A stretch of 64,000 nucleotides of DNA, taken from contig AP026123.1 of NCBI GenBank assembly GCA_030295235.1, forward strand, positions 2,046,001-2,110,000, given 5' to 3'. The notes under the pieces are model-generated. The model was not told where the DNA came from and did not search any database. It saw only the letters and a program-made list of their open reading frames with translations. Made by a program: the position numbers and the translations under genes. This stretch comes from Fistulifera solaris. Its lineage: Eukaryota. Within the stretch, counting starts at the first letter, position 1; each line of letters begins with the position of its first letter. Positions 1 to 64,000 of the stretch are shown in pieces.

Positions 1-561
1 TTCGCGTCCGCATTTATTCGTTAATAACGCTTTCAACTTTGATTGAAAATTTGTACAACAAGCTGTCTTTACAATCGTAAGGGCTTCAAAGTATCAATGA
101 AATGAAGATGATTTCGTTCTGGATGCTTTGCAATGCGTACATTTCGCATCAACGCGGTCGGTTTCTTCTTTTCGGAGGAATAATTCGCGTCGTGACTCGA
201 CTCGTGACAAGACTAAGAGTATGCCTTGGATGTCGCATAGGCTACGTATCCAGCGTCAGTCAGTCCTTGGCGTCAGTAGAATTAGCTTTCGACCGCTAAG
301 AACAATATCATCCGTTCTGCGAAAATTCCTTTGATTTGAATTGGAGCAGAAAGTGAAGTAATCCTGTTAAGAGACAAGCCACAAGAAAGGTTTGCATGAA
401 TATTCAAATAGTATGAGGGATGGCATAATCTTAATTTTTATGAATTTTTACGCTTTCGCGTCATTATGCTACGCATGTAATCGGCAAAGATTACGGAATG
501 ATGATAACTCTGTCATTCTGCATTATGAAGGTATGTTGTTTGATGTCCATCTTTTGGAAAG

Positions 562-1206
562 TTACACATCGTATGGTCCGTTGCGATATCTGGAGCCGCC
601 CGTCGACCGAATGTGGCACTCCTCTTCGTCGTCGTCTTCCGAAACGTCCTTGGAGAGATCCGAAACAAGCCCTAATAGTAGGTACACAGAGAGAATGACA
701 TTGAGGGGTAGAAGGACGAAAAACATTTTGGAATTGGTGCCCATGAGAAGATCGACCACCAACCAGAGGAAGCCTGCGCCGAAAACGGCCCCCAACACGA
801 AATGACCCTCAAATTGCGCAAGGTTCGCTTTGAAATGTTTATCGTCCTCTGAATCTTCATCTTGTTTGTTTGATAGGCGACCGATGCGGTTAGCCGATTG
901 CAGAACAGTCCTTAGGATGGCGAGAGTAGCCCAAATAAAAATGAGAGTCACGGCGTTGTAAATGATGGGTAATCCAACGAGACTGAAATGGGTCTGCTGC
1001 AACATATCAGTTCCAAAGATTGTGATAGTCAAAGTGGTAACACCCACGGTAGCCAGTTGAACGGCAACTCCAATCAACAAACCCATCAGGAGAGCCGGAC
1101 CGCGCCAGCTGGTCCGACTTTCGCTATTTCTGCCGGCATCGAGCAAGGGAAGAGCCGAGTCTTCGAAGTTAATTGTCTTCGTTTCATTGATTTGTTGCGT
1201 CGACAT
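562..1206 (-). CDS. Hypothetical multi-pass membrane protein
   Basis: ORF from ATG 1206 (MSTQQINE). About four hydrophobic segments (ALLMGLLIGVAVQLATVGV, LVGLPIIYNAVTLIFIW, FVLGAVFGAGFLWLVV, FFVLLPLNVILSVYLLLGLV) and an acidic tail. Confidence 0.65.
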   Translation of the reverse strand: MSTQQINETKTINFEDSALPLLDAGRNSESRTSWRGPALLMGLLIGVAVQLATVGVTTLTITIFGTDMLQQTHFSLVGLPIIYNAVTLIFIWATLAILRTVLQSANRIGRLSNKQDEDSEDDKHFKANLAQFEGHFVLGAVFGAGFLWLVVDLLMGTNSKMFFVLLPLNVILSVYLLLGLVSDLSKDVSEDDDEEECHIRSTGGSRYRNGPYDV

Positions 1207-2305
1207 TGTTTTTAAAATATCAGCTCTGTTGCAATTGGTTTGCAACTTGCAAAGTGTCGATAGTTAGGTTTGATGCTGTTGAGGAAGTATGACAACGAAA
1301 GAATTTGATTGTTCATGTTTTGCCCGTCTCATCGAGAACAACATCGACTGGTTTGGCCGCCTTCGGCATTTGGTGGCGAGCGTCCCTTGAAGATTTTATA
1401 AATTTCAATGTGACCCATAGTGAAACAGTAAAACGAAGTGAATGGATGGGAATTTTACTTATTAGTTCTACGACCAAGATTTAAAAGCCAGTCATACCCA
1501 AAGAACATGACTGATGATTTGTGACTTATGACTTATGACCGATGACCCAGATATCCAGTCCCGGGTCCCCAACCTCTCCAGTTCTCGATCAATCATCAAT
1601 CATCAATCAATAAACTTCAATTATTACTCCAGCGCCACGAGCCGAGACCAAGGTCTGAGCTCTGAGCTAGGGAGAGGGGCCAAGTAGTAGGCTCATGTTC
1701 AACTGTTGGACACACAGCCAACATCAAGGCAAAATGATACGGAGTACAGAGCAACGACAAACAGCAAGGAGTCAAACAAGCGCAACACGCATTCCTGGTA
1801 ACAATAACCTGTGACACCAAACTGCAAACAAACTTCAGAAGAACAAAGGTTAAATGGGTCTTGGAAATTATTTTGTGACCTGCAAACCGAAAATCCTACT
1901 CATTGCGAATTGCGAAGTAGGGTGCCGCCCTCATTCACGATCAAGATGCGGTTGCGGACTTACGAGCGTCCGATCCAAAGTTACAGTAACAAACAAAAAG
2001 TCTAAACGTCGTACTAGTACTCAAACCGATATCATGTACCGTGCTTATGGAACAAGACTGGTCCTGTGATGTCATAATGACGTTTGGAAAGGAATTCAAC
2101 CGGAACCCAAAAAACCTAAAGAAAGAACGGAAGCCGGAAGCCGGAAGCCGGAAGCAATCAGCAATCAGCAATGGCAAACCGGCAACACACCTTTTGCCTT
2201 TCGCAGCAACTTTTCAAAGGAAATCATAGAGTTGTCGTCGAAGGAATAACATTGCATTTTAAAAAATTTGACTGATATTCCGGTGTATACGAAGCAAGCT
2301 ATACT

Positions 2306-2866
2306 ATGAGCAGTAGCTTTATCGAAAGTAGTTTCGATTATCAAAGCCTTCTCCCCTCCCGATTTCGAAGCGACCGGCTTGATGTTGAATCGATTGAGGA
2401 GCCCGTCGATGAGACCGGAGAAGCGTGTAGCTGTTTTCCCGAAATGACCTGGCGAGAAAGGTTGCTGGGGTGCGCTACCTGTATGCTGTGTGGTTACATG
2501 CTTTCCTTTGGAAGTTTTTGGCGCATCAAAGATCTAGTGATCAATCACGATCCTCTTCCGTTTGTTTTGAATGCGACGATTGGCAATATCATCGCTCTTG
2601 CGGGGTCTTTCTTTCTCACCGGACCCAAAGCGCAGTGGAGGAACATGTGGCTAGAGAAACGACGTATCGCAACCGGATTGTATCTCGGATCTCTATTTTT
2701 AACGTTATTTGTGGCGTTTCTACCGATTCCCGGACCGGAAGGCTTCTATTTGCTTCTACTGATGCTCTGTCAGTATGTATCCATCACGTGGTATACTCTC
2801 TCGTATGTTCCATTCGCTCACGACATCATAGTGGGCTTTGTGCGACGAAGAATCACAGGGTCATAA
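2306..2866 (+). CDS. SFT2: Got1/SFT2-family vesicle transport protein
   Basis: MTWRERLLGC...GNIIALAGSFFLTGPKAQWRNM...RRIAT...WYTLSYVPFA matches the SFT2D1/2 tetraspan pattern. Confidence 0.9.
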   Translation: MSSSFIESSFDYQSLLPSRFRSDRLDVESIEEPVDETGEACSCFPEMTWRERLLGCATCMLCGYMLSFGSFWRIKDLVINHDPLPFVLNATIGNIIALAGSFFLTGPKAQWRNMWLEKRRIATGLYLGSLFLTLFVAFLPIPGPEGFYLLLLMLCQYVSITWYTLSYVPFAHDIIVGFVRRRITGS

Positions 2867-3412
2867 ATCAACAATTTGGATCCCAGCATCACATTCATTC
2901 ATTTGTAAGCACCGGACTATGAAATTTTGAATTCATTGTAGAACAAATCAATTCACGACTATTACCTGCAAACTTCTCATGTGGCTTCGTGCGCGGAATG
3001 CTTGGTTCTTTTTCAGCAGGACGTACGTCAAACCTATCGCTGCGTGCTCTCCATGACTTTCTAATAGGCATCCAATGATGAAAGCGCACGCTTACGACAT
3101 GAACATCAGAGCTCAGCTTTCTGAAGGCGACAATCAACGGCTTGAAAATATATCATCTCCCGATATGCACGGACAGTTTGAATATTACACCTTTACGCTT
3201 TTCTCGGAGAAAGCTGTACTACTTTCCATTGTCCAAAAAGGTTTCGTCAAACTGTCAAATTCCCTGCGACCAGCGACCTAAACGTCGTTTTCGTCCACCA
3301 ATCAGATCGAGGGGTTTTCGTGAACCAGCCCCTCAACATATTCGCTGTCATGAAGAGCTTCTATCATGGCGCTTTCGTGCATAATTCTGAGTGATGCATT
3401 AAAATCTTTACG

Positions 3413-5296
3413 ATGCTTTCCGCGAACACTGACATCAAGATTGCGCTGATCGGGCACGTGTCTGTGGGTAAGACGACGGTCCTTAATGCGTTGTTTCGTG
3501 ACAAGTTCGGAGAGGTTTCGATGAAACGAACGACTGCGGGAATCAACTACTTTCGTATCATCTCCAATAAGCTGAAAGCGAACAAACGACTCAAAGTGGA
3601 AGAGAGTGCGGAAGAACCGACCGAAGAAAATGGAAAACGGAAGATCGGTATTGCGTCTTACGACACAAAGTCCGCAGGGGCGATTCTCAAGGAGATTACG
3701 CCCGACAACAAGGCCTTTCGAAACTCTTCGGCTATCCACGAGAAGTTCTTTGACATTGAACACGACGAACCGCTGTGTGACATGCGCAAGGATACAGATC
3801 TTGTTGTTGTCGACGTACCGGGCATCAACGAGGCCGGCGCTGGTAGCAAGTATCGGGACTTTGTGGAGAAGAAGTGGCACACGTTTGATGTTGTTGTCCT
3901 GGTGATGGACGGGAAACAAGGTGTCAACACCGAAGAGCAGTTGAAGCTCCTTCAGTTTGTCAAGAACAACCAAGAAACGAAACGGAGAGTTTCTTTGATT
4001 ATTCTTCTGAACAAAGTGGATGATCCCGATGATGAAGAACAGTCCGTTCTTGTTGACGAATCTCGTAAGGAGGCAGAGAAGCAGTTCAATTGCACGCTCG
4101 AAAAGCTCCTTCACAACACTCAAAAAGGCGCCAAGAGTAAGATGAGCAAACTTACTCCAATTCTCATTCCGACGTCTGCTATGCACGCCTACTTCTATTG
4201 TACCGCGTCGCTGATGACCTTCGATCAGTTCAAGAAGTTTGACAAGGATCTCATCGAAAAGATTGGCCGAGAAGAGGTTGGTAAATTCAGATGGAAGAAC
4301 CTTAGTGAGGATAAGAAGTACCAAGCCGTCTACGAAGCCGTCAGTGAGGAAGGACAGTACAAGGAACGTCTCGAAGCCACGAACTTTGACAAGTTTCTCG
4401 AAGCTTTGAGGGACTTCATTGGCGACGAATTGGCTCAGCTGAAGATTTTACAAGAACAGGTCAGGGTTTCATTGAAGAACTTATCTCCCAAGGAGGGCTT
4501 GGCGAACCAGTTTCGTGCTGCTTACGAAAAATCCAAAGCTGTGGGTATGCAGTTTGCGAATCTCAGTGATCACTTCTGGACGACTTATAACGAATTGGAA
4601 AAGCAAGTGATGAGCGACGTCAAGGGACCAACAACTATAGGCCTTCTTTCCGAAGCGATGACTGAACTCAAGTGTTTTCATAACTTGGCCAACCAAGCCT
4701 CTTGGGAAGAGGATCAAAACAAGGCTCTTGAGCGCATGAGAGGTCTCATTCGTCGCCCGCTACTTCTAGTCTTTGAAAAGGCGTCCGAATGTACGAACAA
4801 GATGGCATCTGGTGCTTACCTACCCAAATCACCACCACACGAGTGGTCTGACCTATCTCCATTGGACTGGCACACGATCTGTAACTCCTTTTTGTTACTA
4901 TCGTACAACAAGACGTTCTGCTGCACCTTTGGCTTTGAAAAGAATCTTGTTGAGATCATCAAAGATAGTTTAAGTATTTCATCGTTGAGCTGCGCGTTCT
5001 GTTGTGAAAGTCTCACATGGGAAGCTCGAAACAAATACGGTAACTGTGGAAACTCTAACTATGGTAGTGATTACCGCTCCCACAATCGTTGCGATAGTTG
5101 CGGGAATCAAGCGTCCCAGCCCGGCAGTATCTTCGCTTTTACTCTCGATAATAAATCAGAACTGTGCGCCGTTAACAAGAATTTGTATATGCACGCCTTC
5201 ACTCTGGCAACGCCGACGTCTTTTTCCGATCCTAAACACTGTGGGCATCTAGCCTGGGTATACTGTGAAGTCATCGACTCCTTGCACGCGATGTAA
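3413..5296 (+). CDS. Dynamin-like/TRAFAC P-loop GTPase with Cys-rich C-terminus, tandem copy 1 (intact, 627 aa)
   Basis: G1 GHVSVGKT, G2 KRTT, G3 DVPG, G4 LNKVD. Long helical middle region. C-terminal CxxC...CxxC. No intron. Confidence 0.8.
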   Translation: MLSANTDIKIALIGHVSVGKTTVLNALFRDKFGEVSMKRTTAGINYFRIISNKLKANKRLKVEESAEEPTEENGKRKIGIASYDTKSAGAILKEITPDNKAFRNSSAIHEKFFDIEHDEPLCDMRKDTDLVVVDVPGINEAGAGSKYRDFVEKKWHTFDVVVLVMDGKQGVNTEEQLKLLQFVKNNQETKRRVSLIILLNKVDDPDDEEQSVLVDESRKEAEKQFNCTLEKLLHNTQKGAKSKMSKLTPILIPTSAMHAYFYCTASLMTFDQFKKFDKDLIEKIGREEVGKFRWKNLSEDKKYQAVYEAVSEEGQYKERLEATNFDKFLEALRDFIGDELAQLKILQEQVRVSLKNLSPKEGLANQFRAAYEKSKAVGMQFANLSDHFWTTYNELEKQVMSDVKGPTTIGLLSEAMTELKCFHNLANQASWEEDQNKALERMRGLIRRPLLLVFEKASECTNKMASGAYLPKSPPHEWSDLSPLDWHTICNSFLLLSYNKTFCCTFGFEKNLVEIIKDSLSISSLSCAFCCESLTWEARNKYGNCGNSNYGSDYRSHNRCDSCGNQASQPGSIFAFTLDNKSELCAVNKNLYMHAFTLATPTSFSDPKHCGHLAWVYCEVIDSLHAM

Positions 5297-5831
5297 ACCG
5301 ACAAAGTACAAAAGTCAATCAAAAAGTAACTGCGAAGCAAATAACATATTAAATAAACACTTGGTAATCATAGTCTAGAAGTGACTTTTTCGATAGGAGT
5401 CAGGAGTTCGAAAGCGGAACGAAAATAGTCCACCCGCTTGGCCATCGTTGATGCAGGGCCTAAATTTCACCCTTCTAAACGGCATAGAGACTTAACAGAG
5501 ACTGCAGAACAAGGTAGGTCAATCCAGGGACATGGTCTTACCTGGTAAATGCAATCAACAAAGATTTTCTGGAAGCTCTAAGAAAGCGAGTTATGTTTTG
5601 ATGATTGCCGTTTGGACAAGTTATGACTTACTACGCACATCGAACGCAGTCACTTTGAACTTTGAACTACGGAGTAAACCTTCTACTCAAAACTCAAAAA
5701 GCGAACCCGAGGAAAATTCGCCAACCAATCAAATTGAAGCAGATATGAACGCTTCGGCTACAATACTTGTGTTTGTCTCAACAGCTTGAAAGCTTTCATT
5801 TTCTTCCAAATACAAGATCTCAAAAGATACA

Positions 5832-7695
5832 ATGATGGTGAAAGCTAAGACTGACATCCAAGTTGCGCTGATCGGGCACGTGTCTGTGGGTAAGACGACG
5901 GTCCTTAATGCGTTGTTTCGTGACAAGTTCGGAGAGGTTTCGATGAAACGAACGACTGCGGGAATCAACTACTTTCGTATCATTCCCAAGCAAAAGAATG
6001 CAAGCAAGAAACCCAACGGAGCAAAGACTGCTAAGGGGTCGGTTGACGAAATTGGTAAGCAGTGGGTCGATATTGCGTCTTACGACACAAAGTCCGCAGG
6101 AGCGATTCTCAAGGAGATTACGGCCGACAACATGGCCTTTCGAAACTCTTCGGCTATCCACGAGAGGTTCTTTGACATTGAACTCGACGAACCGCTGTGT
6201 GACATGCGTAAAGATGCAGATCTTGTTGTTGTTGATGTACCGGGCATCAACGAGGCCAGCGCTGGTAGCAAGTATCGGGACTTTGTGGAGAAGAAGTGGG
6301 ACACGTTTGATGTCGTTGTCCTAGTGATGGACGGTAAACAAGGTGTTAACACCGAAGAGCAGTTGAAGCTCCTTCAGTTTGTCAAGAACAACCAAGAAAC
6401 GAAACGTAGAGTTTCCTTGATTATTCTTTTGAACAAAGTGGATGATCCCGATGATGAAGAACAGTCCGTTCTTGTTGACGAATCTCGTAAGGAGGCAGAG
6501 AAGCAGTTCAACTGCACGCTCGGAAAGCTCCTTCACAACACTCAAAAAAAGCGCCAAGAGTAAGTCGAGCATATTTACTCCAGTCCTTATTCCGACGTCT
6601 GCTATGCACGCCTACTTCTATTGTACCGCGTCGCTGATGACCTTCGATCAGTTTAAGAAGTTTGACAAGGATCTCATCGAAAAGATTGGCCGAGAAGAGG
6701 TTGGTAAATTCAAATGGAAGACCCTTAGTGAGGATAAGAAATACCAAGCCGTGTACGAAGCCGTTAGTGAGGAAGGACAGTACAAGGAACGTCTCGAAGC
6801 CACAAACTTTGACAAATTTCTCGAAGCTTTGAGAGACTTCATTGGTGACGAATCGGCTCAGCTGAAGATCTTACAAGAACAGGTCAGGGTTTCATTGAAA
6901 AACCTATCTCCCAAAGAGGGCTTGGCAGATCAATTTGAGTCTGCATACGAGAAGTCGAAAGTAGTCTGCATGCCCGCAACAGACCTTAGCAATCACTTCT
7001 GGGTCAAGTACAACGACCTAGAACAAAGAGTCATCAAAGACTTTGTAGGGCCCGCATCGATTTGCATCCTGTCTGAAGCAATGAACGAACTGAAGAGCTT
7101 CTATGATATAGCGCACCGCGCTTCTTGGGAGGAGGATCAACAAAAGGCTCTTGAACGAATGAAAGGCCTTGTGCGTCACCCACTGCTACCTTTGCTAGAG
7201 AAGGCGACAGCATGCAAAAATCAAATGCAAGAAGGTGCTTTTACTTCAAAGTCTCCCCCAATTCAGTGGACCCATTTATCTCCCTTGGACTGGCATACGA
7301 TCTGTAGTTCATTTTTGTTGCTTTCGTTCAACAAAACTTTTTGCACGACCTTTGGCTACGAAAAGATGTTGGTAGAGATGGTCAAAGATCGCCTCAGCTT
7401 GTCTTCGCTGAGCTTCACGTACTGTTGCTCCAAGGTTACATGGGAAGGTCAGGAAAGTAACGGAATTCGTAACGGAGGCTACACTCGCTGCGGAAGCTGT
7501 GGCAGTCAACATTACAAAAAGCAAGCGAATATATTCGCTTTTGACTTGAACAGTAATTCAGAGCTACGTCCCATCAACAAAGATGTTTATGCCAGCGCGT
7601 TCACTCAACAAATTCCGACGACCATATCGGATCCAAAACATTGGGGACATCTTGCTTGGGTGTACTGCGAGGTCGTGGAGTCCCATACAGCGTGA
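5832..7695 (+). CDS. Dynamin-like GTPase, tandem copy 2 (one +1 frameshift in the A7 run at 6544-6550)
   Basis: ORFs 5832..6563 and 6442..7695 together align end to end with copy 1. Copy 1 reads CAAAAAGGCGCC where copy 2 reads CAAAAAAAGCGCC. Confidence 0.8.
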
Positions 7696-8219
7696 TCCTT
7701 AAAGGATCTCTGAAAGAATACACATTACATGAAGTAGAAATGATTCATTGTCATTTCTTTTGGTAAAGGTTAGGTAGGGAGACGCCAATGCATTTTTTAA
7801 AATAGTGTCGTTGATGCACAGACCACCGACCTCAACACTTTCTCGTGACGCAGCACCTCCCTTCAAATCCAAGACGCTTGCTGGATGGACGTTCGTTGCG
7901 GTGGACGAAACATGTTCACATCGCATCTAATGACATGTATGATACAGTTGCGAGTGTTTATTCTTTTCCTGGAAACAATATTTTTTTAAAAAGATCATCA
8001 TCGCGTCGCGTGGAGGATGAGTCGTCGTCGCGTTGGTAAAACAACGTACACTCGCAGCGGTTCTGCTATTTTGCATTCGAAGAAAGATGCGCGCAAAGAT
8101 CGCGATGCGCGAGGCGCGAGATATGTGCGCTCCCTTTTGTGCATCCACTTCCAAACAAATGAGGTCTAAATAATATCGTTTCGTTGCGTCCCTCGGTTTA
8201 TTCACAGGTGAAACTAATA

Positions 8220-10045
8220 ATGATGGCACCCGCCAAAGCTGAAATTAAGGTCGCCCTGATCGGGCATGTTTCGGTCGGTAAGACAACGGTCCTGAACGCA
8301 TTGTTCCGCGATAAGTTCGGAGAGGTTTCGATGAAGCGAACCACGGCCGCGGTCAACTACTTTCGTATCGTATCTAAAAGACCTACTGAGGATAAAGCGG
8401 AAGCAGGATCGACGGAAGAAAAGAGTAAACAGTGGGCCGATGTTGCGTCCTATGATACCAAGTCGGCAGGTTGTATTCTCAAGGAAATTACGGAGGACAA
8501 CAAAGAGCTGAGGAATGCGTCTGGTATCAAAGAGAAGTTTTTCGATATTGAACTCGACGACCCGTTGTGTGACATGCGAGAGAACACGAACCTTGTTGTC
8601 GTCGACATCCCGGGAATCAACGAAGCTGGTGTCGGTAGCAAGTACAGGGATTTCGTTGAGAAGAAATGGGACAAGTTTGATGTTGCCGTTTTGGTGATGG
8701 ACGGAAAGCAAGGTGTCAACACGGAGGAGCAGTTGAAGCTTCTCCAGTTTGTCAAGAGTAATCAAGAAGCGAAGAGACAGATTCCCTTGATTATTCTTCT
8801 GAACAAGGTCGACGATCCGGATGATGAAATACAAGCAGTACTTGTCGATGAGTCGCGTCAGGAGGTTGAAAAGCAGTTTGGCTGTCGAATTGAAGAGCCC
8901 CTTACCACGCATAACGAACCTCGCAAAGAGGCGCCCATCCCCGTTCTCATCCCGACGTCTGCCATGCATGCCTACTTTTACCGTACTGCGTCACAGATGA
9001 CGTTCGATCAGTTCAAGTCGATCGACCAGGAGCTCATCGAAAAGATGGGCCGCGAGGAAATTGGTAGATTCAAATGGAAGGAACTCAGCGAAGATAAACG
9101 CTATCAAGCCGTTTATGATGCGGTCAGCGGGGAAGGGCAGTACAATGAGCGTCTCGAAGCTACGAATTTCGACAAACTTCTTAGCGCTCTGAAGGAAATC
9201 ATCGGCGATGAGCAAACTCAACTTATTACCTTGCGAGAGCAGGTCTTGGTAACATTAAGCAACCTTCCGAAGAAGCAAGGGTTGACTGATGAATTCAAGT
9301 CAGCCTACGAGAAGTCAAAGACGGTGGGTATGCCAGCAGAACCTCTTCGCGATATGTATTGGAGCATGTACGAGGAACTAGAAAAGCGGGTAATTGGTGC
9401 CTTCGTAGGACCCGCGGCGAGACACGTTTTGTCAGAGCCAATGATTGAAATGGCAATTTTTTACGAGCTAGCCTGCCGAGCATCGTGGGAAGATGACCAG
9501 AAAAAAGCTCTTGATCGTATGAGATTTCTCGTTCGCCACCTCTTGGTCTTTATTTTCAAAAACGTGAAGGAATGCAAAGAAAAGATGAAAACGGGCACCG
9601 TTGTTCCGAAGTCTCCCCACTTGAATGGTCAGACTTATCTCCTTTGGACTGGCATTCAATCTGTAGTTCCTTTTGTTACTAGGGTACAGCAAATCTTTCT
9701 GCAGCACTTTTGGCCGTGAAAAAATGCTGCTTGAAATCTTGAGAGACAGTCTCATGGTTCTCGTATTGTACTCATTGTAAATGTTGGGTGGCTCGTAATA
9801 AGGATGTCAATTATGGCAGCAGCAACTACCACTCTCAAGGCCGTTGCATGTGTGGCTCGCAGTACACCGATCCAACCAGTAGCTTCACTTTTGTTATGGA
9901 CGAAGAACTAGAGCTTATTCCCACTGATAGCACGCTCTTCTCAACTATTTTCACCCAGCCACTCCCGACAGCGTTCTCGGATCCTAAGCATTGGGGACAT
10001 CTTGCCTGGCTGTATTGTGAGGTTGTTGACTCGCATACAAAGTGA
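8220..10045 (+). CDS. Dynamin-like GTPase, tandem copy 3 (frameshifts near 9615 and ~9760)
   Basis: Same G1-G4 motifs (GHVSVGKT, DIPG, LNKVD). After frame changes it continues LSPLDWHSICSSFLLL and ends SDPKHWGHLAWLYCEVVDSH like the other copies. Confidence 0.8.
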
Positions 10046-10159
10046 AGGATGATAGTTTGGACGCGTGCGCTCGTCAACCTGTCTATCATTTATTGTTTGA
10101 GCCGTAAGATCTGTAAAACCAAAGATACGAACAGCCATGCCATATAAACGCGTCTTATT

Positions 10160-11800
10160 TTAGTCAAACATTGAAAAACCCATTCCAATCTGAAAATTTC
10201 GACGGTGGTCAACAGGTCCATACCGCAAAGGCCAGGCATATGTAACGTCCAAGCGCGGACCTAACATTGTTGTAGACAGGCCAACACCCACAGACGCACG
10301 ACTACTGGCCAAAACGTCACGGGGGGACACCGTTTGCCACCGTTGTTGTGAAAATATTTCAGCGCAGGTACCAACAGTCCCGAAGGCAAACATGCGCGTT
10401 CCGGGTGCGGGAACAGCTGCACTCATCATAGCGGTAATCTTGTAGAAAAAGTCACCGCCAATGGCGTCTCCTGTAGAAGACTTGCTGCTGGATGTTTTGG
10501 CAGCACGCGGACCAATGCCAGCTGGAGAAAATCCTTTGAAGTTCGATGGTCCTCCCATCAAGAAGCGATCGCTAAAGGACGCCGATGTTCGACACAGACC
10601 GTCGAAAGAAATCGTTTTTAAAACCCCAAGAGATCCCATAGCGTGGAACGAGATGGGTAACAAGTCGTTTAGCGACCCTAAAAATGACGGAACGGGGACA
10701 TGTAGGGCCACATCGGCTTGACTCTTTAAAAAACCAGCGTCACCTGGCGGCACAGCCGCTTCTGTCTGTATTCGATACTGATACCCACTCGTGGGAAAGT
10801 AGGGAGACGCTTCTGGATCAGAGAATTGGTTTCCTTCAACTCGCAGCGAGACACTGTGCTTCACGGATGGGCCCGAATGAGCTAAAACCTCTGGAGACGC
10901 ATCAAAATGATATGGCAAAGACGAGTGTCTTCGTGGTATTATATCACGAAACAGCAAACTCCATTCAATGCTAGCTCCGAAGGGTGGAAGCGTCTGACGA
11001 GTTGTACATGCGGTCACTGAAAGAAGCCTTTGACACTCTCGGAAACTGCGGGTGAGTTCCCAATCCACCGTATCCCACACAGCCTTCGAGAGAAGTGAAT
11101 ACTGGCTTCCCGAAGGCAAAAGAAGAATCCAGTCGCGTAGAGCAAATCCCGACGGCAAAGCGCTGTACAAAGGGCGCTGATGTTGCAACGACCACGTCGA
11201 CATTTGGTGCGTATCAAGCGTGTATTGTAAATCGGTCGTGTCTAAATATCCAGCAACGTTTCTCAGTCCGACACTAGCTTCGAGTTCAGCCGTTGGCAAA
11301 AAACTTGTATCATGTGTACTGCTGGCCCCAAACGGCGTTGATGTCTGTTGAAAAGCGTCGCGTTTTAGTCCACCGCCTAGGTAGAGCTTGTACCAGTTCT
11401 TTTCGTCCAAAGTCACGGTTAGCTTACGAGATGGATCGCTTTTCTCGTCCTCGGAGCTTGTCGATCCTCCTAATTTAACCTGTACCGCATTAAAACATCC
11501 TGATGCTTCCAATTGCTGCACAAAGCCAGCAACCGCTTCGACGGTTTCTCCCACCGATGTGGGAACCTCAAACAAAAGACCGGCTTCCAGCAGTCGGTGC
11601 TGAATGAGTTCGGAATCCGTTCGGGGAGCGATACCCGCCTTCGTACTTTCAACAAGTGCGGGGAACGAAAATTGCGTTTGATATTGCGCCGCGAATTGCT
11701 GTACGCGTAGCTGCTGTTCGAGTTGCGCCTGTTCTTGCTGGAGCTGACGCATCCTGGCTTCGGTGGCTTGTTGTTGCGTCACGGAAGGAACTAGATTCAT
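10160..11800 (-). CDS. SAM50: Omp85-family beta-barrel, Sam50/Tob55-like
   Basis: POTRA-like N-terminus (LEASGCFNAVQV...VTLDEKNW), LRNVAGYLDT, loop-6-like DRFLMGGPSNFKGFSPAGIGPR, DAIGGD, C-terminal beta-signal FQIGMGFSMF. Confidence 0.8.
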   Translation of the reverse strand: MNLVPSVTQQQATEARMRQLQQEQAQLEQQLRVQQFAAQYQTQFSFPALVESTKAGIAPRTDSELIQHRLLEAGLLFEVPTSVGETVEAVAGFVQQLEASGCFNAVQVKLGGSTSSEDEKSDPSRKLTVTLDEKNWYKLYLGGGLKRDAFQQTSTPFGASSTHDTSFLPTAELEASVGLRNVAGYLDTTDLQYTLDTHQMSTWSLQHQRPLYSALPSGFALRDWILLLPSGSQYSLLSKAVWDTVDWELTRSFRECQRLLSVTACTTRQTLPPFGASIEWSLLFRDIIPRRHSSLPYHFDASPEVLAHSGPSVKHSVSLRVEGNQFSDPEASPYFPTSGYQYRIQTEAAVPPGDAGFLKSQADVALHVPVPSFLGSLNDLLPISFHAMGSLGVLKTISFDGLCRTSASFSDRFLMGGPSNFKGFSPAGIGPRAAKTSSSKSSTGDAIGGDFFYKITAMMSAAVPAPGTRMFAFGTVGTCAEIFSQQRWQTVSPRDVLASSRASVGVGLSTTMLGPRLDVTYAWPLRYGPVDHRRNFQIGMGFSMFD

Positions 11801-12160
11801 GGTGCTGATTCCGGCACGGTACTCAGGCTTCTGATTTATATACAGGGGAATGGATTGATTTCTTCTTAGTGAGCCTCAAAAATTATTGAAGTATTGAAGT
11901 CCTTCATCCGATGTCGAAAGTGGAGTGTTGATGGATGAAATAATGCGCGAAAAAAAGCACGGGTGACAAATCACCGTCTGTTCGTCAACGGTAGTATCCG
12001 TCTATGCAAGCCGAGTCATGAGTCAGTCACGAGTTGTCTAATATTAGCATTGGCTTGATTTTTGTCATAAACCACCACGACGACCGTACGACGTCTAAAA
12101 TACGGCTCAATGTTCATAAGTTATTACTTATATATTTGTTCATTCCAGTACTGGCTCTAT

Positions 12161-12993
12161 TCATTCATCCATTTCCATGGTAGCCGCCGTCGACGGAGTT
12201 CCCTCTTGCATAGGTAAATCCTTGAGCAGTGACTGAGACTGATCAATCATTGGCTCCGTGTTTTCTACGGTCGCATCACCCCATGGAATTGAAAATTTCG
12301 TTACGCGCGGTTTATCGGCCAAGATTTGCCGTTGCACGCGTCCCAAATGCCGGCTCGGATCAAAGCTCTTCTGCGCCTCGTCCGGATCTTCGGTCGGTTC
12401 TTCAGGAATGTATTCGTTGTTGACGTAGTACCCAATGCGCACAAACTCTCGTTCCCGGTACGAACAAGTCACCAAAACGACCGTGACACCCAGAATCTCT
12501 TCCGCCGGGAGTTTGTCGACACGTGGCGGGTCGGCTTGGAGGACAAACTTGTTCAAACCGACAGGGACGGGGCCGACGAGAATTTCGTCTAGTACTTGAT
12601 CTTGGTGAGAATCGTAGGCGGATCCGACGTACAGGACTTTCCATTCGAGGTCTGCAGGCAATAAGGACGAAAAGATTTGTTAGTCAATGAGTTTTTAGAG
12701 CGAAAAAGCACTGGAATGTCGGACGAGCATTTGCGATTACCGATCTGGTGAATGTTGCATTGCTTCCTTTTTCATCTGAAACAGATCCTCTTACCATCAT
12801 CGAGCTCTTGTAAACATTCGAATGTAATTTCAAATTGGAAAGGGTTCGAGAAGCAGGTTGGATTGTCTAAAACGGACTGTCATTCGTAATCGGAGCAATG
12901 AAGAAGCGTGAGAAAATGGTTCTTTCGCAACAAACAGAACGACACGAAGTAAAACACTTGACCTACCATGTTGGTAACGTTTACCAATGCCAT
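12161..12993 (-). CDS. ASF1: Histone H3-H4 chaperone ASF1 (3 exons: 12993-12967, 12876-12795, 12651-12161)
   Basis: Spliced product MALVNVTNM|SVLDNPTCFSNPFQFEITFECLQELDD|DLEWKVLYVGSA...EFVRIGYYVNNEY...KPRVTKFSIPW. GT-AG introns. Confidence 0.97.
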
Positions 12994-13432
12994 GATGACA
13001 AGTTCAATTTTAGTTTGAAAAGAAGGAAGAAAGACGATGATCACTTCGTAAATATAATGAATGAATGCTGCAGGCAAACAATGAAATGTTTTTTCTGTCG
13101 ACCCATCTTTTGCAGAAGCGGCGCACGATTATTTTTCCCGCCAAAGGCGGAAATATTCAAAGCAGTTGAATTGAGTACCGCATCGTACATTTACATACCT
13201 GGAATCGTACTGGCCCGCGTGCGTATCTCACTAAAAAATACTCCGGAGTATAAAAATATGTATCTGACCGGTATCGATTATTCATGCTCAGTAGTCTAGC
13301 CCATAGCTCAGGCCATCAGCTAAGGTTAGCTGTTAGCTAAGGAGTTGTCTTTAGTTAGCTTCTAGAGCTCTACAAAATGTACACGATACTTATTCAAAAC
13401 TGCACTGAATTTACGGACTTAGGCTTTTGTTC

Positions 13433-16272
13433 CTAAAAGATTACATAGCGACTTTTGTCCACCATTTCGAAGAAAGATTTGGTAAAGGCGCAAACTTCGT
13501 CAAGATCGTAGTCGGGTTCCAACTTATCCGTAATACCTTCATCGATGGACAACAGAACATGCCCCCAGACACCCATCCAGATATCCAAATTCATAAGAAG
13601 ATCTAAAGTAGCAACTTTGTTGGCGGGAAAAGCTCCAGCCAAACTTCGAGCACAATCCTTGATGTTACGCGACCAGCCCGTATGTTCGGATAAAGCGTAT
13701 ACAAACTCCAGCAAAAAGGACCCAACCACAGGGACGTTCACAGAGAGAACAAAAGCGTCATCAATCTTCATTGAATCGTGAATTAATCTGATTCTATTCC
13801 AAAAATCGGCCATAAAAGTGTCTTGCTGTTTATGCGCTGCATTTCTCTCGATTGAAGTCGTGTGTATGCTTCCAAAATCCTGTAGGACGAGGCGTCGAAA
13901 AGAGGAACTATAATTTTCGGGGGGAAATAGCAATTTTCTGTTTGCGTAGTGCCATTTAACTGGTGAGTAGGCAATTCTTTCACTATAATAGGTAATAAAG
14001 GTACAGCACCTCCTTACCTCCGCATGTTCGATTGCTTCCAACTCTCGCTACAAATGACAATTGTATTATTCTCATTGGAAGCAGTGAGACGAGCAGCTGC
14101 TTTGGCGTTCAGTCCAAACGACATCCAGAACACCTTGTAACAGGATCCCTTGTCTGGTTTCCCGCCAACCCACACAGCTTTTGTATCTTTGAACACTTCA
14201 TCCAATTTTTCCAAAATGGGAATATGGAAGGACCGGTCGTGAATTTTGAGACCATTGTATAAATGCAGTGCAAATTTCAATTGGCCCACTGAATTAACAG
14301 TCGCTCGCCACAAGTCAATAGAGCAGATATACGTCGCATATAGCATGTACTCTCCTGCAATAAAAGGGTTCCAAAACGCAAGATATACATTTTTTCTTGT
14401 GCTGATCAATTCGATCAATCTCATTGACAGTAAAAGCGGACTGGGCATAATCCGCAATCTCACTGAACTTCAGGATGTTGCGGTAAAACAAAGAACAGTT
14501 TTCATGATCTTTGTTGCTAGTAGCCGCGACCCCCAGTTGTTCGAAAATCGTATCGAATGACTGCTTGGAGTACGCTGCAAGACGAGCCAGATCGCCGTTG
14601 CCTTGAATTACAAAAATGGAAATCAAAACCGCGTGCAAACCGAAGGTCATGGCTGTGGGCCCCGGGCATGTCCGGTCACCATTTAAATGCTGCTGAAATA
14701 GATCGAGCACAGTAATCAAATGCGACCGGTGTGGTAACCAATGATAAGGCTTTTCTTGACAATTGCCGATAAGCTCCAGTAGAATCGATCTCTGAAAGGG
14801 TTCATTGAGATCTCCACAAATGCGACGGGCGGGATGTTTGTCCTCGTCAAAAGGATTCTTTCGAAGGCTTGAGGCCTTACTAAGACTTATTCTTTGTAGA
14901 TTCTCAAGATCATATCCAGCCCAGAACAAAGCTTGATGGACCAACCGTTGTGTATTCACCATGCAGCAATCACCTCCAATGTACTTGAATGAACTCAACC
15001 ATGAGTGTGCTTTCCGTCCAATTGTAGCTTTGATGCCTGTCTCGTGAATAACTGACCGGTATACCAGAGTCATAGTGTCTTCCACATATTGTGGTGTCAG
15101 CCCTGATATTGCGATAAACTCTGGAGGACAGGGGTTAAGCTCACTTTTGAACCCCCATAAAACGCAATTTTTAGAACGTCCGCCACAAACTCAAGGGCCA
15201 TATGAGGATTCGTCCTCAATCTAGTCTTCGCAATCCTTTTGTTCATCTCTGCAACGATGTCCGTCAAAAACACGAGCGCAAGAACATGATAGAACGACGA
15301 TAGATGGGGGTGATCAAGCGTCATTTCGTTCTCTGCGCGATTCACACATTCCGTGGCCTCATTGGCAACGACAGCGCATTCCATCAGTAATTGCATGGTG
15401 CGCGACGAAAGCTGTTCCTCAATGGCCTCCATCCTCATGTGTTCTTTAAGCAAGACGTACTGATCATGCACGGCCTCCATTAGATCATCCATAAGCTGCA
15501 AGAAAGCCATGGCTTGGAATCGATCGTCACCCTTCAAAAGGGCTACTTTGATGTCAATTTCTTCCTCCACCTCAACTCCGACGTATTTGGGAACGTTTCC
15601 ATCCTTGATATCACGGTCGATATCCCCCCAATCGATGTCTTCGATCGAGTCATCATCGTTGAGCGTCAATGCATGAAAACGCCCGCCAATCGAGTCCAAA
15701 GCGCCACCTTGATCCTCTTCGTCACTCGCTTTGCAGACGGCGGCAACTCGATTCCCAAATTGAAGCGCGCTTCGACAATAATGCAACACATCGATGATAT
15801 ATTGATGCCCGAGATCGCCTCCGACTTTCGACCCGAACCGCTTTGCTGCAACTCTTTCTCGCAATCGAATACTCGAGATTAAGGTGCTCATGATTTCTGG
15901 CGGGGCCACAATGAGATTCGCGGACTGCATGTCATTTTTGTTCAAGTAAACATTCATGTTATGCTCCACGATGCGGTCGACACCTCTGCGGTAATCATCA
16001 ACTGCTGTCATTTTGGAGCTAGGACAAGCCTCGTTTGCCATCCAGTTGTGAAAACGCAAGCTCTCTTCCTTGTACCGCTGATAAAAGCCACCGTCGCTGT
16101 TGTTGTTGCCATCATTCGCTCCTACTACATTCTTCTCAGGCGATGTAGGTAGCGTCCCTGTTATTCCCTGCTGTCCGCTTTGTTGAGTTGCGGAGGCTCG
16201 CGGGACTGGTCCCTTGTTGTGTTTGTTGCTTCGGCCCTTCTTTCCCTTGTTGCGTCCTTTGTTGTGCGGCAT
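13433..16272 (-). CDS. Large hypothetical protein, probably DUF6604-containing, split over four ORFs
   Basis: Consecutive same-strand ORFs 15097..16272, 14315..15085, 14014..14463, 13433..14041. N-terminal FYQRYKEESLRFHNWM...IRLRERVA...GHQYIIDVL resembles the DUF6604 pattern. At least two breaks lie at homopolymers. Confidence 0.55.
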
Positions 16273-16848
16273 GTTTCAATGTTCAGAGTGTGTTATTGAA
16301 AATCGACAGAAGAAGATACGAAATGCGACGATAATTGCGAAATTTGGCCTCAGTTTTCTCTCACGCAAGGACAGCGGAGGCAGAATCATCCTTGGATCAA
16401 TCACCACACTTCGGTCATCGAGAAAAAAATCGCCTTTTGACAAGTATGTCGAAATGGTTTCATACCCCGCACCGTCCGCAACGCGGCCCGGAATTGCCGA
16501 AACATCATAGTTGTAGTAATTGTAGAAATACAAGTGTTATTGAAAAGAAATGTTGCAAAGGGATCAAGCGAAGAATAAGAAGTTTCGAACGATTATTCTT
16601 TTTTGAAAACACACTTATAATTCCTCCTCGTCGCGTCTCGCGTCTCGCGTCGTCCAAGGGGAAATCACTTGCGTAACCGTACTACGTAGAGAGTACCGGT
16701 AAGGTACCGTTGGGATTTTATGTTACTATGTCGATCTTTTCATTGGCATGCTGCGCCGAGCCAGCTAAAGCGACCGAACCTTAGCTAAGGGAGAACTCTC
16801 TTTTCAAATAGTTTACTTATTCTATAGAAAAATGAATAAGTTTGAGCG

Positions 16849-18917
16849 TTAATGATCTACAAAAGCTTGCGCTTCTTTTTTCTTCTTTTGTGCCACAGCT
16901 GTTGGCACTTCCACGTTCTCAAACGACATTTCTACTTTTTCAACCTTCATATCATCCACATCCACGAATTGACTTCGGCGAACCGGTTCCGCTTCTCGAG
17001 GGACGTAATTATGCTGATGACGGACTTCGTCCCTCCGTGATCGCATCATCATTTCCCGCTCTTGTTTATCCTTTTCCTGTCGCTCTTCTTCCCGTTTCCA
17101 CAGGCCAGGTTCGGGATCCACACAATCGGGAACTTGGCCGGTCACGGATGCCGCCACGAATCCAAATCGACTCCCGCAGTCGACCAACACATCCGGCACG
17201 GGTCGTTCACTTGCCGCTTCCCATGCTTTCATCATGTACTCGTCGTGCACTTTCGCTTGTTCGGCGGAAAGATACTCAACATGCTTCTTGAGCAGATGCT
17301 TGTGCAAAAGGAAGTGTCCTTGAAAAGCTTATGACAAAAGTGGAAGGAGCAACGGGCTCTTTGATCGTCGTCGAGTACGGAATGATCGTGGAGCCATTTA
17401 TCGCGCACTTGATCTTCGGCGGATACAATCTCGTTGGCCTCCTGGATCACTTCTCGTGCAAGTCCCAGCTCTAGTGCCACTTGTTCGTCACCCGCGACAG
17501 CAGAGACCAATCCATCAACTCGCTCACATTCTTCCAGTGCTCGCTGTATACTGTCGTCTAGTCTCTGTACAAGCAAATCTTTCACGGCTTCTCCATTATT
17601 GTCCAAATTCTTAGCTTCATCGGCGGCCCGTTTCAGCGTGGCATCAGCATCTTGTAATCGCAAGTGTATCGTACTGGAGGGGTGTCGACCGGTCAGAGTA
17701 TCAACGACCGCTTTCGCGGGCTGATCACACCCGTTATAAAAAGAAACCAAATGAACGCGTCTTAAATAGGCAATGCAAACGTCTAGCACGTCTTCCACAC
17801 TGTCGTCATTAAGATTGTCGCCAAATAACTTTCCCAGTACCGCATCAATTCCGCAATCGGTCGGCATATGTCGCTTGCGGTCCAGGGATTGTGCCAGTCG
17901 GAGTGCGGCAGCTTGATCCGTCGCGCAACGCGTCGTGGAACTAAGTGCCGCCGTCAAAACGGACGTGGTGGTAGACCCCGTTCGCAGGCGCTGAACCGCG
18001 ACAATCGACTTTTTGATGGGAACCGTCGATCCGTTGGGCGGTGCACCCCCGCGACCGTCGTCATCATATTCGAGTCTTCCATACGGATCTGAACAATCGA
18101 CTTCTAAATTGATATCGTCCTCATCGTCTTCTTTGCGAGGCACGGAACGATCCTTGCGCAATGACGAAGTTTTACACAAGGTGGTCCATATATCTTGTAT
18201 AACAGAAGCTTGTCCCATCACAATGGCTTGTCTCTGCAAGACAGAAGCCCCCGCGGTGGGGATGAATGATCCAGCATAAACTACCAAATCGGATTGTTTC
18301 AAATCTGGGAGAGTGCAATGATTCAGAATGGCGATCACTAGCTGTTCATCTGTCACGACACTGGGGATCTCCGAGACTAAAAGAGCGGTTTCAGTGCTGC
18401 CGGGTTGTTGCCAAGAAAACAAATGCGAAGCGGGCGGCGCCGAAACGTTACTTGATTTGACTCCACCTCCGAGCCTAGCTCCTGTTAAAAAGGAAGCTTC
18501 GTCCTTGACCATTTGTTGCCACAATGCCCGAGCTTCTTGTACCGATCGATTTCGTTCCAGGACAGCAAAGCGTTGTCGTCCTAATGGAGAATAACGCGAT
18601 CGAAACCACGTATCGTCGAGGTGCTTGTTGAAGAAAGCTCGAACATAGTTCAAGCAATAACTCTGACGATACGCCTCGTATGCCGTCTCGTCTGTCGGAT
18701 TATTCTTTTCTTTCCACAAGAATTCGCAAAGCAAAGGTTCCTTTGCGTATTCAAGTGAAGGGTGAACGTTTGTTTTTCTCCGTTCGGGGGACATGTGACG
18801 CGGTGAAGCCGTTGATGGCCGATGTCGGTGATGATGATGATGCGGTCCTCGACGCTCATAATAATCATCCTCGTGACGGCCTCCAGGAACCTCACGACCA
18901 AACTCGTCGACGACCAT
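16849..18917 (-). CDS. ARS2: SERRATE/ARS2 RNA effector homolog (frameshift ~17308)
   Basis: YEAYRQSY...FFNKHLDDTWFRSRYSP (DUF3546-like), LDVCIAYLRRVHLVSFY, C2H2 finger CSFHFCHKLFK...(L)HKHLLKKH. Confidence 0.85.
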
Positions 18918-19328
18918 GCTCCCTTTCAATTTCCAAGTTCTGCAATCGAAACACACAACGCGGGCCTGTCTGTTTATAATAATTCGATTGATTTTAAAAA
19001 AAAATTAGCAAAGATTGCATGGCGCATCATCGTCGCAATCGCAATGGAGGCAAGCACCAGGTGCGGGTAGCGGACGGACGGACTTACATGAATCATCATC
19101 TAAACGGTACCAGTAGATGATCTTCATGGGACTTACTTCCACGTGGCATTTCCTTTTGCGACGAAACTTTTTGTCGCATAGCGAAGAACATTTTCTAAAC
19201 ACAAAACACAAAACCGATCGAGCGAGAAAAAATAATTGAATACGGCCTCTTGTTTTTCTTTTCGCACACCATGGCAGGACAAAACGACACGCATTCAATC
19301 TTTAAAGGCAATCGCAAACAATATAAAT

Positions 19329-20083
19329 ATGTCTGTCCTTCTAACAATAATCCTAGCAACCTTAGCAGTGTCAAGCGGTACGTGAAAATCGTAACGATCG
19401 TTCTAGTACGGGTTGTTTATCGTCGCAGTTCCTTCTTTTGCGTCTTTCCTACTGTCTTTACTCAGCGTTTTGCGCTTTCTGCAGCGGACGAAAATGCCGT
19501 TACGTGCGGTTCGGTCATTAAAATTCAACAAACGGATACGGGTTATTACCTAAATTCCGAAACGAAGAATTTAAACGCGGGAAGTGGTCAACAAATTGTG
19601 ACGTTTGTGAGTGACACGGCGACGCACAATACGTTGTGGTGGGTCCGGCCCGCCGATCATGCCACACCCAGCAGTGAATATCCCGCAGGAGCCACCTGTC
19701 GGTTGGCGGAACCGATCGAATGTGGATCTCTAATTCGCTTGACGCATCAATCGACGCGACGTAATTTGCATTCACACAAAGTAGAATCAGTGCTCAGCAA
19801 ACAGCAGGAAGTCACAGCATTTGGTCAAGGAGACGGGCTTGGCGACGGAGGCGATGACTGGAGAGTTGTTTGTCGTGAGAAATACTGGATGCGCGGTGCA
19901 CCGGTGCGGTTGCAGCACAAAGATACTGGCTTCTTTTTAGGGACGGCCAAGTCGTTGGAGTTCAACCGGGATACTTGTGGAAGTCATTGCCCAATCATGA
20001 ATCATCTAGAAGGCTTTGCACGAAAAGAAGAAGACAGTCATTCTCTGTTGAAAACAGAGATGGGGATTCATATTTCTAAGTAA
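19329..20083 (+). CDS. SDF2: SDF2/SDF2L1-like MIR-domain ER protein (intron 19378-19484)
   Basis: Signal peptide MSVLLTIILATLAVSS, then VTCGSVIKI...GSGQQIVT...CGSLIRLTH..TRRNLHSH...LSKQQEVTAFG..GDGGDDW. Confidence 0.92.
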
Positions 20084-20198
20084 ATACAACCTCGCTTTAA
20101 GCGAGTCCAAAATTAGAGATCCATTTTGTGCAAGCTATTGTAACAATTACATGCGCATCTATCGCTTGGATGAATGAGCTTCATCACGATGACGCTTC

Positions 20199-21764
20199 CT
20201 ACTCGCAACTGCTGTCATCCTCACCATAGCTGTCTTCATCGTCCCCCAAGCTGCTAATTTCGCTATCGCATCGCTTCAGCGGCTCGACCGGCCAGGGGGT
20301 CGTGGAAAATAAGACTTCCGTTTCCAAAGCCTCCACTTGTTTCTGCAACGCAGTCAACCCTTCGGCGCAATCATTGTTTTCGATAGGAGAGAGCAGCTCT
20401 TGCGCTTTTTCAAACTGCTCGATGGCGCCACCCGGTGTAATCATGCATCCGATATTTCCTGCGTCCTTGCGGAAGCAAATAAAGGAAGGGATGGAGTTTT
20501 TTCCCGGCAACGAATAGAGAGGAGAGGTGTGAAGCACCATTTCACGAAGTGCATCCTGGGACATGTTGTGAAGGTCATCCTTCTTAGAATCGACAACAAC
20601 ATGAGCAGCCGTGGGTATTGTCACGGGGGACGAGGATGCGATCTTCGACCGCATTCGCGACTTCGGAGAGAAACAAGGCGTTGCAGGCACAAAGTCGCTA
20701 TCTAATTTCGAATCATCGAAAACTTGATCCTCTGGGTTTGTTGTTGCTGGGGGTGCTGCTTTCTTTGTTCGCCTGGGTGACTTGAGGGAAAAACAGGGTG
20801 TCGCAGGCTCAAAACCCTTGTGCGGAACCGGAGGAGGCGGTGGTAGTGTGCTGGCGGCACTTGCGTCCAAGAGGCCATTCTGAATTTCCGATTCGACCGA
20901 ACTTTCACTATTAGATGCTGCATCTTGCGAATGGTCGACACGAGAAGAATGACCCACGAAAACGGAGCTTTGCGCGTTTACCGGCGTCAGTTCGAATGCC
21001 AAATCGTGCTGGCTACAACTTGTGGTATTGCAGTCGGTTGCACGATGACCACTGTTGCTAGCACACAAGACAGAGTTGATCTTTGTTGCTAGCGCTTTGT
21101 CGTCCAGAATGCTGTGTCCCGGGGAAAGCCTTGCGGTACTGCCATCCAAAACATAGTTGATGTTGTCGGCCAAAGTTTCGTCGTCACCGATATTGAGATG
21201 TTTGGTGGACGTCCCGCTCAAAAGAAAATCAATACTTTCAGCCAGAGCGCCGTCTTCGTCGTGATCTTTCAACAAACGGCCTCTTTTCATGCCAACAGAC
21301 TTCCGCGATTGAAATGACACTTGCCGTGGACAGAACGACAGCTCACGCACGGGCTTTTCCCGGCCGGAAGTAAACTCTTTCGCAGTGCGCGTAAGATTCT
21401 TCGATAGATAGCCACGACGAGAACTCGAATCGGCTGTCGAAACAGATGCCACCTCGTCCGTCGTGCTGCTGCCTTCATTATTTGGGTAAAAGGTTTGACT
21501 AACAGAGAAATTCTCGATGACGCTCTTCTTGGAGCCCTTTTCAAACACGGCTCGAAAAATCCGGCGTGCGCTTTGGATATCGGATGTTCCACGGAGTGAG
21601 TGCTGTCGTCCTGTGTTATATTTTCTCGACTTGAGCTCGGCATGCGAAACGGGAGCGGAATCATCTGACGAGACGGAAGTATGAGATGCCTGGCGATTTC
21701 CTTTCAGCATAGACCGACGATCGTTGCGCATGATACCGAGAGAGTTCTCTCGTTCTATCTTCAT
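20199..21764 (-). CDS. Hypothetical Ser-rich low-complexity protein (521 aa)
   Basis: Long ATG-initiated ORF with internal repeats (LAxxIxxxLxG x3; PATPCFS x2). No family recognised. Confidence 0.6.
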   Translation of the reverse strand: MKIERENSLGIMRNDRRSMLKGNRQASHTSVSSDDSAPVSHAELKSRKYNTGRQHSLRGTSDIQSARRIFRAVFEKGSKKSVIENFSVSQTFYPNNEGSSTTDEVASVSTADSSSRRGYLSKNLTRTAKEFTSGREKPVRELSFCPRQVSFQSRKSVGMKRGRLLKDHDEDGALAESIDFLLSGTSTKHLNIGDDETLADNINYVLDGSTARLSPGHSILDDKALATKINSVLCASNSGHRATDCNTTSCSQHDLAFELTPVNAQSSVFVGHSSRVDHSQDAASNSESSVESEIQNGLLDASAASTLPPPPPVPHKGFEPATPCFSLKSPRRTKKAAPPATTNPEDQVFDDSKLDSDFVPATPCFSPKSRMRSKIASSSPVTIPTAAHVVVDSKKDDLHNMSQDALREMVLHTSPLYSLPGKNSIPSFICFRKDAGNIGCMITPGGAIEQFEKAQELLSPIENNDCAEGLTALQKQVEALETEVLFSTTPWPVEPLKRCDSEISSLGDDEDSYGEDDSSCE

Positions 21765-22331
21765 TCTGTTGCCTAATGGTAGTCTTCAACCTCTAAGCTC
21801 CTACGTTATGAATGCATGCAATACCAGGTACTACGTAAAACGAAACAAACGTTGATGTTTTGTTGATGACACGAGCTTTATTCCGTCGGCGATAGGAAGG
21901 AGCAAAAAGAAAAATGCCGCTCAAAACAAAAATAGCCAGACACTCGCAGCTCGCAGTACTCAATGTCCCAGTATCATCCAGTCACCAGTCACCAATCACC
22001 AATGCCATGTCACTACATATTGTAGCACAGTGCAACTGTGAATCTTGAACCATTTACTTAAGCCCCACATGGCGCGCTCCTGCCTCCTGCCCCAACAGTA
22101 AGCCTTACCAGGTAAAATCCACTCCCATCTTTGGCTATGATCTCTGAAGCCAAAAAAGCAGGTCTCAAATAAATTACCGAAGACTTTCCGAGCTAGCAGC
22201 TGAAGACTTAAAAAAAAAAAACAAGATTGAAGATGCAGCCTTTGAGGCACAAGACAGGTACCAGGTAGACACATCTGTCGTGTCATGAACGTTAGTGCTA
22301 ACTAGACCTAATTTTTGAGTCGGTTTGCCAA

Positions 22332-24014
22332 CTACATTAGAAGCCGGAACGACGTATTTTCAGGTATGCAGCTTGCCGTATCATCCTCATCGTATCCACA
22401 AATTTTTTCAATATCTACTACTGTGTGAGAGATGTCAATTACACGAGGCATACCAGGAGGTAGATTGGCACTGCAGTCGGAAAAAGAATTCTCCTCGACA
22501 ATCTCATCAATTTTTGGCCACACTTTGGTGTTGCTCCCAAAGGTACTAAGAGAGTTCATGGACAACATGGACAACCTTCTCTTAGCACTCGTTCGCTTCG
22601 ACGAAACGTAACTTTCCAGTTGTCGCAAAGTATGTTTGAGTCGTTGTATCTCTAGTTCCTTGTCTTCGGCGTTCCGCATCGCATCTGCGGCAATCGACAC
22701 AATCTGAACGGCAAGCTCCTCTTGGCGGAGAACCAAGGAGTCTATCAAATGGGCGACGCGGTTTATTCCCAATTGACCCAGATCGGAACAATCGAGAGAC
22801 GAAAACGAATCAGACAACTCTCCCCCCTACTAGGGATGAATCGGATGCATAATGAGTTGATGCATTGGAAGCTGCAGAAGTTTGTTCGTCTCCACTTTTG
22901 ACTCGAGAAAGGTAACTCTTCTTTAACTTTCGGAAGGAGAGCAATGACCCATCGTCTTTCGTGGCAGTAGACGCCTCCGAAGCATCTTCGCCGCGACAGG
23001 CGGCCAAGGGAATTCTCTTCTTTCTATTCTTTTTCTTCAACCTCTGAAGGAACGTTGGTTTTACTTCAATTTCGAGTTCTCTTTCGTCCGCAAGTTTTGC
23101 CATACCCAACGCCAATTCACCGAGTGCTTTCGAGATGTCATGCTGAGACTGGAGTAGCTCTGTGAGAACTCGAGCGGAATTTTGCTTTGCATCGGATTGA
23201 CCACTGAGTTTTAATCGTTCATCTAACACTGGTGTTTGCGAGAAACAAGAAGCTGACATTTCGAATTCGGTTTGCGTCGTAGAAGCAGGCGCAAACATTG
23301 TAACACTGTCACCCAGACAAGATTCGAGCTCACACGGAGACAGCTGATCAACAAAGAGAGAATGCTCAACACCTTCCCCGGACGACGAATCGAGTATCGC
23401 TTCACCTAGACTAGAGTTACTCTTTATTCCACTTGTCGTGGAACGAGCACCAGAATTCCCAGCCAGAATTGTATTGATCCTTTCAGCAAGTTCTGTGTCG
23501 TTGAACCTCTTTTCCCACTGAGTAGAAAGTCGATGCGATCAGCGAGATCTGTGTCGTTCTGATCATCCAGCTGAGGGGTTCTGCTGTCGACACTAGAACG
23601 AGGAGAGTTTGATTCCGATGGTTGCAAACGATTTGGTTTGAAAGACTGGCGGAGTTTATCTCGTCTCGATATGGACTTTTTCAAAACGTTTTTGGAATCT
23701 TTTGTTGGAGGCTGTCCACCTGGATTCTTCTTCGCTTCGTCTGAATATACGAGATTTGTGGCACATTCAACAATCGCTTGTTCAGGATGGCTCCAAGAAA
23801 CATCGTGCGATGTACTGCATTCAGTATACAACGTCGCATTCGACGCACTTCCATCGGGTGATGTCAGAGTCTGGGTCTGAATTTCTGTTCGGTCTATGTT
23901 AGGATCACCTTTGATTTCGCGCGGAGCATCAAAGTTTTTCTCCCCGCGTGAATCTGAGCTTCTTTTCAGTAAGCCGCCAACCGAGTTTCTTCGAAATACA
24001 TTATGCAGTTTCAT
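22332..24014 (-). CDS. Hypothetical protein with short coiled coils, split over three or four ORFs
   Basis: Adjacent same-strand ORFs 23424..24014, (23223..23405), 22810..23298, 22332..22817. Shares the LADRIDFLLSG motif with the downstream gene. Confidence 0.5.
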
Positions 24015-25098
24015 TATAGCGAGAGAGCCGTTTGTGTGCGTAGTCGTTTGTAAACGTTCGATCGATTATGTTCTTGGGGAGCGATGTAATTGCCGAACGA
24101 CACGTCGTCTTGGGAGAGTCTCTAAACTTTTTAAAAAACACTGCTAGAGTGAAAGAATTGGGTGATGCGAAAAATGCAGCCCTCCTGTACAAAATTTACA
24201 GCTTGTTCATCAGCAGACTTGAGCCATCGAAAGCTACATGTGCATTGTGCATTTTAGTTTGATAAACGAAAGTGAACGATGAACGATCGAACCAACAAAA
24301 AGCGAAACGCGAAAGATGAGTTCTCTACTTTTTGAAGTCGGCTATAATGTGAAAATGCGGGAAAGCAAGAATGCGGGAATGCGTTTGCTGTTTGCTATGT
24401 AATTTTTTCAGAAGCTGCACCGTCTCCAGTCTCCAGTCTCCATCCAGTACGGAAGATTGTCAGATCGGCAAGACGTCTACTTTTGCAGTACTTTTTTTTA
24501 GATAGACAATGGCACGAAACACGAAATTAAAAAAATACAGTAAATCAATCGAGAGACGGAGACGGTACTTGATTTCCATTGACCAGACATCGAAGTATCG
24601 AACTGGAATGTATTAATTGATAGACAATAGACAATAGACATCTTGCAAAGTTGGTCGTTGGTCGTTGGTCGCGTTTTGCGTTTTGCGCTCCACGTCGGAT
24701 TAAGAATTAAGCCATGTTCCGTTTAGCGTTTAGCAAAAAGACTACAAGTAAATACAGTAGAGTTGTTAAGCCCTGGCAATGATCTACGAAATGACACATT
24801 TCTTACTTCTCACAGATTAAATCAATCACGAACTGAGTTACGAGGGTTGTGATTGCCTGATTATTACGTCCAGTATATTGCCCCACTCAATAGTTCATTC
24901 ACAACTCACAACACACGGGACACGCGGCCACGAGTCCCGAGAAGAACACAATTTCTATTCATTCTCCATAGAAAAATCTGCCTCTCGGCTCTCGGTAGAC
25001 TACATTACCTCCGGAGTTCTGAACATGGTAACGTAGTTACAATTTGAGTTCGATAGACTAGAATAAAAGTGTTTAGTGTGTGGTAAACTTTAATGACT

Positions 25099-26249
25099 TT
25101 AAATATGGTGAACTTTCAATTTTACGAAACGTTCTTTACCAAACATGTCAAAGTGAGAGCTCACAAAAGCGACATGAGGATGACAGGCTAAGAGCTCTCG
25201 AAGGATAGCAGGCTGACTGGGATCCACTTCCATCCAACATGTGGCTGATGCATAGCACCAGTAGGGTAGTTTTTCGATAATGTCACGGATCACATCCAAA
25301 CCATCTTCTGAAAGACCCGACAGCGCTTGATGACTTTCATAATCTTTGACTTCTTTGTCGAGTTCCTTCATGTCTTCTGAGGGGGATGTAAGGTGGATTG
25401 CTGACCACTAAATCGAATCGACGGTCAACCACAAGGTCTTGAGCAGTGCACAACTGTGCGTCGTACTGCTCCTTCCATTGACTCCCGAGAACTTGTAGAG
25501 CGTTTTCTTGCGACGTTTGTACTGCAACGGGCTCCAAATCAATCGCGGATACGTGCAGGTAAGGAAACTTGGCGGCTAACGAGATACCAATGCATCCGGT
25601 ACCGCACCCGACATCGAGAATGTGCTGAATGGATGGATTTTCCGCGATTTCTTGTGCGACCAACTCGACCAGTTCTTCCGTTTCCGGCCGCGGGCATAAA
25701 AGCGGCGCCCGTACGCGAAACGTGTAGTCTAGAAAATCCCATTTGCCGATAATATACTGAATTGGCTCCTGTCGTTTGCGGCGTTGTAGTTTATCGGTTA
25801 ATTCTTCAGCTTCCTGCTCGGTGAGCAAACGACATGCCAGTTCCGCCAAATGTTGTGGGATAGCGTGCTGATTTGTAGCAATCCAAGTCAAATCTTTATA
25901 ACCAGTCGTCCACGGTAATCCTAGTACATCCGCTAAGATGTTAGTGACAGACACCGTGGCTTGTTCGTCTTCGATATCTTTCAAATCATGAATGGCGTGT
26001 GCGAGGACGAGCGCTACCGACATACCCGACGGATAAACACTGCCGTCGTGCAAACCCTTTAGCGAACTAAAAAAATCTCTCCAACAGCTTCCTTTCGGCA
26101 AAGATCGCGTCCAACGTTGTCGGAGAAAAGACGCCTGACGAAAATGGGTAAACGAAAAACCAGAGGTCAACACGGGATGTTGGCGACTCCGTGTCAGACC
26201 ACCGCTCCAAAAAAAGTAGTCCAATTAGCCTTGAATTGCGTTTTCGCAT
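25099..26249 (-). CDS. HEMK1: HemK/PrmC release-factor glutamine N5-methyltransferase, probably organellar (frameshifts ~26212 and ~25382)
   Basis: EPIQYIIGKWDF, PRPETEELV, SAM motif ILDVGCGTGCIG, NPPY, EVKDYESHQALSG. N-terminal extension is leader-like. Confidence 0.9.
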
Positions 26250-26639
26250 AGTAAATTGCATCTTCTTACTCAGATTGGTGATTTTGTCAACAAGTCAGAC
26301 AGCACTTCTCGAATGTGTGCAAAAGGGTCGGCAGAGAAGGCGAAAGCGGAATAAAGCGGACGAACAACCACCATCGTTCCGTTTGTCGCAGCAAAACCGA
26401 AAGTGTATTCATTTAAGCAGTGTCGCCCTTTAGTATTTCTGTTATTAAAGTAATGAGTACCACTAAGATTGCATTTCGGATTGTTGCTAACACGGCACGT
26501 GTATTTCGCCAAAAATCGACGAACGATGCAAACAACGGTCACTTAACGCAAAACACAAAACATTCGCATTTTTCCACTTCATCCCTTGTGACCGGTATTA
26601 TTCATTTTCATCGGCTGTTCATTCTCATAAAGTTAACAA

Positions 26640-27868
26640 ATGAGGAAATTGCTATTGCTGTGGATGTCATGTGTGTTCGCACGAGCGCTCGAGGAACAGA
26701 CGTGTCTATTGAGCAACGACGGATCGTGCCTGCCCGAGGATCTACCTCCGATTGTGGATGAGTATATTGACGTCGGCTTTGGTGATAGGCAGCAAGTTAC
26801 CGGCTCGCAAGAAACTATTGACGCAACAATGAAGCAAATACGTGAAATGGTTCGGTACATGCAAGGTACCGTCATGAAGGATCCGTCTTTCGAGGAGATT
26901 AAAAATGAATGCGCCAATCGCAATGAGCTCTGTGCCTATTGGGTAAGGTAGAAGGTCTTGTGCGATTGCTCCGGAGATCCATGATAAGACTCACATCTAT
27001 CGCTTCTATTGCGTAGGCATCGGTCGGGGAGTGCGAAGCTAATCCTAAATACATGAAAGTAACTTGTGCGCCCGCGTGCTTGACTTGTGATCATTTGAAA
27101 TTCGAAACACGATGTCCAGTTGATGAAGAATATTTGAAAGAAGGAATTTGGGGCCCGGGAGATCTCGATAAGATGTTCCGACGCATTGTGAACGAGTACG
27201 AGAACGTGACGGTCATGTCGAGTCCTGAAATGCGCTTGGAGACTTACGCGTATGACAATCCGCCTTGGGTCGTGGTGGTGGACGACTTTTTGACTGATGA
27301 AGAGTGTCAGGCGCTTATTGACTTGGGTGCAGCGAGAGGATACGAACGATCGAAAGATGTCGGAACACGAAAGTTTGATGGAACATACGGATCGGTCGAA
27401 AGTACGGGCAGAACGAGTAGCAATGCCTGGTGTGTCGACGAGTGCTACGAAGATCCCATCGCCAAACAGGTTTTAGATAAATTAGAAAAGCTCACGGGCA
27501 TTCCGGATGCCAATGCCGAGTATTTGCAGATGCTCAAGTACGAAGAGTCACAACGATATGAATCGCACCATGACTATATCATTTTCCACAGCCGTCGAGC
27601 ACAAGGTGTGCGAATTCTGACAGCATTCCTGTATTTGAACGACGTAGAAGACGGAGGTGGCACGCATTTTAACACGCTGGATCTAACCTGTATGCCCAAA
27701 AAAGGACGAGTTTTGCTTTGGGCATCGGTGAAAAATGACAAGCCCCATGAGAAAGACCGAAGGACGATGCACGAAGCTCTACCTGTGCTCAAAGGCATTA
27801 AATACGGCGCTAATGCTTGGTTTCACCAGAGAGATTTTAAAGCGCCGTTTGCCAACAATTGCATTTGA
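26640..27868 (+). CDS. Secreted/ER prolyl 4-hydroxylase alpha-like 2OG-Fe(II) dioxygenase with ShKT domain (intron 26943-27016)
   Basis: Signal peptide; ShKT CANRNELCAYW|ASVGECEANPKYMKVTCAPAC; RTSSNAW; HHD; FLYLNDVEDGGGTHF; HEALPV..GIKY.AN.W. Confidence 0.92.
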
Positions 27869-28009
27869 GCAAACCGGTTAAATGTGGATAGTTATGGTAA
27901 GTTAGGTCACACCTTTAATTTCGTTCAGAGTTTTAAACAAAACTAGCACCACATTCATGACAACGTTAACTAATTAAGATGCTGAATATCATGCCATGAA
28001 TATAATCTT

Positions 28010-30112
28010 CTACGCTTCAGGCTGAGTATCACCGGACTTGCTTGGGTATTCTAGCACCGCATGCTTGTAGATGATATCTTTGGGAGGGTCGATTTCCGGA
28101 AGCGATCGCACCAGTTGCTGCCATTCTGCGGTGTCACGACCATTGTGGTGCCACGGGCGTACCTCCGTAGGTAATCCGTGCTCCGCCAAATTTTCCCATG
28201 CACACTCTCTCCACGAAACATCGCGATAGATTTGCGGTTTCATGCCAAAGAAGTCGATGAGCAACCGCGTTTCTCGGCATCGGAGCACCACGTTGTCCAC
28301 GCGCACAAACAAACGAGCTAGAACGTACGCGCAGGTCGGCATCACTCGGAGTTTCACAGAATATTGCGCTTGTCCATTATCGTGTAAATCATCCTCGTAT
28401 ATCACGATATCATCAAAGAAAAGAATGGGAATTGACTGATCTGTCAAAAGTTCCATCCTCATTCCCGATTCATCGAGCTCGACCCATTCCCCTCCTTCGA
28501 CTGTGCCACAGTAGGGCGTACTGAAAGTCCAATCGTAGTGGAATACCGACGAGCTGTGCTCGTTGGTCGTAATGTGCTTTCGTCGGGATTCCCACTTCTT
28601 CGCATCGCTGGATTTGATGACATTCACCCCTTGATAGGGAAGACGACTCATATGTGGGATCATACTGTGGCACTGGGCCCAGCTATTCAGAGCAGCTGTT
28701 GCGTCCCAACTCAGCCAAACTCCATTACCTTCCAAAGCAACGTGTGCCACGTTGAAGACCATTTCTGGGAGGCAAATCCTGCGCAACGGCTTGGGTGTGC
28801 TCGGTGATTGGGCCATTTCTTCCATTGACTCACCGTTCTCCTTGTACCAGGCTTCGTTTGCAATTGGGCCTTGACTGGTTCCGATGTAAAAACCAGCAAT
28901 GGTGACACCAACAAGAGCACCTTCCCACATGATTGGCTTGGCATACTGTTCGAGCCTGGTCGACACATGTCGCTTTTTGGAGATATCGTTCGGGATAGAA
29001 GTTTGATCATTAGAAGCAACCGGCAACTCGCTAGGAGCTTCCACTGCAGGGGCCTTTTTGGCATAGTCTGCTTCTTCATTCTCTTCTTCAAATACAAGAA
29101 TACCTTGGGACGCTTGCATGAAAGCATCTTCTTCTGGATCGCCATCCTCATCATGTGAATCTCCGTTTGTCTGGCGAGGACTTACGGTATCAATTCCCAA
29201 ATCCTTCGCCAGAGTGCCATCTTGGTGTGACATGTCAAACAACTCCCATCCACCCCAGTAAGAATTCGTATTCCCCACAGAAACGAAAATGCGCGGGTAG
29301 TCTCTCTGTCTGTAGGACAAAGCCATGAGCTCATTGCGGGCAGGATGTCCTGGAGCATCGGCATTCACCTCCTCGAATGGGATATTCTCTTTACGAAGCA
29401 CAGCAGCTATTTGTTCTTGATAAGACACTTGCTCCTTAGTAGTCGATTCCAATGATGTTAGGACAAGAACCTTTACAGGGCTCTTAATTTGCACAGGAAC
29501 AGGATTCGCTACTTCTTGTTGAACTGGACCTGTCATGACAGTGTCCTCATCGGCGTTGGCGTTAGCTAACCGTGCTTCTTCACCCTTAGCTCTCGTTTCG
29601 CTAGCACGCTTGGCATCAGCAGCAGGGACTTCGTCTTCCAACCATGTTTCGTGAACATGGATCCAGCTGAAAGGCTTCGTCTTATCTTGCCGATACAACA
29701 AACAAGTGCTCAAGCGACCGAACTGTTGCGTTTGGTTGGCGTCCATATCGCCGCTGGCGCTGTCGTCCATTTCTTGCTGCCAAGACTGCCATTCTTCGTA
29801 AGTTACGAGGAACTTGTCTCCGTCACTCCATATCAATTGTACGTTGTAAATGTCAATTTCGAAGACACGATCGTGGTAGCAACCGTATTTGTCTTCGAGA
29901 TGCCCGAGGAGAATCTGCCGACCCGACAAAAATTGACCATTCGGCGCTACGTGCGAAAACGAATCGGAAAGTCGCAAACGCAGTTCTTCCTGAAGCTCCT
30001 CGAGAGCACGTGTTCCTCGAAACCATTGCACGAAGAGACCATGTAAGTCTTCGACTTGCTCGGCACACAGGCCTTCGAGCTCGGTTTTGTCCAGATTTTT
30101 GGGAATTGACAT
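28010..30112 (-). CDS. Fusion protein: SnoaL/NTF2-like N-domain + SH3BGR/glutaredoxin-like domain + TIP41 domain
   Basis: N-terminal LHGLFVQWFRG...YEEWQ...WIHVHETW. Middle IPFEEVN...RNELMALS...YPRIFV. C-terminal LPEMVF, YDWTFSTPYCG, LFFDDIVIYEDDLHDNG, VKLRVMP, RVDNV..R.RETR (TIP41). Confidence 0.8.
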   Translation of the reverse strand: MSIPKNLDKTELEGLCAEQVEDLHGLFVQWFRGTRALEELQEELRLRLSDSFSHVAPNGQFLSGRQILLGHLEDKYGCYHDRVFEIDIYNVQLIWSDGDKFLVTYEEWQSWQQEMDDSASGDMDANQTQQFGRLSTCLLYRQDKTKPFSWIHVHETWLEDEVPAADAKRASETRAKGEEARLANANADEDTVMTGPVQQEVANPVPVQIKSPVKVLVLTSLESTTKEQVSYQEQIAAVLRKENIPFEEVNADAPGHPARNELMALSYRQRDYPRIFVSVGNTNSYWGGWELFDMSHQDGTLAKDLGIDTVSPRQTNGDSHDEDGDPEEDAFMQASQGILVFEEENEEADYAKKAPAVEAPSELPVASNDQTSIPNDISKKRHVSTRLEQYAKPIMWEGALVGVTIAGFYIGTSQGPIANEAWYKENGESMEEMAQSPSTPKPLRRICLPEMVFNVAHVALEGNGVWLSWDATAALNSWAQCHSMIPHMSRLPYQGVNVIKSSDAKKWESRRKHITTNEHSSSVFHYDWTFSTPYCGTVEGGEWVELDESGMRMELLTDQSIPILFFDDIVIYEDDLHDNGQAQYSVKLRVMPTCAYVLARLFVRVDNVVLRCRETRLLIDFFGMKPQIYRDVSWRECAWENLAEHGLPTEVRPWHHNGRDTAEWQQLVRSLPEIDPPKDIIYKHAVLEYPSKSGDTQPEA

Positions 30113-30650
30113 TCTGCTTCCTGCTGCCGCCGGCTTTTAATATAAGTTGTTAATGCAAAGTATCACTAAACGAAAAGTAAACAAGAAACAAGCTTGATTG
30201 GCAATTGCCTCCACCTCTTGTGTGTTTGTTGACAAGATCCGCTTGACGTTGCGGTCATCGATGATCGATGATGACCGCGAAAAATGTTAAGGATTTTTGG
30301 TGCGTGCGGTACCGTACTGTACTGTATAGAGTAGAGACCGTAGGGCTACTTATAGTGCGGTACTCAGTTTCAGTCGCGGTTCGATGGACTTTTCCAAAAA
30401 AGCGAAAAAAGTCCACCAGTGACGGGATTGCGTTTTCGTTTTAGGCGACTGCCTTTGATCCCCGCACATTTTGGGCTATACTGACTTTTGGTGTGACTTC
30501 TATTATTTAGGGTGAAGGCATTGCTGTGCCTGCGCGCGCAGCAAAGAGCGGCGCGGTCGGCGATGACGTGTGACACGAGAGACGCGAGGTTGAAAGAATT
30601 ACTGTATTGATCGGCATTTTTTTGCTTCCAAAACAAAACGAACGTGAATA

Positions 30651-31424
30651 ATGAAGAAAGTAGTTCTTTTATTGACGCTCTCTTTTATCAATGCTCAAGG
30701 TCAGAAGAAAACAATTAATGTAAACGACCTGGGCGAGCTCCGCGGACTATTCGACGCTCTTTCCGGGGCCTCACAACAAGCAAAGGACGGTTCCTGTCCT
30801 CACAAATGCGAAGACGACTTGTTTCCCGTCCCAAAGAAAAGAATACGGCCGTATTCTAACGGCTGCAGCGTGCCCGAAAGTATGAGAAAAGGCTTGGGCG
30901 ATTATTCGTATTTTGAGGTGTGCTGCGATTTGCATGACGCCTGTTATATGAGCTGTGGTGTACACAAACCGCTGTGCGAGAGCGAATTCCAGAAGTGTAT
31001 GAAACACCAATGCAAAAAGATGAAATCAAAGGGACAAACTCAGGAATGTGATAGTATGGCTAATTTATTTGTAACAGGTACATCCATCTTTGGTTGTAAA
31101 GGTTACATGGAACTACAAGATGAAGGTTGTGACTGTGTTGCTCGAGCTGACGCAGAAGCCCGTGCGAAAGAGTACGCGGAAGAGTTCTACGCTACCTACA
31201 ATGGTACACATGCACTACCGGAGTCTTTCACGAGCCTTTATTTTGACCTTTCGCCCAAAAGGAACCGAGAGGACGTGATCAAAAAGTATGGAGAGATGTT
31301 CTTTCGACTCTACAGAAAGTATCCGCAAGCAATTCATGTCATTTCGCGTGATGGTAAAAGTGGAAGAAAGAAATCAAGCCAGTTTCAGCCACCCTCTTCG
31401 AATGTTATCAGCGATGAATTGTAA
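30651..31424 (+). CDS. Group XII-like secretory phospholipase A2
   Basis: Signal peptide; NGCS...CCDLHDACYMSCG..K..CE.EF.KCM (His-Asp dyad); FGC..Y...Q...CDC. C-terminal SDEL. Confidence 0.8.
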   Translation: MKKVVLLLTLSFINAQGQKKTINVNDLGELRGLFDALSGASQQAKDGSCPHKCEDDLFPVPKKRIRPYSNGCSVPESMRKGLGDYSYFEVCCDLHDACYMSCGVHKPLCESEFQKCMKHQCKKMKSKGQTQECDSMANLFVTGTSIFGCKGYMELQDEGCDCVARADAEARAKEYAEEFYATYNGTHALPESFTSLYFDLSPKRNREDVIKKYGEMFFRLYRKYPQAIHVISRDGKSGRKKSSQFQPPSSNVISDEL

Positions 31425-31531
31425 TCATAAAGCGTTGTACAGTAATATCAGCAGGCGAACAAAAAACTACAGTTTTGTTGCATTTAAATGGTAGAATACA
31501 ATTGCAGCACTAAAATAAACACTAAGAATAC

Positions 31532-33698
31532 TCAAGCCATCGAAGTGACCGATACTTGCCGCTCCATCTGATACTGAACTTGGTTTGCGACTGGTCCACC
31601 GCCCAAAAATTTGCGTATAACATCGCCGCTGCGCCCTTTTCCGAGTTTGTAGTGGATCATTGCAAGCTTCCTATCCTCTTTTCGAATAGCCGTTCTCTTC
31701 TACTCGCTTCCCTCTCGCTGACTGCCGCGGACTCAAACAACCGCTCGGTAGCTGCCTCCCAAGAAAGAAGGTGGCGCAAATTTTGACTAAGCGGTTCGGG
31801 TTCAGTCGACCGCGCTTTGCTGAGTTGCTGAACAAACTCGGCAGCATTGCTATAAAAAAGAGCATTAGGAAAGGATTTGAAAAATTCATTGGACGGGTGT
31901 TCCGGCAAAATAACAAACTTTCCCATCGCCAAAGCCTCAGCAGTCGTGGTGCAGAGAACTTCCGAGATACTTGGATTGACAAAAATCTTATACTCTGTGC
32001 CGATCGATGCATGGTCTGTCCGCCCCAAAAACTGAACCGGAAGTGGGCAACCTAACAATCGTCGTCGTTGCAGAGATGCCCAATAAGTCGGCATTTTCGC
32101 AGAATCTTTCGTTTCACTATTATTACAGGACTTTGGTGCGCCGGACGTGCGGAACTCACTGTTGTCGGTCATGGTTGAGATTGAACCGCTACTCGTACTA
32201 AGAGAGCTCAAAAGCGCATTTCTTGTTCCCTTGTAAGCAGTTTCGATTTCATCTCCTTCAGGCCCGCTTCCAAAAAATATCCATGGGGAAATACTCTCCC
32301 TTGGAATGCTTGTAGCACTCTTCCAGATACAACAGCTGATCCAGACCTTTAGCCCAGAGAAGCTTTCCTAGGAAGTAAATGCGGTTACCATCGGGAGGAG
32401 CGCACTCCAAAAACTCGTTCCGTATGCCGTGCACGTTGCATACCACTTCTTTGTGCTTTGCGTACTCCTGAAGCACATCCGACAACTTGATTACTTGATC
32501 ACAGTACGCGCACACCAAACCTGCTGAAACTGCTTCAACGATGGGTGCGGAAAATAAACCGGTTACATGTTGCTCGGCGTAATATTTATAATTCGTGTGC
32601 ACAATTCCAATGGTGTAGAAAGAATCGTAGGAACAGGAAGATGAAGGGGCGCGGAAATAATTCAAGTGCTCCGGCTCCTCTAAAATACAGACAGCTCGTT
32701 TCTTTTGCGAGTTGCTGTCACAACTCTCTGCTTTACTCTCCAATAGTTCAAAAATGTCACCCATAGCGAAAATGCTGGACAGAGCCGCATGATACCGCGC
32801 CGGATAGTAGTGAATGTTCAGCTCGTGAGCAATTGAAGGTAAATGTGCTGATGAATCTATCCAATCTCGAATATAATCGGTCTGAGTTTCTGGTGTAGCG
32901 TGTCTCCAGTCGTCTCCATATAAGGCGGCTCGATCATCTGACGACTCTAGCCATGGTATTACAAGATGAACAGGGCCAGCCTGTGATATCGAGCCAACTC
33001 GTTTCTCTTCCTGTCTATGCTTCAGTAAGTATGCGGCGCGCAACAATGGATTAACAGCTGTTCCGGTGAACCACGGAAGAGCTGCCGTAGTGACAATCCA
33101 AATAGGACGACTCGAATCTCGGAGATTTGAGATAGCGGTTGGTATCGTTTCCGACATCAATAGTTCTTCGTCAGTAAACTCATCCGAGAAGGACGCCCTT
33201 GACCAATGTCCGGCTTCCGTTGAAAATGATGAGAACGACAGCCAAGAACTAATCTTGGCCAACGGCGAAAAGGTTTCGTCCGTGTTCTTCTCCGCATACG
33301 AGGCGTGGTCGTCAGTAGTAATTGATAGCCTGTTCTTAGGCGTCCGCGTTGTAATCATAACCGGAAGTGAAGAACAAATAGAAGCTCTTGTCATTCCCCT
33401 GCAATCATAGTCCTGCTCGCATTCATCTTCATTTGTTGTTACTTCAAAAGCCGGTTGTCGCTTCGTAAAAAAGAAGAACGGTCGCGGACACAGTGGATGC
33501 AAAAACATGCCTTTTTCTGGTTTCCAAGCAAAATGAAAACGTTGAGTTATCTACTTCATCAGCATCATTCGGACTAGCCGCCGTTAAAGTAGCAGACCCG
33601 CTACTGGAAGAAAAGGACAAGCTGTTGCTCGAACTATTATCCAATTCAGAATCGCCTTCGTTGCTCTCCGAGAGTGAGCAAATGCTTAAGTTTCCCAT
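31532..33698 (-). CDS. DGD: Digalactosyldiacylglycerol synthase (GT4), several frameshifts
   Basis: IVTTAALPWFTGTAVNPLLRAAYL, ILEEPEHLNYFR, GIVHTNY, NVHGIR, YFLGKLLWAKG, FVNPSISEVLCTTTAEALAMGKFVI, LSWEAATERL. The C-terminus HYKLGKG...LGGGPV lies in a shifted frame and ends at TGA 31534-31532. Confidence 0.92.
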
Positions 33699-34552
33699 TC
33701 CTCAATTTCGGCGATAATGGTGAAAGATGTTGTGGGGTTCCACTATTGCAAAAGTATTTGCTGTCCTGGATGAAAAAAATGTGAAAAAGAATTATTCGAT
33801 CAAGGAGCGCCGCCAGCATGCAGCACGGCGCACAGCGTGAAATTTACTGGACAAGTCACGGGAAGCATTGCGCTCGTTCAACTTTCAAACTTCTTTTTCA
33901 ACAGACAGCAACAGCGCCAACTTCCGTGCTCGCGAATTCCACTCTCCGTCAGAATAGGAAATGCAGTAGACGTGTGGGACTCAACGTGCAGCCAACGGGG
34001 GGACACGGAGCAGACGGAGCAAACACTGCCGGCGTGCCGAGGCGAAACGAAAACCTAAACGCTATTGGTCTAAGGCTTGATACATAGTGGGCGGAAAATG
34101 CTGTACTGTATAAAGGAAATATCCTTGTGTCCTACCAGTTACAAAAGTGCTTAAGCGAATCGTTACACTCACGTTTTGGAATTAAAGTAAAGTACTAACA
34201 GGGATCTTGAAGTACAATTTCAGGAAAGATTCTCTCCGGAAATTTCAAAATGTCAATGGACTGGCCTCTCTGGCATTATCTGTACGCTTACAACCACTGC
34301 GATCACGGATGCTCAAGCCAAAGCGTGCGAAGCCGGAGTCTTGGTTTTTCGCCTTTTTCATTCGATCCCTTTCTACCATCACAATCGAATAATAATCGAG
34401 ATCGAGGGGGGAAAGGGGGGAGTCGACGACAGTATCACGATTGAATTATTTGTGCAGTGAAGTAAAAATTTTAGAGTTTGTGATAAAGCTGGTGGACTTA
34501 TTCGCGGTGGACTGGAAGAGAGCTATTATTTCTTAACAAAAATCACTTCAGG

Positions 34553-35161
34553 ATGGAGAAATACCGACTTGTGCAAGAACATAAAGTAGAAGGAAGTGAA
34601 ACGGAGGGATTCGCTGCTACAGATGCCTCGGGTTTCCCGGAAGTTCGGATCACCCAGCAAGGAAAACCGAGGAATTACATATCGTACGCTATGAGCTTGT
34701 TTGTAAGTTTCAGAAAGTCGAGGTGTAACAGTCTCTTGCGTGTAATAGGAAGGCTTGCAATGCGAACGTCGAACTCAACGTGACTAATTTGTGTGCTTTG
34801 GATTGTTCAGACGGATGGATCAACTACTATAGTTTTGAAAGCTATGGGGCGGGCTATCAACAAAGCTGTCACAATAGCAGAGATTTTGAAACGAAAGATA
34901 CCTCTGCACCAACAAAATAACCTTAGTTCTGTTGAGATGGTGGATGTCTACGAGCCGATAGAAGAGGGTCTCGATGTTGTGACTAGTCGAAGATACGTTT
35001 CGTGTATGACAATAACATTAAGCCAAACATCCGAGGCCCTAGATCCATCTCATACTGGCTATCAACCACCTCTTTCGGAGCGTGATATTCATCCAGGAGA
35101 CTATCACGCTTCCGCGAGAGGAGAGGCAAACAGAACCCCACAAACATTGATATACAGCTAA
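34553..35161 (+). CDS. Alba-family (Rpp25-like) RNA-binding protein (intron 34703-34810)
   Basis: EVRITQQGKPRNYISYAMSLF|TDG...IVLKAMGRAINKAVTIAEILKR...EPIEEGLD...ITLS...GYQPP. Confidence 0.92.
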
Positions 35162-35373
35162 GCAGAAAAAATATGGGATTCGATATGTTGAAGCAGCCGC
35201 GGACGATGGTTCACCTTGAGCACATTTGGATCCAGCCGCTGGCAAAAACATGTGTAAATTAGGCGGACAGGGAGGGACTAGACACAAACTTAAAATATAG
35301 AGCAGTCCGGTTTTAACCAACAAAAATGTGTAGTTGAATTAATTAGTACCGGTAATCTTTTCTTGTAGAGAGC

Positions 35374-37738
35374 TTAATTACTCTCCATCCCAAATAAGCG
35401 CTGGAAATTATCCCATTCGACAGAACCGCTTTCACGCAAATCTAGCAAATCAAACAAATCGTGAACATCTTCTTCAGTACAATGAGGGTTAAAATTTAGC
35501 AGCAGCTTTCGAAGATCGGCAAGTTCAAGTGATCCAGTACCTTGTGTCATGAAAGAGTCGTACGTAGAGCGTAGTTCCTTGCTCGACCGAGGAAATGGTT
35601 TCTTTGTAGCAAGGCAAATAGCCTTCTGGAACTCTCGACGAAGCGAATTTTCGCGTATGCATTCGTGAAAAAGAGGGTTGGTGCTGACCAGAGCATTAAA
35701 GTCTTTTGCAGTTATAGTCCGAATTGAGCAGCGGTCACTTGTACAAGTAGCTACTGCATTCCGACGGGAATTGAATAGAAACGCCGCTTCGCCAAAAGTG
35801 AAACCAGGTCCAATGGACGATACCACGTGATTAGTATCCGTGGAAATGGTAACCCGCCCGTCAAGTAAAAGAAATACATGTTCAGCGATCTCGCCCTTGG
35901 TGAACACTCTCTCTCCTTTCTTGTAATGTTTTTCGACCATCCTTTCCTGACAGTAATCCTCCAAGATTTTTCGCACTCTCTCTTGCCGCCGACTGTTATG
36001 CGTCGACCGCAAATGTAAGTCCACATCCAGATCTTCGGTCAAATATTTCTCAAAGTACTCTCTGGATACTTCGATGGCGTGGACTGGAGTTAGACATTTT
36101 ATAGTGCCCGATCGGACGCGGTCAGGATGTAACAATGCGCCTTCGCCGAAAAACGATCCCGGTTCTCCCAAAGTGGTGCGGAATCCGTCTTTAGTTGAGA
36201 CTTCTACTTTGCCCGAGTTCAAAAAATACATGGCGTGTCCATGGTCACCCTCGTGATATATTACATGACCCTTCGGATAGAATCTGTTTTTCATATGCTC
36301 TGATAGTAGATCGTAGAAATCTGAAAGAGTCAAATGCTCGTCTCCATTGTCAGTTTCCACTTTGATAGATCCACCTTGTGCTAGCTTTCTCAATTCAGCT
36401 ACTGACAGGTAACCATCATTGTCGGCATCCAAATCCCTGAAAGCGCGCTCTAAAAGATCTCGTCGTTTGGTGTCCCCTCGTTCCGACTTCGCTCTTCCCA
36501 AAGAGAGCATGTCTTTGAAAACAGCCCTCCGATCTTGGTTCGAAATTTACGTTGTGCCATTAACTTTGTGTTGATGTGTTCTATCTTGCCTTGTCTAGCG
36601 GTCTCACCCCGAACCCAAGGATGTTCCAGCAGCTGGTCTGCTGTCCACCGCTTCCGAGGATTCCACTCGAGTAATTTTTCAATGACGGATATTGCGTCCG
36701 CTGACAAATGCGAAGTTAAAGGCGAGTCGCGGAGCGGGGCTTTTCCCCGGATATGATGGCATCAATAACTTCATCATTCGAAGCATTTCCGTACAAATCA
36801 AACGGATGCACACCAGTCAGCATGATATACATGATCACACCCAGTGCCCACATATCAAATCTGGCATCAACTGCGACTGGTTTCTTCGCACGTTGCTGTT
36901 TGAGAACTTCCGGTGCGCTGTATGCCGGAGTAGTTGTAAGGGAACTACTTTTTGAGAAGCGATGATGTCCGGATCGTCGACGACTTGAGCGCACCCAAAG
37001 TCAACTACTTGGATAATGGCGTCCGAGCTGCTGACTGAAGTCAACATGACATTTTCAGGCTTCATGTCCCCGTGTATGATTCCTATCCCATGGAGAAAGG
37101 CTAGAGCACTAGCGACTTCACGCACGAGCCTCGCGGAATCGGCTTCCGAGTATGCCCCATGCGCACACAACTGATCAAACATTTCTCCGCCCTGAATCAA
37201 ATCCAGCACTAGATAGTAAAAATCCCCTTCCTCAAAATTCTCTCGTAACCCACAGATATTTGGATGACCACCGGCATCTCGTAATCGCAAAGGGCACCCA
37301 TTTCCCTCTGAAACGTCTCATTGTCTGTAAATCGTTTAGGAATCTTCTTCACAGCGACTTTTCACCGGATCCATGTTCGACTGCTTCATATACAGCGCCA
37401 AATGTTCCCTCCCCCAGTGGCTCCGACCAGTTGACTTTGTATTTGGACTTCAATGTGACGCGCGTCGCGGATTCTTCCATCTTTTCAATCGTCCTATGGC
37501 GCCGTAAACCAGATCGTTGACCCATGAATGCTCCAAAATCGCACGCTGCTGGATTTCGGGACGGAAATATCATGCGGAGATCCGACGTAGTTGGGAATGC
37601 ATGCACTGTGTCTCGGTCTCCTCCATTATCAAGATTCGACGTGCATGCGAAATAGACGGCGGGGGACGATAGAACGGCGAGATCCCATCGAAACAAGCTT
37701 TTGGATATTTTCGAGAAAGTCTTTCTAGTCCAACTCAT
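35374..37738 (-). CDS. Ca2+/calmodulin-type Ser/Thr kinase with EF-hands and two cNMP-binding domains (about four frameshifts)
   Basis: LGEGTFGAVY, HGDMKPEN, VDFG, APE, DMWALGV; EF-hand DADNDGYLSVAE; cNMP motifs FFGEGALL..RSGT and FGEAAFL..RNA; C-terminal EF-like DLRESGSVEWDNF. Confidence 0.88.
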
Positions 37739-38264
37739 ATTCTTGTCTGGTTCTTGAGCTGATTATGTTGGTCAGCTGGAAAATACTGTTTGAAACAAGC
37801 GACTTATTGTGTTGCAAAAGGAAAAGAGAACAAACAGCTTGCAAGTTGGCGGACGCGAGGAAACGCAAACAAAAAGGCTTCCAAGCTCAACTGCGCATGA
37901 AGCATGAAGCCAAGGCAATCAAGCTGCCGACCAATGCCTAAGAAGAAAACGTGAACCACGTTTTTGATTGTCGGTAGGACACGCGAATTTTAGCTTGCAT
38001 CGTCTTGCATCTCGCGCGCGCCTCGCGCTTGACGTGAATAATAGCCTTAACCTTACTAAGGAGTACTAAGGAACAGTCCGGAATTCGAAGCGACGCATTA
38101 TTTTTTGCTTGCGCTCTTGCGCTTTCTTCACTTCATAGCGTCATTTATCGGTGTTTGCTCTTGTTCTATACCTCAAACACATGACATTGGGCAAGAAAGG
38201 ACAACCGTCTCTTCGAATTTACGTCCAATTGATTGTCTTCCTTGCACTATTTACGAAAAAGCCA

Positions 38265-39373
38265 ATGAATAGCGTGGTAGCTCATGCGATCTCATCATCA
38301 ACCCGACGAGTGGCTTCCGCTTCTACGAATGTGATAGTTCGTGAAGTGACCTTGCCGGTATGTTTAGCTTTACCTTGAACTGTTGCTATATCAGCTAGTG
38401 GCTTGTACGTATTCTGACAGATCCAACTCTCTTGGTCTTCAATCCACAGTGCGGCGACGGAATAACGATCGCGGGGCAGTTGTATACTTCGGCAAACAAC
38501 AATTCGCTGAAAACAAAAGAGCAACCTCATCGAGTGTTGTGTTTACATGGTTGGCTCGACAACTGTCAGTCATTTTCCCGATTAGCACCTCATTTGGTGG
38601 AACACTATTCGTCCTCCGCGCCAAGAGATATGGAGCTCGTCGCAATCGACTTTCCTGGACATGGAAAGTCATCACACAAACCTGTCGACGGACCACAAGT
38701 AGTTCTTTCCGAAATGATTTATTATGTAGCGGAAGCTGTACGGCAGCTGGAATGGACCCAAGAAACGGAAAAGTTTAGTCTTATTGGTCATAGCATGGGA
38801 GCATCAATTGCCTCGTTGTATGCCGCTTCCTTTCCTGAACAAATTCGCAGTTTAGTCCTTCTTGACGGTGCCGGACCACTCTCGAGACCCGCTCGTGACA
38901 TTGCAAAACACGTGCGACAGCACGTGCTAAGAAGACAAACTGTATCGAATAAGCCCCCGCGCGTTTATCCATCCATTGAACAGGCTATTGAAACGCGCTG
39001 TCAAACAGCAAGAAATTTTCCTGGAAATCAATGGCTCAGTACGGAGGCCGCACGTGATATGGTGGAGCGTGCGACAATTGTAGAAGAGTCGGGTGGAGTA
39101 CGATTTGTTCACGATCCGCGGATGCAGTGGCCTTCTGTGCAATATTTTACCGATGAACAAACGATCTCTGTATTTAAAGACATACAATGTGCCACGGCTC
39201 TTCTTTTGGCAAAGGATGGTTGGCCATTTCCTGACGATCAGTTGAAACAAGTGCTAAATGTACTACTCCCTACGAAGTTTGAGAAACTGCCGGGGAGTCA
39301 TCATTTCCATGCGGATCCCGACAGTTATCAAAACGTTGGAGAGGAGATCGTCACTTTCTTGCTCGAGAACTAG
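38265..39373 (+). CDS. Alpha/beta hydrolase, serine hydrolase-like (intron 38358-38449)
   Basis: LHGWLDN, DFPGHGKS, nucleophile GHSMG, GSHHFH. Arg/Ser-rich N-terminus resembles a mitochondrial presequence. Confidence 0.9.
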
Positions 39374-39486
39374 ATATAAAATATTAATTTGTAAATAGTG
39401 GTCCTTATCGCTTTGTTGTTAAGTTGTTACCTGTCACAAGTACCTTAAAGAATGCAAGTACATTTCTAAAATTCACACACAAATTT

Positions 39487-40029
39487 CTATGATGATTCAG
39501 CTTCGACAGGAGGCGGTGGAAAGGAACCATTCTCAATTTTCTCCAAGGTCCCTGGAAGTCCTACCAGGATTATTTTATCCTTGTCTCGCGCTTGAATCAA
39601 CTCAATTCCTTGACTGGCGCCGCTCTGTACGGCAAACTTCTTGAGCTCTGCAAATGTTTCTTCGAGAGGTATCCGGCTATTGTTGACTTTAACCTTAACT
39701 ACGGTGTGAGCGTTCAGTAGTTCACGGAGAGAATTTCCATGAGAGAGAGCCGTGCCTTTTGAACCGATTCGAACCATTGGCTTTTTCACGCTGCGCCAAG
39801 TTCGTTCGAGAGCACTGAGCTCCCGGGCAGTTTCAGACGGATTCTCGTAAAAAGTATCCACATTGTCACTAAACTGTAATATCGTACTTGTTTCTGTATG
39901 AAAGATTATCTGTTGTGCAATTTTTCGATGTTGAATGGGTTGTAACACGAAGGCCGATAGACTTGTAACAAGTTGGAGTACCAAGAAGCACCATTCGATG
40001 CTTCTAGAAGCTTTCCCGTATATCGTCAT
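39487..40029 (-). CDS. CRM (CRS1/YhbY) domain RNA-binding protein, probably plastid-targeted
   Basis: KPMVRIGSKG...SLRELLNAHTVVKVKVN. Signal peptide followed by an ASAFAP-like SLSAFVL. Confidence 0.75.
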   Translation of the reverse strand: MTIYGKASRSIEWCFLVLQLVTSLSAFVLQPIQHRKIAQQIIFHTETSTILQFSDNVDTFYENPSETARELSALERTWRSVKKPMVRIGSKGTALSHGNSLRELLNAHTVVKVKVNNSRIPLEETFAELKKFAVQSGASQGIELIQARDKDKIILVGLPGTLEKIENGSFPPPPVEAESS

Positions 40030-40557
40030 TGTCTTCTTTCGGTCTTTTAGATGTATTGATGATAGCGGGAAGCTTTATGTTCTCTTCATTAAGATACTAT
40101 AGAACTAGTATCGGTGACACCACGCTTTTCAAAGAAAATGGAGAGAAGAGAAAAAACAAGCGGTTGCGCGAAGCTTTATTTGCGAAAAAAAATTGCGCGG
40201 GCTTTGATGATGAGCGGACGAAGGCAAGACAGCATACTCTAACAATCGCATCGTTGATCATCTCAAGTAACCTAAAATAACTAAGGCTATCACTGTTCAC
40301 GTAAAATGTACCCTACCAGGTGCAAGTACCTAAGAACTCTCGAAACAGTAATCGTAGATCGACTCAGCGGAAGATAAAGGTGTGAAAACAAGCCCACTCA
40401 GTCTATGGTACAAGTACAAGTTTTTGTGGTAAGGTAGGGTATGACGTAGAGTCGGCCTCGTCAACTTCCTTCTCGGATCCGGCTCCGAAGCTAAAATAAT
40501 CGTCGATCGGCATGTGCTTTACGTGATAAAGTTAATGCGGGAACTTCTAAAGACACG

Positions 40558-41562
40558 TTACAGGTCAAGGTTCCCAAAATCCATGCCGTCATCGCCATCC
40601 AAGTCCAAATCGAAGAGAGCGTCGTCATCCATTAGGTCAAAACCATCGGACGACAACATACTAGCCGCCGCTTGCGTAACTTCATCCACCAAACTGTTAT
40701 CTTCCGCAATGGCTTTCTTTAATGCACCTTGTTGTTTCTTCTCTTTTCGTTTGGCAGCCTTTTTACTTGTCAGTTCCTCTTTCATCCTCCTTTCTTCGTC
40801 CTCGACTTCTTTCATTTCTTGAATTACTGAAGGCTTCAACCATATTTCGGGATGAAGACTACAAAGTTGGCTGTCAGTGTCAAATTCAATTCCAAGCGGT
40901 TGTTTTCCAAAATCGCTCATCCAGGGCTCGTAATCTACCACTTCCTCCTCCACTTCTTCCAAAACTTTAGTGGCAGATGTCAATGTCGGTACTTTCGTAG
41001 CTTTATTTCGTTTCCCCTTGTCATCTCTAGCCAACTTCTCCATTAGTTCTAGTAACTCCGTCTCGACATAAGCTGACGCTGATCTTGGCGGCGGCATCGC
41101 TTTGTGCTCTCGTGCGGCAAAACGCCTTTCCACAATCCTTCGCGTCGGAGGAGTGAGACCGGAATGGTAATAGTTAAATCCTTCTGGTGGTTTCTCCTCT
41201 GCTTCTTCGAGTGCCATATCGTCTTCGTACACAATCAGCATTTGCGCGATATCAACGCTTTTGATGTAAATGGCGTGATCGTGTGTTTTATGCAGTTCCA
41301 CCGGGCAAGGCAGGTTCACCAGCTTGGCTGGATAGGTCGCTCCATCGCAATGAAAATTCCACAAAGTACCGTTCCTCGCAGCTGTTGGCTCACAACTCAC
41401 ACCCTCCAAGTCTAAATATAAGTCTTTTGCAGTGGCACCTGTGGCTGTACTGGCGGCGGCATCTTCCATATCTTTCATTTTATCTCGCAAGCGCGCTTCC
41501 AGACCTGGAACCAAAACGCGTAGCACCAACGTGCGATCGCGGATAGGAGCTCGGTCGTTCAT
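40558..41562 (-). CDS. TAF7: TFIID subunit 7 (TAFII55 N-terminal domain)
   Basis: YPAKLVNLPCPVELHKTHD...KSVDIAQMLIV...HSGLTPP. Confidence 0.9.
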   Translation of the reverse strand: MNDRAPIRDRTLVLRVLVPGLEARLRDKMKDMEDAAASTATGATAKDLYLDLEGVSCEPTAARNGTLWNFHCDGATYPAKLVNLPCPVELHKTHDHAIYIKSVDIAQMLIVYEDDMALEEAEEKPPEGFNYYHSGLTPPTRRIVERRFAAREHKAMPPPRSASAYVETELLELMEKLARDDKGKRNKATKVPTLTSATKVLEEVEEEVVDYEPWMSDFGKQPLGIEFDTDSQLCSLHPEIWLKPSVIQEMKEVEDEERRMKEELTSKKAAKRKEKKQQGALKKAIAEDNSLVDEVTQAAASMLSSDGFDLMDDDALFDLDLDGDDGMDFGNLDL

Positions 41563-42119
41563 CTTGTTATCTTAGAAGAAATCCAATGAGAAAGCTGACA
41601 AATTAATTGTTTAGGTTGTGTGTAAAAACGAATATAAGAACTGAGAGGATCATTGCAGCGCGGCAGGGGCCATGAGAAAAAGCAAATGAAAAGGAAAGCG
41701 CATTACGGTTTTGAACGGCGGTCTCTCACGAAAGGAAAGTGATCCAGCTGGTTTTTGCAGCGGTACATAACCAGTATGAGTAAAAGAGTACAATTATTAA
41801 AAGTCTTTATAATGCATAAAATTGCACTTTTTCTCGTCCGGGTTTTACCCGGACATCAAACAAACGCTTAAATATACAGAGAAGATTAGCATGGTCTCTG
41901 AACTAAGAATGACACGCAAATCGAAGAGAAGCGAACCTTTTTTTGTGTTTCATCGATTACTAAGACTGTGATAAAGCTAGTTTTTGGTTTTGCAAGCTTT
42001 GGATCATTATATTAGACTAGGATCCTCCCTATAGTGCAGACGCGTGCTACCTAGGACCTAAGTTTCGAACCCGATAAGAGCTAAGGTACCAGGACAAGAA
42101 AAGGTGACCACACACCCCC

Positions 42120-43345
42120 TTAGTTTCGAATCTCTCGAACCGGAACGGTCTTCAAGCATTTGTCCCCAATGCCGCCACAACTCAAAAATGGTCGGTCTTC
42201 CAAATGTTCATCTCCCCAGCACGATACGGTAGGCCGACATCGCGAACAAACCAGCACCAAGATGCGACATTGAAAACATCGAGACGCGCAACCTTCGGCG
42301 GGTGCATGACCATTATCATAATCGTCGTGGGGTTCCTTGCATATAAGACATGATCCCGTAATAGTATCTCCGTGTACTGGATCTGTACGACGCAAGTCAA
42401 AGACAAAGTTCTTGCCTTCAAATTGATTGACGAGTGTATCGCTTGTAGACGCCGCTTCCAAATACTTTTGAATGCCTCCGTGCAATTGATAAATCTGAGG
42501 CTTTGTCTTCACTCCAGAGGATTTGGCATCATTGCGCTCTTCCAACAACTGATCAAGAAATTGGGTTGCTCGTTCACATCGCACACCACCAGTACAGAAA
42601 GAGAAGATATGACTGCATTTGGCCAAACGATCAATTTGATCGATAAAAACCTGGGGTAATTCGGAATATTGACGCGTGTTGGTCAGTAAAGTAGTAGAGT
42701 TGGGGTAACGAAAATAGCCCACGTTACTTTCGTATACATTGCGACAGTCTAGAAGAACAACGTCGTTTTTGTCGTCGCCGGTAAGGGTAAATAATTTTGT
42801 ATTCCATTCTTCTGGAGATAAATGAGGAGCAGGGTGCTTTCCATGTGAAGCTTGCTCGATACTCTTTTGATAAATAGATGAAATGGTTGTCGATTCCGGT
42901 TGGCTCTTGTCGTTGCGTTCTCCATTCTTCAAGCGAAGGACACGATCACAATCGATGCTTGTCTGCTTCGCTAGGTCAAAAGGGATACGACTTGATCGGT
43001 GGGACGAATGGATATTGATTTGAACAGCTGTGATTCTATAGACAGGTCCGTTCGCAAATGGCAGTACTTCATGTCGAGGTCCCAATTCGTACCATCCGAT
43101 CTTGAACTCATCAGTTCAATCAAAGATTCTTTTAACTCTTGTTCGTAGTGAATCAGATTCGATTGAGTGCCGGAAAGAACTCCATTGATGCCTTCCGCTG
43201 CTACACGTATCCGACCACACAAATCCAAGCGACCACAAATTTCTTCATGAAAGGCAATGTGATCTTGGACTCCTTCTCCGATAGGAATATAACAATAATA
43301 TAGCGCTATGCGAAAAAGGTCATGTTTCGTCGGCGCAGTCTCCAT
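42120..43345 (-). CDS. UPF0176/TrhO-like rhodanese-domain protein (TSTD2-like); frameshift ~42978
   Basis: LYYCY...GRIRVAAEGINGVLSG; HLSPEEW; LLDCRNVYESNVGYF; FCTGGVRCERA; YQLHGGIQKYL; FEGKNFVFDLR; C-terminal Cys cluster. Confidence 0.9.
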
Positions 43346-43541
43346 AGCGAAATACTAAAAAGGTAAAGAGGCGAGTTACGATGCGAAGTGAAAGAGCTTG
43401 TTTTCAATGGTGAAATAATGTGGCGTGGCGTGTCTCTTGCGCGTGTCGGCGTTTTTCTGCGGTGTTCGCGCTCATGGATGCGCTTGCTTTTTCAGTACCA
43501 TTAAGGTTAGAGTCAATAAAGTCACGTATATCCCTAATAAT

Positions 43542-43621
43542 CCTAAACTGCCACTTTCTGGCAGTTTAGGGCTTCGCTAAATTATCGCCAAAACCTAAAC
43601 TACCAGAAAGTGGCAGTTTAG
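43542..43621. repeat. Two inverted copies of a 29-bp hairpin unit
   Basis: CCTAAACTGCCA-ctttc-TGGCAGTTTAGG (perfect 12-bp stem, 43542-43570) and its near-exact reverse complement at 43594-43621. Confidence 0.95.
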
Positions 43622-44316
43622 CACGTTTTCGACCAATAAAACAGTTACAATTGTAAGATAATCGATTCTTTTTCGCGATTTATTTCCCGAAAATCCGAAA
43701 AGTGAAACGTTTCGTTTTGGTGCCTGCTCGATGATGAAGGGGGGGTATGGGGGGTGAGGTTTTTGAAGTCATCATTATTTTTTAGGCTATTTTTAGGCTG
43801 TTTACTATTGTCCGGAATGTTCTAGAAAAATCGCGCAAGGTTTTTTCGACTACTTTAGGGTAATATAGTCATTTTCGGTCATTAATAAGAAAGGTACTGA
43901 TTTGTATCAGTATAGGCAGCTAAATTATTTTAAAAAAATATTGAACAGCCTATCTAGTATCGCCTTTATTTTATCATGACAGCTTAGAAAATTGTATTCT
44001 GATGAAATAGTAACTTAAGTTTTGAAGCTATAGATACTGTAGTGTAGGGAAAATATAAATAATGACTTCTCTTCTTTCTAATTACAGTACAAATACAGCC
44101 TATTTCTTCGGGTTCCATGTTCCATGAACCATGAATGATCCGTGATTCTACGAGTTTCTCATTTTGATGTTCTCTTTTTTTTGTTTCTTCATCGCGGTTG
44201 TCGTTTATCGTGTTGAAGTCGTAACATCGTAGCATGTAATTCGGAATCGTGCGTTCTCTTTTATTTATTCAATGATACTTTGATTTGAAAGGTTCTAGAT
44301 TTAGACGACGAGTATT

Positions 44317-44706
44317 ATGATTAGCTCTACCAAGAAAAATAGAATCCGACAAGCGATAAAAACGAAGCTCGCGAAGTCTCTGTTTCTAGATATGGATGGT
44401 GCGTCTGTAATTGCTAAAAAGAAAGCATGTTGTATTAGCGACACGCAACTAGATCATCGAAATGCAGCTATGATATCTTTGAAGGCCTTATCAGATAGGG
44501 ATTGGTTTACGCCTGATTCTTCGTTAGGTGTACCAATTCCATTTTTCAAGAAAGAGTACGAGCTTCCTGCAGATGTTGTGTCAAGACTATCTATCGAAGA
44601 AAGAAGGCTGCTATCTAAAGTTATTATATCCCCGCGAACGTGCTTTCAAAGGGAGAATCATTCTTTAAATTTATCAATATGTAACTCATGTCAAAAATCG
44701 TTGTAG
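44317..44706 (+). pseudogene. Truncated ORF resembling the Cys-motif region N-terminal to DUF6570/Rep in Helitron-type proteins
   Basis: CCISD...LLSKVIISPR...ICNSCQKSL*, AT-rich codons. The similarity is recalled, not computed. Confidence 0.4.
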
Positions 44707-44917
44707 CTCTTCCGGGTCATTCCGACAATGTCGATAACGCATATTTCGTAGTTGTTGATCGGTGCAGTATTCATAGGTAGGATCGTTATCGACACATTCA
44801 TGCTCAAGAGCAATTTCAGCCATAGTTTTTGACATTCGTGTCTGATCGGACAAACGGGAATGAACGTTAATATCGAAGCAAGATGTACTGACATTCCCAA
44901 CGAGAACAAGAGAAGAC

Positions 44918-45310
44918 ATGTTGCGCGACCTACGCGACTTTGCCCACTGCATCCAACGAGAATCGCATACAGCCGAAGAGTATCACAATAATTACGAGCC
45001 AGCGACCAATGTAACACTCAAAAAGAACCCAGATGACGGGAATCTCGTCTCACTTGACTTTTACATCACTGATGAAGACATTGTAGATTTCATGGAAGAA
45101 AGACTGCACACCATGCTCGATGAAAACTTTGTTGAAAATCACTACTATCTGGCTTGTGCATTGTTCAACGCCTACCGAACAGACCTTCCCGAAGAACTCC
45201 AACAATACGGTTTTCCAATTGGCAGCCGTTTAATCGACTCCGAATTCGCAACAACTGAACTTGATGCTCGCGACGTATTAGATCGACAACAATATCCAGA
45301 TGAAGATTAA
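44918..45310 (+). CDS. Orphan acidic ORF (130 aa) inside the repeat-bounded island
   Basis: ATG-initiated with globular-looking composition. A/C-rich coding strand unlike neighbouring genes. Confidence 0.35.
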   Translation: MLRDLRDFAHCIQRESHTAEEYHNNYEPATNVTLKKNPDDGNLVSLDFYITDEDIVDFMEERLHTMLDENFVENHYYLACALFNAYRTDLPEELQQYGFPIGSRLIDSEFATTELDARDVLDRQQYPDED

Positions 45311-46079
45311 AAACAATCGAAACAATCTATCTATTTATCTATCTATTTATAATAGCGCGCTGTGTCCGTGTGTGTGTGTGTCACGTAACGTAACGTAACG
45401 CGCTCCCGGGTGTCTGAATCACGGATTTGACGCTATCCCCGGGGATCGAGCCCCCCGCTTGCGGGCCGCTTGCGAACGAAAAGCCCTGCAGGGCTAGACG
45501 CCGAAGGCGGCTATATAATATAACGTCGATATTACATTTTCTCCCATTCATTGTTTCGATCATCACGATTCATTCACGATCAACGATCACTCACGGATTC
45601 ACTTTTCCGCCTCATGCTAGGCGCAAGCCCTAATCTTAGGGTTTCGGCGGCGTACTTCCGAGATCAAACGGACATTTGCAAGCCTGTTTTCTGCTTGCTC
45701 AAAGTTGAGATTTTTCGTCGTCGACCGTTCAGAAGACCAACTTTCGATGAGAAAAGGAAAACAAAGGATCTCTTTTTCTACTTGTTTCTTTCGCTATCCT
45801 CTTTTAAATACTATCTAATAAGAGAATAAGTGAAAAGAATACAAAAGATAAGCTTTTATCTTTCATTGTCGACGTTTATCACTAGAGGATTTTTCAGAAT
45901 TGTAGCTGATATTAATTATAAATTGTAATAGATGCTTTATTTTATTGTAAAAGAATTGCGATTGTTACCTGCTTTTATTTTCGTAAAATCTCCATTGCGC
46001 GCGATCCGAGACATCACGTTGGCAATATTTTTTTGTGCAGTACAAGGTGTACGTGAAAATTACGTAGCCTAACAGGGCG

Positions 46080-46154
46080 TAAACTGCCACTTCTGGTAGT
46101 TTAGGAATCTGTGTAGACGTAGTACAAACCCTACGTCTAAACTGCCACTTCTGG
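46080..46154. repeat. Right-hand copies of the hairpin unit flanking a 9-bp stem-loop
   Basis: TAAACTGCCACTTCTGGTAGTTTAGG (46080-46105); TAGACGTAG-tacaaacc-CTACGTCTA (46114-46139); CTAAACTGCCACTTCTGG (46137-46154). Confidence 0.9.
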
Positions 46155-46492
46155 GCACGGCGTTAAATTATCCGTCAGAGGAACTTGCGCGCACGCCGGT
46201 ATGTCCTGAGTGGTAAGTATCCATATTTTCCGACATGATGATTGATCGTTGGCTTAAGAATAAAACACGATCATAACCGTAATAAATTTTACCTAGACAT
46301 TGAGTAACCTTACCGGGAAACTCTAGGAATAATCCGTAAGACGTCTCAACGGCTATGTCGTGATCTACTTCCGCTAAAAAATCGCTACCTATTTTCCTGC
46401 AAGCAGGGTGCTAAATAGCTCACAAACAGCATCGAAGACATCTTCATGTGCATATTCTACTCTAACATGTGTTACAAGCAATGACCCGGGTC

Positions 46493-47145
46493 TAATATCG
46501 CGTATCCGCGATATTATCCTGGACTCGCGATAATATCGCGGATTTTTATCGCCTATCCGCGATTTTATCCTTGACACGCGATATTCTCTTTAGGATTCCA
46601 AATTCCATCTAGGAATTCTGGCGTCTTTGTGGCTAAATACTCAAATCCACCGTTGAGATCGCATTATTAGAGTTTGTGAATTTACAAAAAGCGAAAGCAA
46701 ACATTCAGAGTCTTTAAGTATGATCGTTACATAGTCACACGCGTTTTCTCCTTCAGATTGACCGTTCTTGTTGCATCTCTCTCATGCTTCGGCTTCCGAA
46801 CAATTCCGTCGAGTGGCAGCGCCACGATGTCAAGATCTTCCAGAACGCGCCTCAGTCGGTCGCCACTTGATATTCTTCTTGCGCCCTGCCATGAAAAGGT
46901 GATCTTATTTAGTAAAAGTGCAGGAGATGTATCTTTGTTGCGCTCGTTGTTGTGCCGGCGATTAGGCGGTGTGGCGCGGTAACCTTACTGCAGAATTGGG
47001 GTGGGTCGAGCGACGATGGAATTTCCTTGCAAAGCCACAGACGGAATCCATTTTATCCCCGCCAGGCGATAATATCGCGGAGATTTATCGCGTATCCGCG
47101 ATATTATCCGCGATTGGGGATAATATTATCGCCGAGTGGCGATAA
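46493..47145. mobile_element. Second small element bounded by GATAATATCGCGGA palindromic repeat clusters (MITE-like)
   Basis: 44-bp units at 46527-46570 and 47066-47109 are 40/44 identical, and each is itself an inverted repeat (GATAATATCGCGGA...TCCGCGATATTATC). Confidence 0.5.
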
Positions 47146-47720
47146 ACACGGAGCCGCAAGATTTTTGCTTGAAACACAAGCATCGTTGCCTATCGTTATT
47201 TACCACCAAGTGCTCTATTTCTGAATTCGAAAATCGCCAAAAATACCGGAGAATCTAGCCTCAAGGCCATTTTTGTTGTACTATTTCAGGCTCTTACAAT
47301 TGGCCTCTTAAGCATACTGTACATGTTTCGTATATAGTTCATCATGTCGTCCCGGCTCCCAAAGCTACACAACGTTTTAGTGTTTTCTCAACCTTGCTGT
47401 TTGCTGTCTAAGGAGTTACGGTTTTCAGGCCATTCCCACGACGGTGAAAGCTGGGATTATCGTCTGCGCGACATTTTAACGCCGTGCCCTGGTAGTTTAC
47501 GAAATTATTAGGGATATAACCAGATTTTCTTTCATAGAGTCGTATGCCGGTAACCTTACAATTTTGCATTTTTATCGTTGCAGCGAGAGATGTGCGATGT
47601 TTGGAGCAATCAAAAGATCCAACAGCTTCATGCATGTAAAGAAGTCCTTTTACTGTGTTAGAAAGCAAGCGAGAACCATTATAACTTGACAAGCCTAACG
47701 TAAGAAAGGATCGACGGGTG

Positions 47721-49958
47721 ATGAGCATGGAAAAGGAGGCGATGAGACCCTCCCCGGAAAGAACCCCAATTCAATCATCAAAGAAACGAAAATTGACGAA
47801 TGAAAAGCAGAGTCGACATTATAAAGATGAGAGTACTAGCGACCATGCTGAGATACAGGAACTCCGTCGAAATCTTCCAGTGTACGGTTTTCGTAAGAGG
47901 CTGGTGGAAAGCATCAATGCGAATCCTGAAAACAAAGTGCTCCTGGTCGCCGCCGAAACGGGGTCAGGGAAATCCACTCAAATTCCCGCATACATGCTAC
48001 CCTACACTGGACGCGTGGTCGTCACACAGCCTCGCCGAGTGGCAGCCGTGACACTCGCGAGCCGAGTGGCGCTGGAACACGGCTGCAAGGCGGGTCAGCG
48101 GGTCGGGTACCGTGTTCGATTTGACGATTGCACATCGACGGAAACGCAACTCATTTACGCCACGGACGGAATGCTACTTCGAGAAGCCATGGCCGATCCG
48201 TTGCTACAGGCGTACAGCGTAGTTTTTCTTGACGAGTGTCATGAACGCTCGCTGCAAACTGATATACTAATTGGTGTTGTACATGGTGCGCGCAAAGCGC
48301 GAAAGCTAAGCAAATGGAAGCCCTACAATTAGTCTTGATGTCTGCAACACTGGAAATAAACAAATTCCAAGAATTTTTTGGGCATGACAATATCATTGTG
48401 GTGGAAATTCCCGGTCGTCAGTATCCTGTACAGACATTATATACGAAGAGCCCGGTAGAGGATTATATGGAGGCAACATTGGCGACAATAGTCCAGATTC
48501 ACACCCATGAGCTTCCTGGAGACATTCTCGTGTTTTTAACCGGACAGGATGAAATTGAAAATATAGCGCGCTTGCTGCGACAAGCATTACAGGAAGGAAA
48601 CGAACAGAGTAAGCAGCAGTGGACAGGTGATCAAGTTCAGTCACTTCGGGATGTGCAAAACACGTCATCGTCGCATTCAGTTGTTAATGGCGTTTCCATT
48701 TGTCCTTTATTTGCTGCTCTGCCACCTGAACAGCAACTGCTTGTATTCGAGGAGAAACCACCGGGCTGTTTTCGAAAGATTGTTCTGGCAACGAACATAG
48801 CCGAAACGTCGGTCACCATTCCCGATATAAAATACGTTGTAGATACAGGGAAGCACAAATGTCGTCAAGTCCTTTCGACAGGAATGGAAACGCTACAGAT
48901 TCACGATATCAGCCAAGCGCAAGCAGCGCAGCGTTCTGGGCGTGCCGGGCGTGTTCAAGCCGGGTTGTGTTTTCGCTTGTTTACGGAAGAAGCATTTACA
49001 AAGCTGCCGGAGGCAAGCCTTCCTGAAATATTGCGGGTCAGTCTTTCTCAAGTTGTTTTGCAGCTCAAGGGCATGGGCATAGAAGATCCGCGGGAGTTCG
49101 ACTTTGTAACTCCCCCCAGAAACGGATGGCCTACGTCGCGCCGTCGAACTTCTTTACGCGTTGCAAGCATTGGATGAGAAGCTTAAACTGACAGATTACG
49201 GGAAGAAGCTTGCCAATCTACCACTTGATCCTATGTATGGTCACTTACTACTCCAAAGTACTGTTTATTCCTGTACGAGGGAGATGTTGACTGTTGTCGC
49301 AGTTTTATCTTCAGATCATTTGCTTTTCCGACCAAACAATGAGCTCGCGGCAAAGGCAGTCGCTGTGCACCGTCGGTTTGCGAGCCACGAGGGCGACTTC
49401 CCGACTTACTTAAATGTGTACAATGCATGGCAAAATGAGGCCATTTATGTGCCGGCAGCCGCAGGGGGTATTAAAGCGCAAACTAAGGTTTGGCGTCGGG
49501 ACTCCACAAAGAGGCTTCTTCACTTGGACTGGTGTCGCCAGAACTTCGTTTCTAGTCGGTCGCTTGTCCGCGCGTATGACATTCGTCAACAACTAGAACA
49601 GCTGTGTTCTAGCTCTCGCAGTGGGTTGAACATAGATACAACAATATCATGTGGGAAGGATCAAATCAAATTCTTGAAATGCGTTGCTGCTGGCTTGTTT
49701 TTACAAGCCGCTGGTCGACAAGTTTCTCCCGAAATATCCGGATCAGGGCGCGTTGGATCATCGCACGGAAAGTATGTTACCACGATGGGAAAAGAAAGCG
49801 TGTCGATCCATCCTACAAGTCTCATGTTTGGTCGACAACCTCCGCCATCATGGGTTGTTTATTCTGAACTCATCGCTACGAAAAGGATTTATATTCGGGG
49901 CGTGACTCAGATCAAAGAAGAATGGCTAAAAGAGGTCGCCCCTAGCTTTTACGGCTAA
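47721..49958 (+). CDS. DEAH/RHA-family RNA helicase (DHX33/DHX35-like), two frameshifts (~48310, ~49115)
   Basis: ETGSGKSTQ, TQPRRVAA, TDGMLLRE, DECHER, MSAT, FLTGQDEI, ATNIAETSVTI, QRSGRAGR, HA2 LPLDP, OB-fold IHPTS. Confidence 0.93.
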
Positions 49959-49982
49959 TAACTTCAGCTCATAAATGATAAT

Positions 49983-50518
49983 TTATACGGAATCCCACTT
50001 GAATTCTATGTTTGATACCGAAACAGCCAAATCATTGTCAGCATCGTAATCGGCCCAGTCACTTTCACTGAAGTCCACTGCCTCAGTATCAAACTCGTAT
50101 CCGCCTTCACTTGTAGCTGTAAATTCCTGTCCCATCGGGAAGAAAGCGAAAGGTTCCAAACCGCGACATTCTACAGCTAAGATAGGTACAAAGTTGCCGC
50201 TATCTTCTGCCGAATAAACATCTTTTGGTAATACCGCCCCTTTCTTCTTCTTCAGAATTGTTTTGATTTGTTCCGCCGTCAGCACGGTGAGTGTGCTTCT
50301 CTTTTGCTGCCCTCCCAGGTAAGGGCAAAATTGTGATCTGGTTCTCTCGAATTTTCTGCTTGCTCCACAAACTCAGTCGGATTGACAATGATTTTCTCGC
50401 GTATCTCAAAATCAGAAAGAGGATTTTTAACGCTGAGTCTCAGATTCTCGTCCTTTCTTAGTTGCAGCGAGGCAATGTTTTCCAAGTCGGCTTTCATAAA
50501 TAGCATAAAAACGACCAT
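49983..50518 (-). CDS. DUF866/CZIB (C1orf123-like) protein; frameshift ~50292
   Basis: MVVFMLFMKADLENI...ECRGLEP..F.P...F.A.SEGG..F...DFSE.DWADYD....VSV. Confidence 0.85.
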
Positions 50519-51042
50519 GATTGATGTCCTTTTGGATCACTCCACCAATAGTGCTTCCGTACGTTCAGGATTATATTTGTGTTAATATAACTAGTTTGTT
50601 CTCGGATGAAAAGCTTCGATTTTTGTTCTCTTTGTGATACTTGCGCCTCCCATCATCTCTCATCACCGTCGTCTTTTTCCGCATCATCGCATCAATCAAC
50701 AAAATAAATACTGAGTAATAGGGAACTGTGCGGTCTGTCCTTCAGACCCTTAAGCGACTGCCAAAATCCACGTCAGCATTGAGCGGCTGTCGTTTTATAC
50801 CGCGTGTTTAGTATCTGCTAAAAAGAAGCATTCGTTACCAGTACGATTTTCCATGTACAATGCGAGTGGTGCGGCCGGAACCAAGAAAACAAAAACATCT
50901 GCCGTCGCCCGCGATGATGACGAAAAACGACGCAAGATGCATCGAAAAGAAGCCGCACGTGGTCCCATTGTATTCTGCATCTATTATCTGTTGCGATCAG
51001 GACCGTAACTCAGTATAATCAAAGTTGATTCTTAGTTTCGAA

Positions 51043-51731
51043 ATGAACAGCAGCGCGGACGAATCGGACGCGGGAGCGCCTCTTCCTGATTTTCGCACGC
51101 AAGGGCTCCAGTTGCAAACGATTGCTCCGGCTTTGGGGGTCATCAACCAGAAGGCTTCGCCCGATTATCTTGATTATGATGTAAAAGGACGAGGAATATT
51201 CAGTACCATGTTTGCGAATAGTGGAATGGCGTATCTGCTGGGAATATCAGCGGGAGGAATTTACGGTTTTCGACAAGGGTTGGCCGCTACTCCTTCGACA
51301 CGGTTCCGCGTTCAAGTGAATTCAGTTCTCAATCATTGTGGAAGATACGGGAGTCGAGCAGGAAACGCGCTTGGTGTATTCGCCGTCTTGTATTCATTCT
51401 ATGAGGGAGTTTCAGATCGCGTAAGTTTGATTTATTATGTCTGTTGTCATTTGTATCGAACACTGCCTCATTTCTTTGCTTGTGTCTCCGTAATCTACAA
51501 TAGTATGAACCAGAAGAGCTTCTTGGGTTAACGAGACAGTACCCCTCTCTTGCAGCGTTTATTTCCCCAGTGTTTGGTGCTACAATGGCTTCGGCTACTT
51601 ATTATGCACCTTCGGGAATACGTGTGGCCGCTCTGGCTGGAGGTCTCGGAGCAGCTAGCGTTGCTGTTACTTACGGAGGTTACAAAATGCTGGGAATTCC
51701 GTACGGCAAACTTGGCTTTTTATTTCTTTAA
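51043..51731 (+). CDS. TIM23: Mitochondrial inner-membrane translocase Tim23 (intron 51421-51503)
   Basis: PDYL...GMAYLLGISAGGIYGF.QGL...RVQVNSVLNHCGRYGSRAGNALGVFAVLYS. In-frame second exon ends at TAA 51729-51731. Confidence 0.9.
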
Positions 51732-51830
51732 TGATCGCGGTTATAAGAACTTTTTTCCCGATGTATGAATAGAATCTGCCTTGTCGTAGACTCAGTTTGT
51801 AAGGAAACGATAGAAACAGAGTCATTTGCC

Positions 51831-52934
51831 TTATGAAATTACTGCATTTGTTTTAAACGTTTTAGATGGACGCGCATGGGAAACAGCAGTCCGCAACGCC
51901 CCATTCAATGGGTCGGCTAATAGATGTTCGTCCTCCTCCAACGTTGTTGACCATTGTGGATCGACGATGTCCCAATCAATCAAATCATCGGCGGGATTGT
52001 CCGTCAGCCAAAATCCGTATCTGTCGAACAAGTCTAGACAGGTTGCCCTTCCATCATTATAGCCTATCGTTACCTGTTCTCCGGGTTCAATGTCTCGCGT
52101 CGCCAGGAGAGCGTGCATGGATTCATCGTCGGCGTCGGGTATTATGATAGTCTCTACCTCTGCATTTGGATCGACGTCATGATTGACCATGTCAACAAAA
52201 GGCACCAACATACGTCGGAGACGACTCGTCATTCCTCCGTCCTGTGATATCATTTGAACGGTGGTGAATCTCCGAGAACGCACTATCCACGTTGCCCATT
52301 TTAGTTCTGCTAGATCAATCCTTGTTCTTTCGGCCACTACGGAGATTTCATGTTGCCTCTCCAGACAGTCGCTGATCAAGCTAGGTATTTCGAGTTCCTT
52401 GACAATGTCTGGGTCCCAAAAATCTGGGGTTGCATCGAAGTTGGGATCATTTATCTTGGGTAAGCAGCTTAAATAAGGCTCCCAGTGTGGATCCTTTGCG
52501 TATGTTGTTAGAAAATTTACAGCTTCTTGTACATCTTCATTGTCAGAAGCAGCTTGGCTGCCATCATTCAGGCTGTCAGAGATCGTCAGCGACGAAATGA
52601 TCGGTATGGCCAAAATATACTCGCCTGCTATTATTGGCTCTTCCCCGCAGAATAGACCTCTACACAATGATTCCTTGTCGATGTCAACCCTAAGCCGACT
52701 CAGGCCCTCACATTCCATTTCCTCCAAAAACTTCACCAATTTGCCAAAGTGATCGGATTCGGCCTGAGATAGTGATTTCGAACCGAATAGTGGTTTGTTG
52801 AGGCGTTCGTTTGTCTGACTGTGGAAAAAGGCAGATGAAAGGCTGCCGGTAGTGGACGTTACAAGTAATAGCCACACCTCGTAACACAACAACAATTTAT
52901 AAGGGACGCGATTGGTTTTCAAGAGTTGATTCAT
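51831..52934 (-). CDS. SET-domain (Rubisco LSMT-like) methyltransferase, likely plastid-targeted
   Basis: RGLF...ILAIP; WEPYLSCLP; WATWIVRSR; LVPFVDMVNHD; ATRDIEPGEQVTIGY; YGF. Leader with SSAFF. Confidence 0.85.
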   Translation of the reverse strand: MNQLLKTNRVPYKLLLCYEVWLLLVTSTTGSLSSAFFHSQTNERLNKPLFGSKSLSQAESDHFGKLVKFLEEMECEGLSRLRVDIDKESLCRGLFCGEEPIIAGEYILAIPIISSLTISDSLNDGSQAASDNEDVQEAVNFLTTYAKDPHWEPYLSCLPKINDPNFDATPDFWDPDIVKELEIPSLISDCLERQHEISVVAERTRIDLAELKWATWIVRSRRFTTVQMISQDGGMTSRLRRMLVPFVDMVNHDVDPNAEVETIIIPDADDESMHALLATRDIEPGEQVTIGYNDGRATCLDLFDRYGFWLTDNPADDLIDWDIVDPQWSTTLEEDEHLLADPLNGALRTAVSHARPSKTFKTNAVIS

Positions 52935-53335
52935 AGGACTCGATTTTCTCGGGAAAGCGACAGATGCAAATGTGTCAAAGTTAATATGTCTCTGAAGAAT
53001 GGTTCCAATTATAAGCAAAGTGCAAAGCACATCAATTGGAACGAAGCCATCATCGCACGCCGTATTTCGTCGTCATCTCATTAATTTTGTGTCGTAGCGG
53101 TTTCATTTCCTTACTCAGAGTTACAGTAAGCCTTACATGAAAAGTGGTAGCGTCATGGTGTCGGATCGGTTTGATTCTAATCAACATCATAGCCAATTTC
53201 TTCCTTGTGGTATTGAGAGTCGACCTCTAAAATGACGATTACACTATACTCCAAAAATACTGGGTAAAAAATAAATTACATATTCATATCCATACTTAGA
53301 AAAGAAAAAACGGACAGGTAACACCAAAGAACGAG

Positions 53336-54957
53336 CTATGGACTTCCTTTTGACGCTGTGCCGACAAATTCTTGCAATAACTTCGGGCTGGTGCTCTCGA
53401 AAAGTATGTCATGTAAAAAGCGCTCGAGCAGAAAAACTTTCAAAGACAAATATCCGGCGTCCAAGCAGCGGAACCAACGTTGGCGCTTCTTCAGAAGCCT
53501 CCAGCTGGTAATGGCGTTCGGAAGGTGCTCAATTTCGGGCTCTTCAGTCACAGCCAGAGGAGAAACAGTCGCAATCACGGAGGCGCATCCTTCGTGTGAA
53601 TGGGTGACTTTCTTTGCAAGCTCTTCAAAGTCTCTGTAGCGTTTCCACACGCCAACCGTATCTTGAATGCTGCCTTGGCGATAAATTACCAAGAACTGAG
53701 CGTATTTGTGACCATTACTGCTTTCCACAACACGATAAGAGGCAATACTGATGTTTATTGTCACAATTCCGCCTCCTTTTTCGGCTGGTCTTGCAAAGCT
53801 CTTCGACACGGTAGTTCCGAACGCATTCATCCCACGAATGAGTACTGTCAAGTCACCATTGCTTCCATGTCCTCGTATTGTTTTCGGCAAAATTCCCGAA
53901 TCATCTCCACGTTGGTTAGGATCATTCATAAGCGAGACAAGAGTAGCTTCAGCAGCAGCTCCTTTATCTGCGACTTGTGGCTGAACAGTAGCGCCGGTGT
54001 AGTCATCACGCAAGTTCGGGCCATCGAACATACCATCGGCAAAAGGACTCAAAGAAATCGGCGATGCCGCTGTCAGTACTTCAGACGGCATGCTATAATT
54101 GACTTGTGATCGCGCAAAATTCTGGGCCCACATTTTCTCGTAAAAGGCTCTTTCTTCAACAGGCTGTGGTGGGCGTTGTCCAGCAGTGTGCTTCCATAGA
54201 TGTTGTGAGCTCAAAGACTCTTCCAAGACGTACGTCGGTGCTGTGACTGCCATTGCGCCTGCATCTAACAATTTTAAAGTTATTGCGGTTATTAGTCTGA
54301 GAGTTTCTTTTTGACACAGAACTGTTTCGAGTGCTGCTTACCTTTTGGGCCGCTGTCATCAACTTCGCCGCTTGATGCAATGCGTGGAACGAGCCCAAAA
54401 CGCTTCGTGCTTTTCTTGTCTGATTTCGGTGCCATGTGCTCTGATCCATGCACGTCTTCGTACCATCCATAACCCCAGTCGTTGCTACTATTCTCACTTC
54501 TTGCTCGGAAGGAATCCGAACTACCCGTAGCTGAATCGTCATTACGATGTCCGCTGCTCATTCGGCTGCCTTGTCTTTGGGTCTGAAAATTCACCAATCG
54601 ATTTTGAGCACTACTTAATGGATTGCCGGTCGACTCCACAATGTTGTCAAAGTGGTAGGTATGACCCGTCACTTCGGCCATCTCTTCCTCGCGAGTAAAA
54701 GGCTCGTCCGGCAGCAAACCTCCACTACTATCGGAAAGACTCGAACCACTGGATATCGATCGTCTCATCGCAGTGAGTCGCGTCGGAACCGCCATATTGT
54801 CGTCTTGATCGCTCGCAGCATCCGTATTGTCGTATTCGATCATCATTTCGTTGTGATCTGGATTGGGGTCAATGTCCATGTCCACGTTATCGGTTGCAGA
54901 GACCACTCTGCGCATCCCTTCGCCTGATCCGGCTGTTTGATTTTCACTTGTCGACAT
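53336..54957 (-). CDS. PX (phox homology) domain protein (intron 54265-54341)
   Basis: ISIASYRVV...YAQFLV...VWKRYRDFEELA...LERFLHDILFE. The GT-AG intron joins ORFs 54292..54957 and 53336..54271 in frame. Confidence 0.75.
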
Positions 54958-55317
54958 TATGATCGACCTAATAATAATAGATAATCAGTCACCTACCAAA
55001 TTGCTTTTGATATTATTTAGCTCGTGCAGCGTGCAAACAGAACGTGGCTGTTCACATGCGGTGCGGTGCGAAGACCGCGACGAAATAATAAGGAGAAAAA
55101 GTCTTCTTTAGAGAACAAATCGTACCGGTACCGTTTAAATTATAGTAGAGAAAAAACCTAAAGTCGCATCGGGTAAAAGATACGTTACGATCCACCGCGC
55201 GCTTTTTTTCGGCAAAGGACCGCAACAACATTTTTTCATACGCAACATCACATTCACTTTTCCATTCATTACAATAGCAAATCGCTATCTCTCTTTTGAA
55301 TCTATCAATCAAGCAAT

Positions 55318-56564
55318 ATGTGGGTAAGTTTAGAAATCGGTTGATTTGATGCTGCAGATTCCGCTTCGTTTTCTCAAAGTCGGGCGGGCCATCTGGCGGG
55401 AACTGTCAAGATTTCGCACGTTTTCTCATGTCAATTCAATCTGGCTATACTTCTGACCATTTTTGCAACAGGTTTATATCAGAGATGAAGCCAATCGTAT
55501 CTTAGAATTTGAGGTCGAACCATCGACTACGGTTCTTATGCTCATGGAAATGTATGAACGCTATGCTGGCTTTTCCATCGAACGACAGCAACTTGTTTTC
55601 GATGGACATTATCTGGAGCGCGAGTACACCATGAGTGATAACAATATCGTGGACGAAAGTGAACTACGCGTCATTTTGCGACATGGGCCTCCTGCGTCTC
55701 AGCAGCCGCGCCACATGACGGTAAGTAGCAAATGAACGGTCGATTAGTCGCCAGATGACGGTTCTTTTGAGGGACGCGCCTCCGTCGAGCGTTGCTGATG
55801 TCATTTGCGTTGCGAGCTTGAACTATTCCCATGATTTTTGGTTTGCCTAACAAACTCCCATTCATTCTGTTTTCGCGTGGCAGATATTTGTCAAGTCTAA
55901 TTCAGGCCAAACCCTTGCTTTCCTTGTTTCCCCATCCGCCTCGCCTCGCGCTATCATGGAAGCAATTGAAAAAGTAAAAGGAATTCCTATTTGTGATCAA
56001 CAACTCTTTATAGATGGAGATTTTTTAGATTATAGTGTATCATTGCGGTTTCAAGACAAAAAAGACCAAGATTGCTTGAATTTGGTGTTCACACAACCCT
56101 TCCGCCACCACCGTGATGCGGTACCCCCTGGCACATTTGACGAGCCAAAAATGGTGGCCGAACTCAAACTACGGGCTACGACGATCCGCAAGGCCATAAT
56201 CAAGATCAACAGCTTGTACGCCTCATCGGGAGGGAATTTGCAAGGCGCGTCCGGGATTTTTCATTGGATGGAGAAGAAAGCGAAGCATGCTAGCGAAATT
56301 ATCCGGACAGTCAGTGAATTCTGTCTCTGTCAGCGAGTCAAGTTGATTGCGTTTGACGACAAAGACTTCTATTTAGCAGCACTCCACGCGCATCACAATG
56401 TGATGCACGCCGCGACGGAAGCAAAGAAGAGCGTCGTTTTGTCTACGGCGGACAAGTTGGATAAAGCTCTAGGGCTGATGCTGATCATGTACGTGCCATG
56501 TCAAGAGAATCTTGTACGCACCGAAACGCCGGGAGCTTGCCGCACCTACAGTCTATTACCTTAG
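55318..56564 (+). CDS. Protein with two divergent ubiquitin-like domains and a helical C-terminus (introns 55324-55471, 55721-55883)
   Basis: MW|VYIRDEANRILEFEVEPSTTV...QQLVFDGHYLE...LRVILR; second unit MT|IFVKSNSGQTLAFLVSPS...IEKVKGIPICDQQLFIDG. No di-Gly at either domain end. Confidence 0.7.
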
Positions 56565-57127
56565 TTCGATAATTTGTCGTAGATTTTCGCTTGATGTATC
56601 TTATCTTTCCAATTTTGAGGATTCTCTTTTCAAACGTCCTGTCATAGAGAAGAGCATATTGTCGAGAAGATAGCGATGCATACGTCACGCTCTTTAACTG
56701 AAAAGCCCTCGGGCTTCCACCAATCTTTCCTCTTTCTCTCCGAAGACGTTGATCAGACTTTATCAGCCGCATTATCATCATAGCGCTGTTAAAGCCTTCT
56801 TCCATGCGGCATGTAATCATCGTTTACAAATTAGAAGGACTTAGCGGCTTCTCGAATGTAGTTGAGCCCTTTACCATCGAGAGTCGAGAGTAAAGGTTTA
56901 CTGGTCGCATCGCATCGAGCATCGAGCATCATCGCGTTGCTTTTATTGCATCCAATCGTTGCAGTCTGTACGACCTCCGTACATGAAATGCGTGCGCTTT
57001 TTCCGCGTTTTGGTCGTTTCGCGAAAATGAAAACCTCCTTGACTTTATTGGACGATGGCGGGCATCAGTTTTGACATTGTCTAATGCTACGGATCTGGAG
57101 AGGTCAGATCCGAAGTCCGTCGGAAAT

Positions 57128-57628
57128 ATGGTAATAATTAAATCAGGGGAGAGATTTTTGCTGTCTGTATGTGCCTTCGCGTTGCTGGTCTTTCAGTCCC
57201 CTTGCTATGTTTTGAGGTCTCACATTGCTAGACGCACCATCCAGACTGTTTGTAAACGACAAATAGCAAGATTCGCGAGCGTTTCTGGGATAGTATATTC
57301 GAGCGAAAAGCCTGGAGTCCCTTGTGTTCGTCTTTTTACGAAAGAAGGATGCACGCTTTGTGATAAAGTCAAAGAAGTTTTACTCGAAGTCCGCGAGAGT
57401 CACCCTCATGGTCTCGAACAAGTTGACATCACGGATGAAGGAAACCAGGAAATTTTTGATCGTTATAAGTACGACATCCCTGTACTACACGTCAATGGAT
57501 TATACTGGACTAAGCATAAGCTATCAAAAGACGAGGCCGTCCAGGCTCTCGTCGCCGCAACAAATGGGTCTTTTGTGAGTCCCCCTGGCGAGCCAGATGC
57601 ATCTCGGCTGGAACGCAATCAGTCATAG
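57128..57628 (+). CDS. Glutaredoxin-like DUF836 protein with N-terminal leader
   Basis: VRLFTKEGCTLCD...VDITD...RYKYDIPVLHVNG...KH. Confidence 0.88.
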   Translation: MVIIKSGERFLLSVCAFALLVFQSPCYVLRSHIARRTIQTVCKRQIARFASVSGIVYSSEKPGVPCVRLFTKEGCTLCDKVKEVLLEVRESHPHGLEQVDITDEGNQEIFDRYKYDIPVLHVNGLYWTKHKLSKDEAVQALVAATNGSFVSPPGEPDASRLERNQS

Positions 57629-57669
57629 CCATAGCCATAAACATAAACCGCACAACTAATTAAGAAACC

Positions 57670-60600
57670 TTATTCCTGCTCGTTTTCGGTCTCATCTTTC
57701 TTTTCGTTGACTTGAGAGTCAAAGAGGGGCTGAGTAATAGACACATTCGAACCTCCAAACGAACCGAATGGATTTGTCCCCGACCCAAACGCGTTGAAAG
57801 GTGAGCTTGCTGGCGCCGGTGCCGGTTGAGCAGGCGTCGGCAACTTGAACGAGGACGTGCCAAAAGAGAACGACACACTGGATGAACTTCCCGGAGGCTT
57901 CATATCAAGAAAGGAAGTACTACTGCCTCCACCAAACACTGGGTTTGCGAGTGTCGGCGCTTCGTCTTGCTTTTTTCTCTTGTGCGCCCCCTACACTAGG
58001 CTCTGTTGCTGTTGAAGAGCCAAAGATTGGGGGTGCCACCGTGTTGAAAGACAGGGAACCGCCGGAACCGAAAGCTGGAACGATTGTGGAGTCAGGCGGT
58101 GGAACGACCAAATCCATTTTAGAAGCGTCGGCAGAATCACTCGTTGGTTCGTTTTGCTCGGCGTCTATTTTCTTCGTACCATCGCCTTCCTCTCCCTGCT
58201 TTTGCGCATCTAGGATAAGCATTTTATTGTCGGACTCGGATTCGAGACTTGTTTCAGGAGCGTCGCCCGTTTTCGCCCTTTTCTCCTGGTCGTTAGGCAG
58301 GTCTGACTGGGCATTCTGACTGGCCTCAACTTCAAGTTTTCTCTTGCGAAGTTTGGCTTCTTCAAGTTTGCGCTTCTTCTCTATTAGCTTTTCTTTCATA
58401 GAGAGTTCCTTCTTTTCTCCTGACATTCGCCTAGTTGGCTTTGGAATATCTGCTTCCGAACCAGCTATAGCTGTATCAGGAACGGCATCGCTCGTCGACG
58501 GTTGACTAGACTTGTTCTTTGAGGGCATGTCACCTGTTGCGGATAGAACCTGCGGCATTTGCTCGCTGGTGCTTTTCCCCGGCGTGTATACCTCGGCTTC
58601 GGCTCGTAGAGGTGATCGTTTCTTAGTTTCGACCAGTTGCTGCGTCTCACTTGTACCGTCACTTGGCCCAAAAGTGAACCCTTCTTCCGGAATCACAGGC
58701 AGTCTTTCCTCTAATACTTCTGCTTGCTTTCCGGAATCCATGTTGCTAGGAGCTTTCGAAGCGTGGGTTGACACGTCAAGACCTGCAGACGAACTCTTCA
58801 AAGCTGCAAGCTGGTCTGAGAGCTTTTTCTCATTGTCTTTGAGTTCCCGTATTGTTGACTGAAATTTCCTGAGCGTTTCACGTAGCCTATTATTCTGTTC
58901 GTTTGCCCCATCCAATTGCGTTTTGTGGGAAGCTGCCTCTCTTTTCAACTTGTCCACGGTTGTCTTCAGTTCTTGCTGTTCCTCTAAAATCTTTGCGTTC
59001 GAGACTTTAGTATTCAATAACTTTTCATTCTCCGCTGTAAGTGTTTCGATTTCTTTCGTTTTCTCGTCGATTAAAGATTTTTGCTCCCTGGCTTTCTGAT
59101 TTAAGTTTTTGGCAATGTTTCTAATGCGTACACTTTCTTCTTCGGTCGCTTTCTTCCAAGCATTCAGTGACTCCTTTTCTTCTTCCATTGCGCGGATAGT
59201 TTCCTTCAACCGGCTATGCTCTTCTGGATCAATTTGATTGAACTTCGAAACCAAATTTTGGACTCTTTCCTTCCAAGCTCCAAGGTCTCTTTTCAACCCG
59301 TCTCGTTCGGCGTCCAGTGCAGCCACTTGTGCACGTAGCTCGCAAATAACTGCCTCATTCGGCTTAGAAGACTCTTTTAGAAGTTCAGTCTCTTTTGTAA
59401 TTCCAAATTCTCCTTCTGTAACCTCTCTTTTTCGGTACGTAAAACCTTATTGCTATCGGTCAAAACCATTACTTGTGCTTCTACATCATGCAACTTGTGA
59501 ACAGCTTCGTTGCCTTGGTTCCCTTTGTCGCGTGATTCCGAAAGTAGTACATTTAGTTCAGCTCTCGCTTGATCCAGATTTCTTTTCACAACATTGCTTG
59601 CTGACCTTTCACGATCGAAGGACCGCTTTGTGTTGTCGAGCTCCGACTGAATCAGCTCATTCTCGGATCGAAGGAACCGGACTAGTTCGCGTAACTCTGA
59701 AACTTCTTTTTGTTGCGCTTGATTTTGCTGCTCGGCTCCTTCATCCCTTCCGCCGGTATCTACAATGTTTGTCTGTGTTGCGTTTCGCAAATTTTCAAGC
59801 TGTGTGTGTAATGCAGCATTCTGTTCTCTTGCCTGCTTTAATGTTTGCTCTTTGATTTCAAGCGCTTCTTGAAGAGATGACTTTTCGTCTGCCCAAGCTT
59901 CACGGTGGCCCTCGCTTTCTCTTTGCAGCGTCAGGAAACTGCTTCGAAGCTCGGTATTGGTTTGCTCTTCTTTACTCAGCTTTTCCTGGACTTCGCGTAG
60001 CGAAGACCTAGCCTGAGAATGAAGACCAAGCTCTCGTTCGTAGTTCCTCTGAGCGATCGTAATCTCGCTGCGCAAACTTTCAACATCTAATTTTAAAGTC
60101 ACGTTCGCTTCTTCCAATGCTTCGACGTCTTTCGACCGACTTTCAATTGTGGCTCTCAACGTGGCAATCTCGGTTGTCAGTTTTGTCTCATTCTCACTTC
60201 TTTCGTCCCGGTAACTAGCCAAATCATTCGTAAGATCTTGAATAATTTCTTGTTTGGAAGTATTCAACGCAGACAAATTTTTCACCTTCTCCTCCAAGTC
60301 AGCTAATTCTCGTGCTTGTTTAGTCGTATTCTCTTCGGTAAGTGCTTTCAGGGTAGCAAGCTCTGACTCACTAGCTTGGGAAAGGTTTTTATAGGTCGTG
60401 ATCTTTTCCGTCATCGAGGCAAGTTCGGCATCTTTCGTTTCGATTTGCAACGCAAGACTGTCAATGCGTGCTTGCAGAGAGGCGTAAACATCATCGTCTC
60501 CTGTTAATCCGTCATGCGTTTTGGTGGTAACTCCAAGCTGCGACTCCAATGATTTGCATTTGGACGCCACCGCATTCAATTCTGCCTTGACTTCCAACAA

Positions 60601-63125
60601 AGCCTTGTCAGCCTTCAACAAGTCGGCTTGAGCTTTAGAGCTTAGATGTTCAAGATCCTTGACCCGCATATCACTTTCACTCAATTGAAGCTGCAACTTC
60701 TCAAGTTCACCGGAGTGCTTTTCTCGCTCTTGTTTCAATTGCGATGATAGGCGGGCGACCTCTTCATGAAGTTTTTCTTTCTCGCTCCCAGCTTTGGTTG
60801 CGAGTGTTGCCTCAATACGGCGTAGATTATCGTTGACAGATCCATAACGAGCAATGTCGGCGCGCAGTTGGTGGTTTTCCTCGACCGCGCGGGCCTCAGA
60901 AGCTTTAGCGGTATCTAATTGAGCTTGCAGGAGACGAAGATTACTCTCCAATCGCCGCGAGTCTTCTTCCGCGCGGCTTAATCGTGAGTTCACTTGTGAG
61001 AGGCTTCGCTGGAGCTCCGCATTCATTCGTTCTAACTCGCTTTTTGCACTCATGATGGACATAACCTCACCGCGAGAGCGCTCAAGAGCTGATTCCAAAC
61101 GTTCCGACTTCTCCTTATGATAGTCAGTTTCAGATGACTTGCGAGCCACTTCGCTACGATGCGAGACCAGCTGGCTTTCTAAAGAGTCAACAGAGCTTCT
61201 CAACTCAGTCAACACTGATTCGTACCGACCAATGCGTTCCGATAAGCTTTCTTTTTCTCTCAAAGCAGAATCATAATCCGACTTGGCAGCAATCAGTTGG
61301 TTTTCAAGCTCTTTGTTGCGTTCTTCTAGAGCCCTGGACCGGTCCGATTGCTGTCTTATCACTGCCAAAGCGTCTGCTTCGTCCTGGAAAGTGCCTAAAA
61401 TGTTACTATCCTTTGACGCCAACAGCGATTTATATAGATCGCGCTGCATGGCGATTTGTGTCGCAAGACTTTCTTGATCGCGCTGCTCCTGTCGAAGAAC
61501 ATTCAGCTGAGATTCTTGCTCCTCAAGCTTTCGCTGTAGGTTATCATCGTCAAATTTTCGCTCAAGATCTTCAATTATTAGCATCAATCTTTGCTGCTCA
61601 GTAAGCAACCGCTGGTTCTGACTCTGCATTTGCTGAACAGACAAAGGAACATCATCATCGACATTTCCACCGGAGCGGCTTGTGAGAAGCCCCTGTACCT
61701 GTTTTGCCAATTCTTCTGACTCCTTCTTCTTGGTCGCGAGGACGAGTCGCATAGTAGATATTTCATTCTGAGCATCTCTAGCTTCCTCTCTTGCGGTGTC
61801 GCGATCAAAAATGACTTGCCGCAGCCTCTGTTCATAATCGTTCATTTTGTCCATAGCGAGTTCGTACTCCTCAAGTTGGCGAATCATTTTTGGGCGAGAG
61901 TCCAAAATGTCTTGCTCCACCTGTCTGAACTGTAGTTGCCAATGTTTACATAGAATTTTTTCCTGTCGAAGTGCCTGTTTTGTCTCTTCAAGTTTTGTGT
62001 ACAGATCTGTCAATGACATCGGCTCTGCGTCTTTCTCGTCGTCAGTTGCCATTTCGATACTGTTTGCGATAATGCCGACGGCTCGAGGATTCTTTGCCTG
62101 CACCTCTTCTAGCTTCTTCTCGTAATCTTCCTTCTGCTGTTCAAGCAGTTGTTTTGATTCAGTTTCCAATTCAACGCGTAAGCGACTAAGTTCCTCTTCG
62201 TTTGCCTCCATGGCACGTGCAGCTGCTTCTTTCATGTCTTCATTCTGACGGACCACGTCATTGTATCGCTGTTGCCACCTTTCTAAATGATCCTTTTGCA
62301 ATTGAACGAGTCTCTTTTCCTCTCTCAACTGATCTTCACTTGTCTCTTGGACGGCAACAAGCTCTTGCTTTACGGAAAGAAGGTCCCGAGATAGTTGGTC
62401 AACCCTTTCTTGTAATTCGACCTCAGTCTGCTTTACAACTTGGAGAGTTGCTTCCACAGTCTTTTTTCTCTGTAGTGGTTTGGTCTAGTTGCATGTGGAG
62501 GTCAAGCGTGCGGTCGCGCGATTCTTGCTGAAGGCGGTTATAGTCTTCGGCTTTTTGCTGAAGTTCTTTCTCTAACCATTTAGAGTGAGCTTGCAAACTA
62601 TCGATTTCAATTCGAAGGCGTTGAGTTTCATGAAAGAGGGGGATAGCCTCAGAATCCTTCAGCTTGGTCTGAACCTCTAGTGTCGAAATAATCTTCGATT
62701 TCTCAGCATTCTGATCAGATAAGCGACTTTGTGACAAGGAAAATGTTAGAAGACGGTTCATTATGGGCATACGGTATCCTAGAAGAACGTACCTCAACTC
62801 TTCTCGTAGCGAATCGCTCTCGGCTTGAGATCTATCGACTCGTTCTTGAGCCAACTTGACGCTCTCTTCCAGAGTCAGAATTTTCGACTGTGTGGCCAAC
62901 TTATTTGCTATTTCTTTCTCAAGCTCGATCTGTAATCGCTGGATCGTTCCACTGGCATCGTCAACTAGCTTTTCTTTAGCCTCCAACAGCTCGTGCTCCA
63001 GACGATCGCGTTCCTCTCGGACTGCAAAATATTGGCGCTCCAAGTCTTCCAGCACCGTTTGCGAAACCAAATCCTCACCACGGGGGGAACGGCGCATCTG
63101 CCGTACCGCCCAAATCCATGTCCAT
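57670..63125 (-). CDS. TPR: Nuclear basket nucleoporin Tpr/Mlp1-like, long coiled coil (intron ~62727-62792; several frameshifts)
   Basis: About 1.7k residues of heptad coiled coil with SLTDLYT, QRDLYKSLL, AQRNYERELGLHS, ELRELVRFLRSE, WKERVQNLVSKF..IDPEE. C-terminal FG-rich tail. Confidence 0.85.
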
Positions 63126-64000
63126 CTTTTACAACTTTCCCTGTCCTTGATAAAGCAACTTCACGAAGATGACTTATCAAGTGGATGGGATTGATTGTAT
63201 ACGTAGTACCCCTGTATCATTTATCTTCGGTCCGCTGCCCCCGAAGCCGAAGCCCGCGATGCGAGGCAGAGTGCGGCAAAGCGATATTTATTCTCGTACG
63301 ACGCACGTACAAACTAGGGGTGCTGGGTCGGTAAGTTCGCCTATAGTATTGTATAGGACTGGGAACCCACGAAGCAGCCTCCCCTGAGCTTTGGTGATTC
63401 TCTTCATCGAAACGTTTTAAAAGCACATAACGAGTCCGGTGATTGAAAAGAGACGTTTTAAAAGATACAAAGTATATTCGATAATGATTGATGAATGATG
63501 AATCATCGTCATCACCGCATCGAAACGCTGAATGTCCTTTGGTAATACCTGATAGGAACGCCTATCATTCAGCGTTTGTTGACTTTCCATTTGTTAGGAC
63601 CCAACACTTACTCAATACCTCGTAGTTATTGTCGATGATGGATGATGAGGGAGCGTGTCGGCTGGGATAATGGTGTATCGCCAACGATTACAAATTCTAA
63701 AGCATCGTGCTTAAAGAGAATATTTCTGTGGTCATACTGGACAGGAAGGGCTTTGAGCTTGAGGGAGGAGATAGGAACACGAAACACGAGAGACATTGAA
63801 CTTCTAGTTTTGATTGTCGGATTAGTCTAATGCCTAGCTAGCTAGCAAGGATTACCGTTGATGGTCCCTATTTAGCAATTCAACGGAAAACGTAGTAGCA
63901 ATGACTACAATATACAACTATAATTGAAATAAAAATGTACAACATTTGGACACAAGAAAACAACCTTGAAAGAAAGCAATGACGACAAGAAAACATGAAC

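Follow-up and report, generated by a model that had tools for sequence, protein, structure and literature searches.

Three tandem GTPase genes of Fistulifera solaris from a candidate diatom-restricted family

The 64-kb stretch of Fistulifera solaris DNA that we analyzed (the window) carries three head-to-tail paralogous genes on the + strand, and tblastn of the whole window revealed no further copy. The direct repeats are spaced 2422 and 2360 bp apart, giving a repeat unit of ~2.4 kb, such that tblastn, the ORFs, and the repeat spacing all agree with the three tandem paralogs of the original prediction. The limits of the copy 1 modules were set from a conservation profile together with local HMMs. 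The features are as follows.

3413..5296, + strand: copy 1, an intact gene with an unbroken 627-aa ORF
3413-4147: G domain of copy 1, approximately residues 1-245
4148-4822: predicted helical middle region of copy 1, residues 246-470
4823-5293: C-terminal module of copy 1, residues 471-627
3533..3652, + strand: low-complexity loop of copy 1 (residues 41-80), acidic and variable, lying between G2 and G3 and showing low column conservation
3653..4492, + strand: gene-conversion tract common to copies 1 and 2 (copy 1 residues 81-360)
5832..7695, + strand: copy 2, a 620-aa gene (named model FisN_20Hh269) present as two overlapping ORFs in the window
6544..6550, + strand: A7 homopolymer whose faulty assembly interrupts copy 2 in the window
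8220..9780, + strand: copy 3, a truncated gene (named model FisN_20Hu268) that ends within the C-terminal module
9757..9763, + strand: frameshift of copy 3, real rather than an assembly error, lying between ...DSLMV and SYCTHCKCW... and leading to a stop at 9778-9780
9743..10045, + strand: out-of-frame but open tail of copy 3, a stop-to-stop ORF of 100 codons with Cys pairs and SDPKHWGHLAWLYCEV

Four frame breaks interrupt copies 2 and 3 in the window, three of them in copy 3. Because the contigs of two other data sets (X1 and X2) correct three of the four, these three are homopolymer assembly errors: both sets have one letter fewer at 6544, an extra C behind 9614, and an extra T behind 9670. 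Removal of one A from the A7 run leaves copy 2 intact, and database model P0002 reads across this break. The fourth break is real and cuts the copy 3 protein to 520 aa, the length obtained once its two homopolymer errors are corrected. It is kept near position 9760 without an indel in X1 record 8 (6774-10150) and X2 record 15 (9326-9926), its site was also placed by alignment to P0004, and the two models of copy 3 in databases stop short as well (P0005, 519 aa; P0240, 520 aa). The frameshift is recent and costs the protein its zinc-ribbon part and terminal motif. The out-of-frame tail is identical to the P0004 tail at 51 of 95 residues and to that of P0003 at 47 of 94; given its open frame and good conservation, a +1 shift or splicing of the 46-nt GT..AG span 9757-9802 might yet yield a complete protein from copy 3. 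The genes had been called intronless, which holds insofar as copies 1 and 2 need no intron, but only copy 1 is an unbroken ORF in the window. Homopolymer indels occur about once per 1.4 kb in this region of what is a pyrosequencing-era assembly, and such indels can yield false pseudogenes elsewhere.

In each protein the G domain is complete; it is of the TRAFAC type and, in Pfam terms, of the Dynamin_N kind. The G1 to G4 motifs, as originally predicted, are present in all three copies (in copy 1, GHVSVGKT, KRTT, DVPG, and NKVD, with the P-loop beginning at residue 14), the Era/EngA-like G4 is followed by a G5-like SA, and the residues invariant in the family are G19, K20, T41, P136, G137, N200, K201, and D203. 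Dynamin_N scores 51.2 bits in copy 1 (model positions 1-167 of 168) and 51 to 57 bits across the three copies, against a cut-off of 27, and it matches all 65 aligned family members (E ≤ 0.001). The call is not exclusive, because MMR_HSR1 and GTP_EFTU hit every one of the 65 members too; both pass their cut-offs in the window's copies as well. By sequence, the G domain finds its best PDB matches in Der, EngA, and Era (E values of 4.5e-6 to 2.4e-4), to which Mitofusin-2 compares with an E value of only 0.011, and the GVNTEEQ stretch of the G domain aligns to Der. Hence, the description of the proteins as dynamin-like stands as far as Dynamin_N is concerned but not in respect of the best PDB matches; judged by sequence, the label is only half secure, the G domain being equally close to Era/EngA. 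Pfam searches found no Dynamin_M, GED, or PH domain in the window's copies (E ≤ 0.1) or in any of the 65 members (E ≤ 0.001), and in the same two sets we did not find the Dynamin_M and GED required in the core dynamin-related classes (A-C, Opa1, Mgm1, MidX, and group D), in line with the earlier failure to recognize PH, GED, or any standard dynamin class. The acidic loop between G2 and G3 is disordered.

Beyond the G domain lies a middle region of ~225 residues, with a helix content of 50% for residues 246-470 according to a crude propensity script, and then the C-terminal module. The two motifs first noted in this module, LSPLDWH.IC.SF..LLL...FG.EK and SDPKH(W/C)GHLAW(V/L)YCEV, were found in all three copies; their family forms are W..LSP.DW..I..S.LLL....F...FG.EK and VP.S.SDP.H[WFY]GH..W..C. 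Between both blocks sits a variable insert with 0 to 6 CxxC pairs, which is probably a zinc ribbon; the Cys-rich part has weak profile links to zinc-ribbon proteins (2jne and 7zhs, both E = 0.47). The last 190 aa contain no CxxC in 15 of 65 members, one in 4, and at least two in 46. Local HMMs detected all modules (G, middle, and both C-terminal blocks) in 171 of the 198 retrieved family proteins with a length of at least 550 aa, and the conservation of the C-terminal module thus exceeds chance. No Pfam or PDB family matched the middle or the tail, so that the conserved, unnamed module and the uncharacterized GTPase family of the original prediction are both borne out, with a Dynamin_N-type G domain joined to a tail outside every Pfam family. 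Dynamin_N clusters make up all 10 structure rows from the Atlas; their alignments extend to residues 271-588, at query-normalized TM scores of 0.33 to 0.46 that derive from a poor model (pLDDT 0.59). Searches by Pfam and hydropathy for a membrane-binding element (PH, paddle, transmembrane segment, or anchor) found none and are still compatible with an amphipathic element; the maximum 19-residue Kyte-Doolittle mean was 1.36 to 1.45 in five members and fell within G-domain strands in four of them. By default, and with a P-loop that begins as early as residue 14, the protein would be considered soluble and cytosolic.

At 50% identity, the family comprises 1,755 clusters or representatives at E ≤ 1e-3 and 504 at E ≤ 1e-30, and its named members are all diatoms (Fistulifera, Seminavis, Cylindrotheca, Nitzschia, Entomoneis, Amphora, Asterionellopsis, and Extubocellulus). 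No close bacterial relative was found in one genome per GTDB species, where 1 of 61 pattern matches led to a relative at all, and this one matched over a 20-aa P-loop stretch only. In the tree, paralogs group by species and copies multiply within lineages, which is not the pattern of a stable single-copy housekeeping GTPase, and local duplicates occur in other diatoms (Sro247_g097960/70 lie side by side, and in Nitzschia and Cylindrotheca paralogs are found on common contigs). Copies 1 and 2 are sisters (support 97/99) within a clade with copy 3, P0003, and P0004 (97/98). The nucleotide identity of copies 1 and 2 is 93 to 97% in 3653..4492 and 59 to 77% downstream, dS rises from 0.20 for codons 1-240 to 2.09 for codons 471-627, and 264 of 280 aa are identical in the tract, a level equal to that between copy 2 and its homeolog. 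These values show that the 5' 1.1 kb of the two copies has been homogenized by gene conversion. Within it, the acidic loop is a divergent island, with 68% nucleotide identity versus 92 to 97% in the flanks and 17 of 40 aa identical. The dN/dS ratio (omega) was 0.05 to 0.39 in all regions and pairs, and we therefore conclude that the genes are under purifying selection.

Taken together, these results incline us, by little more than an even balance, to the view that the array arose recently, when one gene was triplicated in tandem, and that this gene came from a diatom-restricted family whose products, soluble GTPases, measure ~600 to 700 aa. By analogy, such proteins would bind and hydrolyze GTP in a dynamin-like manner, might self-assemble through the G domain and the helical region, and might be directed by the C-terminal module to a target, which could be a protein or a membrane surface; we regard this mechanism as a whole as possible rather than probable, its last two steps being inference only. 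Diatoms account for much of the photosynthesis in the ocean, and to our knowledge little is known of their lineage-specific cell biology and defenses. The analysis defines a sizeable diatom-only GTPase family of ~1,750 sequence clusters, with middle and C-terminal parts that match nothing described and database labels that have so far read "hypothetical" or "Dynamin N-terminal domain-containing." The array also offers a natural series for the study of function (an intact copy, an intact copy with a different tail, and a tail-less copy), and as a target for such work the family is tractable, genome editing being reportedly established in Fistulifera.

Comparison with known systems bears on three other explanations of the family. 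The bacterial dynamin-like proteins (Nostoc BDLP, Bacillus subtilis DynA, and Escherichia coli LeoA/LeoBC) have in common with it the Dynamin_N G domain with DxPG at G3, a length of ~600 aa, a region behind the G domain that is helical (in the diatom family, by prediction), frequent adjacent paralog pairs, and Atlas feature matches of 0.93 to bacterial dynamin-family clusters. However, hhalign against two of them aligned the G domain alone (probability 90 to 91%), and the family, which is eukaryotic and diatom restricted, differs in its NKVD and SA at G4 and G5, in lacking a hydrophobic paddle or anchor, and in a C-terminal module (CxxC pairs and the H[WFY]GH..W motif) that has no counterpart in them. 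The resemblance to Era and EngA (NKVD, SA, and the D(A/G).QGV(N)TE.. stretch after G3, with GVNTEEQ aligned to Der) would fit a regulatory GTPase whose target is RNA or the ribosome and whose zinc ribbon binds nucleic acid, as would the standing of Der/EngA, Era, and YsxC as best PDB and NCBIfam matches and the weak zinc-ribbon profile links. We nevertheless judge this very unlikely: the NCBIfam scores fall far below the equivalog cut-offs (Era, 40.6 bits versus 237; EngA, 32.2 versus 306.7), the window's copies and the 65 members have no KH or other RNA-binding Pfam domain, the window's copies have a single G domain, 15 of 65 members have no CxxC, and unlike ribosome assembly GTPases the family is multicopy, lineage specific, and diatom restricted. 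It also has a 60-residue insert between G2 and G3 and a 380-residue extension outside known families. Giant viruses (Nucleocytoviricota) as donors of the family, or as partners in the gene exchange that the original prediction considered possible, now seem extremely improbable. The first two Atlas structure rows are Nucleocytoviricota clusters with Dynamin_N, at TM scores of 0.46 and 0.33, both below 0.5, and the available text of PMC10280142 reports that giant viruses encode many dynamin-related proteins. The core eukaryotic and giant-virus proteins of this kind (including MidX and group D) are, like those of the diatom family, large GTPases found by the Dynamin_N profile, and both sides include novel clades restricted to certain lineages. 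But the viral groups described in that text are core dynamins, whereas the diatom family lacks Dynamin_M and GED, and diatoms occur 0 times in it. A scan of IMG/VR with the three peptides most conserved in the family gave 53 pattern matches, none of them confirmed, and among the 120 stretches with the P-loop pattern in the matches listed, the best G-domain score was 23 bits and the middle and tail HMMs gave no match at E ≤ 10; neither scan thus yielded a viral relative among the matches listed. Furthermore, the neighbors of the array are ordinary nuclear genes (Got1/Sft2, Omp85, ASF1, SERRATE, TIP41, TAF7, SET, and TPR/Mlp1), and there is an intact homeologous copy that is 90% identical.

IRG, GBP, Mx, and GIMAP proteins are immunity GTPases that expand in tandem, and the diatom genes resemble them in their mode of evolution, by local duplication, gene conversion, and copy loss. 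The paralogs could likewise be cell-autonomous defense GTPases, comparable to animal IRG, GBP, or Mx or to bacterial DynA and Leo-type dynamin pairs, in which expanding paralogs recognize pathogen structures via the variable loop and the zinc-ribbon insert and act by GTP-driven assembly. Consistent with this idea are within-lineage expansion and local duplication in several diatoms, birth-and-death evolution with one copy (copy 3) being lost, and the fact that the acidic loop and the Cys-rich insert are the most variable parts. PADLOC gave weak matches to LeoA (residues 4-42 only, E = 8.8e-6) and LeoBC (residues 8-375, 19.7 bits, E = 9.5e-5), neither of which was a full-length match to the model. 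In the available text of PMC8844932 and bioRxiv 10.1101/2022.05.11.491447, bacterial dynamin-like proteins protect against phages. We nonetheless regard a defense role as unlikely. Positive selection, at the level tested, was not seen in the diatom copies, the range of omega offering no argument for defense; AIG1 gave weak matches in just 3 of the 65 members, and GBP was absent among the 16 matched Pfam families. Family member Sro1548_g281600 is a core gene with a piN/piS of 0.35, and Seminavis HOM02SEM002750 ("Dynamin superfamily," diatom age, 18 genes), a candidate counterpart of the present family, showed 0 conditions with enriched up-regulation. A bolder and distinctly unlikely proposal is that the family forms a diatom-specific arm of cell-autonomous immunity. 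Its members would assemble under GTP and recognize invaders through the acidic loop and the zinc-ribbon insert, both of which would change fast, and some would be hooked by a borrowed Nup98 GLEBS motif to Rae1 at the nuclear pore, a node attacked by many viruses. This motif was present in 3 of 253 members.

A tblastn search with copy 1 found exactly three related stretches within the window, all on the plus strand, and direct-repeat families in the array have spacings of 2422 and 2360 bp. The three head-to-tail paralogs of the original prediction are thus present, but only copy 1 is unbroken in the window, so that the original reading of copies 2 and 3 must have crossed frame breaks unannounced.

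3413-5296, plus strand: copy 1, a single open frame of 627 aa
5832-7695, plus strand: copy 2, two overlapping frames with a switch at the A7 run at 6544-6550
8220 (ATG) up to 10045, plus strand: copy 3, spread over four frames

The motifs given in the original prediction are all there: GHVSVGKT, KRTT, DVPG and NKVD, and, at the C terminus, LSPLDWH.IC.SF..LLL...FG.EK and SDPKH(W/C)GHLAW(V/L)YCEV.

Contigs of four public sequencing runs were compared with window positions 3300-10150. The contigs of one run labelled organism A (X2) total 51.6 Mb and cover the spacers, and we therefore took this run as DNA. These contigs and those of a wetland metagenome (X1) give the same sequence at five homopolymers of this interval where the window has another, as follows.

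5695: an A added behind this position in X1 and X2 (intergenic)
6544: one A fewer in X1 and X2
7987: an A added behind this position in X1 and X2 (intergenic)
9614: a C added behind this position in X1 and X2
9670: a T added behind this position in X1 and X2

With these corrections, copy 2 reads through and equals the 620-aa database model P0002 (Fistulifera solaris FisN_20Hh269), and the first two frame breaks of copy 3 are gone. Errors of this kind fit the origin of the first F. solaris genome, which was done by pyrosequencing according to bioRxiv 10.1101/2021.11.10.468027. There are five such single-base differences in 6.85 kb, and similar false breaks may affect other open reading frames (ORFs) of the assembly.

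In the Pfam comparison, the G domain of the window copies passes the Dynamin_N threshold (cut-off, 27 bits; scores, 51 to 57 bits, spanning positions 1-167 of the 168 in the model) and also matches MMR_HSR1 (41 to 46 bits) and GTP_EFTU (35 to 45 bits). Outside the G domain the window copies have no Pfam match, and the 417-aa distal piece of copy 2 matches no Pfam family at an E value of ≤0.1. In a 65-member alignment of the family, Dynamin_N, MMR_HSR1 and GTP_EFTU each match all 65 members, and the middle and C-terminal tail are covered by no Pfam family. Invariant or nearly so in this alignment are the P-loop GK, T41, D134, P136/G137 (DxPG), N200/K201/D203 (NKxD) and S255/A256, together with W294, N324/F325, H609, G611 and W615; the acidic loop between G2 and G3 (residues 48-85) is poorly conserved. 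The tail consists of two conserved blocks flanking an insert in which the number of CxxC pairs differs between members. Counted in the last 190 residues, there are three pairs in 19 of the 65 members, none in 15, two in 13, four in 12, one in 4, and five and six in a single member each. Of 198 retrieved proteins of at least 550 aa, 171 have the G domain, the middle and both tail blocks according to local HMMs of the modules. The N terminus is not signal-like and hydrophobic segments are lacking (19-residue hydropathy reaches 1.36 at most), and a crude propensity script, which is weak evidence, made the middle about half helical. Residue 610 of copy 1 (5240-5242), directly before the conserved GH..W, is Cys, and a regular-expression check of 120 listed relatives gave Trp, Phe or Tyr at this position in all the others bearing GH..W; the compared contigs show no difference at the Cys codon.

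A word-based search of longer proteins with the tail alone gave two matches, both from the array, and one with residues 246-627 gave eight, all with Dynamin_N; the reach of both is limited by their dependence on shared words. In an Atlas search with residues 440-627 no score exceeded 0.80, and the rows below that were merely zinc-finger-like leads and one for DUF7605 (0.77). A PHROGs search gave one match, at chance level. Among 19 long relatives, no extra Pfam domain was found except a Nup98_GLEBS motif in three, where it scores 27 to 33 bits (cut-off, 27) in the linker before the C-terminal module. This Nup98-type motif (SAMP.Y..KS.EELR.EDY) is clear in 3 of 253 family proteins, none of them in the window, a hint that a few members may bind Rae1/Gle2 or Bub3:

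P0056, residues 556-574: GLEBS motif
P0160, residues 805-822: GLEBS motif
P0172, residues 607-625: GLEBS motif

By sequence, the nearest solved relatives of the G domain are Der/EngA and Era (E values of 4.5e-6 to 2.4e-4), followed by Mitofusin-2 (0.011). The family resembles Era in its NKVD G4 motif and in having SA at the G5 position, but its NCBIfam scores for Era and EngA fall far under the cut-offs. Two bacterial dynamin-like proteins from one metagenome-assembled genome (MAG) align to the family profile with 90 to 91% probability, in the G domain only; bacterial LeoA and LeoBC are weak PADLOC matches; and the family protein has no Dynamin_M, GED, PH domain or anchor. We therefore class the family, broadly, among the large GTPases of the Dynamin_N type, and not as a core dynamin, a bacterial dynamin-like protein or a member of Era/EngA. 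The sole prokaryotic "hit" was a P-loop match in a Solirubrobacteraceae MAG, within two bacterial Dynamin_N genes that lie side by side (L037, 364-2142, minus strand, 592 aa; L038, 580-2268, minus strand, 562 aa), as bacterial dynamin-like genes usually do.

The suggestion of gene exchange with giant viruses found no support in these sequence comparisons. The top two rows of an Atlas predicted-structure search were Nucleocytoviricota clusters with Dynamin_N, but with TM scores of 0.46 and 0.33 from a poor query model (pLDDT, 0.59), and the remaining eight rows were bacterial Dynamin_N clusters. When the three peptides conserved best were used to scan IMG/VR, there were 53 matches, of which tblastn confirmed none. 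A looser P-loop pattern gave at least 120 stretches; the 770 open frames of 120 of them reached at most 23 bits with the G-domain HMM, and neither the middle nor the tail HMM matched any of these frames at an E value of ≤10. The viral dynamins of PMC10280142 are "core" DRPs, and that paper does not mention diatoms. The other genes of the window are ordinary nuclear ones: Got1/Sft2, Omp85, ASF1, SERRATE/Ars2, TIP41, a cNMP/EF-hand protein, TAF7, SET and TPR/Mlp1. Two further observations concern the minus strand. A 391-aa ORF at 15097-16272 matches DUF6604 (44 bits), and at 57920-62457 a strong AT skew (−0.33 and −0.19) extends over two long ORFs, one of 468 aa with no Pfam match and one encoding a 1026-aa TPR/MLP1-like nuclear-basket protein.

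When 1.84 billion representatives were searched with a family profile, there were 1,755 matches at an E value of ≤1e-3, 1,181 at ≤1e-10 and 504 at ≤1e-30. Among the best 120 and 150 matches listed, the named organisms are all diatoms: Fistulifera solaris, Seminavis robusta, Cylindrotheca closterium, C. fusiformis, Nitzschia inconspicua, Entomoneis paludosa, Amphora coffeiformis, the araphid Asterionellopsis glacialis, and Extubocellulus spinifer, which we take to be a centric diatom. Many relatives are MMETSP or transcript-derived, and the Seminavis members are labelled "expressed unknown protein", so relatives are transcribed. In a FastTree of 36 members, paralogs group by species (four Fistulifera, four Nitzschia, four C. 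closterium, two C. fusiformis, two Entomoneis and five of the six Seminavis sequences), some of which may be alleles, homeologs or isoforms; genome-wide copy number was taken from database names only. Local duplication is seen in Seminavis, where Sro247_g097960 and Sro247_g097970 are same-strand neighbours, and the Nitzschia paralogs, likewise those of Cylindrotheca, lie on common contigs. Of 35 metagenome loci, most of them too short to judge tandem arrangement, one (L010) has two well-separated same-strand matches and three (L011, L012 and L028) have a short second match each. We found no publication on the family, including by four Seminavis and two Fistulifera gene identifiers, though supplements may name it; the PMC5935921 supplement contains none of the Fistulifera identifiers. 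In the source data of the Seminavis genome paper (PMC7335047), the family member Sro1548_g281600 is entered as "Dynamin superfamily (IPR022812)", a core gene with a piN/piS of 0.35. The same data give HOM02SEM002750, a similarly labelled family that may be this one, as of diatom age, expanded, with 18 genes, not tandem-enriched and with enriched up-regulation in no condition.

As a working model, we suggest that these proteins would self-assemble in a GTP-driven manner and that the tail would serve as a targeting module, on the basis of the complete G motifs, the size and the apparently helical middle. The defence role raised by the original prediction would be a reasonable second guess. Defence against phages is described for bacterial dynamin-like proteins in PMC8844932 and by Millman et al. 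(bioRxiv 10.1101/2022.05.11.491447), and the birth-and-death pattern of the family fits such a role.

Within the array, copies 1 and 2 are sisters (support, 97/99), and all three copies form a clade with the environmental proteins P0003 and P0004 (97/98), with P0006 as the next branch; copy 3 has the longest branch (0.44 versus 0.15 to 0.23). Copies 1 and 2 are 92 to 97% identical in DNA over codons 1-40 and 81-360, 68% over the loop codons 41-80 and 59 to 77% further on, and their synonymous divergence rises from 0.20 (codons 1-240) through 0.90 (241-470) to 2.09 (471-627). Because the gradient is present at synonymous sites, protein constraint cannot explain it. Over residues 81-360, copy 2 shares 264 of 280 residues with copy 1 and 261 of 280 with its homeolog FisN_20Lh269, versus 65 of 110 and 99 of 110, respectively, over residues 361-470. 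We read this pattern as gene conversion of the 5′ part of copies 1 and 2 that left out the loop (codons 41-80). The dN/dS ratio is 0.05 to 0.39 in every computable region and pair, which indicates that purifying selection acted on all three copies, including copy 3, during most of their history.

The remaining (third) break in copy 3 separates ...DSLMV from SYCTHCKCW... near 9760; it is not at a homopolymer and is unchanged in X1 record 8 (6774-10150) and X2 record 15 (9326-9926). Past it the frame reaches a stop at 9778-9780, where two database models end (P0005, 519 aa; P0240, FisN_20Hu268, 520 aa). The +1 frame is still open for 100 codons, and this out-of-frame tail keeps 51 of 95 residues of the P0004 tail and 47 of 94 of the P0003 tail, with a perfect terminal motif. 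This makes the frameshift a recent one, unless translation still reaches the tail somehow. Splicing of a 46-nt GT..AG span (9757-9802) would restore the frame, but it would delete the first Cys pair and is used by neither database model, and we do not adopt it.

Two other public runs, X3 and X5, which we only guess to be RNA, have contigs that match copy 1 in part (3630-5099), and a single piece of 170 nt matches copy 2 (6978-7147); the parts they leave uncovered, including copy 3 and the spacers, are evidence neither way. A 222-nt X3 contig matches the out-of-frame tail of copy 3 (9876-10040) with 14 differences and both ends loose, and probably represents a transcript-like fragment from a diverged relative in which the tail is retained. 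X2 also has contigs with about 90% identity to stretches of each of the three copies (3964-4348, 5966-6124, 6786-7225 and 9167-9301). These are consistent with a second, homeologous array, so that copy 3 seems to have a diverged counterpart even though its model is named as unpaired ("u").
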